DNA of 64,000 nucleotides, from positions 90,876-154,875 of the forward strand of contig CAVRDW010000003.1 of assembly GCA_963719995.1 (NCBI GenBank), written 5' to 3'. The DNA is from an uncultured beta proteobacterium (GTDB taxonomy: Bacteria; Pseudomonadota; Gammaproteobacteria; Burkholderiales; SG8-39). Of this stretch, positions 1-64,000 are shown one piece after another; the first letter of the stretch is position 1, and the number at the start of each line of letters is the position of its first letter. The translations under genes and the position numbers were made by a program. A model generated the notes under the pieces. That model saw nothing but the letters and a program-made list of their open reading frames with translations. It did not search any database and had not been told where the DNA came from.

Positions 1-1686
1 CTGGCACTCATTCTCCTCGCCCTCGCGCTGCCGGCGGCGGCGCAGGAGCGGGTGGTCGACTACCACAGCGACATCCTCATCGCGCGCGACGGCTCGCTCA
101 CGGTCACCGAGCGCATCGACGTGCAGGTCGAGGGACGCGAGATCAAGCGCGGCATCCTGCGCGAATTTCCCACCGACTATCGCGACCGCGCGGGCGCGCG
201 CTCTACGGTGCCCTTCGAGGTGGTGGCCGTGAGGCGCAACGAGCACCCGGAGATGTGGCGCGAGGAGCGCCTCTCGAACGGGGTGCGCGTGCGCATCGGC
301 AACGCCGCGGTGATGCTGCCTCCCGGGCGGCACGTCTACGAGATCACCTACCGCACTGCGCGTCAGCTCGGCTTCTTCGAGAAGCACGATGAGCTCTACT
401 GGAACGTGAACGGCAACGGCTGGACCTTCAGCATGGACCGCATCAGCGCGGACGTGACGCTGCCCGCCGCGGTGCCCGCGGAGAAGCTCCAGCTCGAGGC
501 CTACACCGGTCCGCAGGGCGCGCGCGGCCGCGACTACGAGGCGCAAGCGCGCGACGGCGGCGCGAGCTTTCACACCACGCGCGGCCTTCCCGCCTACCAG
601 GGGCTCACCATCGTGGTGGCCTTTCCCAAGGGCATCGTCTCGAAGCCGGGAACGCTCAAGCGCCTCGGCTGGTGGCTCAGCGACAACAAGGGCGCGGGGG
701 CGGGGATCGGCTCGCTCGTCATCCTGTTCGCGTTCCTGTGGTGGCGCTGGCACCTCGTGGGGCGCGACCCGCGCGCCGGGCCGGCATTCCCGCGCTACGT
801 GGCGCCGCCCGGGCTGGGGCCCGCGGGCGTGCGCTTCATCAACCGCATGCGCTACGACACCAAATGCCTCACGGCGGGGCTGGTGGGCCTGGGCGCGCGC
901 GGCTTCCTCAAGATCCGGCAGGCGGGCGACGCCTACCTCATCGAGCGCACGGGCAACGAGCCCGGCGAGTGGTTCCCGGGCGAGCGGCCGCTCGCTGCGC
1001 TCATGCCCGGCAAGCCCGGCACGCCCGTGGCGCTCGCCAAGGCACACAACCCGGCGGTGCAGACCGTCTCCGGGATGGTCGAGCGCGAGCTCAACGTGCT
1101 CTACGGGGAGAAGCTCTTCTCCCGCAATCGCGGCTCGCACGCCGCCGGCGTGGGCATCGCCGCGCTCGGGGTCGCCGCGATGGTGGTGACGGACACGCCC
1201 GCATCGCTGCTGATCCCGGTGATCGTCCTGATGTTCGTGGTGCTGGCCGTCTTCGGAAAGCTCCTTCCCGCCTACAGCGTAGAGGGCCGCAAGCTGCAGG
1301 ACGCGATCGTGGGGCTGCGCCAGTACCTGAGCATCGCCGAGAAGGACGATCTCGCGCGCCTCAAGGCGCCGCCGCAGACCGCCGAGGAGTTCACCCGGTT
1401 CCTGCCCTACGCGGTGGCGCTCGACGTGGAGGACGCGTGGACCAGCCGCTTCACCGCGATCCTCGGTGCGGCGGCCGTGGCCGCGGCGGCGGGCGCGTTC
1501 TATTCCTCGGCCAACGGCTCGGGGTTCTCGGGGAGCGGCTTTGCCAACTCGATCGGCAGCCTGAGCGACACCGTGAGCGCGGCATCCACGCCGCCCGGCT
1601 CGAGCTCCGGTGGCTCGGGCGGCGGGGGCGGTGGCGGTGGCGGCTCGGGCGGTGGCGGGGGCGGCGGCGGAGGCAGCGGGTGGTGA
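1..1686 (+). CDS. DUF2207-family membrane protein, 5'-truncated by the window edge
   Basis: Frame is open from base 1 (LALILLALALPAAAQERVVDY, signal-peptide-like). It has the ELYWNVNGNGW motif, TM segments, FLPYAVAL and a Gly/Ser tail ending GGGSGW, typical of DUF2207. Confidence 0.85.
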   Translation: MALILLALALPAAAQERVVDYHSDILIARDGSLTVTERIDVQVEGREIKRGILREFPTDYRDRAGARSTVPFEVVAVRRNEHPEMWREERLSNGVRVRIGNAAVMLPPGRHVYEITYRTARQLGFFEKHDELYWNVNGNGWTFSMDRISADVTLPAAVPAEKLQLEAYTGPQGARGRDYEAQARDGGASFHTTRGLPAYQGLTIVVAFPKGIVSKPGTLKRLGWWLSDNKGAGAGIGSLVILFAFLWWRWHLVGRDPRAGPAFPRYVAPPGLGPAGVRFINRMRYDTKCLTAGLVGLGARGFLKIRQAGDAYLIERTGNEPGEWFPGERPLAALMPGKPGTPVALAKAHNPAVQTVSGMVERELNVLYGEKLFSRNRGSHAAGVGIAALGVAAMVVTDTPASLLIPVIVLMFVVLAVFGKLLPAYSVEGRKLQDAIVGLRQYLSIAEKDDLARLKAPPQTAEEFTRFLPYAVALDVEDAWTSRFTAILGAAAVAAAAGAFYSSANGSGFSGSGFANSIGSLSDTVSAASTPPGSSSGGSGGGGGGGGGSGGGGGGGGGSGW

Positions 1687-2078
1687 TCCGCATTCCGGAG
1701 AACGAGATCGAGCTCGTCGCGGTGCGCGCGCAGGGCGCGGGCGGCCAGAACGTCAACAAGGTATCCAACGCCGTGCACCTGCGGTTCGACGTGCGCGCCT
1801 CTTCGCTTCCCGAGGACATCAAGCACCGCCTGCTCCACCGCGGCGACAAGCGCATTACACGCACGGGTGTCGTCGTCATCAAGGCGCAGCAGCACCGCAG
1901 CCTCGAGATGAATCGCGTCGAGGCCCTCACGCGCCTGCAGGCGCTCGTGGAGGCTGCTGCCTTCGTGCCGAAGCACCGCAAGCCTACCCGCCCGACGCGC
2001 GCCTCGAAGGAGCGCCGCATCGAAGGCAAGCTGCGGCGCTCGAAGATCAAGGCCCTGCGCGGGCGCGTACGGGACTGA
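1683..2078 (+). CDS. arfB: Alternative ribosome-rescue peptidyl-tRNA hydrolase ArfB
   Basis: GTG start overlaps the upstream TGA (GTGA). It has RAQGAGGQNVNKVS with the GGQ motif and a basic C-terminal tail RKPTRPTRASKERR. Confidence 0.93.
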   Translation: MIRIPENEIELVAVRAQGAGGQNVNKVSNAVHLRFDVRASSLPEDIKHRLLHRGDKRITRTGVVVIKAQQHRSLEMNRVEALTRLQALVEAAAFVPKHRKPTRPTRASKERRIEGKLRRSKIKALRGRVRD

Positions 2079-2079
2079 T

Positions 2080-2136
2080 AATTGGGGTCAGGGCCGAATT
2101 TTTTCCGCCACGGTAAATTCGGCCCTGACCCCAATT
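2080..2136. repeat. REP-like inverted repeat pair (AATTGGGGTCAGGGCCGAATTT ... AAATTCGGCCCTGACCCCAATT)
   Basis: Perfect ~22-bp inverted repeat with a short spacer. The same unit recurs at ~4.7, 5.2 and 12.5 kb. Confidence 0.9.
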
Positions 2137-2155
2137 TTCGCAGTAGGATTTCTGC

Positions 2156-2731
2156 ATGGACCGAGCCGCTGAACGAAAGAAGGAAATCGCCGCCGCCGTC
2201 GGCGACATCCGCGAAATCGAACGTCGCGAGGGCGTGACGCGCGCGAGCCTGCAGAAGATCAAGGCGCGCCTCATCAAGCTCGCGGCGCGCAGCGACCTGT
2301 TCGACCCGAAGGACTACCCGCCGCCCGCGCCCGGGCAGAAGCTGCGCTCGTGCCTGTACCGCCTGTCGGAGGACGCCGACCACCGCTTCGCGCTCTACGC
2401 CAACGCGTCCATCGGCGGCTACGGCACGCCCGCGCACAACCACACCACCTGGGCGGTGATCGTGGGCGTGACGGGCGAGGAGCTGAACAAGTTCTACGAC
2501 CGCGACGCGAACAGCGGCGTGCGCGAGAAGGGCCACGACGTGGTGCGCCAGGGCACGGGCGTGGCCTTCATGCCCGAGGATCTGCACTCGATCCACATCG
2601 AGGCGCCGCTGCTCAACTTCCACATGTACGGCCTCGCGCTCGAGCAGCTGCACAAGCGCGAGTTCTACAAGGAGAAGGAAGCGCGCTGGGATATCTTCCC
2701 CGCGCACTCCGACATCCGCGAAGCGCGATAG
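2156..2731 (+). CDS. Cysteine/thiol dioxygenase-like cupin protein
   Basis: TPAHNHTTWAVIVG and DLHSIH metal-binding histidines, plus HMYG. Confidence 0.8.
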   Translation: MDRAAERKKEIAAAVGDIREIERREGVTRASLQKIKARLIKLAARSDLFDPKDYPPPAPGQKLRSCLYRLSEDADHRFALYANASIGGYGTPAHNHTTWAVIVGVTGEELNKFYDRDANSGVREKGHDVVRQGTGVAFMPEDLHSIHIEAPLLNFHMYGLALEQLHKREFYKEKEARWDIFPAHSDIREAR

Positions 2732-3084
2732 GGAAGCTCTGAACAAGTCCCGCGTGCGCGACGGTGGCGATTTTCGTGCAGGGCGAGACAGCGGACGCCG
2801 CCGTGTACTTGACGTCCACAAGGCGGCCGATGGCGATGCCATGCAGGAAAACTCGCCCCGTCCCTTCAGGCGGCGAGGCCGCCCAGCGAGCGCACAAGGA
2901 AGAGGCCTCGCCGCCTTCGGGTTGCGGCCGGAAGTCCGGGGCAAATGGCTTACGATAGCGCGATGACACGGGCTCCGGCGTTGTTGCTCGGCCTTGCGAT
3001 ATCGACATATCGCTGCGGCCGCGCGCCTAGCCGGCGCCGCGTTCCGGCCGCAACGCGCCACCGCGCGACTTGTTCAGAGCTTCC
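2732..3084. mobile_element. Non-autonomous IS5-like element (MITE), copy 1, 353 bp
   Basis: Perfect 18-bp terminal inverted repeats GGAAGCTCTGAACAAGTC/GACTTGTTCAGAGCTTCC. Flanks ATAG/CTGG are degenerate CTAG. Interior is homologous to 7553-7974. No transposase. Confidence 0.8.
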
Positions 3085-3087
3085 CTG

Positions 3088-4708
3088 GTGAAACCGGCTG
3101 AGCTGCGCGAGCGCCTGGTCGCGGGCGCGGAGCTGGCCCTGCTCGACGTGCGCGAGCAGGGCGTGCACACCAAGGGCCACCCGTTCTTCGCCTCGTCGCT
3201 GCCGCTCTCGCGCCTCGAGCTGATGGTGCTCGACCTCGTGCCGCGCTCCAGCGCGCCGCTCGTGCTGCTCGACGGCGGCGGCGAGGGGCTCGCCGAGCGC
3301 GCGCAGGGGAAGCTGGCGCAGCTCGGCTACACCGACATCCACATCCTCGAAGGCGGCTGCGCCGCGTGGAAGGCCACGGGCGGCGAGCTGTTCAGCGGCG
3401 TGAACGTGCCCTCCAAGGCCTTCGGCGAGTTCGTCGAGCACCGCTTCGAGACGCCGCGCATCCCGCCCGCGGAGCTCAAGCGCCTCAAGGACTCCGGCCG
3501 CAAGCTGGTGATCCTCGATTCGCGCCCGTGGGAGGAGTACCACCGCATGAGCATCCCGGGCGGCATCGACGCGCCGGGCGCGGAGCTCGTCTACCGCGTG
3601 CACGACCTCGCCGACCCCGAGACGCTGGTGGTCGTCAACTGCGCCGGGCGCACGCGCAGCATCATCGGCTGCCAGTCGCTGCGCAACGCGGGCGCTCGAA
3701 GCGACGTCGTGGCGCTGAAGGACGGCACCATGGGCTGGGAGCTCGCGGGCTACGAGTGCGAGCACGGCTCGGAGCGCGTGGCGCCGGAGCCCTCGCCCGA
3801 CGGGACGCAAGAAGGCGCGCGAGGCGGCGGCGCAGGTCGCCAAGCGCTTCGGCGTCAAGTTCACGACCTTCGCGCGCACCATGACCTGGCGCGCGGAATC
3901 CATGCGCACCACGTACCTGCTCGATGTGCGCACGCGCGCCGAGTTCGAGGCGGGGCGCGTCCCGGGCAGCGTGCACGCGCCCGGCGGGCAGCTGGTGCAG
4001 GCCACCGACGAGTTCGTGGCGGTGAGGAACGCGCGCCTGGTGCTCGTCGACCCCGAGCGCGTGCGCTCGGTGATGACCGCCTCGTGGCTGAACCAGATGG
4101 GCTGGGACGACGTGCACGTGCTCGAGCCCGAGGGCGAGTTCGGCCTGGGCGACATCACGATTGCGCGCGGGCCCCGCGCCCCGCGCATCCCGGCGTATCC
4201 CGACTGGCCGACCGTGCGCGCGGAAGAGATCGCCCGCGCACGAGAAGGCGCGAGCCAAAGGGTCTCGGCGAGCCCGCGCGAGGATGTCGCGGTGATCGAT
4301 CTGTCCACCAGCCTGCGCTTTCGGCGCAAGCACATTCCAGGCGCGTGGTGGGCGGTGCGCGCACGGCTGGCCGGCGCGCGCGAGAAGGCGGGCGCGGCCG
4401 CGCAGGTGGTGCTGACGTCCGACGATGGCCTGCTCGCGCGTTTCGCGGCGCCCGAGGCGGCGGCGCTGTGGCCCGAGGCGCAGGTGAAGGTGCTCGAGGG
4501 CGGCAACGCGGCGTGGTTCGCGGCGGGACTGCCCGCGGAGACGGGCATTGCGCGCGCGACCACGGCGCTGGATGACGTCTGGTACAAGCCCTACGACCAC
4601 GAGCACGAATCCGACTACGAGAAGCACGCCCGCGCCTACCTCGACTGGGAAGTCGCGCTCGTCGACCAGATCAAGCGCGACCCGGCGATCCGCTTCCGGG
4701 CCTATTAA
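3088..4708 (+). CDS. Multi-domain (4x) rhodanese sulfurtransferase, frameshifted near 3800-3820
   Basis: Repeated LLDVRE/ILDSRP/LLDVRT/VIDLS rhodanese domains and a CAGRTRS active loop. Split across ORFs 3070..4575 and 3881..4708. Confidence 0.85.
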
Positions 4709-4782
4709 AATCGGGGTTACCCCTAAAATCGGGGTCAGGGCCGAATTTTTCTTGCGAGCGAAAATTCGGCCCTGACCCCAAT
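4707..4782. repeat. REP-like inverted repeat with an extra degenerate 5' half
   Basis: AAAATCGGGGTTACCCC-T-AAAATCGGGGTCAGGGCCGAATTT ... AAAATTCGGCCCTGACCCCAAT. Confidence 0.88.
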
Positions 4783-4784
4783 CT

Positions 4785-5156
4785 ATGCCGCGCCGCGTCC
4801 TCGAAGAGAACCGCATCCACCCGGAGATCCGCGACCGGATCGCCAATTACCGCAACGACATCGTGCTGGAGGTCGAGGCGGCGGTGGCGGAAAACGACAT
4901 CGTCATCGTCGGCATGCGCTACAACCCCTGGCCGAAGAAGGCGTGCAAGATGCTCGACGACGCGGAGTTCCGTTATAAGTACCTCGAATACGGCAGCTAC
5001 CTGCGCGAGTGGCGCCGGCGCCTCGCGCTCAAGATGTGGGCCGGCTGGCCCACCTTCCCGATGGTCTTCGTCAAGGGCGTGCTGGTGGGCGGGGCGACGG
5101 ACCTCGAGAAGCTGATCGCCAGCGGCGACCTGAAGGAAATGATCGAAGGCGTCTGA
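4785..5156 (+). CDS. Glutaredoxin-like protein lacking a CxxC/CGFS site
   Basis: WPTFPMVFVKGVLVGG glutaredoxin signature. Confidence 0.8.
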   Translation: MPRRVLEENRIHPEIRDRIANYRNDIVLEVEAAVAENDIVIVGMRYNPWPKKACKMLDDAEFRYKYLEYGSYLREWRRRLALKMWAGWPTFPMVFVKGVLVGGATDLEKLIASGDLKEMIEGV

Positions 5157-5270
5157 AATTGGGGTCAGACCCGAAAATTGGGGTCAGGGCCGAATTTCCG
5201 CTCGCAAGGGAAATCCGGCCCTGACCCCAATTTTCTCGCGCAGCGGAAATTCGGCCCTGACCCCAATTTT
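5156..5270. repeat. Cluster of REP-like units (two forward, one of them partial, and two inverted)
   Basis: GGGGTCAGACCCG, GGGGTCAGGGCCGAATT, then CGGCCCTGACCCCAATT twice. It fills the whole gap between convergent stop codons. Confidence 0.9.
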
Positions 5271-5866
5271 CAGAGCAGTTGCAGTTGCTGGAACCGGACG
5301 TAGAGCTCCCGGCAGATCCAGGCGTCGGTCGCGGCGTAGGTCATCTGCTGCGCCGAGAGGTGGCGCGCCGCCCAGTTGGTGGTCTTCGCGCCCTTGGTGA
5401 TGCGCGCGCCGAGGAAGATCCCTGCGAGGTTGCGCACGCCGGTCTGCTTCAGGCCGTGGCGCTTCGCCACGTGGCCGAGGTCCGTCACCGCCGCCGGCTC
5501 GAACGCGAAGAGGCCCTGCAGCTGCCGCAGGTCCTCGGCGAGCGCCACGCCCGCCTTGACGATCGCCTTTTCCGCGAGCATCTCGCCGAGCGTTGCCGAG
5601 AAATCCAGCCGCTGCAGCGGGAAGAGGTACACCGCGCGCGCGGTCGCCACTTGCGCCAGCGCAGGCGGATGGCTCTCGCCCTTCCTGAAAGCCGGCCGCG
5701 TCTCGGTATCGAAGCCGATCGTCGGCTCCTGGAAGATGTCGGCGGCGGCGCGCTCGAGCGCCTGCGCGGTCTCGATGAGCTGGATCTCGCCCTCGTAGCG
5801 GCGGATCGGCAGCGCGAGCATCGCCTCGCGGGAAATCTCGCGCAGCAGGTCGGGAGGCAGGGCCAT
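5270..5866 (-). CDS. DnaQ-like (WRN/RNase D-type) 3'-5' exonuclease
   Basis: IGFDTET (ExoI), EDL (ExoII) and NW...YAATDAW (ExoIII). Confidence 0.9.
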   Translation of the reverse strand: MALPPDLLREISREAMLALPIRRYEGEIQLIETAQALERAAADIFQEPTIGFDTETRPAFRKGESHPPALAQVATARAVYLFPLQRLDFSATLGEMLAEKAIVKAGVALAEDLRQLQGLFAFEPAAVTDLGHVAKRHGLKQTGVRNLAGIFLGARITKGAKTTNWAARHLSAQQMTYAATDAWICRELYVRFQQLQLL

Positions 5867-5916
5867 GGGGGCCCGATGATAAGCGCGTTTGCGGGGCTTG
5901 GATTAGTCTTGGGCTG

Positions 5917-6540
5917 ATGACCGGCAGATCCGGCAAACGGCCTGGCACGTGGATCGCGGCCTGCGCGGCCGCCCTCGCGCTGCTGCACGCGGGCGCGGGC
6001 CTCGCCGCGGACAACGCGGCGCACAAGCGCAAGCCGCCGGAGAAGAAGTGGCAGATGCTGGAAGGCTGCCACTACCAGGCGCGCGAGGCGAACGACGGCG
6101 ACAGCTTCGGCCTGCAGTGCGCCAGCCGCAAGTTCGTCCTGCGCCTTTATTTCGTGGATACGCCGGAGGCGAACCTGCAATACGGCGAGCGCGTGCGCGA
6201 GCAGGCGCAGCACTTCGGCACGACGCTCGACGAGACGCTGAACGCGGGCTACCGCGCGCGCGACCTCGTGCGCCACATGCTCGGCGGCACGTTCGTCGTG
6301 CAGACCAGAAGGGCGAGCGCGCCCGGCCGCAGCAGCGAGCCGCGCTTCTACGGGCTCGTCCACGTGAGCGGCCGCTACCTGCATGAAGTCCTGCTCGCTG
6401 AAGGACTGGCGCGCGTGAAAGGCGTTACCAGCGCGCTGCCGGATGGCACGCCGTCGCGCGACTACCTGAAGAGGCTGCGGGCGCTGGAGAACCAGGCACG
6501 CGTCGAGCGCAAGGGCGCCTGGGCGAGGTCGAGCAAGTAG
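5917..6540 (+). CDS. Secreted thermonuclease (SNase-like) family protein
   Basis: Signal peptide, DGDSF, LRLYFVDTPE, LLAEGLARV and a KGAW terminus. Confidence 0.82.
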   Translation: MTGRSGKRPGTWIAACAAALALLHAGAGLAADNAAHKRKPPEKKWQMLEGCHYQAREANDGDSFGLQCASRKFVLRLYFVDTPEANLQYGERVREQAQHFGTTLDETLNAGYRARDLVRHMLGGTFVVQTRRASAPGRSSEPRFYGLVHVSGRYLHEVLLAEGLARVKGVTSALPDGTPSRDYLKRLRALENQARVERKGAWARSSK

Positions 6541-6545
6541 CGGCG

Positions 6546-6971
6546 ATGGCGCCAGGCGCAGCGAACCATGGCGCAGCGAGGGCGGGCGCGGCCAAGCCGG
6601 GTCCGACGAGGAAGGCCGCAGCCAAAGGCAGCCCGAGGAAGCGGCGCCCGGCGAAGCACCGTCACCATGTCTACGTGATCGAGCTCGATCCGTTCGTGCT
6701 CAACTTCGCGCGCTTCCGCAACGCCAATCCCAACCGCGACATGCTCAAGCCCTGCGTGTACGTGGGCATGACCGGCCTCACGCCCGAGCAGCGCTTCGCC
6801 AAGCACAAGGCCGGCATCCGCGCGAACTCCTACGTGCAGCGCTTCGGGCTGCGGCTGTTGCCGAAGCTCTATGCCTACGCCAACCCCATGCCCTACGAGG
6901 CGGCGCGCGAGATGGAAGTGGAGCTCGCCATCGCGCTGCAGGAAGAGGGCTACGCCGTATGGCAGGCGTAA
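6546..6971 (+). CDS. GIY-YIG-like nuclease-domain protein
   Basis: HVYVIEL...VYVGMT...QRFAKH...E pattern of the GIY-YIG fold, with a basic N-terminal tail. Confidence 0.65.
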   Translation: MAPGAANHGAARAGAAKPGPTRKAAAKGSPRKRRPAKHRHHVYVIELDPFVLNFARFRNANPNRDMLKPCVYVGMTGLTPEQRFAKHKAGIRANSYVQRFGLRLLPKLYAYANPMPYEAAREMEVELAIALQEEGYAVWQA

Positions 6972-7552
6972 CGGGACTCGCGGCAGGCGCCGGCGGCGGC
7001 GCGCCATCCGGCGAAAGCGCTGGCGCACGGGTAAAGCGCCTCGTGCTCGACACCAACGTCTGGCTCGACTGGCTGGTGTTCGACGAGCCCACGCTCGCGC
7101 CGCTGCGCGCGGCGCAGGCGGCCGGGCGCGTGGAGATCGTGATGGACGAGGCCTGCGAAGCGGAGCTCGCGCGCGTGCTCGCCTACGACTTGGGCAAGCA
7201 CACGATCGGCGCCGAGGCGCAGGCCGCGTGCATCGCGCGCTGCCGCAGAGTCGCGAAGCGAGTCGACGTGATTGCAAACGCAGCCGCGAGCGCAACCATT
7301 GGCGCAACCGCAGGCGCAACCGCAGGCGCAACCGCAGGCGCGACCGCAGGCGCAACCGAGATCGCGGAAGCGTCGGCAGCGACTGTTGCGGCGCTCCCGC
7401 GATGCAGCGATCCGGACGACCAGAAGTTCCTCGAGCTCGCGCGGGTGGCGCAAGCGGACGTGCTCGTGACCAAGGACCAGGCGCTGCTGGACCTGGCCCG
7501 GCGCAAGCTCCCATTTCGCATCGCGGCGCCTCAAGCGCTCGGAGCGCTCTAG
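6959..7552 (+). CDS. PIN-domain protein (putative TA toxin component family); start uncertain
   Basis: LVLDTNVW...E...CSDPDDQKFLELA...VTKDQALL PIN acidic motifs. Confidence 0.8.
   Translation: MAGVTGLAAGAGGGAPSGESAGARVKRLVLDTNVWLDWLVFDEPTLAPLRAAQAAGRVEIVMDEACEAELARVLAYDLGKHTIGAEAQAACIARCRRVAKRVDVIANAAASATIGATAGATAGATAGATAGATEIAEASAATVAALPRCSDPDDQKFLELARVAQADVLVTKDQALLDLARRKLPFRIAAPQALGAL
7289..7360 (+). repeat. In-frame 12-bp tandem repeat (GGCGCAACCGCA, about 6 units) encoding (GATA)n inside the PIN gene
   Basis: Three exact units at 7301-7336 plus three variant units. Confidence 0.9.
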
Positions 7553-7974
7553 GGAGCCTCTGATTTATTCCCGCGTGCGCGACGGTGGCGATTTTCGTGC
7601 AGGGCGAGACAGCGGACGCCGCCGTGTACTGGACGTCCACAAGGCGGCCGATGGCGATGCCATGCGCGAAACCCGCAGGCGCTTGCGCCTGCGGGCGTCG
7701 CGTGGCGCCCGGAAGGAGCGCAGCCGCAAGCGGCTGCGCTGTCGCCCGCGTCCCTCCAGGCGGCGAGGCCGCGAGACGAGGGTTCACGGCAAAGGCCTCG
7801 CCGCCCTCGGGTTGCGGCCGGAAGCCCTCGACGGTTGGCTTACGATAGCGCGATGACACGGGCGCCGGCGTTGTTGCTCAACCTTGCGATATCGACCTAT
7901 CGCTGCGGCCTCGCGCCTAGCCGGCGCCGCGTTCCGGCCGCAACGCGCCACCGCGCGAATAGATCAGAGGCTCC
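7553..7974. mobile_element. Non-autonomous IS5-like element (MITE), copy 2, 422 bp
   Basis: TIRs GGAGCCTCTGATTTATTC/GAATAGATCAGAGGCTCC with a CTAG direct repeat on both sides (7549-7552, 7975-7978). Colinear with copy 1 plus an insert of ~70 bp. Confidence 0.85.
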
Positions 7975-7977
7975 CTA

Positions 7978-8391
7978 GTGCCGATCCGCCCCGATCTGCT
8001 GGTCGCATACAAGAAGGCGCTCTACGTGGTCTATGGCGCGCCGGAGCTCGTGATCCGCGTCGGCGAGCCGAACGCGACGCTCGATGAGCTGCTGGACGCC
8101 GACGGCCTGGACACGGCGGCCTACCTCACCGCGGCAAACCCGGGCGGAGAGCTGCAAGGCAAGACGGAGAACGAGCTCTCCTGCGCGGCGCTGCACCAGG
8201 GGCTCGCCGACGCGGGCTACATCTGCTATCTCGGCGAGGGCCGCGACCCCGAGGGCGACTGGCCCGCCGAGCCGAGCATCCTCGCGCTCGGCATCACACG
8301 CCACGAGGCGATGGTGATCGGGCGCTCCTACGAGCAGAACGCCATCGTCTTCATCGAGCGCGGCAAGGCGCCGGAGCTCGTGGTCTTGTGA
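7978..8391 (+). CDS. DUF3293-family protein
   Basis: AY...YLTAANP...W.AEPS...GRSYEQNAIV pattern. Confidence 0.75.
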   Translation: MPIRPDLLVAYKKALYVVYGAPELVIRVGEPNATLDELLDADGLDTAAYLTAANPGGELQGKTENELSCAALHQGLADAGYICYLGEGRDPEGDWPAEPSILALGITRHEAMVIGRSYEQNAIVFIERGKAPELVVL

Positions 8392-8428
8392 ACGGCCCTG
8401 GCGTCCCCAGCTAGATAAGGTGATCCGG

Positions 8429-8965
8429 ATGAAGACGCGAACCAGTCCGGGCCTGCTGTTCGATGCGCTCGCCTTCGCGGCGCACAAGCACCGGGCGCAG
8501 CGCCGCAAGGACAAGGAAGCCTCGCCCTACATCAACCATCCCATCGCGCTCGCCGACCTGCTGGCGAACGAGGGCGGGGTGGAGGACCCGGTCACGCTCT
8601 GCGCAGCCCTCCTGCACGACACCGTCGAGGACACCGAGACCACCTACGCCGAGCTGCGCCGCCTGTTCGGCCGGGCGATTGCGGACGTGGTGCTGGAAGT
8701 CACCGACGACAAGAGCCTGGACAAAGCGGTGCGCAAGGAGCTCCAGGTGAAGCACGCGCCGCAGCTGTCGCAGCGCGCGAAGCTCGTCAAGCTCGCCGAC
8801 AAGGTCTGCAACCTGCGCGACATGGCCACGAACCCGCCGGCGGCCTGGTCGCGCAAGAGGCGACGCGAGTACTACGAGTGGGCGAAGCGCGTGATCGACG
8901 GGCTGCGCGGCGCGCACCCCGGCCTGGAGCGCCTCTTCGATCGGGCGTACGCCAAGCGCAGGTAG
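8429..8965 (+). CDS. Stand-alone HD-domain (p)ppGpp-hydrolase-like protein (Mesh1/SAH type)
   Basis: FAAHKH.AQRRK...PYINHP...LHDTVEDT...VKLADK. Confidence 0.88.
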   Translation: MKTRTSPGLLFDALAFAAHKHRAQRRKDKEASPYINHPIALADLLANEGGVEDPVTLCAALLHDTVEDTETTYAELRRLFGRAIADVVLEVTDDKSLDKAVRKELQVKHAPQLSQRAKLVKLADKVCNLRDMATNPPAAWSRKRRREYYEWAKRVIDGLRGAHPGLERLFDRAYAKRR

Positions 8966-9005
8966 GGCCGGCACGCGGGCCAGCGCGCGGACGCGCCTTC
9001 CCGCA

Positions 9006-9377
9006 TCAGTACTTCGCCTTGAGGGGGATCACGTGGCGCACGCCGCCGCGCGGGTTGGGCGTGTCGCCCTTGTAGCGCGGAATGACGTGGATGTGCGCGT
9101 GCCAGACCGATTGTCCCGCCGCCTCGCCGCAGTTGGCGCCCACGTTGAAGCCGTCGGGCTTGAAGCGCGCCTCGAGGATCGGCTTCACTGCGCGCACCAG
9201 GCGAAAGCAGCCGTCGAACTCGCCGGCGTCGAGGTCCCAGATCGTCACCACGTGGCGCAGCGGCAGGACGAGGGCGTGGCCGGGGGAGACCGGGTAGGTG
9301 TCGAACACCGCGATCGCCGAGTCGTTGCGCGCGAGGATCTCGCGCTGCGGGCGGCAAAAAATGCAGTCCGTGCTCAT
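9006..9377 (-). CDS. HIT family hydrolase
   Basis: CIFC zinc site, GHALVLP and the HAHIHVIPR histidine triad. Confidence 0.92.
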   Translation of the reverse strand: MSTDCIFCRPQREILARNDSAIAVFDTYPVSPGHALVLPLRHVVTIWDLDAGEFDGCFRLVRAVKPILEARFKPDGFNVGANCGEAAGQSVWHAHIHVIPRYKGDTPNPRGGVRHVIPLKAKY

Positions 9378-9441
9378 GCGAGGCCGCAGCTCGGGTCGCG
9401 CGGCTTCGCAGCCGCCGGCCGCGGGACCGTGCACTCCACAG

Positions 9442-9891
9442 TCATCCAATCACCGTCACCACTACGTTCCTCGTGTGGGGCTGCAGGCGATGCTCCCAGA
9501 GGTAGATGCCCTGCCACGTGCCGAGCGCCAGGCGCCCCTCGGCCACCGGGATCTGCAGCGAGTTCGTCGTCAGCACCGACCTTGCGTGCGCGGCCATGTC
9601 GTCCGGGCCTTCGTCGTCGTGCACGTAGGCGGGGTCGCCGTCGGGCGCGAGGCGCGCGAGGATCGTCTCCAGGTCCTTGCGCACCGCCGGCGCGGCGTTC
9701 TCGCACAGGATCAGCGAGGCGCTGGTGTGCTGCAGGAAGACGTTGCACAGGCCGGTGCGCACGCCCGTGTCGTGCACCGCGCGCTCGACTTCCGCAGTGA
9801 TCTCGGTGGTGCCGCGCCCGCGCGTGCGGAAGGTGAGCGTCGTCTGCGCGGCCAACGCTAGGCCGCCTTCGCCAAGCGCTGCCCGGCGCAC
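9442..9891 (-). CDS. yjbQ: YjbQ/UPF0047 family protein (start may be TTG at 9855)
   Basis: QHTSASL, HDDEGPDDMAAH and LGTWQGIYLWEHR motifs. Confidence 0.88.
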   Translation of the reverse strand: MRRAALGEGGLALAAQTTLTFRTRGRGTTEITAEVERAVHDTGVRTGLCNVFLQHTSASLILCENAAPAVRKDLETILARLAPDGDPAYVHDDEGPDDMAAHARSVLTTNSLQIPVAEGRLALGTWQGIYLWEHRLQPHTRNVVVTVIG

Positions 9892-9904
9892 CCCGCGGCC
9901 ATCG

Positions 9905-10219
9905 CTAAGCCGCCTTCACCAGCCGCTGCTCGGCGCTCTCCACCACCATCGGCGTCATCCACTGCTGGCGCACGGGTGGCGCGTTCCAGCGCTTGGTCAC
10001 CATCGCGATCCACTCCGGCGTGTAGAAGCGCTCGGCGTCCGCTTTCGACTGCCACAGGTAGATGCCCACCAGCGTCTGCCCGTCCTCGGCGATGCCGTAG
10101 TACTTGCGGATCAGCCCCGGGATGCCCTGGTAGGTGTGGGCGGTGGCGTTGATGGTGTTGACGAGGTCCTGCTTGCTGGTGCCCGCGGGCACCTTGAATG
10201 TCCACATGACGGTGTGCAT
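9905..10219 (-). CDS. YdhR-like putative monooxygenase (dimeric alpha/beta barrel)
   Basis: PGLIRKYY...GIYLWQS motif, with an AGGAGG RBS before the ATG at 10219. Confidence 0.75.
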   Translation of the reverse strand: MHTVMWTFKVPAGTSKQDLVNTINATAHTYQGIPGLIRKYYGIAEDGQTLVGIYLWQSKADAERFYTPEWIAMVTKRWNAPPVRQQWMTPMVVESAEQRLVKAA

Positions 10220-10306
10220 GATGGCCTCCTGTGAAGCGGCCATTCTCCACCACGCGTGCCTGCGGACTCAAGTGACCCGGCCGGCGCATCGGCCTCGGGC
10301 GGCCGC

Positions 10307-10612
10307 ATGACGGCGCCCGCCGAATACCGCGAGCGGGCGCTCAAGATCCTGCCGTGGATCTGCGTGCGTTGCGCTCGCGAGTTCCCGGCCTCGCGGCTGC
10401 GCGAGCTGACCGTCCACCACAAGGACGGCAACCACGACCACAACCCGCCCGACGGCTCGAACTGGGAGCTGCTGTGCGTGTACTGCCACGAGAACGAGCA
10501 CGCGCGCGTCGAGGACGCCCGCGCGGGCGGCGGCGGCAAGGAAAAGCCCAAGCCTGCCGCCACGCACAAGCCGCTGGCGGGCCTCGCCGACCTGCTGAAG
10601 CGCAGCAAATAG
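10307..10612 (+). CDS. yajD: YajD-family HNH nuclease
   Basis: YRERALKILPWIC..C.REF...LTVHHKD.NHD.NPPDGSNWELLCVYCHENEH. Confidence 0.9.
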   Translation: MTAPAEYRERALKILPWICVRCAREFPASRLRELTVHHKDGNHDHNPPDGSNWELLCVYCHENEHARVEDARAGGGGKEKPKPAATHKPLAGLADLLKRSK

Positions 10613-10725
10613 CCGTTTCACTTCTGCGGGACAATCGGCGCAATTCGCCATGCGTTTGTAGGCGAGAATGCGCGCGCACATGATGCGAACGCGCCTGCGC
10701 GCATGACGCTGGAATCCCCGCCCCG

Positions 10726-12510
10726 ATGAAGGACCCCGTCGCCGACTGGCTCGAAAAGCTCGCCAAGGCGCTCGCCAACCACGACCTCGGGGGCGCGGCG
10801 GCGCTCTTCGGCGAGGAGTGCTACTGGCGCGACCTCGTCGCCTTCACCTGGACCATCAAGACCTTCGAGGGGCGCGACGAGATCAGGGCGATGCTCGCGG
10901 CGACGCTCGCCGCCACCAGGCCCACGGGATTCGTGCCGCTGGGCGCCGTGGCGACCGAGAACGGCGTCACCGAGGCGTGGTTCGGCTTCGAGACCGTGGT
11001 CGGCCGCGGCACGGGCCACCTGCGCCTGAAGAACGGCAAGGGCTGGACGCTGCTCACCACGCTGCAGGAGCTCAAGGGCTACGAGGAAAGATCCGGCCCC
11101 GCGCGCGAGCGCGGCGTCGAGCACGGCGTGCAGCCGGACCGGCGCTCGTGGCTCGAGCGCCGGCAGCGCGAGCAGGCGGAGCTCGGCGCCGCGCAGCAGC
11201 CCTACGCGCTGATCGTCGGCGGCGGGCAGGGCGGCCTTGCGCTCGCCGCGCGCCTGAAGCGCCTCGGCGTGCCCGCGCTCGTCATCGAGAAGAACGAGCG
11301 CGCGGGCGACTCCTGGCGCAAGCGCTACCGCTCGCTCGTGCTGCACGACCCGGTGTGGTACGACCACATGCCCTACCTGCCGTTTCCCGACCACTGGCCG
11401 GTCTTCACGCCCAAGGACAAGATGGGCGACTGGCTGGAGATGTACGCGCGCGTGATGGAGCTCGATGTATGGACCTCGGCCAAGTGCGTGAAGGCCGACT
11501 GGCACGAGTCCTCCGGCGAGTGGCGCGTGCAGGTGAATCGCGGCGGGCAGTTGGTGATCCTGCGGCCGAGGCAGCTGGTGCTCGCCACCGGCATGTCGGG
11601 CTTTCCGCACGTGCCGCAGATTCCAGGCGCGGAGATGTTTGCCGGGCACCTGTGCCACTCGAGCCAGTTCGACGGCGGCGAGGCCTGGCGCGGCCGCAAC
11701 TGCGTCGTCCTCGGCGCGAACAACTCCGCGCACGACATCGCCGCGGACCTCTGGGAGCACGGCGCCAGTGAAGTCACCATGGTGCAGCGCTCCTCCACCG
11801 TGGTGGTCACCTCCGACGCCCTCATGGAGCACGCCTGGGGGCGGCTGTATTCCGAGCAGGCGCTCGAATCGGGCATCACCACCGAGATCGCCGACCTCAC
11901 GGTGGCCTCGGTGCCCTTCAGGCTGCTGCCTTCGTTCCAGAAGCCGATCTACGAAGCGATCAGGAAGCGCGACGCGAACCTCTACGAGGGGCTATCGAAA
12001 GTCGGGTTCCAGTACGACTTCGGCGAGGACGGCTCGGGAATCCACTCGACCTACCTGCGCCGCGGCGCGGGCTACTACATCGACGTCGGCGCCTCGCAGC
12101 TCGTGGTGGACGGCAGCATCAAGCTGAAGAGCCCCGCGGGGATCGCGCGCATCGCCGAGCACTCGGTGGCGCTCACGGACGGCACGGTGCTGCCCGCCGA
12201 CCTCATCGTCCTTGCGACCGGCTACGGCTCGATGAACCAGTGGGCGGCGGAGCTGATCTCGCCCGAGGTGGCGGCGCGCGTGGGCAAGTGCTGGGGCCTG
12301 GGCTCGGAGACGCGCCACGACCCGGGGCCGTGGGTGGGGGAGCTGCGCAACATGTGGAAGCCCACCCAGCAGCCGGGCCTGTGGTTCATGGGCGGCAACC
12401 TGATGCAGGCGCGCCACTACTCGCTCTACCTCGCGCTGCAGCTCAAGGCGCGCTACGAGGCGATCCCGACGCCGGTGTACTTCGTCGACGAAGTCCACCA
12501 CCCCGCCTGA
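10726..12510 (+). CDS. Flavin-containing monooxygenase with an N-terminal NTF2/SnoaL-like domain
   Basis: WRDLVAFTW N-domain, GGGQGG FAD motif, F.G...HSS.F FMO motif, GANNSAHD and ATGY. Confidence 0.9.
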   Translation: MKDPVADWLEKLAKALANHDLGGAAALFGEECYWRDLVAFTWTIKTFEGRDEIRAMLAATLAATRPTGFVPLGAVATENGVTEAWFGFETVVGRGTGHLRLKNGKGWTLLTTLQELKGYEERSGPARERGVEHGVQPDRRSWLERRQREQAELGAAQQPYALIVGGGQGGLALAARLKRLGVPALVIEKNERAGDSWRKRYRSLVLHDPVWYDHMPYLPFPDHWPVFTPKDKMGDWLEMYARVMELDVWTSAKCVKADWHESSGEWRVQVNRGGQLVILRPRQLVLATGMSGFPHVPQIPGAEMFAGHLCHSSQFDGGEAWRGRNCVVLGANNSAHDIAADLWEHGASEVTMVQRSSTVVVTSDALMEHAWGRLYSEQALESGITTEIADLTVASVPFRLLPSFQKPIYEAIRKRDANLYEGLSKVGFQYDFGEDGSGIHSTYLRRGAGYYIDVGASQLVVDGSIKLKSPAGIARIAEHSVALTDGTVLPADLIVLATGYGSMNQWAAELISPEVAARVGKCWGLGSETRHDPGPWVGELRNMWKPTQQPGLWFMGGNLMQARHYSLYLALQLKARYEAIPTPVYFVDEVHHPA

Positions 12511-12570
12511 AAATTGGGGTCAGGGCCGAATTTTCTCCCGGAGAAATAATTCGGCCCTGACCCCAATTTT
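12510..12570. repeat. REP-like inverted repeat pair between convergent stop codons
   Basis: AAAATTGGGGTCAGGGCCGAATT ... AATTCGGCCCTGACCCCAATTTT. Confidence 0.9.
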
Positions 12571-13310
12571 CAGTACAGCGCGCTGGCGAGCTTGCGGCGG
12601 TATTCGGAGACGAGCTCCGGCTGGTTGGTGGCGAGGTTGAAGAGGTTGAGGAGCTGCTTGCGCGCCTCGCCTTCCTTGAAGTCCTTCGCGCGGCGCACGA
12701 TCTCGACGAGCTCGTCCATCGCCTCGCGGTAGCGCTTGCTCCCGGCATAGAGCCCCGCGAGCGCGAGGCGCGCCTCGTGGTCGGCGGGGTTCGCGGCGAG
12801 CTTCGCCTTCAATTCGTCCACGCCGGGCCCGCTTTTGCCCGCGCGCGCGTAGGCGATGCCTTGCTTCAGCGCCTCGATGCGCGCCTCGTAGTCCGGGTCG
12901 AACTTCACCTTGGCGAGCTCGGCATCGGCCTCGTCGAGCTTGCCGCCCGCGTAGAGCGCCTCCGCGCGCGCGAGCGCGAGCTCGGAGGCGGAGGGCAGGA
13001 GCTTCTCGAAGAACGCGCGCACCTGGCCTTCGGGCTGGGCGCCCATGAATTGCGACACCGCCTTGCCGTCCTTGAAGGCGATGACGTTGGGGATCGAGCG
13101 GATGCCGAAGGCCTGCGAGAGCTCCTGGTTGTCGTCGGAGTTGATCTTCACGAGCTTTACGCGGCCCGCGTAGTCCTTCGCCACCTTCTCCAGGATCGGC
13201 GTGAGCGAGCGGCAGGGCCCGCACCACGGCGCCCAGAAGTCGGCGACGACGGGCGTGGTCTTCGAGGCTTCCAGCACCTCGCGCTCAAAGGTGGGTGTGG
13301 TGACGTCCAT
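12570..13310 (-). CDS. cnoX: Thioredoxin-TPR co-chaperone (CnoX/YbbN family)
   Basis: DFWAPWCGPC thioredoxin domain followed by TPR helices ending YRRKLASALY. Confidence 0.88.
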   Translation of the reverse strand: MDVTTPTFEREVLEASKTTPVVADFWAPWCGPCRSLTPILEKVAKDYAGRVKLVKINSDDNQELSQAFGIRSIPNVIAFKDGKAVSQFMGAQPEGQVRAFFEKLLPSASELALARAEALYAGGKLDEADAELAKVKFDPDYEARIEALKQGIAYARAGKSGPGVDELKAKLAANPADHEARLALAGLYAGSKRYREAMDELVEIVRRAKDFKEGEARKQLLNLFNLATNQPELVSEYRRKLASALY

Positions 13311-13417
13311 TGCGACCAATGTGAGGCTAAACGAGTCCCAGTTCAACCCTCGGCAGGACAGGGACTTGGAAGCGGCGAGTGCACACGACCCGCGCGGCGC
13401 GCGAATTCGCGAAACTC

Positions 13418-13431
13418 TTGATCTGGATTAA
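13418..13431. promoter_or_regulatory. FNR/CRP-family binding site candidate TTGAT-CTGG-ATTAA
   Basis: One mismatch to TTGAT-N4-ATCAA, in an AT-rich patch, centred ~60 bp upstream of the predicted +1 at 13484. Confidence 0.55.
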
Positions 13432-13449
13432 ATGAACGCCAACTCGCCG

Positions 13450-13477
13450 TTGACGCGCCGCGCGCCGGTGGTATCGT
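13450..13477 (+). promoter_or_regulatory. sigma70 promoter TTGACG-16bp-TATCGT with extended -10 TG
   Basis: Near-consensus hexamers in an intergenic region. Predicted +1 at G13484. Confidence 0.65.
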
Positions 13478-13483
13478 GGAATC

Positions 13484-13659
13484 GGACCAACGAGGGCAGC
13501 CGGAGCATCGGCCGCAGTCGCGAAACTCCTGGCGATCAGTTGGGATAGCGCCCCTCACGAGGTCCAAGCGCGGCAACCCCGCGCATTCAAGAGCGCCCAC
13601 AAAGCGCTGCCCGTGAACTCGGGCAACAGGCCCCGCAGATAAGCGGGGCCTTTCATTTT
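13484..13659 (+). ncRNA. Candidate orphan structured small RNA (~175 nt), family not recognised
   Basis: Bounded by a promoter and an intrinsic terminator. It has a multi-branched 5' domain (GGACC/GGTCC, GAGGG/CCCTC) plus three short hairpins. No credible CDS and no downstream same-strand gene. Confidence 0.6.
13628..13659 (+). terminator. Intrinsic terminator
   Basis: AGGCCCCGC-agataa-GCGGGGCCT followed by TTCATTTT. Confidence 0.8.
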
Positions 13660-13692
13660 GGGGGCCTGCTTCGAGCGGCGCCGCCGCGATCG

Positions 13693-14538
13693 CTACACGC
13701 GCGCGAGCAGCCGCTCCCAGCCTTCGTCCACCTCGCTCTGCAGCGTCTGCACCGCGGATTCGTCCAGCCCGCGGTAGCGGCGCTGCACCTGCAGGTAGTC
13801 GCGCACCGGCCGCGTCTTGGGCGGCCCGTTCAGCGTATAGCGGCGTCCGTCCTCGACCTCGTAGAGGGGAAAGACGCCCGATTCCACCGCGAGGCGCGTG
13901 AGGGCGAGGCCCTGGTCCTCCGGCACCCCCCAGCCGTCGAGGCACGGCACGAGCAGCGTGATGATCCTGAAGCCGCGCATCGCTTTGGCCTTCTCCACCT
14001 TGCGCAGGAAATCCGGCAGGTAGCCCGCCGACGCGGTCGCCGCGTAAGGCACTTCGTGGGCGGCCATGATCTCGGTGAGGTTCTTCTTCTTCGAGGGCTT
14101 GCCCGCGGGCGTGGAGCCGGTGCGCGCGAAGTGCGGCGTGGAAGAGGACTTCTGCGCGCCGGTGTTCATGTAGCCCTCGTTGTCGAAGCAGACGTAGAGG
14201 ATGTTCTCGTTCCTCTCGGCGGCCGACGACAGGCACTGGAAGCCGATGTCGTAGGTGCCGCCGTCGCCCGCGAACACCACCACCTGCGTGTCCTTCTTCC
14301 CGAGCGCATCGAGCGCGCGGCGCAGCCCCGAGGCCGAAGCCGCCGACGTGGCGAGCGGCGGCTGGTACACCGGGATGCGCAGGCCGGAGAGCGGCTGCGG
14401 CCCGGCGATGATCGCGAGGCAGGAAGGCGGGATCACCGCCACCGTGTCGGGGCCGAGCGCGGCGAGCGCGTGCCGCAGCGAGAGCGCCTCGATGCAACCC
14501 GGGCAGGCCGCGTGGCCCGAGCAGAGCAGATCGCTCAT
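13693..14538 (-). CDS. 2-oxoacid:acceptor oxidoreductase beta (TPP-binding) subunit
   Basis: GHAACPGC and the GDGGTYDIG...DNEGYMNTG TPP motif. Confidence 0.9.
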   Translation of the reverse strand: MSDLLCSGHAACPGCIEALSLRHALAALGPDTVAVIPPSCLAIIAGPQPLSGLRIPVYQPPLATSAASASGLRRALDALGKKDTQVVVFAGDGGTYDIGFQCLSSAAERNENILYVCFDNEGYMNTGAQKSSSTPHFARTGSTPAGKPSKKKNLTEIMAAHEVPYAATASAGYLPDFLRKVEKAKAMRGFRIITLLVPCLDGWGVPEDQGLALTRLAVESGVFPLYEVEDGRRYTLNGPPKTRPVRDYLQVQRRYRGLDESAVQTLQSEVDEGWERLLARV

Positions 14539-15719
14539 CACGCCCACAGCGCCTCCGCCTTCGGTTGCGCATCGCCCGCGCGGCGCGCGAGCTCCACGAT
14601 CTTCGCCGGCGGCACGTTCACGCCGCCCACGCCCGCGAGATAGCCGTGCACGCGCGGCGCATCCGGCATGCCGTAGAGCGCGCCGCGCAGCTCCTGGTGC
14701 AGCACGCCGCCCGCGCCGGGCGAGAAGTTCCTGTCCAGCACCACGACGTCTCTCACGCCCGCGAGCGCTTCGCGCAAGGCGGCCCCCGGCAGCGGCCGGA
14801 ACAGGCGCACTTTGAGAAGGCCCGCCGCCACGCCCGCATCGCGCAGCGCATCCACCGCTTCGCGCGCGGTGCCGCACATGCTGCCCATGGTGACGATGAC
14901 CGTCTGCGCGCCGTCGCAGCGGTAGCGCTCGAGGATGCCCCAGCCGCGCCCGGTGCGCGCGCGCCACTCGCGATCGGCCGCGAGCGCCGCCGCCGGCACC
15001 TGGTCCATCGCTTCGCCGATGGCGCGGCGGTGACGCATGTACATGTCCTGGGTGACGACATTGCCCCACGATTCGCCGCGCGCCGGATCGAGCAGGTGCT
15101 CCGGCGCGTAAGGCGGGAGGTAGGCGTCCACGAGCGCCTGCTCCGGCACGCGCACCGGCTCGAGCGCGTGCGAGACGTAGAAGGCGTCCAGGTTGATCAT
15201 CACCGGCAGGCTCACCTGCTCGGCGATGCGATAGGCCTGCAGCACCGTGTCCAGGGCTTCCTGCGCCGACTCCACGTAGAGCTGCACCCAGCCGGTGTCG
15301 CGCTGCGCGATGCTGTCGGTCTGGTCGGGCCAGAAGGCCCAGGGCGAGGCGATGGTGCGGTTCACGTTCGCCATCACGATCGGCGCGCGCGCGCCGCTCG
15401 CATAGTGCAGCACCTCGTGCATCAGCATCAGGCCCTGCGAGGCGGTGGCGGTGAACACGCGCGCGCCGGCGAGCGAGGCCGGGATGCAGGCCGCCATCAC
15501 CGAGTGCTCGGATTCGGGAGTGAGGAACTCGGCATCGAGCTCGCCCGCGGCCTGGAACTCGGTGAGCAGCTCGAGCACCGGCGTCTGCGGCGTGATCGGA
15601 TACACCGGCACCACCTGCGGGCGCGCGAGCCGCGCGCCCCAGGCCACCGCGTGGTTGCCCGTCAGCAGCATGCGCTTCTCTGCGCCAGTCGTTGCGGCGC
15701 CTGCCATCGCGGCGCTCAT
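14538..15719 (-). CDS. 2-oxoacid:acceptor oxidoreductase alpha subunit
   Basis: GNHAVA, YPITPQT, ESEHS and ATASQGL motifs. Confidence 0.9.
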   Translation of the reverse strand: MSAAMAGAATTGAEKRMLLTGNHAVAWGARLARPQVVPVYPITPQTPVLELLTEFQAAGELDAEFLTPESEHSVMAACIPASLAGARVFTATASQGLMLMHEVLHYASGARAPIVMANVNRTIASPWAFWPDQTDSIAQRDTGWVQLYVESAQEALDTVLQAYRIAEQVSLPVMINLDAFYVSHALEPVRVPEQALVDAYLPPYAPEHLLDPARGESWGNVVTQDMYMRHRRAIGEAMDQVPAAALAADREWRARTGRGWGILERYRCDGAQTVIVTMGSMCGTAREAVDALRDAGVAAGLLKVRLFRPLPGAALREALAGVRDVVVLDRNFSPGAGGVLHQELRGALYGMPDAPRVHGYLAGVGGVNVPPAKIVELARRAGDAQPKAEALWA

Positions 15720-17308
15720 CGCGCCTCCTCGTACATCGCCACCGAGCCGGTGGGGCATTCGCGCACGCACAGGCCGCAGCCCTTGCAGTACTTGTCGTCG
15801 ATGGCGTAGCCGCCGTTGGCGCGCCGCACCGCCATGTCCGGGCAGGCGGTGAAGCAGTTGTCGCAGAAGGTGCACTCGCCGCAGGAAAAGCAGCGCGCGG
15901 CTTCCGCGAGCGCCTGCTCGATCTGCGCGGCGGCCTCGCGTCCGCCCTCGGCGCGCGGCGCGCGCGCGTGGTACCAGGTGTTGATGGCGGCGTAGGGCAC
16001 CGGCGGCCGCGCTTCGGTCTCCTGCGGCGCCTCCGGCTCGCCGCGGAGCCGGCGGTCGATCTCGAGCGCGGCGCGCTTGCCCATGCCGATCGCATGCGTG
16101 ACGAAGCGCTGCAGGCTCGCCGCGTCGCCCCCCGCGAACACGCCATCGCACGGCGTCGCCCCGCGCGCGTCGGCCGGGATCAGCGCGCCGGTGGGCGCGA
16201 GCCAGCGCAACGGCGCGAGCGCCGGGTCCTGGCCGATCGCCGTCACCACTGCATCGGCCCGCAGAGGGAACTCGGTGCCGGGCAGCACGTCCACGCGGCC
16301 GTCCTCGAACTTCACGCGGGTGCAGTCGAGCCGCAGGCCTGCGCCGTCGCGCGCGGCCGCGCGCAGCATCGCGCCATCGGCCAGTTGCACGCCTTCGTCC
16401 AGTGCCTCGAGCACCTCTTCGCGCTGCGCGGGCATCTGCGCCTCCGATTCGAGCGCGAGCACCGTGACCTCGTGGCCGGCGCGGCGTGCGCTGCGCGCGA
16501 CGTCCATCGCGGCGCTGCCGCCGCCGATCACGGCGATGTGTTGCCCGAGCGCGGGCGGCCTGCCGGCGTTCGCCTGCGCAAGGTAGCTCGCGCCGTCCAT
16601 GACCCAGGGCGCGCCATAGTCGAGTTGCGAGAGGCGCTTGGGCACGCCCGCGCCGAGCGCGAGAACCACCGCGTCGAACTCCGCGCGCAGGCGCTGGTAG
16701 TCTTCTTCGCGCTCGAGCGCAGCGCCCGTGCGCACTTCCACGCCGAGCGCGAGGATCCGCTCGATCTCGCCGTCCAGCACGGCGCGCGGCAGGCGATAGG
16801 GTGGAATGCCATGGCGCAGCAGGCCGCCGAGCTCGCTTTGCGCTTCGAAAAGCGTCACTGCGTAGCCGCGGCGGCGCAGATGGTAGGCCGCCGAGAGGCC
16901 CGAGGGGCCGCCGCCGACGATCGCTACGCGGCCCGCACCCTGCGGCGCCGGCGGGTAGCGCCAGCCCTCGGCGAGCGCGCGCTCGCCGACGTGGCGCTCG
17001 AGCGCGCAGATGGCGAGCGCGCCGTCGTAGCTGCCGCGGTTGCAGGCACTCTCGCAGGGGTGGTGGCATACCCGACCAGCCACCGCGGGAAAGGGATTGT
17101 GTTCGCTGAGAGTCGTCCATGCGCCATGCCAGTCTCCTATCCTTGCCTGCTGCATCCAGCGCGCGATGTCGCCGTTCACCGGGCAGGCGAGCCGGCAGGG
17201 CGACGGCGTCTTCGCGTACGCCGGCAGCGCCGCGCGCCAGGTGCCGGTGCGGATCGCCTCGGTGGTGCCGGTGGTCCAGGTGGGCGGCGGGAGTGCAGGC
17301 GAATTCAT
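15716..17308 (-). CDS. GltD/SudA-like FAD/NAD(P) oxidoreductase fused to a C-terminal 2x[4Fe-4S] (delta-like) ferredoxin
   Basis: PC..ACP, GRVCHHPCE..C, GGGPSG, GGGSAAMD, then C-terminal CTFCDNCFTACP and CKGCGLCVRECP. Confidence 0.88.
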   Translation of the reverse strand: MNSPALPPPTWTTGTTEAIRTGTWRAALPAYAKTPSPCRLACPVNGDIARWMQQARIGDWHGAWTTLSEHNPFPAVAGRVCHHPCESACNRGSYDGALAICALERHVGERALAEGWRYPPAPQGAGRVAIVGGGPSGLSAAYHLRRRGYAVTLFEAQSELGGLLRHGIPPYRLPRAVLDGEIERILALGVEVRTGAALEREEDYQRLRAEFDAVVLALGAGVPKRLSQLDYGAPWVMDGASYLAQANAGRPPALGQHIAVIGGGSAAMDVARSARRAGHEVTVLALESEAQMPAQREEVLEALDEGVQLADGAMLRAAARDGAGLRLDCTRVKFEDGRVDVLPGTEFPLRADAVVTAIGQDPALAPLRWLAPTGALIPADARGATPCDGVFAGGDAASLQRFVTHAIGMGKRAALEIDRRLRGEPEAPQETEARPPVPYAAINTWYHARAPRAEGGREAAAQIEQALAEAARCFSCGECTFCDNCFTACPDMAVRRANGGYAIDDKYCKGCGLCVRECPTGSVAMYEEAR

Positions 17309-17862
17309 GCGGCCACCCGGGCGAGCTGCGCCTCGATCCTGCGGTAGCCTTCCACGCAGGCCGCCGCGTTCTCGCGCGCGTTCTTCGGCGCTTCTTCGGC
17401 GATCGACGCTTCGAGCGTTTCCAATGACGGCGCGCCCACGGCGCAGGCGAGCGCGCCGAGCAGCGCCGAGTTCACCATGCGCCCGAGGCCGTTACGCTGC
17501 GCGACCTCCAGACCGTCCACCGGCAGCACGCGGTAGCCGGGGAGGACCTGCGCGAAGTGCTCCGGCGGCTGGCGCGAATTCACCACGATGAGCGTCCTCG
17601 GCGTGGCGGTGGCGAGGAACCTGCCTTCGAGGAGGCTCGCGTCGAAGCAAAGCAGCGCGTCGGCCGCCTCGATGTCGCATCGGAGGCGAATGGGCTTGTC
17701 GTCCACCCGGATGAAGGAGCTGACCGGCGTCCCGCGCCGCGCGCCGCCGTAGGTGGCGAAGCTCTGCACCTCGCGGCCCTCGGCGAAGAACGCCGCGGCG
17801 AGCAGCGTCCCCGCCAGCTGCGCCCCTTGCCCGCCCCGCCCCTGGATGATGATCTGGAGCAT
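17305..17862 (-). CDS. 2-oxoacid:acceptor oxidoreductase gamma subunit
   Basis: GRGGQGA...YGGARRGTPV...NSALLGA. Confidence 0.9.
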   Translation of the reverse strand: MLQIIIQGRGGQGAQLAGTLLAAAFFAEGREVQSFATYGGARRGTPVSSFIRVDDKPIRLRCDIEAADALLCFDASLLEGRFLATATPRTLIVVNSRQPPEHFAQVLPGYRVLPVDGLEVAQRNGLGRMVNSALLGALACAVGAPSLETLEASIAEEAPKNARENAAACVEGYRRIEAQLARVAA

Positions 17863-17900
17863 GCGAATGCCCCAGCATGCACGCCCCCGGGCGGGGGACT

Positions 17901-17914
17901 TTGAGGCGGATCAA
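17901..17914. promoter_or_regulatory. FNR-like box TTGAG-GCGG-ATCAA upstream of the oxidoreductase operon
   Basis: One mismatch to consensus. Centre lies ~41 bp upstream of a plausible minus-strand +1 (~17867, -10 CATGCT), matching class II geometry. Confidence 0.55.
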
Positions 17915-17971
17915 GAAAAGCGGCCGCGGCGCCGCGATTCGACTCCGGAAGAGGGGCCTCCGCCCGCGCTC

Positions 17972-18829
17972 CTAGTCGCCGTACCGCCTGGCCCGCTCGG
18001 CGTACTCCTTGTACCCCATCAGCTCCTCGAACTCGCGCACCCGCTCGCGGTAGCCGGGCACGGCATTGGCATCCTGGGTGCGCTTGAAGGTCTGGAGGGC
18101 GCGGCCGAGCGCGTCGAACTGCACGAGCGCCGAAAAGCCGTAGTACAGGACGATCGAAGCGCCTGCGCGCTCCTCGTCCGCCAACGTGCCGCCGGGGAGG
18201 TCCACGATCATGAGGGGCTTTTGCACGCGGCGCTTGATCTCGGTGAGCTGCGCGGGGGTCGCATTGGTGGGGAAGACGAGGTCGGCGCCCGCCTTGGCGT
18301 AGGCCTCGAGACGCCGCAGCGCCTCGCCGAGCTCCCCGCCGATCCACAGGGCGTCGGTGCGTGCCGCGATGAGGAAATCCGGCGCCGTGCGCGCATCGAC
18401 CGCCGCACGGATGCGTGCCGCCGCCTCTTCGATCGGGCGCAGGCGCTGCGGCAGGTCGGTGTGCTTGCCCGTGCCCGTGTGATCCTCGATGTGGATCGCG
18501 CAGACGCCCGCCTGCTCGAAGGCCTCCACCGTGCGCCACATGTTGCCGGGATCGTTGAAGCCGCCCTCGGCATCCGCGATCAAAGGCAGCTTCACCGCGT
18601 TGGCGATCGAGCGCGCCTGGCCGGCGAGATCCTCGAGCGTGAGAAGCCCCGTGTCCGGCAGCCCGTAGCGGCTCGCCGCGGTGGCGTAGCTGCCGATGTA
18701 GACCGCGTCGAACCCGTGCTTTTCGATCAGGCGCGCCGAGAGCGCGTCGGTCGCGCCCGGCACCGCGATGGTGCGGCCGGAGGCGATGAGCTCGCGCAGC
18801 CTGGCGCGCCGCTCGCGGATGTCGCTCAT
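17972..18829 (-). CDS. Isocitrate lyase/PEP mutase superfamily protein
   Basis: DALSARL, GLPDTG, LIADAEGGF, IHIED, ARTDA and AGAD motifs. Confidence 0.88.
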   Translation of the reverse strand: MSDIRERRARLRELIASGRTIAVPGATDALSARLIEKHGFDAVYIGSYATAASRYGLPDTGLLTLEDLAGQARSIANAVKLPLIADAEGGFNDPGNMWRTVEAFEQAGVCAIHIEDHTGTGKHTDLPQRLRPIEEAAARIRAAVDARTAPDFLIAARTDALWIGGELGEALRRLEAYAKAGADLVFPTNATPAQLTEIKRRVQKPLMIVDLPGGTLADEERAGASIVLYYGFSALVQFDALGRALQTFKRTQDANAVPGYRERVREFEELMGYKEYAERARRYGD

Positions 18830-18851
18830 GGCCTACTATAGCCTCGAACGT

Positions 18852-19604
18852 TCACCGGCGATGCAGCCGCCAGTCGAACGCGAGGGTGCGCAGCTTCAGG
18901 TGGCCAAGGTGGCGCTCGGCGCGCTCGACGGAGGCGTCGTCCAGCCGCCGCAGGACGAAATCCAGCACGCCGCCCTTGCCGCCGAAGTCCGCCGCGTACC
19001 ACTGCAGCAGCTTGGGCACCGCGATCACGCGGCCGTCGCCCTCCACCTGCGCGGTGCGCCGGATGTACTGCGTGGCGGCTTCCTCGAGCTGCGCGTCGAG
19101 CCTGCCGCTCTCGAAGACGCGAAACGCGGGCGAGGAGCGCGCGCCGCGAAACAGCGCGAAATGCAAGCGCTCGTCGAGGGCGATGGGCACATGGGCGAGG
19201 CGCGGATCGTCGCGCCGCATGGGCGCGCGCGGGCTGCCGGGCGCCAGCGCGTTGCCGCGCAGCACGCCGTGGTAGAGGTCGTCGAGCGAGTACGCCTGCC
19301 CGTGGATCGTGAGCCGCGGGCGCCCGAAATACGCCCCCACCTCCGGCTTGGCGTCCTCGAGAGTCAGCTCCAGCTCCGGCGCGTCGCGCAGCACGGCGGC
19401 GTTGAAGACGTTGATCCAGAAGGCGGTCTGTCCGGCGATGCGCACGCTCGCGGGATCGAACCCCTCGAGCGCGGCCAGGCACACGGCGAGGTGGCCGCGC
19501 TCGCGCGAGGCGCGGAGCGCCGCCCAATCGCACGCGCACCCCTCGGCGTCGAAGTACTTCGCCATCGCCGCGAGCGCCTGCGGAAGCTCCCGGTCGGGGT
19601 CCAT
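18852..19604 (-). CDS. DUF547-family protein
   Basis: AFWINVFNA, SLDDL.HG.LR, DERLHFAL..G..S.P and KLLQWYAADF. Confidence 0.8.
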   Translation of the reverse strand: MDPDRELPQALAAMAKYFDAEGCACDWAALRASRERGHLAVCLAALEGFDPASVRIAGQTAFWINVFNAAVLRDAPELELTLEDAKPEVGAYFGRPRLTIHGQAYSLDDLYHGVLRGNALAPGSPRAPMRRDDPRLAHVPIALDERLHFALFRGARSSPAFRVFESGRLDAQLEEAATQYIRRTAQVEGDGRVIAVPKLLQWYAADFGGKGGVLDFVLRRLDDASVERAERHLGHLKLRTLAFDWRLHRR

Positions 19605-19646
19605 GGCCGCGCTGCCGCGAATCGCGCCGGTGAGCCGGCGCCCTCC

Positions 19647-20438
19647 CTAGGCCTTCTTCTCGAAGCCGCGCACCAGGCTCGCGCGCGCCGTGCCCGCCTG
19701 CATCAGCAGCGAAAAATCCGAGCCCGAGAGGATGAGCTGCACGCCCATGTTGATGTGGCGCTCGAGGAGCTCCGGCGTGTACATGCCGCCCATGCCCGCG
19801 AATTTCCCATGCTTCTTGCAGGCAGCGATGGTCTTCTTGTAGGCCTCCGCGATGCGCGGGTCGTTGAACTGCCCCGGGATCCCCATCTCGAAGCAGAGGT
19901 CGTTCGTGCCGATCAGAAGCGCGTCGATGCCCGGCGTGGCGGCGATCGCCTCGCAGTTCTCGATCCCCTTGGGCGACTCCAGCATCACCACGACGAGCGT
20001 CTCCTCGTTCACGATGCGCGAGGCCTCGCCCACCGGCATCGAGGCAAAGCCGATCTGCTGCAGCCCGCCGCCCATCGAGCGATGCCCGATCGGCGGGAAG
20101 CGGCAGTGGTCGGCGATGCGCTTGGCCTCGAGCTCCGTATCCACGTGGGGGACGACGATCCCTTGAGCGCCGTTGTCGAGCATGCGCGAGGAAAGCCAGT
20201 GTTCCTTGCCCGCCACGCGCACCACCGGGGTGATGCCCACGGCAAGCGAGGCGGAGGCGATCTGCGCCGCGGTGTCGGTGCCCATCGAGTTGTGCTCGCA
20301 GTCGATGAACAGCCAGTCGAAGCCGGCGGTCTTCGCGATCTGAGCGATGTCCACGGTGCGCGCCTGGCGCAGGCCGAGGCCGATGGCGAGCTTGCCCGCG
20401 CGCAGCTGGCGCAGGGCATGGTTGGGAACGGTGCTCAA
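19647..20438 (-). CDS. HpcH/HpaI family aldolase
   Basis: GFDWLFIDCEH, LDNGAQGIVVPHV, MLES and IGTNDL. TTG start after an AGGAG RBS. Confidence 0.9.
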   Translation of the reverse strand: MSTVPNHALRQLRAGKLAIGLGLRQARTVDIAQIAKTAGFDWLFIDCEHNSMGTDTAAQIASASLAVGITPVVRVAGKEHWLSSRMLDNGAQGIVVPHVDTELEAKRIADHCRFPPIGHRSMGGGLQQIGFASMPVGEASRIVNEETLVVVMLESPKGIENCEAIAATPGIDALLIGTNDLCFEMGIPGQFNDPRIAEAYKKTIAACKKHGKFAGMGGMYTPELLERHINMGVQLILSGSDFSLLMQAGTARASLVRGFEKKA

Positions 20439-20510
20439 GGCGACTCTCCTTGATTCCTGGAGGCGCCTACTATAGCGCCGATGCAGGCGCGCCGCCGCGC
20501 GCGTTCGCGC

Positions 20511-20942
20511 TCACCCCGCGATGTAGTGCTCCAGCTGCTCGATGATGAATTTCTGCTCGGAGATCACGTCCTTCACCAGGTCGCCGATGGAGACCAGGCC
20601 GACGAGCCTGCCCTTGTCGAGCACGGGCAGGTGGCGGAAGCGGTTCTCGGTCATCAGCGCCATGCACTCCTCGCTCGTGCGCTCGGGGCTCACGTACATG
20701 ACCTGCGTGGTCATGATCTCGCGCACCGGCGTGTCCTTCGCCGGCTTCGCCATGAGAAAGACCTTGCGCGCCAGGTCGCGCTCGGTCACGACGCCGACGA
20801 CGTTCGCGCCATCGAGCACCAGCAGCCCGCCGACGTTCTTCTCGGCCATCAGCTTGACCGCCTCGAGCACCGACGCCGCGGGGGCGATCGCGTGGACGGT
20901 CTTGTCGGGTTTCGACTTGAGGATCTGCGTCACGGTTGTCAT
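20511..20942 (-). CDS. Tandem CBS-domain protein
   Basis: GVVTERD, RHLPV and GLVSIGDLVK. Confidence 0.92.
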   Translation of the reverse strand: MTTVTQILKSKPDKTVHAIAPAASVLEAVKLMAEKNVGGLLVLDGANVVGVVTERDLARKVFLMAKPAKDTPVREIMTTQVMYVSPERTSEECMALMTENRFRHLPVLDKGRLVGLVSIGDLVKDVISEQKFIIEQLEHYIAG

Positions 20943-21049
20943 GAGGGCGCCTCCTTCGGAGACCAGACACTACGCCCTCGCCCGGCGCGGCTCAAGGGCA
21001 CCCCGCGGCGCGGGCACGCCGTCCCCCGCATCGGGTATCGTTGCCACCC

Positions 21050-21607
21050 ATGAAATGGAAGATGGCCGAGAATTCGCTTTTCGCGGTGCTGCTGCGCTCG
21101 CCGTGGTGGGTGAGTTTCCTGGTGGCGGCGGCAGTGTTCGGCGCCATGCGCTACTTCCTCCCCGCCATGTACGCCGTCGCCGGCGCGCTGCCCTTCGCCG
21201 TGATCGGCTTCGTGGCCGGCTGGAAGCAGTTCCGCGCGCCGAGCGCGAAGAAGATCGCCGCCTCGCTCGACGCGCTGCGGCAGATGAGCTGGGAGGAGTT
21301 CGCCCGCGCGCTCGAAGCGGGCTTCCGGCGCGAGGGCTACCAGGTCAAGCGCATCGAGGGCGCAGCGGATCTCGCGCTGGAGAGGGCCGCGCGCGTGACG
21401 CTGGTGGCGGCCAAGCGCTGGAAGGCGTCGCGGACGGGGGTGGAGCCGCTGAAGGAGCTCGCGGCACTGGGACAGAAGCGAGGGGCGGCGGAGTGCTGGT
21501 ACCTGTGCGCGGGGGAGATGACGGAGAACGCGCGGCAGTTCGCGAGGGACAAGGCGGTGAAGGTGATCGAGGGCGCGGAGCTGGCGCGCCTCGCATCGCA
21601 GAATTGA
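21050..21607 (+). CDS. Membrane-anchored Mrr-like (restriction endonuclease fold) protein
   Basis: Two N-terminal TM segments, MSWEEF...GY.V and ADL.L...V.AKRWK. Confidence 0.75.
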   Translation: MKWKMAENSLFAVLLRSPWWVSFLVAAAVFGAMRYFLPAMYAVAGALPFAVIGFVAGWKQFRAPSAKKIAASLDALRQMSWEEFARALEAGFRREGYQVKRIEGAADLALERAARVTLVAAKRWKASRTGVEPLKELAALGQKRGAAECWYLCAGEMTENARQFARDKAVKVIEGAELARLASQN

Positions 21608-21657
21608 TCGGGCCCAGGCGGCGGTGCGCGACATGCGCGGCTAGAATATCCGCACCG

Positions 21658-22437
21658 ATGCCGCGATTCCCCCGCCTCTGGGCCGCGCTGAAATTCATCG
21701 CGCCGCTCGCGCTGCTGCTGATCCTCTGGGAAGTCCTGGTCCGCGCATTCGGCGTCGGCCCGCGCGTGTTCCCGGACGTCGAGTCGGTCGCGCGCGCAGG
21801 ACTCGAATCCATCCAGGACGGCTCCCTGCTCAGCCACGCCGGCGCCAGCCTCGGCCGGGTCGCGGTCGGCACGCTGCTCGCGATCGTGATCAGCATCCCG
21901 CTCGGCGTCGCGATGGGCGTCAGCCCGGCCGTATCGAGCTTTCTCACCCCGCTGTTCCGCTTCTTCTCCGTTCTCGCCGGCATCGCGTGGATCCCGATCG
22001 CGACGCTGTGGTTCGGCTACGGCTTCGGCGCGATCACCTTCGTGATCTTCAACGCGGTGTTCTTCGTGGTCACCTACAACACGCTGCTCGGGGTCGCCAG
22101 CATTCCCCTGCCCCTGCGGCACGCGGCGGCCTCCCTCGGCGCGAGCAAATGGACGATGCTGACCGAAGTGCTGCTGCCGGGCGCATTGCCGAACATCGTC
22201 ACCGGCATCCGCACCGGCCTGGGCTTCGCCTGGCGCGGCCTGATCGCCGCGGAGATGATCGCGACCAACGTGGGCCTGGGCTACATGCTGTTCCTCGCGC
22301 GCGACTTCTACCGCACCGAGGTGATCGTGTTCGGCATGGTGGTGATCGGCATCCTGTGGCTGCTGCTCGACCGGCTGCTGCTCGCGCCGCTCGAGCGCGC
22401 GACGATCGAGCGCTGGGGCATGGTGCGCCGCGCATGA
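21658..22437 (+). CDS. NitT/TauT-type ABC transporter permease
   Basis: Six TM segments and the EAA-like AAASLGAS...LPGALP motif. Confidence 0.9.
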   Translation: MPRFPRLWAALKFIAPLALLLILWEVLVRAFGVGPRVFPDVESVARAGLESIQDGSLLSHAGASLGRVAVGTLLAIVISIPLGVAMGVSPAVSSFLTPLFRFFSVLAGIAWIPIATLWFGYGFGAITFVIFNAVFFVVTYNTLLGVASIPLPLRHAAASLGASKWTMLTEVLLPGALPNIVTGIRTGLGFAWRGLIAAEMIATNVGLGYMLFLARDFYRTEVIVFGMVVIGILWLLLDRLLLAPLERATIERWGMVRRA

Positions 22438-23240
22438 CGCTGCTGCTCAAGCTCTGGAGCCTGTATGCGAGGGTGTCCGCGCGCTTTCCCGCCATCCGCT
22501 CGATCGTGCCGTTCATCCCGGTGGTCGCGCTCTGGGCGGTGGTCGCGGAGTCGGGCATGTTCCCGCGCGCGTTCTTCCCCGGGCCGATGGACGTCGTGCA
22601 CTCGTTCGGCACGCTCGTCTACAAGGGAATCCTGCCGGACTATCTGGAGGACAGCATCGTGCGGCTGGCGGTCGGCACCGCGGCGGGGGTGGCGCTCGGC
22701 ATCCCGCTCGGCGTGCTGGTGGGCCTGAACCAGCGCGCGCACGCGCTGCTGTGGCCGGTCCTGCTCTTCTTCCAGGCGATCGGCGACATCGCCTGGCTGC
22801 CGATCCTGCTGATCTGGTTCGGCTTCAGCCTGACCACCATGACGTTCGTGATCGTCTACACGGTGCTGTTCCCGGTGGTGCTCAATACCGCGCTCGGCGT
22901 GCGCTCGGTGCCGCTCGAGCTGCACCGGGCGGCGGCCAGCCTCGGCGCGTCGCGCGCGCGCACCGTCTGGGAGGTGGTGCTGCCGGGCGCGCTGCCCAAC
23001 ATCATGACCGGCCTGCGCAACGGCCTCGGCTACGGCTGGCGGGCGCTGATCGCTGCGGAGATCATCGTGGGCACCAGCGGCATCGGCTTCCTGATGTTCG
23101 ATGCGCGGCGCGCGGGATCGGTGGTCGAGATCCTGCTCGGCATGATCGTGCTCGGGCTGCTCTGGTACATGGTGGACGCCTGGGTGCTCGCGCCGATCGA
23201 GCGCGCGACCGGCCAGCGCTGGGGGCTGGTGACGCGATGA
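22434..23240 (+). CDS. NitT/TauT-type ABC transporter permease 2
   Basis: ATGA overlap with the previous gene; AAASLGAS...LPGALP...WRALIAAE. Confidence 0.9.
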   Translation: MTLLLKLWSLYARVSARFPAIRSIVPFIPVVALWAVVAESGMFPRAFFPGPMDVVHSFGTLVYKGILPDYLEDSIVRLAVGTAAGVALGIPLGVLVGLNQRAHALLWPVLLFFQAIGDIAWLPILLIWFGFSLTTMTFVIVYTVLFPVVLNTALGVRSVPLELHRAAASLGASRARTVWEVVLPGALPNIMTGLRNGLGYGWRALIAAEIIVGTSGIGFLMFDARRAGSVVEILLGMIVLGLLWYMVDAWVLAPIERATGQRWGLVTR

Positions 23241-23995
23241 AGCGACTGCTGCTGAAGAACCTCTCCAAGACCTACTTCGATCCCTATGCGGGCGCGCACG
23301 TCACGGCCGTGCAGGACGTGTCGCTGGAAGTCGGGCAGGGCGAGTTCGTCTCCATCGTCGGGCCTTCGGGTTGCGGCAAGACGACGATCCTGAACATGAT
23401 CGCGGGCTTCATCCCGGCCTCCGGCGGCGAGATCCTGCTCGATGGGCGCGCCGTGGACGGGCCGGGGCCGGAGCGCGGCGTGGTGTTCCAGTCGTTCGCG
23501 CTGTTTCCGTGGAAGACGGTGCTCGACAACGTCGCCTTCGGACCGAAGATCCGCGGCCTGCCGAAAGCGGAATGCGAGAAGATCGCGCGCGAGTACCTGG
23601 CCCTCGCCGGCCTCGCGCACGCGGCCGAGCGCTACCCGAACGAGCTCTCGGGCGGCATGCAGCAGCGCGTCGGCGTGGTGCGGGCGCTGGCCAACCAGCC
23701 GGACGTGCTGCTGATGGACGAGCCTTTCGCCAGCGTGGACGCGCAGACCCGCATGACGCTGCAGGAGGAACTGACGCGCATCTGGCAGGAGCGGCGCCCG
23801 ACCATCATCTTCATCACCCACGACGTGGGCGAGGCGGTGTTCCTCGCCAACCGCGTGGTGGTGCTGTCCAAGGGGCGCATCCTCAAGGAGATCGCGGTGC
23901 CGCTGCCCCGGCCGCGCTCGTGGGACCGGCTCACCGAGGACGCGGCGTTCAAGGCGCTGTCCGGGCAGGTGCTCCAGCTGGTGCGCTCGGCATGA
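23237..23995 (+). CDS. NitT/TauT-type ABC transporter ATP-binding protein
   Basis: GPSGCGKT Walker A, LSGGMQQR signature and LLMDEPF Walker B. Confidence 0.93.
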   Translation: MKRLLLKNLSKTYFDPYAGAHVTAVQDVSLEVGQGEFVSIVGPSGCGKTTILNMIAGFIPASGGEILLDGRAVDGPGPERGVVFQSFALFPWKTVLDNVAFGPKIRGLPKAECEKIAREYLALAGLAHAAERYPNELSGGMQQRVGVVRALANQPDVLLMDEPFASVDAQTRMTLQEELTRIWQERRPTIIFITHDVGEAVFLANRVVVLSKGRILKEIAVPLPRPRSWDRLTEDAAFKALSGQVLQLVRSA

Positions 23996-24325
23996 GCATC
24001 CTGCCGGGCTCCGTGCGGGGCCGCATCGCGCTCGGCGCGCTCGTCGCCTATCTCGCCTGGCAGGGATGGCTCAGCGTGGCCGCGCCGGGCAAGGTTGCGC
24101 CCGGCTTCGACACGGGGCGCGGAGAAGGCGAACATCCTCGTCACGCTGCCGTTCCCGCCCGAGCGCTTCCACCTCCTGGTGTTCCAGCGCCATGGTAGAG
24201 TTTCCGGGACCCAGGACAACGCCGTAGAAGTGCGGGGAGTCAAGATTGCGGACCTGAATTCCGTCGCCCGGCCCTACTGGGTGAGCCGGGTGGAACCGCT
24301 GCCAACTGGAGGAAATCCGAAATGA
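23992..24325 (+). CDS. Small membrane-anchored hypothetical protein within the ABC operon (frameshift ~24120)
   Basis: MSILPGSVRGRIALGALVAYLAW joins to AEKANILVTLPFPPERFH...PTGGNPK. ATGA overlaps on both sides. Confidence 0.6.
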
Positions 24326-25378
24326 TCAAGTCATTGCTGCTGCTGTGCGCGTTGGTCTGCGCGCCGGGGTTGGTCTCGGCGCAGGCGATGGTGAAGCTCA
24401 AGGCCGGCATGGTGACCGGCATCGACCAGGTCGGGCTGCCGATCGCGCTGGAGCGCGGGTTCTTCGAGAAATGGGGCCTCGATGTCACCATCGCGCGGCC
24501 CTACGCGACCGGCGTCGATGCGCTCAACGCGCTGCAGGCCGGCGAGAGCGAAGTGGTGCAGGTCGGCGTGCCGATGATCGGCGCGGTGCTGCGCGGCATG
24601 GACCTGGTCGCGCTCGGCAACTACAGCGGCAGTGCGACCAAGCTCGGCTCGGACGCGACCATGGCGCTGGTCGCGGGCGCGGGCTCGGGCATCGTCAAGG
24701 GCGACCTGAAAAGCCTCAAGGGCAAGAAGATCGCCGCCTCGTTCGGCACCATCAATCACCTCTACGCGCTGGCCCTGATCGAGAAGGCCGGCCTCACGCC
24801 GGCCGACGTCACGCTGGTGAACACGCCGCCGCCCGACATGACGGTCGCGCTGCTCGCGAAAGGCATCGACGCGTTCTCGGGCTGGGACCCCTGGCCGATC
24901 GTGGCGCTGAAGGACGTGCCCGGCGCGGTCGAGATCATCCGCGGCGGCGACGTGATCTCCTACCTGGGATTCAACGTCGCGCTGCGCCCGTGGGTGGAGA
25001 AGAACGGCGCGACGATCGAGAAGTTCCTCGCAGCCGTGTCCGAGGCCGACCAGTGGATGCGCGCCAACCCCAAGCAGGCCGCGCAGGTGGCGACGCGCTG
25101 GATTCCCGGCTTGAAGGTCGAAGTCGCCGAGGCCGCGATGCAGTTCAACATCCAGCAGAACGACCGGCGCCTGTCGGCGAACAATTACCGCGCGATGTGG
25201 GCCGCCGAGGATCGCCTCTTCCGCCTCGGGTTCCTCAAGTCGACGTTCGACGTCAACAAGCACATCGAGCCCAAGCACATCCTGAACGTGATGAAGAACC
25301 ATCCCGCAGCTGTTCAAGGACCTGCCGCCGATCCCGGCCAGCGCTGCGATCGGGCCGGGATACGTCTTCAAGCCCTGA
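24322..25378 (+). CDS. NitT/TauT ABC substrate-binding protein (frameshift ~25305)
   Basis: Signal peptide, LKGKKIA and IDAFSGWDP. True C-terminus LFKDLPPIPASAAIGPGYVFKP is in another frame. Confidence 0.85.
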
Positions 25379-25404
25379 GATTCTTCACCGGGGGACGGTC
25401 GGCG

Positions 25405-25689
25405 TCAGGCGCTGAACCCGGCGCGCCGCAGGCGCGCGCGCAGCCGGTCGATCTCCTCCAGCATGTCCGCCGCCAGCGCGGCGAGCTCGGGCGCGGCATC
25501 GTAGGTGCGTTCGATGTCGCGCATGCGGCGCACGCGCGCGAGGGTGGCCGTGGTGAAACGCCATTCCGAGGCGCCGACCTCGGTCGCCGGGATCAGGCCT
25601 TCGCGCACGCGGACGACGAGCCATTCGCGCTCCAGCGCGCAGGCCGAGCAGAGTTCTTCCAGGGTGAAGCCGACGTCGTCGTTGCTCAT
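25405..25689 (-). CDS. cbpM: Chaperone modulator CbpM (MerR-like)
   Basis: [10 protein letters not shown]...V.EGLI...RRMRDIER; coupled to cbpA. Confidence 0.85.
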
Positions 25690-26627
25690 GACTGGTGCTC
25701 CTTGCGCGGGTCGAACGGCATCTCCCGCGCCATGGTTTCGTAGAGCTCCTTCGCCTTGGGCGTCGTCGCGGGCGGGGCGACGATGCGGATGTCGAGCAGC
25801 AGGTCGCCGGGCGGATCGGCCGGCAAGCCCTTGCCGCGCACGCGCAGTTGCCTGCCGGTCTGCGCGCCGGCGGGAATGCGCACGTCGAGCGCGCCGCCGG
25901 GCACCTCCACGCGCACCACCGCGCCCAGCGCCGCCTCCCAGGGGGCGACGGGCAGGGTGAGCAGCAGGTCGCGGCCGTCGGTGCGCAGGCGCGCATGCGG
26001 CTTGAACTGCACCTCGAGCAGCAGGTCGCCAGGCTTGCCGTCACCGAGTCCCGGCTCGCCCTGGCCGGCGAGGCGGATCACCTGGCCTTCGCGAATGCCT
26101 TTCGGGATGCGCACCTCGAGGGTGTGCTCCTCCAGCGTGACGCGGCCCTGGCCGTCGAGCTTCGGCGCGCGCAGCGTGATCTGGCGCGTCGCGCCGGAAA
26201 ACGCGTCCTCGAGGTCGAGGAGGATGCGGGCATGGTGGTCGTTGCCCTGCGCGTGCGCGCCGCCGCCGCGCCGCGGCCCGCGCCCCATGCGGCCGAAGAT
26301 CTCGGCGAAGAAGTCGCTGAACTCCGCCGCCTCGGCGCCGGAGCGCCCGTGCTCGGAGAATTCGAAGCCGGCGTCCCAGCCGGGCGGCGGGCGGAAATCC
26401 TGGCCCGGTTGATAGTTCTTTCCGAGCTGGTCGTAGGCGGCGCGCTTTTCGGGGTCGGAGAGAACCTCGTAGGCCTCGTTGACCTCCTTCATGCGCTTCT
26501 CGGCGTCCGGCTCCTTGGAGACGTCCGGATGGTATTTGCGCGCGAGCTTGCGGTAGGCCTTCTTGACGTCGTCGGCCGGCGCCTCGCGCGCCACGCCCAG
26601 CGTCTGGTAGTAGTCCCTGAATTCCAA
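25686..26627 (-). CDS. cbpA: Curved DNA-binding DnaJ-class chaperone CbpA
   Basis: EFRDYY J-domain with HPD, no zinc finger, DnaJ C-terminal domain. TTG start after AGGAG. Confidence 0.9.
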
Positions 26628-26769
26628 GCGATCTCCTGTTGCCCGAATTATGCGTCTTGAACCGCTACCATGCCGTCGCATGGGGAGAGCCGGACTCGCG
26701 GCATTCATCGCGATCAACGCCGCGGTATCGGCGCTGGGCGGCTAAACTAGCTTCTTTGAGGAGCCCCTA

Positions 26770-27066
26770 ATGGCCAAGGCCTACATGGTTGTCACCTACC
26801 GTTCGGTCAGCAATCCCGACGCGCTCGCGGCGTACGCGAAGATCGCCGGGCCCGCGATCCAGGCCGCGGGCGGAAAGTTCCTGGTGCGCGGCACCCCCAC
26901 CAAGACCTACGAGGCGGGCATGAACGAGCGCACGGTGGTGGTCGAGTTCCCAAGCGTCGCGGCAGCGAGGGCGGCCTACGAAGGGCCCGCCTACGCAGAA
27001 GCGCTCAAGGCCCTGGGCAAGAACGCCGCGGTGCGCGACATGCGCGTCGTCGAGGGCGTGGCCTGA
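26770..27066 (+). CDS. DUF1330-family protein
   Basis: GGKFLVRG...VVVEFPS...Y..A...R.MRVVEG. Confidence 0.88.
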   Translation: MAKAYMVVTYRSVSNPDALAAYAKIAGPAIQAAGGKFLVRGTPTKTYEAGMNERTVVVEFPSVAAARAAYEGPAYAEALKALGKNAAVRDMRVVEGVA

Positions 27067-27092
27067 TCGGGCACGTGCCCAAGGAGCGACCC

Positions 27093-28052
27093 ATGCCACG
27101 CCATCGCGACTACGTTCCCCACGGCGTCATTCCGGCCGTGCTGCTGCCGTTCCATGAAGACCTCTCGATCGACGAGGCGTCCTACCGCGCGCACCTGAGG
27201 GACGTGGGCTCGGTCGAGGGCATCTCCGCGGTGACGATCAACGCGCACGCCTCCGAGGTCGCCTCCTGCACCTTCGACGAGCAGCGGCGCGTGCTCGCGC
27301 TCACCCAGGACGAGATCGGCGCCCGCGTGCCGATCGTGAACGGCATCTATGCCGAGGGCAGCCTCGAGGCGGCGCGCATCGCGCGCATGGCGCAGGAGGG
27401 CGGCGCCTCCGCGCTGCTGGTGTTTCCCTCGGGCATCACCACCTTCGGCCAGCGCCCGGAGATGGCCGTCGAGCACTTCCGGCGCATTGCCGGCGCAAGC
27501 GACCTGCCGCTGATCGTGTTCCAGTACCCGCTCGCGGGCGGGCAGGGCTATCCGCTGGCGACGCTGCTGAAGATCCTCGAGGCGGTGCCCACGGTGCGCG
27601 CGATCAAGGACTGGAGCGCGAACCCGCAGCTGCACGAGCGCCAGATCCGCGTGCTGCAGTCGCGCACGCCGGCGGTGAACGTGCTCACCACGCACAGCGC
27701 CTGGCTGATGAGCTCGCTCGTGCTGGGCTGCAACGGCCTGCTCTCGGGCAGCGGCTCGGTGATCGCGGACCTGCAGGCGCAGCTCTGGCGCGCGGTGCAG
27801 GCGAACGACCTCGCCGAGGCGCGGCGCCTGAACGACCGCATCTGGCCGACCGCCGAGGTGTTCTACAGCGAGCCCTGGGTCGACATGCACAACCGCATGA
27901 AGGAAGCGCTGGTGCTGCTCGGCAAGCTGCCGCGCGCCGTGGTGCGCCCGCCGCTCATGAAGCTGCCGGCCGCGGAGATCGAGCGCATCCGCCAGGCGCT
28001 CGTCGCGGCCGGGCTTCTCGCCGAGGGCGCGCGCGCGAAGAAGGTCGCCTGA
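27093..28052 (+). CDS. Dihydrodipicolinate synthase (DapA/NAL) family protein
   Basis: GVIPA.LLPF, HASE, LIVFQY and AIKD (Schiff-base Lys). AAGGAG RBS. Confidence 0.88.
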   Translation: MPRHRDYVPHGVIPAVLLPFHEDLSIDEASYRAHLRDVGSVEGISAVTINAHASEVASCTFDEQRRVLALTQDEIGARVPIVNGIYAEGSLEAARIARMAQEGGASALLVFPSGITTFGQRPEMAVEHFRRIAGASDLPLIVFQYPLAGGQGYPLATLLKILEAVPTVRAIKDWSANPQLHERQIRVLQSRTPAVNVLTTHSAWLMSSLVLGCNGLLSGSGSVIADLQAQLWRAVQANDLAEARRLNDRIWPTAEVFYSEPWVDMHNRMKEALVLLGKLPRAVVRPPLMKLPAAEIERIRQALVAAGLLAEGARAKKVA

Positions 28053-28090
28053 CGCTGCCCTTGGCGCAGCGCCACGCCGGTGGGGACTAG

Positions 28091-28164
28091 GGAGACTCTG
28101 ATCTATTCGCGCGGTGGCGCGTTCCGGCCGCAACGCGCCGCCGCGCGACTTGCGCAGAGCTTCC
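28091..28164. mobile_element. 74-bp mini derivative of the IS5-like MITE
   Basis: CTAG on both sides (28087-28090, 28165-28168). Ends are GGAGACTCTGATCTATTC and GACTTGCGCAGAGCTTCC. Core GCGTTCCGGCCGCAACGCGCC is shared with copies 1 and 2. Confidence 0.8.
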
Positions 28165-28509
28165 CTAGCGGTTGCCGCTGGCCTTCACGAACTCGAGCGA
28201 GGCCCGGAACAGCTCGAGATCCTTCTCGTACTCGGCCACCTCGGCGCGATTGATCTGCACCCATTCCCTCGAGCTCGCCATGCCGCCGGGCTGGAACGGC
28301 GCGATGTTGTCCCTCGAGAACTGCAATTCGGTCGCGGTGGCCACGGGCAGGCGCAGCCCGATGCCGTCGCCGCTGATGCAGGCGAACATCCTGTCGCTGA
28401 CGAAGTAGGCATCGAGGCCGTTGATCTTCTTTGTGCTGACGCCCGGAAGCTTGAGAAGCAGGGCGTCGATCTGCGCCTTGCGGCTGGATTTGGTGGTGTC
28501 GGTGCTCAA
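28165..28509 (-). CDS. TfoX N-terminal/YjbR-like domain protein
   Basis: AYFVSDRMFACI...GLRLP...PF.PG...REWVQI...ASLEFV. Confidence 0.6.
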   Translation of the reverse strand: MSTDTTKSSRKAQIDALLLKLPGVSTKKINGLDAYFVSDRMFACISGDGIGLRLPVATATELQFSRDNIAPFQPGGMASSREWVQINRAEVAEYEKDLELFRASLEFVKASGNR

Positions 28510-28521
28510 AGGGGACCTGCC

Positions 28522-28782
28522 CTAACCATGTTTCCGTTGCTTCTTTCTGCCGGCTGCACTCCGGCCGCGCTTGGTCATGGCTGCTTTCTCGGCTTCTCTG
28601 CTCTTGGCCAGTTCGGTCACCCGCTTCAATTCGAACTCTCTGGCATCCCTCCGTGCCGTCACCGCCAGCGCCTTTTCTTCTTCCGTGGGCGGATTCCAGT
28701 CGAGAAATTTCGGTCTCAGATTCTGAAAATAGGCGGAGGAGGATTCCTTCTCTCCCCCTGCTTTCGACTTCTTGGCTTTCAT
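28522..28782 (-). CDS. Small basic hypothetical protein
   Basis: 86-aa Lys/Arg/Glu-rich ORF filling the gap, in lower-GC sequence. Confidence 0.5.
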   Translation of the reverse strand: MKAKKSKAGGEKESSSAYFQNLRPKFLDWNPPTEEEKALAVTARRDAREFELKRVTELAKSREAEKAAMTKRGRSAAGRKKQRKHG

Positions 28783-28897
28783 CTTGGCTGTTTCCGGTCA
28801 GGACACTCCCTCATGCCGGCATCTTTGCATGCAGGGCAGCGAAACGCCAGATGGCCATCAAGGTTGACAGGCGCGCGAGGGCTATGCGGACAAGCTT

Positions 28898-30256
28898 TCA
28901 CGGCTTGGCAGCTGGTTCGTTCAGCCGATTGCGCACGAATCCGATGTGCGCCCGAAGCACGTAGAGCTCATTGGCGAATGCGCCCGGGATCCTGGCATTG
29001 ATCACGGTCTTCTCGATGCTGGCGAGCCGCCTTTGCAGCTCCTCCCGGCGCTCCGCGGTGACCGGCACAAGCATTTCCCGCTCCAGCGCCATCAGTTCTC
29101 CATAGCGCCGATAGATGCGTGAGCGTACGCGCCAGCTGTACATCGTCGGCACGATGCGCAGGCCCGGGATGAGCAGCACGACAATCGGAATCAGCAGCAC
29201 CAACGTGCGATCCAGGAGGCTCGCGACCCAGAATGGCAAGTGGCGATACCAGAAACCCTTGCCGGACTTGTAGTACCGGCCCGCATCGTCGCCGATGGGA
29301 TACTCATGCTCCAGCGGCGCGGGGAATTCGCCCGCTTTCTGCAGGAGCGTGGCTCGACCGTGAATTTCCCGCGCCGCCTCGATGAGCAGATCCGACAGCG
29401 CCGGGTGCAAGTCGTCTCTCGCAATCAGCTCCACCGTGGGTGCAACGAGCGTCAGCGGCTTGCGGGGAATATTCTCACCCAGGTCATATGCGCCGACCGG
29501 CAACTGCAGCCGGCTCAGATAGGGGAAGCGGCGCACGTAGGCGTCGCTCTGCACGAAATCGAAGAGATGCACTCCCGGTGCGTGAAGCAGCTTGCGCATG
29601 TTCGCGAACGAAGCGGAATCGCCGGTCAGGAACCCCGCATCGACCTCGCGGGCGAGAAAGGCGCGCACCGCGTCCTCGCCGCCGAGCGGCAGAAGCTTGG
29701 TCGGACCCGGCTCCTTGATGCCGTTTGCGTTCAGCAACGTGATGGCAAGAGCATGCGTGCCGCTGCCTACGTCGCCGACCGCGATGCGCTTGCCGGCCAG
29801 CCCGGAAAGCAGCTGTACCGGCACGGCACCACGGTAAAACACCATCAGGGGCTGGTAGAACACGCTGCCGAGGGAGACAAGGTTGCTGATGTCGGCACCC
29901 TTGGCGAGCCCGCCCTGAACGAGCCCTACGTCGACGCGAAAGGCCGGATCGCTCAACCGCTCGAGATTTTGAACGGACCCCCGGGAGGACAGGATCTCGA
30001 GGTTCACGCCATTGCGTGCCAGGATCTTGCGATAGCGCTCCGCATGCCGATGGAAAGTGCTTCCCTCGGGGCCGCTGGTCATGACGATCGTGTCCGGCGG
30101 GGCCGGTTGAACGAAGCGCAGAGCGATCCAGATCGCGACCAGGCTGATCACCAGGAACGGCCCCAGGGTCAGCGCGAGGTCGCGCCAGGAGATGCGGCCA
30201 ATTCGCGCCCGAAGGTTGAGACGCCCTGCTGCTGCCTTGGTGCTCTTCGCTTCCAT
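28898..30256 (-). CDS. TAXI-family TRAP solute-binding protein with N- and C-terminal TM segments
   Basis: SGPEGSTF, S.GSVQNL, GLVQGG, GKRIAVG..GSGT, plus a C-terminal TM and helical tail. Confidence 0.85.
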   Translation of the reverse strand: MEAKSTKAAAGRLNLRARIGRISWRDLALTLGPFLVISLVAIWIALRFVQPAPPDTIVMTSGPEGSTFHRHAERYRKILARNGVNLEILSSRGSVQNLERLSDPAFRVDVGLVQGGLAKGADISNLVSLGSVFYQPLMVFYRGAVPVQLLSGLAGKRIAVGDVGSGTHALAITLLNANGIKEPGPTKLLPLGGEDAVRAFLAREVDAGFLTGDSASFANMRKLLHAPGVHLFDFVQSDAYVRRFPYLSRLQLPVGAYDLGENIPRKPLTLVAPTVELIARDDLHPALSDLLIEAAREIHGRATLLQKAGEFPAPLEHEYPIGDDAGRYYKSGKGFWYRHLPFWVASLLDRTLVLLIPIVVLLIPGLRIVPTMYSWRVRSRIYRRYGELMALEREMLVPVTAERREELQRRLASIEKTVINARIPGAFANELYVLRAHIGFVRNRLNEPAAKP

Positions 30257-30380
30257 TTCGCGGTCCGAATCGACTGGCTGGAGAATGTGGAGTCTATCGA
30301 CCCACGGGGGTTATTCGGGCAACTTTCCTTGGCCCGCGGTAGATTGCGGCGGTACGTTCCCGCGGGGTAAGGGAGGAGGC

Positions 30381-31131
30381 ATGAGGATTTCGCCGAAATC
30401 GACAAGCATGGGCTGGCTCTTGCTGATGGCGCCGCTCGCGGCGCTCGCGCAGATCGCGCCGGAGGATTACACGCTCATCGGCGCTGCGGTGCGCTCGCGG
30501 CCGGCCTATGACGGGTCCAAGTCGCAGCGCACGGATCTCATTCCGGTACTGCGGTATTTCGGCAAACCCTGGTTCGCGCGCACGACGCAAGGGGTGCTGG
30601 AGGGCGGGGCGCGCTGGGCGCTCACGCCGGGCGTGGACGCCGGCGTGCAACTGGTCTACGAGGAGGGGCGCAAGACGAGCGAGTCGGACCTGCTCGCGAG
30701 CCTGGGTCTTGCGGACATCGATCCCGGCGTGTCCGTTGGAGCGCACGTCGAGTGGGATTTCAAGATCGGACCGGCGCCGGTCGGTCTGCTCGGGCGCGTG
30801 CGCCAGCACACGGACTCGGACCGCGGCGGGCAGGCGGACCTGCGCCTGAACGTGGGCCTGCTTGGCAGCGGCGGCCTGTTCCTCGGCGCGTATGCGCAAG
30901 GCACCTGGGCCAACTCGAAATCGGTGGAGTCCTTTTATGCCATCAACAACGCCGGCAGTGGCCTGCTGCACACCAGCCTCGGACTGCTCGGCTCGTATGA
31001 CTTCTGCCCGCCACTGGACGGCGGTAGCGGGCGCGCAGGGAAGGCGACTCCACGGCGACGCCGCGCGCAGCCCGATCACGGAGAGCGAGTCGAGCTACTA
31101 CGTCAATGCAGGCCTGGCGTACCGCATGTAG
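30381..31131 (+). CDS. MipA/OmpV-family outer membrane protein (frameshift ~31005)
   Basis: GGAGG RBS, signal peptide, P.YDGS, GDAARSPIT and a terminal GLAYRM beta-strand. Confidence 0.8.
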
Positions 31132-31194
31132 GTGCGAGGGATTGCCGTGAGCGCGAGCCGAAGGGCTGCTTGCGCCCTTGGGCGTCAATCCCGG

Positions 31195-33626
31195 TCAGTC
31201 CCCATCGTGATCTGCTTCTCCGCGACCAGCACGATCAGCGTGTCGCCGTTCGTCGTGCTCACCATGCGCCCGCGGCAACGGCCGACCGCCGGGACCGTCT
31301 ACGAAAGTCAGCGGCGACACTGCTTCCTGTTGTCCGACCCCGGGCTCGCTCCAGTCGCACACACCCTCGGGGAAAGTCGCGTGCAGCCGGGCGATTTGCG
31401 CGTCGCTGAATGTCACGGGCGCGTAGTCGGCAAGCATTAGCGGCTTGAGCTGGCACTTCAGGATGTTCTCGGCGAGCGGCCCACCGGCCACCTGGCGCGG
31501 CGACGAATGCTTCGCCAGCCTGGGGTCGGCGTCGCACAGCGCCATGTCCGTCACCTTGGTCGAGAAAGTGGCATCACCCGTCAGGTAGCAGAGGTCGAAC
31601 GCGGTGGCCGGCTTCGCCGCGATCACCTGCGCCTGGGTGCGCACCGAATTCAGCGTCGCCTTGGGCGCCGTGGTGAGCAGCTGGGTCAGCCAGGTGTCCA
31701 TCGTCAGCAACGACTCCAGCGTCACCGCGGTCACCTGCGCCGCGGTGGCGGGCAGCAGCCCGGTCCCGTAGCGCCACATCACCTGATTGCCGTGGTTGCC
31801 GTCATTCGCTGCATCGATGCGTGCGCGCTCCGCGAAACTGCGCCAGATGTAGTGGATGCCCTGTTCGTCGTAGCCGCGCGAATCGATGATCGGCAGCTTG
31901 CCGAGGTTCTTGCCGCTGGCCACGATGCCGGCGCGGTAGGCGATGCGCAGTGCCGGCAGGTCGGCCCTGGTGCGCGCCGCGATGCGGTTCGAATCGGCGT
32001 CGGTGCCGCCGATCTTCTCGTTCAGCGTGACGAACTCTTCGGGCGTGATCGCGCCCGAGAGCAGCGCCCCCAGGCCGTACTGGATGCCCACGTTGTCGCC
32101 GGTCTGTCGCGCGCGCAAGCTGCCGGGTGCGTTGGCATTGTCGGTGGTGCCCCACACGGCGGCGGAGAGGTCGTTGTCGCCGCAGCGCGTGCCGTTCGGA
32201 TTGGTCACCGGGTCGTAGACGAGCGCCGCGGGCAGCAGGCAGTTGTTGCGCGATTCGGCCAGCGTGGTCAGCGCGCCGGTCGTGCTGTTGGACGACCAGC
32301 GTGCGCGCGTAGTTGCCGGGCTTGTTGTTGAACCCGAACGCGTTGTTCCACGACTGGCAACCCAGGTGGTCGAGGTGACCGTTGATCGCGGTCTTCTTGG
32401 CATTGATCTGATCCTGCGTCAGGCCGGTCATCAACGCGGTCCAGTCCGGACCGGCGTAGAGGTTGACGAGCAGCACGCAATCGATGACTTCCAGCCCGGT
32501 GGTGATCGAATCCGGGTAGTCGCAGCTCGGCTGGATGCCGTCGAGCAGGCCGGGGAAGATCGAGGCGGCGGTGTTCTGCTGGATCGAGCCGCCCGAGCAG
32601 CCGTTGCCGAGGGTGTACTTGATCTCGCCGTACGAGTCGACGATGTGCTCCTTCATCATCATCAGCGTCTCGGCATTCAGCACGCGGTTCGAGTTGTAGA
32701 GCGAATCGGTGAGGCTGTTGTCCACGACCATGAAGCCGCGCGACAGCGCCGAGTGGTCCGCCCAGTTCTGCTCGGTGCGGAACTGCAGCCGCGGCTGGCC
32801 GGTCGAGGCGCCGAAGGTGTAGACCACCTTGCCGTTCCACTGCGCCTGGGGCGCCAGCGCCGACCAGGGCTTTGCGGGGTCGAAGAGCACCGCGATGTCG
32901 TAGATGCCGCGATTGATCGTGCCGCGCTCGACGCGCACGATGTACGGCACCGTGAGGCCCCGCCGTCGTGGTGGTCGTCGCGAGATCGGCCGGCGTGACG
33001 CCGACCGTGTAGGGCTTGAAGCAGTTGTTGGTCGGTGGCGCGGCGGGCGGGCTCGGGTCGGGCAGCGCGCTCGAGCAGCCGGCCGTCGTCGTGCGGTAGA
33101 ACAGCTTGAACTCGGTGGCGATGTTGCACTGCGCGTCGACCGCAGTGGTCGACAGGCCGCTGGCGTTGGACGCCGGCGTGTTGCCGCTCTGCGCCACCGG
33201 CAGCGGGGTGGCGCAGATCCATGGTTGCGTTTGCGAACCCAGCAGCACCGGCCCGCCGCGCGGGTGGTTGGTGATCTTCAGGCTGGCCCAGGGCCGGCCG
33301 TGGCCGTGACCGTTGGCATCGGCGACGAAGAGGTTCATACCAAGACGCATGCCGGTGAGCACGCCGCGGAAGGTTCTCGCTTGCTCATCGGCCACAAACG
33401 CCGCACCGACGTCGGCGCCGTTGAGCGTCAGCGTCACCTTCTTCATGGGCACGGTCTTCGGCACCCGCACCTCGACCAGCGCGTCGCCGTCGCTGATCAG
33501 GTCCGCCCGGTTCGACAAGGTCCTGATCTCGAAGTCGAACGGCGGCGACTTCGAATGTTCCGCGCTGGCGGAGGACGATACCAACCACGGGAGGAGCACG
33601 CAGACCGCGAAAGCAAGACGACGCAT
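31195..33626 (-). CDS. Large secreted tannase-like alpha/beta hydrolase (DUF6351-like), frameshifts ~32960 and ~32290
   Basis: Signal peptide, SNRADLISDGDALV, WNGKVVY.FG, nucleophile-elbow GCSGGS and FPEGVCDWS.PGV. Three consecutive ORF pieces. Confidence 0.75.
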
Positions 33627-33885
33627 AGGACCTCCTGGAAACGGTGACCGCGACAAGACAAGTCAATGTGGCATAGCGCCGCCGACGACTCTACGCCGAG
33701 GGGATAATTTGGGAAAGATCGAAGTTAGCTGCGAAGAAGCCCGTCCTGGATCGAGTATCGGTTACTGCGGCGCAGCATATCCCCTGGAACAAGGGCAGGC
33801 ATCCGCCCGCAGCTGGCGAGGCGGGCGCGGGAGCACTGCGAGTATTGGCCGATGGCGGTCGCTAGCCGCCCTCGATTGCGACTCG

Positions 33886-34962
33886 CTAGTTTGCCTTGAC
33901 CTCGCGCGCGAGGGAGAAACCGGCAGTGAAGCCATAGAGCCTGACCTCGGCGACGGCACCATTGGCGAGCGTACCCTCGACTTTGCCGAGCACGAATGCC
34001 TCGGTGTAGTTCACCGGCAGAGTCGTGCCGGACCCATAGCCGAGCGTGAAGGTGTGCGCGCCGGTGTCCAGCGCCGAGATCGTCCCCTTGGCCGTTACGG
34101 CAATCGCCTTGAGCGGCTGTGTGGCAACGGTCTGTGCCGTGCATGTTGGCGGTGTAGTGGCAGTGTCGAGCGTCTGGCAACGCACGGTGGTGCGCAGCTG
34201 GTCCGTCGCCGCGCGCCCGAGCAGCGCATCGAGGCCATCCTGGTCGGTGACCCCGGCGTACTGGATCGTGTACGGACTTCCCGCGACGGTCAGCACAAAG
34301 CGGTCGACGGCGGCGTCCAGGCCGGAGACCGTGCCGGAGAGACTCGTCCGGTAGCCGGCCGCCAGCTTGTCACCGGCATGCACCGGCGAGACCTTGAGCG
34401 TGACCTCGCACGGGGTGACGTTGGTATCGACGGTAAACTCCTTGAGGTCGGCGTCGAGCGCGACGTGCTCGCGATTGCCGGCAATGAGATTCACGGCCCC
34501 GGTGACATCGAGCGAGCAGACGCCGTTGGCGCAGGCAAGCCGATTCGGCCGATTGGAGTTGTCATCGTAGTAGGACACGAACTTGCACGCCTGGGGCTGG
34601 CTGGCGGGCGTTAGCCGGAGCGCAACGTCGTCATCGATCTCGACATGCAAACGGTTATACGGACCAGCCTCGCAGGTCGTGGTATCGACATGCTCGACGA
34701 GCTGGTCGCGGCCAAGCTCGGCGGCGTCGATCTGCAGCGGCCCATGGATGATCTCGCAGGATCGGCCGCTGGTGTGGCGCAACTGGACGCTATTCAGCGT
34801 GAGCACAACGCTGTCGTAAGGCCCGAGATCGTCGGTGACGTAGCCGAGGACCGTCGTGGAACCGGCCGACGCGCCACCGCCGTCACCGCCGCCGCAGGCA
34901 TAAAGCATGACGGACGCGAGCAGCGCGACCAGAGTCGCAAGCAGAGTCTTGTGCTTACTCAT
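33886..34962 (-). CDS. Cys-rich lipoprotein with a DUF4382-like N-domain and beta-rich repeats
   Basis: GAGGAG RBS, lipobox LYAC-GGG, VTDD..PYDSVVLT and repeated G.(V/I)S.LD units. Confidence 0.65.
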   Translation of the reverse strand: MSKHKTLLATLVALLASVMLYACGGGDGGGASAGSTTVLGYVTDDLGPYDSVVLTLNSVQLRHTSGRSCEIIHGPLQIDAAELGRDQLVEHVDTTTCEAGPYNRLHVEIDDDVALRLTPASQPQACKFVSYYDDNSNRPNRLACANGVCSLDVTGAVNLIAGNREHVALDADLKEFTVDTNVTPCEVTLKVSPVHAGDKLAAGYRTSLSGTVSGLDAAVDRFVLTVAGSPYTIQYAGVTDQDGLDALLGRAATDQLRTTVRCQTLDTATTPPTCTAQTVATQPLKAIAVTAKGTISALDTGAHTFTLGYGSGTTLPVNYTEAFVLGKVEGTLANGAVAEVRLYGFTAGFSLAREVKAN

Positions 34963-35202
34963 GGTTGTTCTCCTCAATACGATAGGTCATTCGATTCAGC
35001 CTTGATCGTCGTTCGAACCTGCGTGCCGGGAGCAGGCGCGGATGAGCAGCGCGCGCGCGAATTCAGGGCTGCGAGCGAGTCAAGATCAGTCTAATTCGTA
35101 CGCACCTTCTCGTATGTGCGAAGAATCGCTTTGCGGGCAGGTGCACTGTCGCCGCGAGGCGACGCTCAAGCAGGATCCGGACCGAATTGGAGAGCTAGCC
35201 GT

Positions 35203-36190
35203 TCAGGGCAGCAGCACGATCTTGCCCTGCACCTGGCGCGATTCGAACCGCGCCAGCGCTTCGGCGAAGCGCGCGAGCGGATAGCGTGCGGTGATCTCGG
35301 GCTTCAACTTTCCTTCGCCATATAGCGCGTAGAGCTCCTCCTGCACGCGCTGCACGCGCTCGGGCTCGCGCGCGCGGTAGTCGGTCCACTGCAGCCCGGC
35401 CACCGCGAGGTTCTTGACCAGCAGGTAGCCTGCCTTCACTTCGGGAATGCGCCCGGAGGCGAAGCCGATCGACACCAGGCGGCCGCACCAGGCGAGCGCG
35501 CGCAGTGCGCCGTCGAACGCGTCGCCGCCCACGTTGTCGAGCACGATGTCCACGCCGCGCTTGCCCACCGCCGAATACACCTGCGCGCGCACGCTCTCGC
35601 GCAGCTCCGGCGCCGCGAGGTCGATGACGTGGTCGGCGCCGTGGCGCCGGCACAGCTCGCCCTTTTCCTTGCTGGTCACGCCGGCGAGTCACCGTGGCGC
35701 CGAGCGCCTTGGCGAGCTGCACGCACGCCAGGCCCACGCCGCCCGAGGCGCCGGTGACGAGCACGGATTCGCCTTTCTTGTAGGCGCCGCGCTCCATGAG
35801 CGCGAAGTGCGCGGTCTGGTAGGCGAGGGCGAGCACGGCGCCTTCGTCGAAGGGCATCGCCGGCGGCATGCGGTAGCAGATCGCCTCGGGCACCACGACC
35901 TTTTCCGCGAAGGCGCCGTATTCGGGCAGCGCCATTGCGTGATCGCCCGCGCGCAAGCGCGTGACGCCTTCGCCGACCGCGCCGACCACGCCCGCGACCT
36001 CCTTGCCCGGGCTGAAGGGCCGCGGCGGCAGGAACTGGTAGCTGCCCTGCATCACCATCACGTCGGGGAAATTGATGCCCCATGCACGCGCTTCGATCAG
36101 CACCTCGCCGCGGCCGGGCACCGGGTCGGGCACGGACTCGAGCCTGTGCTGCGCGAGCGGGCCGTGCTCGCGGACGATGACTGCGCGCAT
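35203..36190 (-). CDS. NADPH:quinone oxidoreductase (zeta-crystallin/MDR family), frameshift ~35690
   Basis: GINFPD, PG.EVAGVV, GASGGVG and GKIVL terminus. Confidence 0.85.
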
Positions 36191-36255
36191 CGCCGGTCAG
36201 CTGACCACGAGCGGCCGGCTCGACGCGAGCGGCCAACTCACGGCGAGCGGCTGGC

Positions 36256-36909
36256 TCATGCGCGCTTGCCGCGTTCTTTGGCGACGCGCGCGCGGCGCGC
36301 CGGCGCGTAGGCCGCGTCGCCGAGCGCCTCGTAGAGCGCCTGCGAGACGTCGAAGTGCGCCGCGAGCCCCGTGCGCTCGAGGAGCGCGATCGGGCCTTCG
36401 GGGTAGCCCAGGCCGAGTTTCAGGGTGGTGTCCATGTCGTCGGCGGTGGCGAGGCCTTCGTCCAGGCGCCGCAGGGTCGCGTTGAGGTAGGGCCGGATCA
36501 GCCGGTCTACGATGCGCCCGGGAAAGTCGTTGCACACCGCCACGGCGAGCCCTGCGTCCTCGAACACCTTCTTCGCGGCGGCGAGCGCGGCGGGCGCGGT
36601 GTTGGGCTGCTTGACCAGCTCCACGAGCTTCGTCGGCTCGGCCGCGCCGAGCCGAAAGCGCGCGAAGCCGAGCACGTTCGAGCCTTCGGTGCCGCGCGCT
36701 TCGCCCGTGTGCACGCCCAGGCACTCGGTGCCCAGCTCCAGCACGATGGCGGTCTTCTGGTCGCGGTCCTTGATGCCCGCGAGCCCGCGCGCCACGTCGG
36801 CGCCGATGACGATGACCACGTCGCCCGCCGCCGCCGCGCCCTGCGTGAGCGCGTGCGCAGCGGGAAAGGAGCGGCTCTGGCCGGTGTCGATCACGCGGTA
36901 GGCCATCAT
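36256..36909 (-). CDS. 3-hydroxyacyl-CoA dehydrogenase-like protein with a degenerate NAD-binding domain
   Basis: DFPGRIVDRL...DMDTTLKLGLGYPEGP C-terminal domain; no GxGxxG. Confidence 0.7.
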   Translation of the reverse strand: MMAYRVIDTGQSRSFPAAHALTQGAAAAGDVVIVIGADVARGLAGIKDRDQKTAIVLELGTECLGVHTGEARGTEGSNVLGFARFRLGAAEPTKLVELVKQPNTAPAALAAAKKVFEDAGLAVAVCNDFPGRIVDRLIRPYLNATLRRLDEGLATADDMDTTLKLGLGYPEGPIALLERTGLAAHFDVSQALYEALGDAAYAPARRARVAKERGKRA

Positions 36910-37785
36910 CAGGCTCCGAACATCTTCGAGTCTTTGTAGACGTGGAAGCCGCGCCCGGACTTCTTGCCCAGGTGCCCCGCGGCGATCATGCGCTTCACCA
37001 GCGGCGGGCAGGCGGCACGCGGCTCGTGCGTCAACGCCGTGCATCGCTTCGCACAAGAGCAGCTGCGTATCCATGCCGACGAGATCGAGCAACTCGAAGG
37101 GCCCCATCGCGTAGCCCATCGCCGCCCTTGATCGCCTTGTCGATCTCGGCGGGCTCGGCGACGCCCGACTCGACCAGCCGGATGGCGTCGTTGTTGAACG
37201 GGATGAGGAAGTAATTGAGGATGAAGCCCGGGTTGTCGCGCGTCTTCACCGGGTGCTGGCCGAGCGCCTGGCAGAACTCCCACGCCGCCTGGAAGCTCGC
37301 CTCGCTGGTATTCAGGCCGGGCGACATCTCGACCAGCTTCATCAGCTGCGCCGGCAGGCAGAAATGCATGCCGACGAAGCGGTCGTCGCGGCCCGAGCCG
37401 CCGGCGATCTCGGTGATCGAGATGGTCGAGGTGTTCGAGGCGAAGAGGGTGCTGCGGCGGGCAGATGCGGTTGAGCTCGCCGAAGAGCTCGTGCTTCACC
37501 TTCAGGTCCTCGAACACCGCTTCGATGACGATGTCGCAGGCCTTGAAGTCCTCCAGCTTCGTCGTGCCGGCGAGGTTGCCCAGGATCGTGGCGACCTGCT
37601 CGGGCTTGAGCTTGCCGCGCTCGACCGACTTGGCGAAGAACGCCTCGCTCTGCTTGCGCGCCGGCGAGCGCGTCGGCGCGCGTGTCGTAGACGAGCGTGC
37701 GAAAGCCCGCGCGCGCGGCGACGATCGCGATGCCCGCGCCCATGGTGCCGCAGCCCGCGACGCCGACGGTCCGAATGCCTGCCAT
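36909..37785 (-). CDS. 3-hydroxyacyl-CoA dehydrogenase (several frameshifts)
   Basis: GCGTMGAG, IEAVFED, MHF..P, DNPGFI and GYAMGPFEL.D spread over several frames. Confidence 0.8.
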
Positions 37786-37834
37786 GCAGTCCTCCTTCTC
37801 GATGCTCCCGACGGGTGCCGCGACCTGGCGCCGC

Positions 37835-39010
37835 TCAGCGCTTGGCGATGAAGCTGCGCCCGATCAGCTGCCGGTGGATCTGGTTGGTGCCTTCCCAGAT
37901 CTGGGTGATCTTGGCGTCGCGCATCAGCCGCTCGACGCGATAGTCCTTGCAGTAGCCGTAGCCGCCGTGCAGCTGCACCGCCTCGGTGGCGATGCGCATG
38001 GCGAGGTCCGAGGCGCGCATCTTGAGCATCGAGGCCTCGATGCCGAAGTCGCTGCGCGCCGCCGTCGACCAGGCGCGCGACGTGCCAGAGCCAGCGCCTC
38101 GCACAGCGCGAGCTCGGTGGCGAGGTCGGCCAGCAGGAACTGGATGCCCTGGAACTCGACGATGCGCCGGCCCGACTGGCGCCGCTCGTTGATGTAGGCG
38201 ACCGCGTCCTCGAACGCGGCGCGCGCGATGCCGAGCGCGTGCGCCGCCACGCTCGGGCGCGACGGTTGAGCGAGGCGAGCAGCAGCTGCGAGGCCCTCGC
38301 CGGGCGCACCGAGCAGGTTCGCGCGCGGCACGCGGCAGCCGTCGAAGGCGAGCGTCGCCGTGCTCGAGGCGCGGTGCCCCATCTTGTCCTCGGTGCGCAC
38401 CACCGAAAGGCCCGGCGTGCCCTTCTCCAGGAACAGCGCCGAGATCGACTCGCGCTGCGTCGTCGATCTCGCTCCACTTGCCGAAGAGCAGGATCAGGTC
38501 GGCGACGTCGCCGTTGGTGATGAAGGTCTTGCCGCCGTCCACGACGATGTGCGTCGCCCTCGGGCCGAAAGCGCGTCTTCATGCCGGTGGCGTCCGAGCC
38601 CGCGCGAAGGCTCGGTGATGACGAGCGAGGCGAGGCCGCCCTGCGCGATCCGCGGCAGCAGGCGCTTCTTCTGCTCCTCGGCGCCGAAGTCGATCGAGCG
38701 GCTTGATGGCGTGGAAAGTGGTCGCCCAGATGATGCCGGTGGAGGCGCAGGCCTTGCTGATCTCGCGCACGCACGCCAGATAGGCGGCGTAGGAGAGCGG
38801 CGCGCCGCCATAGGCCTCGGGGATGAACATGGCGTTCAGGCCGAGCGCGTTGATGGCCTTCACGTTGCCCCAGGGGAACTCGGCGCTGCGGTCGTGGTGC
38901 TCGGCGCGCGGCGCGATCTGCTCGCGCGCGAGCATGCGCACGCTCTCCACGATCATGCGCTCTTCTTCCTCCAGTTCGAGCATGTCGTCCAGGCGCTCGA
39001 AGACGTTCAT
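37835..39010 (-). CDS. Acyl-CoA dehydrogenase (multiple frameshifts)
   Basis: IPEAYGG, TEP..GSDA, KTFITNG, EDKMG and LHGGYGY...ERLMRDAKITQIWEGTNQI. Confidence 0.82.
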
Positions 39011-39750
39011 CAGTGCGCCATCCCTTGTCCGCCATCCAGGTAGATCGTCGCGCCGGTGAGGTAGGGAATGTCCTCGGCGAAGAGCGCCGCCACCATCCGC
39101 GCCACGTCGGCGACGCTTCCCGGGCCGCCGGTGGGGACGCGCGCCTCCAGAAACGTGCGCAGCGCGCCCTTTTGCATCGCCTCGGCGTTGAGCTCGGTCT
39201 CGATGTAGCCGGGGGCGACGTCGAGCACGCGGATCTTCTTCGGCGCCCACTCCACCGCCAGGCAGCGCGTGATGGCGCCGACCGCGGCCTTGGACGCGCA
39301 GTAGGCGAGGTTCTGCTTCACGCCCAGCTTGTCGAAGAACGAGCCGATGTTGACGATGGTGCCGCCCGCGCGCGCGAGGTACGGATACGCCTCGCGGCTG
39401 CACAGGAACACCGAGCGCGCGTTGGTGTCCATCACCTCCTCGTAGCGCGCCGTGGCGAGCTCGGCCGACTTGCCATAGAGATGCACCCCGGCGTTGTTGA
39501 CCAGCCCGCTGATCGTGCCCGCCTGCGCGGCGAGCGCGGCGAAGGCCTTGCCGATCGAGGCTTCGTCGTTCACGTCGCAGGCAATGTGGAGCAGGCGTTT
39601 GGCGAGCGGGGCGGGCACCGCAGTGCTCTCGACGCCGGCGCCCTTGCGGCTGAGACACCCCACGGTGAAGCCGCGCCCGGCCAGCTCCTGCGCGATGGCC
39701 GCGCCGATGCCGCGGCTCGCCCCGGTGACCGCGATCACCTTGCCCGCCAT
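39010..39750 (-). CDS. SDR family oxidoreductase
   Basis: TGASRGIG, NNAG and YCASK. Confidence 0.92.
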   Translation of the reverse strand: MAGKVIAVTGASRGIGAAIAQELAGRGFTVGCLSRKGAGVESTAVPAPLAKRLLHIACDVNDEASIGKAFAALAAQAGTISGLVNNAGVHLYGKSAELATARYEEVMDTNARSVFLCSREAYPYLARAGGTIVNIGSFFDKLGVKQNLAYCASKAAVGAITRCLAVEWAPKKIRVLDVAPGYIETELNAEAMQKGALRTFLEARVPTGGPGSVADVARMVAALFAEDIPYLTGATIYLDGGQGMAH

Positions 39751-39751
39751 C

Positions 39752-40519
39752 TCAGCGGTCCTTGAACGCGGGCTTGCGCTTGGCCATGAAGGCCGCCATG
39801 CCTTCGGCCGCGTCCTCGGTCTGGAAGGCGAGCGTAGAGAGGTCGGCCTCGATCCTCAGGCCCTCGTGGACCGGCGTGTCGAGCGCGCGCTGCACCGCCT
39901 CGCGCGCGAAGCCCAGCGCCGGCAGGCTGTAGCCGGAGAACTCGCGCGCGAAGGCGATGCCCGCGGCGAGGGGATCGCCCACGACCACGCGGCTCGCGAG
40001 CCCCCAGGCGAGCGCGGTCTGCGCGTCGACCGACTTCGCGGTGAGGATCATCTCGAGCGCGCGCGCTTCGCCGACCACGCGCGGCAGGCGCTGCGTGCCC
40101 CCATACCCGGGGATCAGGCCGAGCTTGATCTCGGGCAACCCGAGCTTGGCGTTCGGCGTCACCAGGCGAAAGGTGCAGGCGAGCGCGAGCTCCAGGCCGC
40201 CGCCGAAGGCGTAGCCGTTGACGATCGCGACCGAGGGCATGGGCAGGCGCTCGATCCTGGCCATGACGGCCTGGCCAAGCTCGGCGCCACGCTTGGTCTG
40301 CGCGAGCGTGCGGCCGGCGAGCTCCGCGATGTCGGCGCCAGCGCAGAACGCCTTGTCGCCCGTGCCGGTGACGAGCAGCGCGCGCGCGTCGCTCGCGGCC
40401 ACCTCGTCGATGGCGCGCGAGAGGTCCCCGACCAGCTTGAACGACAGCGCGTTCAGCGCCTGCGGGCGGTTGAGGCGGATGAGCGCGAACTCCTCTACGC
40501 GCGACAGCTCGATGGCCAT
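39752..40519 (-). CDS. Enoyl-CoA hydratase (crotonase)
   Basis: [15 protein letters not shown] and [17 protein letters not shown] with both catalytic Glu. Confidence 0.92.
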
Positions 40520-40520
40520 G

Positions 40521-42185
40521 TCATGGCTCCTTCACGGTTTCGCTCCAGCGCACCGGATGCGGCGCGATGCGCCCGATTCTCACCCACTCCTGCAGCTCGC
40601 GCTTCAGGACCTTGCCGCTCGCGGTGAGCGGGAAGGCGTCCAGGGCGATGAAGAATTCCGGCATGTCGTACTTGGAAAGGCCTACGGCGTGCAAATGGTC
40701 GAGCAACCCCTCGCCGCTGACGTGCTCGCCCTCGCGGCAGATGACCGCGATGCAGACCTTCTCGCCGAGGCGCGCGTCCGCCACGCCGAAGGCGGCGGCC
40801 TTCTGCACCGCGGCGTGCCGGTGCGCCAGGTCCTCGATCCTCGCGGGGTGGATGTTGTGGCCGCCGCGGATGATGAGGTCCTTCTTGCGGCCCACGATGC
40901 GCAGGCAGCCGCGCGCGTCCAGCGTGCCGAGGTCGCCCGACAGGAACCAGCCGTTCTTGTTGAACGAATCCTCGGTGGTCGCCTGGTTGTCGAAGTAGCC
41001 GAGCATCAGCAGCGCGCCGCGCGTGCCGATTTCGCCCACGGTGCCCGCCGGCACCTCGAGGTCCGGGTTTTCCTGGCTGAAGATGCGCGTCTCGTAGCCG
41101 TGGCAGGCGCGGCCGCAGGTCTCGACGATGGTCTGCGCGTCGTCCGTGGGCAGGGTGTACTGGTGCGAGCCGTTCTCGGTCATGCCGTAGATGTTCTGCG
41201 GCGTGATGCCCATGCCGAGGAACGTTTGCGCCACCTCGCGCGGGATCGGCGAGCCCGCCATGTAGAAGAGCTTCACCGCGCCGAGCCTGGCCAGGTCGCG
41301 GCGCTTGGCCTCGGCGAGGATGTCGATGGCGTGCGTCGGCACGCCCATGATGTAGGTGGCGCCGCACTCGAGCGCCCAGTCGAGCGGCTGCATGCCCGGC
41401 GGCGGGTCGTTCACCACCAGCTCGAACCCCGCGGCCGTCATCTGCTCGAGCGCGACGGTGCCGATGTGGTGGCTCATGGGCGAGAGGCTGAGCAGCACGG
41501 TCGAATGGTCGTGGCGCCAGTCGGCGACCATGGCGCGGCCGTTGGCGAGCAGCGTGTTGTGCGAGTGCATCACGCCCTTGGGCACACCGGTGGTGCCCGA
41601 GGTGAAGGCGAGGTAGACGATGCTGTCGGGGTCCGCGACCGGCGGCACTTCGCAGGCCGCGCCCGGCGCGGGGAAGGGCGCCAGGCGCGCGTCGATGCCC
41701 TGCGCGCCGCGCACGCCGAACACCGCCTTCACGCTCGGCAGCGCGCGCGCCGCCTCGACGATGTCGGCCTTGTGCGCGTCGGCGCCGTAGCCCGCCTGCA
41801 CCACCAGCGCCGCGGCGCGCGTGCGCTCGAGGAGCTGCACGATCTCGGCGACGGTGTAGTTCTGGTGCAGCGAGGGGTTGCACACGTAGCCGTTCCTTGC
41901 GCAGGCGAGCAGCGCGACCACGCTCTCGGCGCGCGAGGGCAGCCAGACGGCCACGCGCTGGCCGCGGCGCACGCCGGCCCGGTGCAGCCCCTGCGCGGCC
42001 GCGTCCACCCAGGCGAGCAGCTCGCGCCAGGTGAGGCGCACGCGCGCATCGCGCAGCGCGTGCGCGTCCGGGCGCTCGGCGGCGTGCCGCGCGAGCAGCG
42101 AATACAAGGTGTCCTTGCGCCAGGCGCCCGAGGCGTAATGGCGCGCCGCCTCCTGCGGATTGAGCAGGGTGAGGACGGTGTTCAC
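40521..42185 (-). CDS. Acyl-CoA ligase (cyclohexanecarboxylate-CoA ligase-like adenylate-forming enzyme)
   Basis: FTSGTTGVPKG, YGMTE, SGDLG and GKVLK. GTG start at 42185. Confidence 0.88.
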   Translation of the reverse strand: MNTVLTLLNPQEAARHYASGAWRKDTLYSLLARHAAERPDAHALRDARVRLTWRELLAWVDAAAQGLHRAGVRRGQRVAVWLPSRAESVVALLACARNGYVCNPSLHQNYTVAEIVQLLERTRAAALVVQAGYGADAHKADIVEAARALPSVKAVFGVRGAQGIDARLAPFPAPGAACEVPPVADPDSIVYLAFTSGTTGVPKGVMHSHNTLLANGRAMVADWRHDHSTVLLSLSPMSHHIGTVALEQMTAAGFELVVNDPPPGMQPLDWALECGATYIMGVPTHAIDILAEAKRRDLARLGAVKLFYMAGSPIPREVAQTFLGMGITPQNIYGMTENGSHQYTLPTDDAQTIVETCGRACHGYETRIFSQENPDLEVPAGTVGEIGTRGALLMLGYFDNQATTEDSFNKNGWFLSGDLGTLDARGCLRIVGRKKDLIIRGGHNIHPARIEDLAHRHAAVQKAAAFGVADARLGEKVCIAVICREGEHVSGEGLLDHLHAVGLSKYDMPEFFIALDAFPLTASGKVLKRELQEWVRIGRIAPHPVRWSETVKEP

Positions 42186-42189
42186 AACG

Positions 42190-42969
42190 CTAGTGGCCGA
42201 ACTTGTCCGGGTCGGGCTTGCGCTTGGCGCGAAACGCCTCGGAAAGCTCGTGCGACTCGTCGCTCTCGAGGTAGGGGCGCAGCAAGAGGTCGTGCGCCAC
42301 GCGCGCGAGGCCCGAGACCCCGCCGTGGCGGGCGTTGAAGGCGGCCTTGATCGAGGCGAGCGCAAAGGGGCCGCGCTCGGCGAGCTCGAGCGCCATCTTG
42401 CGCGTCTCCTCGCGCAGCTTCTCGTCGGGCACCACGCGGTTGATGAGCCCGATGGCGAGCGCCTCGCGCGCACTGAGGCGCGGATTGAGCATCCACATCT
42501 CCTTCGCCTTCTTCTTGCCGACCAGGTCTTCGAGGTACCAGGTGCCGTAGCCGGCGTCGAAGCTGCCCATCATCGGCCCCACCTGGCGGAACACCGCGCT
42601 TTCCTTGGCGATCGTCAGGTCGCACATGACCTGCAGCACGTTGCCGCCGCCGACCGCAAAGCCGTTGACCGAGGCGATCACGGGCTTTTGCAGCCGGTCG
42701 ATGGCCTCGTACATCTCCAGCGTCGGCAGCACGCCGGCGTACAGCAGCGTGTCCTCCATGCCTTCCTTCCTGCCGCCGATGCAGAAGAACTTGTCGCCCG
42801 CGCCGGTGATCACGAGCACGCGCGTGCGCGTTTCGCGCCGCACCGCGTTGATGCAGTCGCGGATCTCGTGGCACATCTGCGGCGTGAACATGTTGCCGTC
42901 GTCGGGACGGTTGAGGGTGAGCCAGCCGATGGGCCCGTCCTCCTGATAGAGAATCGTTTCGAAGCTCAC
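42190..42969 (-). CDS. MenB/BadI-like crotonase (2-ketocyclohexanecarboxyl-CoA hydrolase-like)
   Basis: FCIGG, AVGGGNVL and QVGPMMGSFDAGYGT motifs characteristic of the MenB/BadI subfamily. Confidence 0.8.
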   Translation of the reverse strand: MSFETILYQEDGPIGWLTLNRPDDGNMFTPQMCHEIRDCINAVRRETRTRVLVITGAGDKFFCIGGRKEGMEDTLLYAGVLPTLEMYEAIDRLQKPVIASVNGFAVGGGNVLQVMCDLTIAKESAVFRQVGPMMGSFDAGYGTWYLEDLVGKKKAKEMWMLNPRLSAREALAIGLINRVVPDEKLREETRKMALELAERGPFALASIKAAFNARHGGVSGLARVAHDLLLRPYLESDESHELSEAFRAKRKPDPDKFGH

Positions 42970-43120
42970 GGGGGTGACCTCTGCGGGATGCGTCGAACGA
43001 TGATAGTCGCTCGGGCCGCGGATTTGTACGCCCGGTTCGCCCCGGGCAAACCAGCGCCCGCATCGCTTGACCGTCGGCGCGGTCTTGCTGCAACATCGCC
43101 GGCTCCAAGAGGAGGAGTTC

Positions 43121-44402
43121 ATGCACACAATCAAGAAGGCCGTTGCGGCCGCCGCCGTCGCCGCACTGGTGCCCGCATTCGCGGCCGCGCAGGACGCGCC
43201 GCCGATCAAGATCGGCGTCGTCTCGTTCCTGTCGGGTGCCGCCGCCGGGCCGTTCGGCGTTCCGGCGCGCAATGCCGCGGAAATCACGATCGAGATGCTC
43301 AACGCCGGCAGGGTGCCTGCGCCCTACGCGACCAAGGGATTCGGCGGCGCGGCGCTGCAGATGCAGCTGGTGGACGAGGCGGGCCCCACCACCACGCAGG
43401 TCACCGAGTTCCGCAACATGGTGCAGCGCGACAACGTCGACATCGTGATCGGCTACATCTCGAGCGGCAACTGCCTCGCCATCGCGCCGGTGGCCGAGGA
43501 GCTGAAGAAGCTCACGGTGTTCTTCGACTGCGGCACGCCGCGCATCTTCGAGGACAAGAACTACAAGTACGTGTTCCGCACCTCGTCGACCGCGACCATG
43601 GACAGCGTCGGCGCGGCGCTCTACGTGATGGACCTGAAGAAGGGCAAGGTCGGCTCGATCGCCGGCGTGAACCAGAACTACGCCTGGGGCCAGGACTCGT
43701 GGTGCGGACTTCGAGGCGTCGATGAAGAAGCTGGCGCCGGGCGTGAAGGTCGCGACCTCGCAGATGCCCAAGCTCTTCGCCGGGCAGTTCAACGCCGAGA
43801 TCTCGACGATCCTTGGCGCGAAGGCGGACGTCGTGCACTCGAGCTTCTGGAACGGCGACCTCGAGGCGTTCATCCTGCAGGCGGGCCCGCGCGGCCTGTT
43901 CAAGCGCAGCACGGTGGTCCTCACCACCGGCGAGACGGCGATGTACAAGCTCGCCGACCACATCCCGGACGGCGTGGTGATCGGCGCGCGCGGACCCTAC
44001 GGCCCCTACGCGCCGGACAACTTGCTGAACAAGTGGTACTCGACGACCTTCCAGGACCGCTACAACGTGCCGCCCAACTACGCCGCCTACCAGATGACGC
44101 AGGCGATCCTCGGCACCAAGGCGGCGTGGGAGAAGGCGCAGGCGGCCAACGGCGGCAAGCGCCCGAGCACCGACCAGGTGATCGCGGCCTTCGAGCGCCT
44201 CACCTTCGAGAGCCCGGCGGGCAAGGTCGAGATGGCGATCGGCACCGGCCACCAGGCGATCACCGAGACCGTCTACGGCATGAGCAAGAAGGTCAAGGGC
44301 AAGATGACGGTGACCAACGTCAAGCGCTACCCGGCGAGCGCGGTCAACCCGCCGGATGGCGTGAAGGCCGCCGACTGGATCGCGGGCGGGTTCAAGAAGT
44401 AA
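43121..44402 (+). CDS. Branched-chain-type (HAAT) ABC substrate-binding protein (frameshift ~43703)
   Basis: GAGGAG RBS, signal peptide, IKIGVV..LSG and NQNYAWGQDSW; continues in ORF 43722..44402. Confidence 0.85.
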
Positions 44403-44422
44403 GCGCAAGCGGCTTGACTGAC

Positions 44423-44449
44423 CAACGGCTGCCCGCGGGGCAGCCGTTG
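44423..44449 (+). terminator. Intercistronic 12-bp stem-loop after the binding-protein gene
   Basis: CAACGGCTGCCC-gcg-GGGCAGCCGTTG followed by TCTTGTT. Confidence 0.6.
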
Positions 44450-44460
44450 TCTTGTTCGGG

Positions 44461-45363
44461 GTGAGCGTGGAACAGGTTCTCGCCGTCCTCATCGACGGCA
44501 TCATCTATTCGGCGTGGCTGTTCGTCGCGGCGGTCGGGCTGACGCTGATCTACGGCGTCATGAAGATCGTCAACGTGACGCACGGCAGCTTCTACGCGCT
44601 GGGCGCCTACGCGGCGGCCTCGATCACCGGCGCGCTGCTGGCGAGGGGCATGCCGCCTTCGCTCTCGTACGCGGTGCTGCTCGGCTCGGCGCTGCTGGTG
44701 ACGCTCATCGTCGCGCCGCTCATCGAGCGCGGCATCCTGCGCTTCATGTACGTCAAGGACGAGGTGGTGATCCTGCTCATCACCTACGCCCTGTTCCTGA
44801 TCCTGGAAGACGCCATCAAGCTGGTGTGGGGCGTGAGCCCGTATTTCATCGCCGAGCCCTACGGCCTGCTCGGCAGCTTCGACCTGCTCGACCTCACCTA
44901 CCCGTACTACAACCTGATCCTGGTCGGCGTGGCGGTCCTCTGCGGCGTGGGCCTTGCCTGGATGCTGAACCACACGCGCACCGGCAAGCTCCTGGTGGCG
45001 GTGATCCACGACACCGAGGTGAGCCGCGCCATGGGCATCAACGTGGAGCGCATGTATCTGTTCACCTTCACCTTCGGCTCGCTGCTGGCCGCGATCGGCG
45101 GAGCCTTCACCGCGCCGACGGTGTCGGTGGTGCCGGGGCTGGGCGTCGAGGTGATCGTGCTGTCGTTCGCGGTGGTGGTGATCGGCGGACTGGGCAGCCT
45201 GCCCGGCGCGGCGCTCGGCGCGGTGATCGTAGGGCTGGTGCGCTCGGCCAGCATCCACTACCTGCCGCAGGCGGAGCTGTTCGTGATCTACCTGGTGATG
45301 GCGATGGTGCTCGCGTTCCGCCCGCGCGGCCTGTTCAGCATCGCCGAGGCGCGCAAGATATGA
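44461..45363 (+). CDS. HAAT ABC permease (LivH-like)
   Basis: GLTLIYGVM..VN..HG and VVVIGGLGSLPGA. Confidence 0.9.
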   Translation: MSVEQVLAVLIDGIIYSAWLFVAAVGLTLIYGVMKIVNVTHGSFYALGAYAAASITGALLARGMPPSLSYAVLLGSALLVTLIVAPLIERGILRFMYVKDEVVILLITYALFLILEDAIKLVWGVSPYFIAEPYGLLGSFDLLDLTYPYYNLILVGVAVLCGVGLAWMLNHTRTGKLLVAVIHDTEVSRAMGINVERMYLFTFTFGSLLAAIGGAFTAPTVSVVPGLGVEVIVLSFAVVVIGGLGSLPGAALGAVIVGLVRSASIHYLPQAELFVIYLVMAMVLAFRPRGLFSIAEARKI

Positions 45364-46295
45364 GCACCGGGCGCGCGCCGTTCACGCTGGCCCTGATCCT
45401 CGCAGCGATCCTCGCGGCGGGACCGTTCGCGCCGCAGTGGACGCTGTTCCTGCTCACCATCGCGCTCGCCAAGGGGCTGGTGGTGCTCGGCCTCATGTTG
45501 CTCCTGCGCTGCGGCCTGGTGTCCTTCGGCCAGGCGCTGTATTACTGCATCGGCGCCTACGCCGCCGGCATGCTGGGGCGCTATCTCGGGATCAGGGACC
45601 TCATCACGCTGATGCTCGCCGGCATGGCGGCCTCGGCTTTCGCCGCCTGGGTGCTCGGCTTCCTGCTCGCCCGCTACCGCGGCATCTTCTTCGGCCTGTT
45701 GAGCCTCGCGCTTTCGATGATCCTGTACGGGCTGCTGCTGAAGACCGAGGCGCTGGGCTCCAGCGACGGCTTCCACGTGCTGCCCTCGACCCTCTTCGGC
45801 GTGCGCCCCGCGGATGCCTGGGTGCGCTATGCGGTGCTGGCGGTGGCGGCGGTGGCGGCCTTCATCGCCGCGCTCCTGGTGCACCGCTATCTCGATACGC
45901 CGCTGGGCAGGCTCGCGCCGGCGATCAAGGACAACGAGATCCGCGTGGAGTACATGGGCGCCTCGGCGCGCTACGCGATCCACGTGAAGTACGTGATCGC
46001 CGCGGCGCTGGCGGGCCTGGGCGGCGCGCTCGCCGCCACCACCGTGGGGCACATCGACCCGGAGATGGCCTACTGGACCACCTCGGGCGAGTTCATCTTC
46101 ATCACCATCCTCGCCGGCACCGGCAGCGTGATCGCGCCGTTCCTCGGCGCGCTCATCTTCGGCATCATCCACACGGTGGCCTTCGGCCTCTCGCCCAACA
46201 CCTGGCAGATGGTGCTCGGCGCGTCGCTGCTGGTGGTGATCGTGTTCCTGCCCAACGGCCTGTGGTCGGTGTTCCGCCGGCGCAAGGCGGCCTGA
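45360..46295 (+). CDS. HAAT ABC permease (LivM-like)
   Basis: GLVSFGQA, AIKDNE.R and LPNGL. Confidence 0.9.
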   Translation: MSTGRAPFTLALILAAILAAGPFAPQWTLFLLTIALAKGLVVLGLMLLLRCGLVSFGQALYYCIGAYAAGMLGRYLGIRDLITLMLAGMAASAFAAWVLGFLLARYRGIFFGLLSLALSMILYGLLLKTEALGSSDGFHVLPSTLFGVRPADAWVRYAVLAVAAVAAFIAALLVHRYLDTPLGRLAPAIKDNEIRVEYMGASARYAIHVKYVIAAALAGLGGALAATTVGHIDPEMAYWTTSGEFIFITILAGTGSVIAPFLGALIFGIIHTVAFGLSPNTWQMVLGASLLVVIVFLPNGLWSVFRRRKAA

Positions 46296-46296
46296 G

Positions 46297-47107
46297 ATGG
46301 CGGCGATCCTCGACGCGCAGGGCCTGAACAAGAGCTTCGGCGCGGTCACCGCGGCGAGCGACATCAACGTCGCCGTCCAGAAGGACTCGGTGCTCGGCCT
46401 GATCGGCACCAACGGCGCGGGCAAGACCACCTTCATCAACATGATCACCGGGCTACCTCAAGCCCGACCGCGGCCGCATCCATTACGAGGGCCGCGACAT
46501 CACGCAGCTTGCGCCGCGCGACATCACGCGCATCGGCATCTGCCGCTCGTTCCAGATCCCGCAGCTCTACGCCTCGCTCACCGCGTTCGAGAACATGATG
46601 GTCGGCATCGGCGTGGTGCTGCAGAACGCGGGCCGCGGCGGGTTCTTCTCGCGCGGCGAGCCGCGGGTGCCCGGGTACGACCTGCCCGCGGAAGAGGTCG
46701 CCGGGCGGCTGCTGGAGCGCTTCGGCCTCTCGCAATACCGCGACAGGAACGCGCAGGTGCTGCCCGGCGGGGTCCGCAAGCTCCTCGACATCGCGCTCAC
46801 CATGGTGGCGAAGCCCAAGATCCTGCTGCTCGATGAGCCCACCAGCGGCGTGTCGGCGGAGGAGAAGTTCGCGATCATGGACATGATCATGAAGGCGGTG
46901 CGCGCCGAGGGCACCACGGTGCTGTTCGTCGAGCACGACATGGAGGTGGTGAGCCGCTTCGCCGAGCGCGTGCTCGCGTTCTACGACGGGCGGATCATCG
47001 CGGATGCGCCGCCCGAAGCGGCGCTCAACGACCCCGAGGTCAGGCGCTTCGTGGTCGGCGGCGCGCTGCAGCGCCTGGACGAAGCGCAGGCGAAGCACCG
47101 TGCTTAG
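46297..47107 (+). CDS. HAAT ABC ATP-binding protein (LivG-like), frameshift ~46450
   Basis: GTNGAGKTT, RSFQIPQL, LLLDEP and VEHDM. Confidence 0.87.
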
Positions 47108-47747
47108 GCTCGACAACGTCGACGTCGCGATCCAGTCGGTGCAGATCCTGCGCCGCGTGTCGCTCGAGCTGCCCACCGGCAGCATGGCGGGCCTCATCGG
47201 GCGCAACGGCGCCGGCAAGACCACGCTCATGAAGACCATCATGGGCATCCTCAAGGTCTCCAGCGGCGCGATCCGCTTCGACGGCAAGGACCTGCTCGCC
47301 TCGCCGACCTGGAAGCGCACCAGCCTGGGCATCGGCTACATGCCCGAGGACCGGCGCCTGATTCCCGACCTGACGGTGGAGGAGAACCTGCTGCTGCCGT
47401 CCTGGGCGGCGAAGCGGACCGACGGCGCCGAGCGCCTGGAGAAGGTCTACCGGCTGATCCCGGAGATCCGCGGCTTCGCGCCGCGCAAGGGCACGCAGCT
47501 CTCGGGCGGCCAGCAGAAGATGGTGGCGATCGGGCGCGCGCTGATGTGCGGCGAAAAGCTGCTGCTGCTGGATGAGCCCTTCGAGGGCGTGGCGCCGGCG
47601 CTCGCGCACCGGCTGGTGGAGGTGGTCGGCAGCCTGAAGCTCGAGGGCATGACGGTGATCCTGTCGGAGTCCGACCTGCAGCATTCGGAGCGCATGGTCG
47701 ACAAGATCTTCGTCATCGACCGCGGCGCCGTCAGCGTGAGGAGCTGA
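47100..47747 (+). CDS. HAAT ABC ATP-binding protein (LivF-like)
   Basis: GRNGAGKTT, LSGGQQKM and LLLDEP. Confidence 0.9.
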   Translation: MLRLDNVDVAIQSVQILRRVSLELPTGSMAGLIGRNGAGKTTLMKTIMGILKVSSGAIRFDGKDLLASPTWKRTSLGIGYMPEDRRLIPDLTVEENLLLPSWAAKRTDGAERLEKVYRLIPEIRGFAPRKGTQLSGGQQKMVAIGRALMCGEKLLLLDEPFEGVAPALAHRLVEVVGSLKLEGMTVILSESDLQHSERMVDKIFVIDRGAVSVRS

Positions 47748-47786
47748 ATCCGCTTGCCGCCGGCGCGCCCCGGCCGGCGCGGCAGG

Positions 47787-48602
47787 TCACAGCACGGCCA
47801 GGCTCGCGTTCTTCAGGTCGGTGACCAGCATGTGGCCGGGCATGTGGGTGATGCACAGCGGCGGGCGCGCGTTGCGCACCACCGACTGCGGCGTCACCCC
47901 GCAGGCCCAGAACAGGGGCAGCTCGTCCGCGCGCACCTCCGTGGGGTCGCCCACCCACGGCTTGCCGATGTCCTCGATGCCGATCAGCTCGGGCTTGCCG
48001 ATGTGCACCGGCGCGCCGTGCACGCCCGGAAAGCGCGTGGTGATCTGGATCGCGCGGATGGCGTCGGCCGGCGTGAACGGGCGCATCGACACCACCATCT
48101 TGCCGTGGAAGGGCCCGGCCGGCGCGGTCTCGATATTGGTGAGGAACATCGGCACGTTCCTGCCCTGCTCGACGTAGCGCAGCGGCAAGCCGGCCTCGAC
48201 CAGCGCCTCCTCGAAGGAGAACGAGCAGCCCAGCACGAAGGCCACCAGGTCGTCGCGCCACAGGCTGCGGATGTCGGCCACGTCCTCCACGTGCTCGCCG
48301 TCGCGGAACACCCGGTAGCCCGGCACGTCGGTGCGGATGTCGAGGTCCTCGGCGAGCGCGGGCAGGCGCGGATCGCCCGGATCGCCGGCGCCGAGCAGCG
48401 GGCAGGGCTTGGGATTCCTCTGGCAGTAGACGAAGAAGTCGTGCGCGTAGTCGCGCGGCAGGATGCAGACGTTGCCCTGGACGAAGCCGGGCGCGAGGCC
48501 GGCGGTGTGGCCCGCATGCGCGCCCGAGCGCACCGCGCGGCGCACCGCGCGCGGGTCGCTGCGATCGAATGGCAGGGTGGCGGCGGCACGTGCGATGGCC
48601 AT
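47787..48602 (-). CDS. D-glutamate cyclase family putative hydro-lyase (DUF1445)
   Basis: [27 protein letters not shown] and FWACGVTPQ. Confidence 0.9.
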
Positions 48603-48711
48603 GGGCTGCTCCGGCGGGCGATGAGCGCCATGTTGCGTCCGCCGCGAGACAGCGTCAACGCCACCTTCGCGGACGCCGCATAATCGCAGCCTTGCGACGA
48701 GGGAGGACGAG

Positions 48712-49026
48712 ATGAGCGCAACCTTTATCGTGCGTGCCCAGGTGGTGGATGCTTCCGTGAAGGAGGCCTTCGACCGCTGGTACCAGGACGAGCACCTGCC
48801 GGATGCGTTGAAGGGCTTCGGCGCCCAGCGCGCCTGGCGCGGCTGGAGCGAGGTGGATCCGTCGGTGCACTACGCGGTGTACGAGTTCGACGACATCGCG
48901 CGGCTGCGCGCGCTGCCGGGGTCGGCGGCGCTGAAGGAGCTGGTGGCGGAGTTCGACCGGGCGTGGGGGCAGAAGGTGGTGAGGAGCAGGGACAGCCTGC
49001 GCGTGGTGCAGCGCATCGATGCCTAG
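48712..49026 (+). CDS. Hypothetical dimeric alpha/beta barrel protein (EthD/DUF4286-like)
   Basis: FDRWY..EHLPD...A.YEF pattern; GGAGG RBS. Confidence 0.65.
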
Positions 49027-49072
49027 AAGGTCTGCCGGCCGACTGCGCCGGCCCGCGCGACCGGGGGTCAAC

Positions 49073-50047
49073 ATGCTGCGGGTCGCCATTTGCGGGGCCG
49101 GCCACTGGGGAACGCGGCTGATCGAGTCGGTCCAGGGCAGGAGCGGCAAGATCCGTTTCGTCGCGGCGGTGACCCGCGATCCGGCCGCCCTCGCGCCGCT
49201 GGGGAAGCGCTTCGGCCTCGCCCTGACCGCGCGCTACGCGGACGTGCTGGCGGACCCCGCGATCGACGCGGTGGTGCTGGCGACGCCGCACTCCCGCCAC
49301 GCGGACGAGATCGCAGCGGCGGCGCAAGCCGGCAAGCACGTGTTCGTGGAGAAGCCCTTCACGCTGACGCGCGAGAGCGCGGAGCGCGCGATCGAGGCCT
49401 GCCGCGCGGCCGGCATCACGCTGCACGTCGGGTTCAACCGCCGCTACGCGCCGGCCTATGCCGACATGAAGCGCCGGATCGCGGCCGGCGAGATCGGCGC
49501 GTTGCGCCACCTCGAGGGCAATTTCTCCGGCCCGCCCAGCTATCAGACCGAGCCGGGCAACTGGCGCTCCAACCAGGTCGAGAGCCCGGGCGGCTCCATG
49601 ACCGCGCGCGGCTGCCATGTGCTCGACGGCATGGTGCATCTGGCCGGGCTCGCGACCGAGGTCTTCGCCGTGAGCGAGCGGCAGCAGCACGACATCGATG
49701 TCGACGACACGACCTCGTGCCTGCTGCGCTTTGCGGGCGGCGCGACCGGCACCCTGGCGACGCTGCACGCGGCGACCCGCTTCTACCGCATCCATGCGTT
49801 CGGATCGAAGGGCGCCCTGGAGCTGCGCGGCGATACCGAGCTCGACGTTTTCGATCTCGAAGGCAACGTCCGGCGCGTGGCCTTCGAGGCGATCGACAAG
49901 GAGCGCGCGGAGCTGGAGGCCTTCGCCGACGCCGTGGCGGGCAAGGTGAAATTCGTGATCGCGCCGGAGGAGATCGTCAACGTGGTGGCGGGGACCGAGG
50001 CGGTGGCGGCCTCGGCGCGCAGCGGCAAGGCGGTCGCGATCGGTTGA
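49073..50047 (+). CDS. Gfo/Idh/MocA family oxidoreductase
   Basis: GAGHWG, ATPHSRH, GKHVFVEKP and GFNRR. Confidence 0.92.
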   Translation: MLRVAICGAGHWGTRLIESVQGRSGKIRFVAAVTRDPAALAPLGKRFGLALTARYADVLADPAIDAVVLATPHSRHADEIAAAAQAGKHVFVEKPFTLTRESAERAIEACRAAGITLHVGFNRRYAPAYADMKRRIAAGEIGALRHLEGNFSGPPSYQTEPGNWRSNQVESPGGSMTARGCHVLDGMVHLAGLATEVFAVSERQQHDIDVDDTTSCLLRFAGGATGTLATLHAATRFYRIHAFGSKGALELRGDTELDVFDLEGNVRRVAFEAIDKERAELEAFADAVAGKVKFVIAPEEIVNVVAGTEAVAASARSGKAVAIG

Positions 50048-50129
50048 GTGCGGCCGCCGCAAGGTCATGCGCGCGGACTTCGGCGCACACGTCGGCCGCA
50101 GGCGCTTCCGGTTCGTCTGGCGCTGCGGC

Positions 50130-50312
50130 CTAGAGCGCCCTGGTGAGGTAGTCAAGCGCGTCGCCTTGCGCCCGCTCGATCTCCAGTCGATAGCCGGAGC
50201 TGAGGGCAGGCCACTCCTCGGGGCGCGCGGTGTTGCGCAGATCCTCGAGCAGGCGCTCGAGCTTCGACGCTCGCTCCCGGGCAACGGCCAGTTCCTGATC
50301 GCTGTGGATCAT
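50130..50312 (-). CDS. 60-aa helical hypothetical protein coupled to the DUF5131 gene
   Basis: ATGA overlap with the stop of 50309..51034; [22 protein letters not shown]...YLTRAL. Confidence 0.55.
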
Positions 50313-51034
50313 GCGGCGGGCTGTGACGCAGCCGGCATCTCGTTGAACGTGCGGCCGTGCAGCTTGCGGCCGGTGAGGTCCTTGCGCACGCCGCCCCACT
50401 GCTTGAAGAAGAAGGGCACGCCGGCACTGCGACATTGCCTGTAGATCGAATCCACCCACTCATCGCGCATGGGGCGCGCGCGCGGGCCGGATTCGCCGCC
50501 AACGATCACCCAGTGGACGTCCTCGAGCGGCAACTCGTTCAAGGGCCCAATCAGCGGTTCCAACGACAGAAAGCGCACTGCGGCCGGCACGCTGCGCAGA
50601 TCATGGATGCGGGATATCACGCGCGCGTCCTCGACGCTGACGCCCATCCAGACGTTCCGAGGCCAGGGAAGCTGCGCCGCAACCTCTGCCAGTCGTTCAC
50701 TACGCTTGGTCAGCACCTGGAACGTGTGCTGGGGGCAGTCACACATCGTCGCGAAGACACGCCGGATGTACTCCAGCGGAATTTCTTCATGAAAGAGATC
50801 GCTCATCGAATTGACGAACACCACCCGCGGCTGCCGCCAGCGCCGCGGTACATCGAGGAGGTCCGGATGCAGCGTAACCTTGAATCCATTGCGGTAGCGG
50901 TCGCTGCCCATGGCGGTGAGGCGCTTCGCCATGCGCTCGGCGTAGCAGCGCTTGCATCCCTGGCTGACCTTGGTGCACCCGGTGACGGGGTTCCAGGTCA
51001 TCTCGGTCCATTCGATGCTCGAGCGCGTCGGCAT
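50309..51034 (-). CDS. Phage Gp37/Gp68-family (DUF5131) radical-SAM-like protein
   Basis: [25 protein letters not shown] (Cx6Cx2C), [25 protein letters not shown] and FFFKQWGG. Confidence 0.9.
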
Positions 51035-51062
51035 GTTGGGCGGGAAGTATAACTTCCAGTAC

Positions 51063-51944
51063 TCAGACTCGAGTGAGGTGGGCGGCGATCTTCACCGCAG
51101 TGGGCGCGCCCTTGGGATTCCCGGCGGCGAAGCATAGCGCGTACATGGGCGTGTGCTTCGCGTTCTCGAGGATCAACGGGTGCTCGACGACGCCGGCAAA
51201 CACCGAGCGCAGGCGCTCGATGAAGTACTCGAGAATCTTATCCGCCCCGGCAATCCTCACGATCGACGCCTGGTCACCGAACAGGTCCCCGCTGGCGCTC
51301 TGCCCATAGAAGCGCGATTTCCATTCATCCGTGCCAAAGATGGCGGTGAGCTTTCTTGCCCAAAGACCGTCGGGCGGATAGTCCTTCGGCATCATGCGGC
51401 CCGCGCCGATGGCAAATGGAAACAACACCCAGAGGTCGATGGCCTTCGTTCTCGCGATGGCCTCGATGGTTGCCCATTCCACGTTCATGCCGTAGGGGTC
51501 GAGGAACACCACGGCGCGCTGGCCGCGCCAGTCCTGTCTGGCGCACCAATCCTGTAGCCACCGATTTGCGTCTTCCTCGTGCACAGTGCAACGGTCAACA
51601 AGCGCGGGGAATTGATCGCGCAGCATTTGCCGCAGCGCGTTCGCATGCTTGGGCTTGCGCTCGATGAAGATGTACTCGTGGAACTTGCTCTCGAGCGAGA
51701 GCGCCTTGTGGACACTGCCCTCTCGATAGCCGCGTGCCTCCTCGTCATAGCCGAAGAGGCTCGATCCGGCGTCTTGCACTTCCGAGTCACGCTCCCCCGT
51801 GCCGGCAAACGCGTCCACGTAGATCGTCCTCAACTTGGCGGCGGCAGGGTTCTTGCTGAAGATCAAGCGGTATTGGACGAGATAGTCGCGCAGCGCCTCG
51901 AGCTTGCGCTCGGTCCAGGACCCGCCGAATCGGTGCTCCACCAT
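51063..51944 (-). CDS. tcmP: Three-Cys-motif partner protein (SAM-dependent methyltransferase fold)
   Basis: [22 protein letters not shown] and Y.L.FA; adjacent to DUF5131. Confidence 0.85.
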
Positions 51945-51987
51945 GTGCTCTCCCACCGCGCCAGCGCGGTCTGACAGGCCACGCAGC

Positions 51988-52025
51988 ATATGTATAAACG
52001 TACAGTAGTAGTGGCGGGTTGACAA
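51988..52025 (-). promoter_or_regulatory. sigma70 promoter (TTGTCA-17bp-TACGTT) overlapped by a LexA/SOS-box-like site TACTGT-ACGTTTAT-ACAT
   Basis: Minus strand -35 at 52025-52020 and -10 at 52002-51997. CTGT-N8-ACAT at 52005-51990 has one mismatch to CTGT-N8-ACAG. Confidence 0.65.
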
Positions 52026-52115
52026 CACCCGGCCTGGCACCGGGCATGCCTGAGTCGACGTGCCCCAGCAGCAGCCCCGCGGCCTCGTCAGGGCATAGAC
52101 ACCGCAGCCGTCCGC

Positions 52116-52947
52116 TCAGGCCGCCACGCCGAACGGCGACGGAATCTCGAAGAACTCGCCGCGCAGCATGACCGAGGGCGGGATGCCGAAGATCTGGTAG
52201 AAGGTGCGCGTCAGGTGCGCCGCGTCCGCGAAGTCGCCCTCGTGCGCGGCCGCGGCGATCGTGCTCTGCTTGCCGATGGCGAGCATCGCCCGCGTCACCT
52301 TGCGCCATAGCATGTAGCGGCGAAAGGGCAGGCCGACCTCTTCCTTGAAGAGGTGCGCGAAGCGCCCGGGGGACAGGTGGACGCGCTCCGCCGCGGCTTC
52401 GAGCGAGATCCTCAAGTCGTCGGACTCCCGGATCGCCGCGAGCACGGAAGCGATGCGCTCGTCGAGGCGCCGGGAGGGCGGCACCCCGGCGCAGAGCGCG
52501 CGCACGCAGTGGCGGATCAGGTCGCCCACCTCCATGGCTTCCAGCGGCCGCTCGAGGAACGCGCGCAGCTCGGCGAGGCAGGGTTCCAGCCTCGCATCCG
52601 GCACGAGGGTGATGGGCTGGGCGAGGCTGGCCTGCAGCCAGGCGCCTTCGCTCGATTCGGGGTCCACGAAGAGCATCGCACCGGCCGTCTCGTTGCCCGT
52701 GGAAGGAATGCTCCACATCCGGGCGCACGATCGCGCCACGTGCTTCGCGCCACGTCTCGCCCGCCTGCCTGATCCCCATCCTGCCCTCGATGGCGATGAC
52801 GATCTGAATCGCGTGGTGGGCGTGGGTGGGGACTTCGCCGCCGGCTTGCCCGATCGCGAAGAACCCGCCCTCCCACAGGTACCAGCGCGGGCCCCCCTGC
52901 TCGCCCGGGTAAAAGCGCGCGGCAGCAGGTTTGTTCAAGTCCGCCAT
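52116..52947 (-). CDS. AraC family transcriptional regulator (frameshift ~52700)
   Basis: HAHHAIQI cupin N-domain; LSPGRFAHLF and FADAAHLTRTF..IFGIPPS. Confidence 0.87.
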
Positions 52948-53064
52948 GCGCATCGTCCAAGAAAACGGTCCGGCCCGTTCAATACGCGCGAACCGCCGAT
53001 CCTCATAGTTGCGCCTGCAGTGCGCGGACTGGCCGCGCACCCAACGAAAGCCAACGGAGGAATC

Positions 53065-53541
53065 ATGAAGAACCTGGCAAGCAAGCCCCGCAGCGCGCCC
53101 CGGCGCGCCGCGCTCATCGCCGCCATCGCCATCCTTGCCGCCGGTACATCGGCCTGCAGCCTGCTCTCGGTGGTCGGCATCGGCGCCCAGCGCCCCGCCG
53201 AAACGGAATTCGGCCTCGGACCGCGCATCTCGGCCAACCAGAAGTACACGGCGACGCTGCAGCCCCGCGAGCCGCTGCGCCTGCGCCGGCTGCAGACGGT
53301 GCCGGTGCTGATCACCGACGCCGCCGGGCGCCCGGTCGAGCATGCGTCCTTCACGGTCGATGGCGGCATGCCGGAGCACCTGCACGGCCTGCCCACGCAG
53401 CCCCGCATCGGCCGGTCGCTCGGCGGCGGCGTGTACGAGATCGACGGCGTGCGCTTCAGCATGGGCGGGTGGTGGGAGTTCAAGCTCGCCATCGAGTCGC
53501 CCGCCGGCGCCGACTCCGTGACGTTCAACCTCAGCCTGTGA
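53065..53541 (+). CDS. YtkA/FixH-like exported (lipo)protein
   Basis: GGAGG RBS, lipobox-like TSAC, MPEHLHGLPT.P and F.M.GWWE. Confidence 0.72.
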   Translation: MKNLASKPRSAPRRAALIAAIAILAAGTSACSLLSVVGIGAQRPAETEFGLGPRISANQKYTATLQPREPLRLRRLQTVPVLITDAAGRPVEHASFTVDGGMPEHLHGLPTQPRIGRSLGGGVYEIDGVRFSMGGWWEFKLAIESPAGADSVTFNLSL

Positions 53542-53552
53542 CGGGCGGCGCC

Positions 53553-54804
53553 ATGATACGTCAAAGCGCAATCTGCCTCGCCGGCGCGGTCCTCGTTTCG
53601 GCGGCGGCCCATGCGGGTCCTGCCGGCGAGCCGGGCTCGGAGCACCACGCGTTCCACGAGGCGCTGTCGCTCTCGATCGACGGCCTCGAAGCGCTGCCGC
53701 GCGATCCGAGCAACCGGTGGGCCGACGATCCCGCCGCCGCCGAGCTCGGGCACCGGCTCTTCTTCGACAAGCGGCTGAGCGCGAACGGAAAGGTTTCCTG
53801 CGCGACGTGCCACGAGCCGAGCCGGGAGTTCCAGGACGGCATCCCCCTCGCCAAGGGCGTGGGGACGACCGACCGCCGCACCATGCCGGTCGCGGGCACG
53901 GCTTACAGCCCGTTCCTCTTCTGGGACGGGCGCAAGGACAGCCAGTGGGCGCAGGCGCTCGGGCCGCTGGAGAGCCCGGTCGAGCACGGCGGCAGCCGCG
54001 CGCAGTACGCGCACGTCATCGCCACCCACTACCGCGCCGAGTACGAGCGCGTCTTCGGCGCCATGCCGGACCTGCGCGGCGTGCCGGCCGCCGCCGGACC
54101 TGTCGCCGATCCGGCGGCAAGCGCGGCGTGGAAGCGGATGCTTCCCCTCCAGCGCGACGCGGTGACGCAGGTGTTCGCCAACGCAGGCAAGGCGATCGCC
54201 GCCTACGAGCGACGCATCCAGTTCGGCCCGTCCCGGTTCGACCGGTTCGCCGCCGAGTGGAAGCGCACCGGGAAGCAGCCCGCAGAGATCCTGAACGCCG
54301 AAGAGCGCGCGGGCTTCGCGCTCTTCGTCGGGAAGGCCAACTGCACGGAGTGCCACAACGGGCCGCTCTTCACCAACAACGAGTTCCACAACACGGGCGT
54401 GCCGCGCCGCGCCGGCTTGCCGGACGATCGCGGGCGCCTGCCCTGCCGTGGCGGGGGTCAAGTCCGACGAGTTCAACTGCCGCAGCCGCTGGAGCGATGC
54501 GCGGCCGGAGGAATGCCGGGAGCTCGATTTCCTGGCGCCGGCGTCCGCGGCGCAGGAGCGGGCCTTCAAGGTGCCCTCCTTGCGCAACGTGGCGGAGCGC
54601 GCGCCGTACATGCACGCCGGGCAGTTCGCCACGCTGGCGGAAGTGCTCGAGCACTACAACCGGGCGCCCGCCGCGCCGGCCGGCCGCTCGGAGCTGCGGC
54701 CGCTGCGCCTCAGTGCTGCCGAGCTGCGCCAGCTCGAAGCCTTCCTGCGCACGCTGAGCGGCGGAATCTCCGCGCCGGCGAAGTTCTTGCAGGGCCGGTC
54801 ATGA
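53553..54804 (+). CDS. MauG/bCcP-family di-heme cytochrome c peroxidase (frameshift ~54440)
   Basis: Signal peptide, LG..LFFD.RLS.NG.VSCATCH, FWDGR, NCTECH and FKVPSLRNVA...PYMHAG. Confidence 0.87.
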
Positions 54805-55913
54805 GCAAGCTCGACTACGAGACCATCGTCGTAGGGGCCGGCCAGGCCGGCCTCGCGGCGGGCTACTACCTCGCGCGCGCGGGGCTCGATTTCGCGATGC
54901 TCGATGCGAACGAGGAGATCGGCGCTGCGTGGGATCGCCGCTGGGAATCGCTGCGGCTGTTCACGCCGGCGCGCTACGATGCCTTGCCCGGCTTGAAGTT
55001 TCCCGGCGAGCCGTACGCGCTGCCCGGCAAATCCGATGTCGCCGCCTATCTCAGGCTCTACGCGCGCACCTTCTCCTTGCCGGTGCAGCGCGGGGTCACG
55101 GTAACGGCGCTTCATCGGCGCGCGGGCGGCTTCGCCGCGACCACGAGCGATGGAAGGTCGCTCACCGCCGCTTCGATCATCGTGGCGACCGGCGCCAACC
55201 AGCGTCCGCACATCCCGGCGTTCGCCTCGTCCCTCTCGCCGGCGATCCTCCAGATGCACTCCAGCGAATACCGCAAGCCCGCGCAGCTGCCCGAGGGAAA
55301 GGTGCTGGTCGTCGGCGCGGGGAACTCGGGCGCCCAGATCGCGCTCGAGCTGGCTGCCGCCGGTCGCAGCGTGCTCCTTGCGGGACGCGACACGGGCTCG
55401 CTGCCCCGCCGCCTGCTGGGCAGGGACATCTACGATTGGCTGTGGCCGACGCTCATGCGGCCTTCCGTGGATTCGGCCCTCGGCCGCCGGCTGATGAACG
55501 GGCGCCTCTTTGCCGGCGATCCCCTGATCGGCATGGCGCCGCGGGCGCTCGAGCGCCCGGGCCTGTTGCGCGTGGGCAGGGCCTTGTCCGCGCAGGACGG
55601 CTTTCCTTTGCTCGAAGGCTACGGCGCTGCTCGCGACATCCGCGCCATCGTGTGGTGCACCGGCTTTCGGCCCGACTTCGGCTGGATCGAGCTGCCCGTG
55701 CTGGGCCTGGGCGGACAACCCATGCATCGCCGGGGCATCGCGACCGGCATTCCGGGGCTCGCATTCGTCGGCATGCGGTTCCAGTACCGCATGGGCTCGG
55801 CGCTGCTCGGCGGCGTGGGCGAGGACGCCAAGCACGTAGTCGAGCACATCGCTGCGTACGTACGCGCGGATCAGCCGGTGCCGCGCACAAACAGGCGTGT
55901 CCGGCTTGCGTAG
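54801..55913 (+). CDS. Flavin-containing monooxygenase (CzcO/ArsO-like)
   Basis: GAGQAG, WESLRLFTP, HSSEYR, GAGNSG and WCTGF. Confidence 0.88.
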   Translation: MSKLDYETIVVGAGQAGLAAGYYLARAGLDFAMLDANEEIGAAWDRRWESLRLFTPARYDALPGLKFPGEPYALPGKSDVAAYLRLYARTFSLPVQRGVTVTALHRRAGGFAATTSDGRSLTAASIIVATGANQRPHIPAFASSLSPAILQMHSSEYRKPAQLPEGKVLVVGAGNSGAQIALELAAAGRSVLLAGRDTGSLPRRLLGRDIYDWLWPTLMRPSVDSALGRRLMNGRLFAGDPLIGMAPRALERPGLLRVGRALSAQDGFPLLEGYGAARDIRAIVWCTGFRPDFGWIELPVLGLGGQPMHRRGIATGIPGLAFVGMRFQYRMGSALLGGVGEDAKHVVEHIAAYVRADQPVPRTNRRVRLA

Positions 55914-55923
55914 CGCTCAGGGC

Positions 55924-55969
55924 TTGACGGCGTCCCAATATGGGATAGATACTTCCCTTTATGGGAAGT
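55924..55969 (+). promoter_or_regulatory. Promoter with two TCCC-N5-GGGA palindromic operators; probably a leaderless mRNA
   Basis: TTGACG (55924) and GATACT (55948). Palindromes TCCCAATATGGGA (55933-55945) and ACTTCCCTTTATGGGAAGT (55951-55969, covering the ATG). Confidence 0.6.
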
Positions 55970-56584
55970 CCACAGAAAGGCATTGCCGAGGCGCTCTTCA
56001 GCCGCACCCAACAGGCGGTGCTGGGACTGCTGTTCAGCGAGCCTGTGCGGCGCTTCTACCTGGGCGAGATCGTGCGCGCGGCCCGCAAGGGCACGGGCGC
56101 CGTGCATCGCGAGCTGGGTCGGCTTGCCGGTGCGGGTCTCGTCACGGTGAGCGAGGCGGGAGGTAGAAAGCTCTACCAGGCGAATCGCGCGTCGCTGGTG
56201 TTCGGCGAGCTGGCGGGGCTGATGGCGAAGCTCGCTGGCGGGGCGCTCGCGGTCCGTTCCCCCGTAGCGGCGTACGACGTCGCGCCCCAGCCCGCAGTCT
56301 CACATGCGAAGGTCGCGGCGCTTTGCCGCAAGTTCCACGTGCGCCGGCTGGGACTCTTCGGGTCGGCGGCGCGGGGCGAGCTCGCGCCGGACAGCGACAT
56401 CGACCTGCTGGTCGAGTTCGAGGCCGGCAAGGCGCCCTCGCTGTGGGCGGAGCCGGAGATGCGCGAGGCGTTCAGCGCCCTCTTCGGAGGCAGGCGCGTG
56501 GACCTCGTGCCGCCCGAAGTGCTGGAGAACCCGTACCGCAGGAAGAGCATCCTGCGCGACCTGAAGGTGCTCTATGAAGCCTGA
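55961..56584 (+). CDS. Winged-HTH fused to a minimal nucleotidyltransferase (MNT antitoxin)
   Basis: N-terminal ALFS...VLGLLF...EL..L..AGLV wHTH; C-terminal FGSAARGE...DSDIDLLVEF. Confidence 0.82.
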   Translation: MGSPQKGIAEALFSRTQQAVLGLLFSEPVRRFYLGEIVRAARKGTGAVHRELGRLAGAGLVTVSEAGGRKLYQANRASLVFGELAGLMAKLAGGALAVRSPVAAYDVAPQPAVSHAKVAALCRKFHVRRLGLFGSAARGELAPDSDIDLLVEFEAGKAPSLWAEPEMREAFSALFGGRRVDLVPPEVLENPYRRKSILRDLKVLYEA

Positions 56585-56918
56585 GGAGCGCGACGCCGCC
56601 TACGTGTGGGACATGCTCAAGGCGGCGCGCCTCGCGCGCGAGCTGCTCGAGGGCACGTCGCGCGCGGCCTACCTGCGCGACCGCATGCGCCAGCTCGCGC
56701 TCGAGCGGGCGCTCGAGCTGGTGGGCGAAGCCGCGCGGCGCGTGTCCGCGGCGTTCCAGTCCGCGCATCCTGAGATCGACTGGCGCAGCATCGTCGGGCA
56801 GCGCAATGTGCTTGCGCACGAGTACGGCGTGATCGACCAACAGCGGTTGTACCGGACGGGGAAAGAAAGCGTGCCTCGGCTGATCGCGGTCCTGGAGAAG
56901 ATTCTCGAGAGGCTTTGA
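56574..56918 (+). CDS. HEPN (DUF86/HepT-like) RNase toxin
   Basis: GEAA..VS, PEIDWR and RNVLAHEY (Rx4H motif); overlaps the MNT gene. Confidence 0.88.
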   Translation: MKPEERDAAYVWDMLKAARLARELLEGTSRAAYLRDRMRQLALERALELVGEAARRVSAAFQSAHPEIDWRSIVGQRNVLAHEYGVIDQQRLYRTGKESVPRLIAVLEKILERL

Positions 56919-57012
56919 CGCGGCGACTGGGTGCGGCAGTACTCGAAGGTAGTAAGAGGGGATTTCGGCGGCTGCGTGGGGGTGAAGCGGTTCGGACCAG
57001 GGTAGGAAGGAT

Positions 57013-57049
57013 GTGTCGCAAAACTCGGCCTTTTGCGACACGTTTTCTT
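57013..57049 (+). terminator. 11-bp stem-loop with a T-rich tail (terminator or IS-end remnant)
   Basis: GTGTCGCAAAA-ctcggcc-TTTTGCGACAC-GTTTTCTT. Confidence 0.5.
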
Positions 57050-57074
57050 GACGTGTCGCCGCCGGCGAGGCGGG

Positions 57075-57293
57075 TCAGGTGGCCTGCAGGCTGCGCGCGG
57101 TGTGCTCCAGGACCGCTTCGGCCTGGGCCCGGGCGACTCCGGGAAACCAGGTAAGGAACTGGTCGAGGGTCGCTCCGCCTTCGAGATTCTCGAAGAGGGC
57201 GCTCACCGGCACCCGCGTGCCGCGGAACACGCACGCCCCGCTGAGCTTCTCGGGACTGCGTTCGACCGCTTGGCAGGTCGTCCAGTCGAGCAT
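57075..57293 (-). CDS. DUF433-family protein
   Basis: P.KLSGA.VFRGTRVPV..LFENL..G......FP.V. Confidence 0.85.
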   Translation of the reverse strand: MLDWTTCQAVERSPEKLSGACVFRGTRVPVSALFENLEGGATLDQFLTWFPGVARAQAEAVLEHTARSLQAT

Positions 57294-57302
57294 GAAGGAA
57301 TT

Positions 57303-58493
57303 CTACGCCCGCCGCCCCGCCTGCGCCGCGAACCCATCGAGCAGCGACAGCACCGCGCCCAGCGCATAGACCGCCACGGCGAACAGCGCCACGGCGGCCA
57401 CGCCGAACCGGTCGGCCAGGGCGCCGGCCGCGAGCGGTCCGAGCAGTTGGCCGATGCCGAGCGCGGCCGTGGCGACGCTGAAGGCGAGCGCGTAGTCCTC
57501 GGCCGAGCAGCGCTCGCGCGCATAGGTGGTGACGATCGTCGGCGTGGAGGCGGTGCCCAGGCCCACGAGCAGCGCGCCCGCGAGCGCCGCGCCCGCCGCG
57601 TCGCTCCAGGAGACGAGGGCGCCGAGCGCGCCGGCGAGCAGCGCGGCCACCAGCGCGAAGCGGCGCCGCCGGTCGATGCGCAGCACCGCGAAGCTCAAGG
57701 CCGAGCCCGCGATCATCGCCGCGCCGAACGCGATCCACATGGCGCTCACCGCACCGAGCGGCGCGCCGATCGCCGCCAGCCGCGCGCCGGCGAAGGTCGA
57801 CCAGGCGATGTAGCCGGCGCCGAACATGAGATAGGCGCCGATGAGAAAGCTCCAGCGCGCGCGCAGGAACTGGCGCAGCCCGTGGCTGGTGTTGGGCGGC
57901 CGGCTCGGCGCCGGCGAGGCGCAGGCCGCGCGGCGGAAAGACGAGCGCGAGGAGCGCCGCCAGCACGGCGGACACGGCGAAGGCCGCGCGCCAGCCGTGC
58001 GCGCCCTCCACCAGCGGGCCCGCCGCGAGGCCGCTCAGCACGACGGCGAACCCCATGCCGGACCAGACGAGCGCGCTCGCCAGCGAGCGCGAGGCGGCCG
58101 GGACGGCGGCGAGCACGAGGACGAGGATCGCCACGATGCCGGCGCCGGCGCCCAGGCCCGTGCCGAGGCGGCCGAGCGCGAGGAGCGCTGGACCTACGGG
58201 CGCGGAGCCGGCGCGAGCGCGCACGCAAGCGCGCCCAGCGCCACCAGCGCGTGCGCGTAGCGCGAAAGGCGCGGCATGCCGAGCCGGCGCGCGAGCGTCG
58301 GGGCCGCGAGCGTCCCGGCGAGGTAGCCGAGCAGGTGCACCGCGTTCAGCGCGCCGCCGCCGAAGTAGTCGAGCGCGAGGTCGCGCTGCAGCGCCGGCAG
58401 CATGACGCCGTAGGTGAAGCGCGCGATGCCGACGTTGAGCGCGATGCCGAGCGCCGCCCAGGCGACGAGCGCAATGATGGACGGTGGCATCAT
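57303..58493 (-). CDS. YbfB/YjiJ-type MFS transporter (frameshifts ~58195 and ~57890)
   Basis: GIARFTYG..LPA, multiple TM segments and GQLLGPL.AG.LAD..G across three ORF pieces. Confidence 0.78.
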
Positions 58494-58534
58494 CGGGTCC
58501 TCATCGGAGCATACACATCTGGGTCGACGCAGAC
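58448..58534 (+). repeat. 87-bp imperfect direct repeat, left copy
   Basis: Matches 59621-59707 with 8 mismatches by manual alignment. Confidence 0.88.
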
Positions 58535-58623
58535 ATTCCGCTTGCGGCCGACGTGATCGCCAAGCGCGGGCACGCGCGCTGCGCGACCCCCTAGTCAGGG
58601 GGTCGGCAGGATTCTCCCTTTAC

Positions 58624-59475
58624 TTAGACGGATACGGTAACGCGCAAGTAGGTCGCAGCGATGGTGGTCCGGTCCGAGCGCCCGCTGGCATTCTGCGCGG
58701 CGAAGAGGGCCTCGAGCTCGCGCTGCAGGTCGGCGACGCGGCCGCTCTTCTGAGCGGCGTCGAAGGCGTTCATGGTGGGGCCGTAGAAGTCGCGGAAGCG
58801 GCCGACGAGCTCGGCCGGGGTGCCGGCGAAATCGAAGGTGAAGGTGTCGCGCGCGAAGGAGACGTTCGAGGCCGGGACGCCGGCGGCGACGAAGCGCTCG
58901 GTGACCGTCGGCTCGACGCCCCAGGTCATCGGGCTCACGAAGCCGGCGGGCGGCGGCGGGGTGTAGGCGGAGCTGATCTTGAGGATCTGCGCGACGAGGG
59001 TCGGGTCGTTCGGGATCCAGTTGCCCATGACGATGCGCCCGCCTGGACGCACGACGCGCACCACCGCCTTCGCGACCTCGAGCGGCCGCGGCGCGAACAT
59101 GGCGCCGAAGATGCTGACGAGGAGGTCGAAGCTCTTGTCCGGCACGCCGTGGAGGTCGCAGGCGTCGCCTTCCTGGAAGCGGACGTTGGCGAGGCCGAGC
59201 GCCTGCGCGCGGCGCTTGCCCGCGGCGACGAGGTTCGCCGCGATGTCGACACCCAGGACGTGGGCGCCGCGCTGGGCGGCGGGGATGGCGGTGGTGCCGT
59301 CGCCGCAGCCGAGGTCGAGTACCTTCATGCCCTTGGTGATGCCGAGGCTTGCAACGAGTGCATCGCCGCTCGCGCGCATGGTGTCCGCGATGCGGGTGAA
59401 GTCGCCCTTCTCCCAGAGGGCCTTGTTGGGGTTGACCGGCTGGGTGTTCGATGCAACTGCGGTGGCGCTTTGCAT
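58624..59475 (-). CDS. Class I SAM-dependent methyltransferase
   Basis: VLDLGCGDG, GDA, FGAMFAP and RPGGRI; GGAGG RBS. Confidence 0.92.
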   Translation of the reverse strand: MQSATAVASNTQPVNPNKALWEKGDFTRIADTMRASGDALVASLGITKGMKVLDLGCGDGTTAIPAAQRGAHVLGVDIAANLVAAGKRRAQALGLANVRFQEGDACDLHGVPDKSFDLLVSIFGAMFAPRPLEVAKAVVRVVRPGGRIVMGNWIPNDPTLVAQILKISSAYTPPPPAGFVSPMTWGVEPTVTERFVAAGVPASNVSFARDTFTFDFAGTPAELVGRFRDFYGPTMNAFDAAQKSGRVADLQRELEALFAAQNASGRSDRTTIAATYLRVTVSV

Positions 59476-59620
59476 GGTGTTCCTCCGTTGGATGGCGAAA
59501 GTGCGGAGGAGGAGCTTAGGCGCGCGCGCGGCCGGGATGATTTCGCGTGCGTATCGCGAATGTATCCGTCAGGTAAAAAGGTTGAACGCCTGCCTGCTCG
59601 AACGCGCGCACCGGACCAGA

Positions 59621-59707
59621 CGAGCGCCGCCCAGGCGACGAGCGCTATGATGGACGGCGGTGTCAGCGGTTCCTCATCGGAGCATACACATCTGGGTCGA
59701 TGCCGAC
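59621..59707 (+). repeat. 87-bp imperfect direct repeat, right copy
   Basis: Copy of the MFS-start/yaiI-start region at 58448-58534. Confidence 0.88.
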
Positions 59708-60136
59708 GCCTGCCCGGCGGTCATCAAGGAGATCCTCTACCGCGCCGCGGAGCGCACCAAGCGTGGCATGACGCTGGTGGCGAACAAGATGCTGCGCACG
59801 CCGCCGTCCAAGTACATCCGCGCGCTGCAGGTGCCGCGCGGCATCGACGTGGCCGATAGCCATATCGTGCGCGAGCTGCAGCCCGGGGACCTGGTGATCA
59901 CGGCCGACATCCCGCTCGCCTCCGACGTGATCGCCAAGGGCGGGCACGCGCTCAATCCGCGCGGGGAGTTCTACACGACGGAGACGATCCAGGAGCGGCT
60001 GGCGTTGAGGAATTACCTGGATGAGCTACGCGGGACGGGGGTGCGGACGGGCGGGCCGGAGGCGATAGGAATCACGGATCGCAAGCGGTTTGCCGACCAG
60101 CTCGACCGGTTCCTGGCGAAGCAGGCTCTGCGCTAG
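59660..60136 (+). CDS. yaiI: YaiI/YqxD (DUF188) family protein
   Basis: [25 protein letters not shown] and NPRGE.Y. Confidence 0.9.
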
Positions 60137-60777
60137 CCGGCCTCTTCGAGCGTGCTGGTGACCACGCGCAGGCACTCCTCGTACGTCGGGCGGAATTCCA
60201 GGGTATCGAGCGCCTCGAATGCCGTGCGCAGCGCCTTGCCGCCGGTGGCGATGCGCTCCCGGAGCGCATCGCGCTGCCGGCGCAGTATCGGCCGGATCGT
60301 CTCGATCGCGGCTGGATCACGGGTGGCGACGAGCGCGAGGTCGAACAGATCGCGCCCGGTGAACACCCGGCCCCGGTAGCGCACCTTCTTGCCGATGATC
60401 TCGGCGGTCGATTCCACGCGCACGTCCCGGCCCAGGATGCGCTCCACGGCCGGCGGGTCCTTCGTGACCGGCGCCGAGGCGATGAAGTCGATCTCGCCTT
60501 CCGGGAAATAGAGCTTCACCGACATCTCCGTCTCCAGGTACTTCTGCGTCAGCTCCTCGGCCTTGTCGTTCAGCCTGGGGCTCACGTAGCCCAGGTACTG
60601 GGGATCGGGCACGAAGAGGTCCACGTCCCTGCTCACCCGGTGGCGAAAGCGCCGCATGAGCACGGTGCCGCCGCCGAAGCTCCAGTCGTCGTAGCGTGTG
60701 CCGGCAGGCACTGCGTCGATGATCTCGAGCGCGCGGCGAAAGAGGACCTTCCAGGCCTCTAGGCGCTCTTTGTCCAC
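60133..60777 (-). CDS. AbiEii/AbiGii-like nucleotidyltransferase toxin
   Basis: FGGGT.L...F.HR.S.DVDLF, EII.KK and RD.FD. GTG start at 60777. Confidence 0.85.
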
Positions 60778-61286
60778 TGGATTGACCTTGCGCGCACGCC
60801 CAGGTCGGCGGCGATCCGCTTCAGGTTCGCCGCGATCTTGGCGGGCGTCGCCCAGCGACCCACCTGGTCCACCAATCCGCTCAGCAGCTCGTCGGGCGCC
60901 TCTTCCAGCAGCACCACCAGGTGCGCTCGCCGTTCCTTGGGGACCTTTCCCGTGAGCAGGGCTTTCACCAGTTCGTCGGGCGAGAGCGGCTCGCGCAGGC
61001 TCACGCCGGCGCTCGTGCAGGCCATGCCGATGTAGTCGGGCGCGACCTGGTAGGCAGCCTGGGGCTCGCGCGCGACCAGGAGATGCAGGCCGAGGACCTT
61101 CAGCACGTCCAGCACCTTGTCCGTGCGCAGCGTGTCCTTGCCCGATTCGAGCTCGTAGAGGAACTTGAGCCCCACCCGGGCGCGCTCCGCGAGCGCCGCC
61201 TGCGTCCAGCCGGCGGCCTCGCGCGCCGCGCGCACGGCTTCGGCGAGCTGCTGGTTGGTGCGCCAGGGGAGAGGGGTCGGCATCAT
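60759..61286 (-). CDS. XRE/HipB-like HTH antitoxin with a C-terminal extension
   Basis: VRAARE..GWTQ..LAERARVG..FL.ELESGK.TLR.DKVL.VL..LGL; overlaps the toxin start. Confidence 0.82.
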   Translation of the reverse strand: MMPTPLPWRTNQQLAEAVRAAREAAGWTQAALAERARVGLKFLYELESGKDTLRTDKVLDVLKVLGLHLLVAREPQAAYQVAPDYIGMACTSAGVSLREPLSPDELVKALLTGKVPKERRAHLVVLLEEAPDELLSGLVDQVGRWATPAKIAANLKRIAADLGVRARSIQWTKSA

Positions 61287-61332
61287 CCTTCCGATCGGAA
61301 GGATCGTACGGCCGGCGGAAGGCGGGCGTCAA
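61285..61332 (-). promoter_or_regulatory. Promoter TTGACG-18bp-TACGAT with a perfect 20-bp palindromic operator ATCCTTCCGATCGGAAGGAT
   Basis: -35 at 61332-61327 and -10 at 61308-61303. The palindrome at 61285-61304 lies between the -10 and the ATG of the HTH gene. Confidence 0.7.
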
Positions 61333-61395
61333 GCCGGCTGGCTCGTCCCTGAGCGACCGGCCGCGCAGGCGCGGGGCCTAAGATGGAGGCCACCC

Positions 61396-62773
61396 ATGCC
61401 CTACGCCCACACCATCGACGGCGTCACCTGGCGCTTTCCGGACCTGAAGACGCTGCTCGCGCGCGCCTCGCCCCACCGCTCGGGCGATGCGCTCGCCGGG
61501 GTCGCCGCGCAAAGCGCCGAGGAGCGCATGGCCGCGAAGATGGCGCTCGCCGAGCTGCCGCTCGCCGCGTTCCTCTCCGAGGCGGTCGTGCCCTACGAGG
61601 AAGACGACGTCACGCGGCTCATCCTCGATGCGCACGACAAGGCGGCCTTCGCGGCCGTCTCGGGGCTCACGGTGGGCGAGTTCCGCGAGTGGCTGCTCGC
61701 CTCCGCGCCCGAGCAGGTCACGGCGCTCGCGCGCGGGATCACTCCCGAGATGGCGGCCGCGGTCTCGAAGCTCATGCGCAACCAGGACCTCGTCTCGGTG
61801 GCGCGCAAGTGCCGCGTGGTGACGCGCTTCCGCAACACCATCGGCCTGCCGGGCCGGCTCTCGGTGCGCCTGCAGCCCAACCACCCCACCGACGACCCGC
61901 GCGGCATCGCCGCCTCGATGCTCGATGGCCTGCTCTACGGCTGCGGCGACGCGGTGATCGGCGTCAACCCGGCGGGCGACGGCCTCGCCGCGTTCCTGCC
62001 GCTGTGGCGCATGATGGACGAGCTGATCGCGCGCTTCGCGATCCCCACGCAGTCCTGCGTCCTCACGCACGTCACGAGCCAGCTGAAGGCGATCGAGGCG
62101 GGCGCGCCGGTGGACCTCGTCTTCCAGTCGATCGGCGGCACGCAGAAGACGAACGAGTCCTTCGGCGTCAGCCTCTCTCTTCTTTCCGAGGCGAACCAGG
62201 CGGCGCGGTCGCTCAAGCGCGGAACGCTCGGCGAGAACGTCATGTACTTCGAGACCGGGCAGGGGAGCGCGCTTTCCGCGGGCGCGCACCACGGCTGCGA
62301 CCAGCAGACGCTGGAGGCCCGCGCCTACGGCGTCGCGCGCGCCTACGAGCCCTTGCTCGTCAACACGGTGGTGGGCTTCATCGGGCCGGAGTACCTCTTC
62401 GACGGCAAGCAGATCATCCGCGCGGGGCTCGAGGACCATTTCTGCGGCAAGCTCCTCGGCGTGCCCCTGGGCGTGGACGTCTGCTACACCAACCACGCCG
62501 AGGCCGACCAGGACGACATGGACACGCTGCTCACGCTCCTCGGCGCCGCCGGCGTCGCCTACGTGATGGGCGTGCCCGGGGCGGACGACGTGATGCTCAA
62601 CTACCAGAGCACCTCGTTCCACGACGCTTTGTATCTTCGCGAGGTGATGGGTCTCGAAGCGCGCGCCCGAGTTCGAGGCGTGGCTGGAGAAGATGAAGAT
62701 CGTGGGCGCGGACGGGCGGCTGCTCGCCTCGAGCGCCTCGCCGCTGCTCGCCGCGGCGAAGGAGCTCGCGTGA
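61396..62773 (+). CDS. eutB: Ethanolamine ammonia-lyase large subunit (frameshift ~62655)
   Basis: RLQPNHPTDD, GDAVIG.NPA, YFETGQGSALS and NTVVGFIGPEYL. C-terminus PEFEAWLEKM is in another frame. Confidence 0.92.
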
Positions 62774-63561
62774 AGGAGAGCCCGGTCGTCGCCAACACCT
62801 GGGCGGCGCTGCGCCGCCTCACCCCCGCGCGCATCGCGCTCGGCCGCGCGGGAAGCGGCCTGCCCACCGCGGAGCTGCTGCGCTTCGGCCTCGCGCACGC
62901 GCGCGCCCGCGACGCGGTGCACGCCGCGCTCGATGCCGAGGCGCTCGCCAGGCGCCTGGCGGAGCTGGGGCTCTCGCCCACGATCGTGAAGAGCGCGGCC
63001 ATGAACCGCGAGACCTACCTGCGCCGCCCCGACCTCGGCCGGCGCCTCGCGCCGGATGCAGCCATCTCGAAATCAGATCACCCCTTCGCCCTCGTCATCG
63101 CCGACGGCCTCTCCGCCCTGGCGGTGGAGCGCCACGCCGTGCCCCTCGTCCGCGCGCTCATCGCCCTGTCGCCCCAGCGCTGGGCGGGCGCGAGCTGCTG
63201 CGTGGCGTTGCAGGGCCGCGTCGCTTTGGGCGACGATGCGGGGGAGCGCTTCGGCTGCCAGCTCGTCGTGGTGCTGATCGGCGAGCGGCCGGGGTTGAGC
63301 TCGCCGGACAGCCTGGGGGCTTACCTGACCTACGCGCCGCGCGTCGGCCGGACCGACGCGGAAAGGAACTGCGTGTCGAACATCCGGCCGGAGGGGCTGG
63401 GGTACGAAGCGGCGGCGCGGCGGATTGATTGGATTGCGGCGGCGGGGGTGGCGAGGGGGGTGACGGGGGTGGGGTTGAAGGATGAGAGTAATGGGGATGC
63501 GAGGGAGATGCACATGACAAGTGGAAACGTCGCGATCTCTGCGACGAGCACCGATGTTTGA
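62770..63561 (+). CDS. eutC: Ethanolamine ammonia-lyase small subunit
   Basis: TPARIALGRAG, YLRRPDLGRRL, IGERPGLSSPDSLG and RNCVSNIR. GTGA overlap with eutB. Confidence 0.92.
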   Translation: MKESPVVANTWAALRRLTPARIALGRAGSGLPTAELLRFGLAHARARDAVHAALDAEALARRLAELGLSPTIVKSAAMNRETYLRRPDLGRRLAPDAAISKSDHPFALVIADGLSALAVERHAVPLVRALIALSPQRWAGASCCVALQGRVALGDDAGERFGCQLVVVLIGERPGLSSPDSLGAYLTYAPRVGRTDAERNCVSNIRPEGLGYEAAARRIDWIAAAGVARGVTGVGLKDESNGDAREMHMTSGNVAISATSTDV

Positions 63562-64000
63562 CCCGGCAAGCCGAGGCACAACTCAAGCAGGCCATTGCTG
63601 ACTGCCTAGCGAGCGACCAAGGGATTCTGCATGAATTGCGAGATGAAATCCGGCCCCTTAAGCAGCAGACGAAGCGTATCCAACCTCGGGCCACAACTTC
63701 AATTTCCCTCGTGGGTACGGACGGAGGTAACAACCAGCTCCAGTTCGACCCTTTTCTCGTACAACTCATTCGCGTCGTCGATTCGAGTAACAACGAGTAC
63801 TGCCTTGAAGCGATCTCACCTACCACGCCGATAGATGCACTCGGGCGGCGGCACTTTGGCAAGCAGGGTGAGCCGGTGTCGGCCCTTGGCGAAATGATGA
63901 TGTACCTGGGTGCTGAAACACTGCCCCGGCTTTCGCACATGATTCGGCCCAAGGACAAGGGAGTTCCCGTGTCCCCGAGCTGGGTTCAGGTGTATCGAGA
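63554..64000 (+). CDS. Putative NurA-like nuclease, 5' part (two apparent frameshifts, runs off the window)
   Basis: Joined translation MFDPA/AEAQLKQAIADCLASDQGILHELRDEIRPL/TKRIQPRATTSISLVGTDGGNNQLQFDPFLVQLIRVVDS...SWVQVYRE. GTDGG resembles the NurA first-Asp motif. Clearly lower GC. Confidence 0.5.

Follow-up and report, generated by a model that had tools for sequence, protein, structure and literature searches.

A structured RNA gene with its own promoter and an FNR-type box in an uncultured Burkholderiales lineage represents an RNA family absent from Rfam

In betaproteobacteria, the FNR-dependent sRNA AniS of Neisseria is short and simple. In Enterobacteriaceae, the FNR regulon includes the sRNA FnrS, which represses mRNAs that the cell can spare when oxygen is lacking (PMC8139620). 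The same source describes several other sRNAs that are wired to regulators of anaerobic or nitrate respiration, including PaiI (P. aeruginosa), PcrZ (R. sphaeroides), DenR (P. denitrificans), NarS and RoxS (PMC8139620). The locus described here comes from a lineage within the Burkholderiales that is known almost exclusively from metagenome bins. To our knowledge, no regulatory RNA has been studied so far in that lineage.

In the stretch of DNA that was analysed (64 kb, hereafter the window), positions 13484 to ~13659 of the plus strand are a stand-alone gene for a structured RNA of ~175-176 nt that belongs to a family absent from Rfam (Table 1). The gene sits between two minus-strand genes: a thioredoxin-TPR gene (Pfam PF00085 and PF14561) whose likeliest start is at 13310, and the final gene of a 2-oxoacid:ferredoxin oxidoreductase (PFOR) operon, which ends at 13693. 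An earlier sequence-only reading of this interval had proposed a free-standing RNA gene that is transcribed from a promoter of its own, ends at its own terminator and is non-coding, and the analysis bears this out. Searches with Rfam 15 at gathering thresholds returned no match in the whole 64-kb window and none in 12 diverse homologous loci, so neither set holds a confident hit to a known family. When the threshold was relaxed to E up to 10 over 13300-13720, six matches appeared that are noise (13.6-18.6 bits, E>0.2); five of them overlap the terminator hairpin in whole or in part, the sixth is upstream of the promoter (13334-66), and no match of any kind was found inside the RNA body. The sequence-only reading had also set the RNA apart from tRNA, tmRNA, SRP RNA, RNase P and 6S RNA, which agrees with the empty Rfam scan and with the presence of separate 6S and SRP genes elsewhere in the genome. 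The 6S model misses the window and finds the genome's 6S RNA at C5:1571728-1571914 (47.1 bits); likewise, the SRP model misses the window and finds its target at C1:90721-90819 (77.6 bits). No description of this RNA was found in the open-access full texts that were searched.

Table 1. Features of the RNA gene and its promoter region (positions are those of the window).
Feature	Position	Strand	Details
FNR/CRP-family box TTGATCTGGATTAA	13418..13431	+	TTGAT-CTGG-ATTAA; one mismatch (ATTAA) to TTGAT-N4-ATCAA
Sigma-70 promoter	13450..13477	+	-35 TTGACG 13450-55, 16-nt spacer, TG 13469-70, -10 TATCGT 13472-77
Predicted RNA	13484..13659	+	~176 nt; start inferred from promoter, end from terminator
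RNA 5' domain	13484..13565	+	
P1	13484-88 (GGACC) with 13561-65 (GGTCC)	+	closes three-way junction
P2	13492-95 with 13553-56	+	four pairs in model
P3	13499-502 (GCCG) with 13509-12 (CGGC), plus G13496-C13515 and C13497-G13514	+	
P4a/internal loop/P4 module	13520..13551	+	most conserved module of the family (consensus, 43 distinct sequences)
P4a	13520-22 with 13549-51	+	
P4	13527-33 with 13539-45	+	hairpin, near-invariant
Hairpins following the 5' domain	13568..13624	+	
H1	13568-84	+	hairpin, loop CAACC; missing in L027 and L031
A-rich single-stranded linker	13585-91	+	between H1 and H2
H2	13592-608	+	hairpin, loop CCACAAA
H3	13609-24	+	hairpin, loop UGAACU
Intrinsic terminator	13628..13659	+	9-bp stem (8 G-C) 13628-51, 6-nt loop, tail UUUCAUUUU

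The boundaries of the gene are marked by a promoter and a terminator. A consensus promoter scan of 13200-13800 found a single site, on the plus strand, against 0.0 expected, and its elements TTGAC and GTGnTA are conserved in a 13-sequence alignment of the RNA loci. Judging from the geometry of this promoter, transcription would start at G13484. At the other end, the terminator scan found the plus-strand stem followed by TTCATTTT, with a T tract that reaches 13659. The number of terminators found between 13200 and 13800 (one, against 0.6 expected) is not significant by itself; family-wide conservation extends to its stem and to the tail TTtcatTt (consensus of 43 distinct sequences). The interval 13484-13659 is GC-rich and folds on the plus strand with -83 kcal/mol (z = -4.4), and none of 200 shuffles did as well, whereas the minus strand of the same interval reaches z = -2.5.

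Homologues establish that the element is conserved. A DNA search of 61 related genomes recovered the whole element, including promoter and box, from 12 further genomes of the genus with 67-78% identity, and a thirteenth genome (G017) carries a copy that is 100% identical; diverged full-length copies were recognized by eye in four other genera. A covariance model of the full RNA (R1; 182 positions, 51 pairs) was built from 13 sequences with a supplied structure and matched 54 of 151 genomes, in 17 of the 34 genera, of the window's family. Across the order, R1 matched 8 of 151 genomes, and outside the window's family only the match in G269 looked genuine. A second model restricted to the 5' core (R2; 77 positions, 22 pairs, 41 sequences) matched 5 of 151 genomes across the order: the window's own, all three others of its family in that sample, and G269, a member of a second family (f55). 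Within that second family, R2 found the RNA in 18 of 81 genomes and 5 of 13 genera, and among the genomes searched the RNA was not found in the other families sampled from the order. The sequence-only reading had asked whether the element recurs in related genomes and had called it an orphan; the label is misleading because conservation spans two families, with the RNA in 72 of the 232 genomes that were sampled from them.

The window's own genome carries the RNA once. A few genomes hold it twice, namely G144 (C4:405575-405782 and 430438-430642, 25 kb apart), G081, G066 and G029. Several candidate members were set aside. The weak R1 matches L051-L053, outside both families, rest mainly on the 3' hairpins and the terminator, and they were dropped because R2 did not find them. 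A locus in the window's own genome (L054, G000:C1:882030-882227, minus strand, 29.5 bits with R1) has P4-like and H3-like hairpins and a similar terminator; it was likewise missed by R2 and is probably no paralogue. L018 is a 38-nt chance match. A pattern scan contained at least 14 true members, as judged by R1, among the 80 loci listed, with ~50 chance matches expected, and it bears no information on how the RNA is distributed.

The fold of the RNA is established by covariation. P2, P3 and the P4a/P4 arm form a three-way junction under the closing helix P1. In a model-guided alignment of 35 sequences with 51 pairs (A3), standard pairs occupy 93.5% of the cells, compared with 37-48% after the 3' partners had been shifted by 1-3 columns. 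Changes on both sides of a pair occur in 35 of the 51 pairs, every one of the ten helices contains such a pair, and the observed values were reached by none of 500 shuffles. Since A3 had been fitted to the model, the count was repeated on a plain MAFFT alignment of 41 5' cores that was not fitted to any structure; here 82.7% of the cells are paired, against 36-45% in the slid controls. For instance, the third pair of P4 is C-G in 25 sequences and G-C in 10 in this alignment.

All motifs named in the sequence-only reading are present where it had placed them, and compensatory changes in every model helix uphold its GGACC/GGTCC and GCCG/CGGC helices and its three 3' hairpins. Its GAGGG/CCCTC helix (13492-96 with 13552-56) survives in part: four pairs are kept as P2, whereas G13496 pairs with C13515 in the model. 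Two further proposals found no support. GTCGC (13517-21) and GCGAT (13532-36), drawn as a hairpin that exposes a CUCCU anti-Shine-Dalgarno loop, are complementary in the window, yet they are paired in only 57.8% of cases across 35 homologues, a value that 252 of 500 shuffles reach. As this hairpin is unsupported, the CUCC at 13526-29 does not lie in a loop; it belongs to the 5' strand of P4. Similarly, the GGAG/CUCC contact, suggested as a kissing loop or an alternative fold, shows no compensatory change and does no better than shuffled alignments (221 of 500).

Conservation is unevenly spread over the fold. In the consensus of 43 distinct sequences, the P4 module reads gcGrgAtTCCnGGCrAccGTCnGGaTAnCg, with an internal loop in which GAU faces UA, and conservation is also strong in H2, H3 and the terminator stems. 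P3 varies in length, and its longer variants, read by eye, often end in GAAA loops. Five loci (L036, L041, L045, L046 and L047) have an extra hairpin between the 3' strand of P2 and the 3' strand of P1. This hairpin contains AAGGAGG, which is Shine-Dalgarno-like and partly sequestered in the stem, and no plausible ORF was seen behind it.

Public RNA data give a hint of expression. Sixteen runs from 12 studies were listed as sharing words with 13300-13800, and four of them were compared with the window; they consist of assembled contigs, from which transcript ends, strand and level are not readable. Two soil runs (X2 and X3), which are of the same size and may be one data set, contain one identical 158-nt contig that covers 13495-13652 at 100% identity. 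A sediment run (X11) contributes a contig over 13501-13555, with adapter sequence at its 13501 end, and two 95-nt variants over 13526-13620 that carry 2-3 differences. In run X1, two contigs cover 13529-13720 and 13717-13800; the first runs through the terminator into the convergent gene, so read-through, antisense transcription or DNA carry-over is possible there. None of the four runs covers 13300-13494 and three of the four lack cover of 13653-13800, gaps that are not evidence of silence. Together, the contigs are a weak hint of a discrete, abundant transcript.

The promoter is preceded by a box of the FNR/CRP family. Its centre at 13424.5 lies about -60 to -61.5 from the inferred start, which is the class I position for FNR and CRP promoters, and the FNR-type pattern with at most one mismatch occurs four times in the 64-kb window against 0.42 expected. 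The sequence-only reading had tied this box to the RNA promoter, and comparison among homologues agrees. Among 35 loci of the window's family, 19 have the core TGA-N6-TYA at -61/-62 from the model start with different upstream genes; the core stands at another offset in four loci and has no match in 12, two of which keep the 5' half-site. The offset is the same in L003 and L004, where a co-directional upstream gene ends just before the box, so the box belongs to the promoter of the RNA. In the second family, no FNR-type box was seen in the 8 loci with upstream sequence examined. Because the box is absent or displaced in some loci and unseen in the second family, oxygen control is not a constant of the RNA family. 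Induction by anoxia is nonetheless plausible in the window's family, and in the window's genome the RNA is probably controlled by an FNR-type regulator.

Further features of the genome speak for the link to FNR. Perfect TTGAY-N4-RTCAA sites number 65, where base composition predicts 1.7, and there are 19 matches to Crp/Fnr-type HTH domains, which would correspond to an unusually large FNR-type regulon. The perfect boxes cluster at C5:365-517 kb and C1:800-996 kb, which are probably islands of anaerobic-respiration genes. An Fnr-like gene (G000:C5 ~375.6-376.7 kb; L177:1001-2073) is split over two frames, with what looks like a frameshift near L177:1290. The frame of its N-terminal part includes C-X2-C-X5-C, and its C-terminal half matches the Fnr model NF008365 with 132 bits, below the full-length cut-off because only half of the gene is in frame. 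The frame break may be an assembly error or a real lesion; the genome lies on 6 contigs yet its marker completeness is only 78.75%, a combination that points to indel errors in the assembly. Both this break and the mismatch in the window's box (ATTAA) count against the FNR link.

Further boxes were seen within the window. One, at 17901-17914 (TTGAGGCGGATCAA), is centred ~45 nt upstream of the minus-strand ATG at 17862, which begins the first gene of the 2-oxoacid:ferredoxin oxidoreductase operon convergent on the RNA gene. Since this operon is also preceded by an FNR-type box, both convergent units may be under FNR control. The other one-mismatch boxes are at 26704 and 51853.

What the RNA does can be proposed from these features. 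The reading that we prefer, and hold with about even confidence for and against, is that of a trans-acting, Hfq-associated base-pairing sRNA under FNR-type control in the window's lineage. The sigma-70 promoter would drive the RNA gene, and at low oxygen an FNR-type regulator would bind the box and boost the promoter in the window's genome and in most of the family. Transcription would end at the intrinsic terminator, and the RNA would fold into the P1-closed three-way junction followed by the three hairpins and the terminator hairpin. The A-rich linker and the 3' U tail would then bind Hfq, and the RNA would pair in trans with mRNAs and so, like FnrS in E. coli, adjust how well these are translated or how long they last once oxygen has become scarce. 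We infer the FNR control, the role of Hfq and the base pairing; an hfq gene is present in the genome.

No obvious long, conserved, unpaired seed-like stretch was found in the consensus of 43 distinct sequences. The most conserved nucleotides are in the P4 hairpin and the stems, so recognition by a protein or a ligand fits at least as well. The RNA might thus bind a protein, either as a decoy or sponge or as the RNA part of a small RNP, and act by sequestering or scaffolding rather than by pairing with mRNAs, which we regard as a possible but tentative explanation. The recognition site would be the P4a/internal loop/P4 module, perhaps together with the sequence-conserved stems of H2 and H3. That conservation peaks in a hairpin with an internal loop and in stems, and not in single strands, speaks for such a role, as do a multi-helix junction that is elaborate for a plain base-pairing sRNA and the longer P3 variants with GAAA loops, which are typical of folded RNAs. 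Conversely, nothing indicates a partner, the neighbours vary so that no protein gene is co-located, and one copy of the module per RNA would make a poor sponge. The sequence-only reading had suggested that the repeated hairpins titrate a protein; in the sense of a CsrB/RsmY-type sponge this was rejected. The loops of H1-H3 lack GGA repeats, the single conserved GGA lies inside P4, and a search for a CsrA gene in the genome, which is 78.75% complete, gave none. The RsmY model scores 14.9 bits on the terminator only.

A bolder form of this idea, which we consider rather unlikely, is a new class of folded RNA whose P4/three-way-junction domain binds a specific protein or small molecule and which was recruited to the FNR regulon in one uncultured soil/sediment Burkholderiales lineage. 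Such an RNA would not be a routine base-pairing sRNA; it would serve either as the core of an RNP or as a sensor of the orphan riboswitch type. Taken by itself, the suggestion that the transcript is a ligand-sensing, riboswitch-like aptamer of a trans-acting or 'orphan' kind, in which the junction binds a metabolite or ion and so alters the activity or stability of the RNA, is improbable. The architecture is aptamer-like, with a P1-closed junction whose joining nucleotides are conserved; however, known riboswitch classes do not match the window or 12 homologues (Rfam 15), no alternative pairing between domain and terminator was seen by eye, no downstream gene is conserved, and nothing points to any ligand.

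The gene is independent of its neighbours, as is established by comparing its surroundings across loci. Among 29 loci with Pfam support for the downstream neighbour, this gene is convergent in 20 and on the same strand in 9, and it belongs to at least 14 families. The proposal that the RNA does not serve the following gene in cis was therefore sustained. Linkage to thioredoxin or PFOR genes was considered and rejected: the thioredoxin-TPR gene neighbours the RNA in only 7 of 35 loci, all in the window's genus and all divergent from the RNA, and the PFOR gene does so in the window only. A gene for a 3'-5' exonuclease (PF01612, ~200 aa) is a recurrent neighbour at five loci in several genera; L028, L029, L043 and L048 have it upstream, and L032 has it >1 kb downstream. 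In one genus of the window's family (g2; L045-47), clpB lies upstream on the same strand. In the second family, clpB precedes the RNA by 110-170 nt and a CrtC-like gene converges on it, and the RNA keeps its own promoter (TTGAC-N17-TAAAAA). The position directly downstream of clpB on the same strand (L188-L199, L045-L047) may be the ancestral location. In the second-family genus g109 (e.g. L193 and L195), an inverted repeat, CTGTTTTT...AAAAACAG, was seen by eye just upstream of the -35 element.

These arrangements bear on the notion that the element acts in cis, as the leader of a downstream gene, as a 3' element of clpB or as a regulator of the divergent thioredoxin gene. Such a role would suit the second family and genus g2, where the RNA follows clpB by 110-750 nt on the same strand, and the 7 loci of the window's genus where it diverges from the thioredoxin-TPR gene. 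It is nevertheless very unlikely, as the RNA has its own promoter in all contexts, a strong terminator precedes any downstream gene, most downstream neighbours are convergent, and neither the clpB nor the thioredoxin linkage holds family-wide.

The locus is non-coding. Two frames are open in the window, a 46-codon GTG frame on the plus strand (13476-13616) and a 33-codon ATG frame on the minus strand (13555-13656), and neither strand has an ORF that the 35 homologues share. The plus-strand frame, which the sequence-only reading had named as a competitor to its non-coding interpretation, is not kept in homologues. In many homologues a minus-strand frame opens with MKGPA, since the terminator tail has ATGAAAGGCCCCGC as its complement; these frames then diverge because loop lengths differ by non-multiples of three. 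A small protein made from either frame is hence hardly credible in spite of the open frames and the recurrent MKGPA start, for the plus frame is lost, the minus frames part right after MKGPA, and the substitutions are compensatory for helices.

The element represents a new RNA family that has its own promoter and whose elaborate fold is well supported, with ten covarying helices and members in two families of Burkholderiales / Betaproteobacteria. The present alignment and models would permit annotation of the family and a comparative search for targets. If the FNR link holds, the RNA would extend the oxygen response of these abundant soil and sediment bacteria to the post-transcriptional level.

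Seen as a putative base-pairing sRNA of the FNR regulon, the RNA would have its nearest counterparts in function in FnrS and the other low-oxygen sRNAs. It resembles AniS in being betaproteobacterial and in its putative FNR-type link, a comparison made by description and by the negative Rfam scan only. It also resembles the 'motif' RNAs of Weinberg and Breaker, which are conserved, covarying, multi-helix RNAs with promoter and terminator, mostly from metagenome-assembled genomes; it differs from them in that none catalogued in Rfam 15 matches the window or 12 homologues. A literature search for a motif of this kind returned only the 2010 survey. PaiI, PcrZ, DenR, NarS and RoxS belong to other phyla or classes and answer to other regulators (NarXL, PrrA/FnrL, ResDE), and Rfam gave no homology between them and this RNA. 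Rfam is expected to include FnrS, and no homology to FnrS was found, with no Rfam match within the RNA body. The two RNAs share a stand-alone sRNA gene and an intrinsic terminator, and the box described here is a candidate counterpart of the FNR-type site at the promoter of FnrS. The RNA described here differs from FnrS in being longer and built on a multi-helix junction, in the class I-like position of its box (~-60) and in a dependence on Hfq that is putative.
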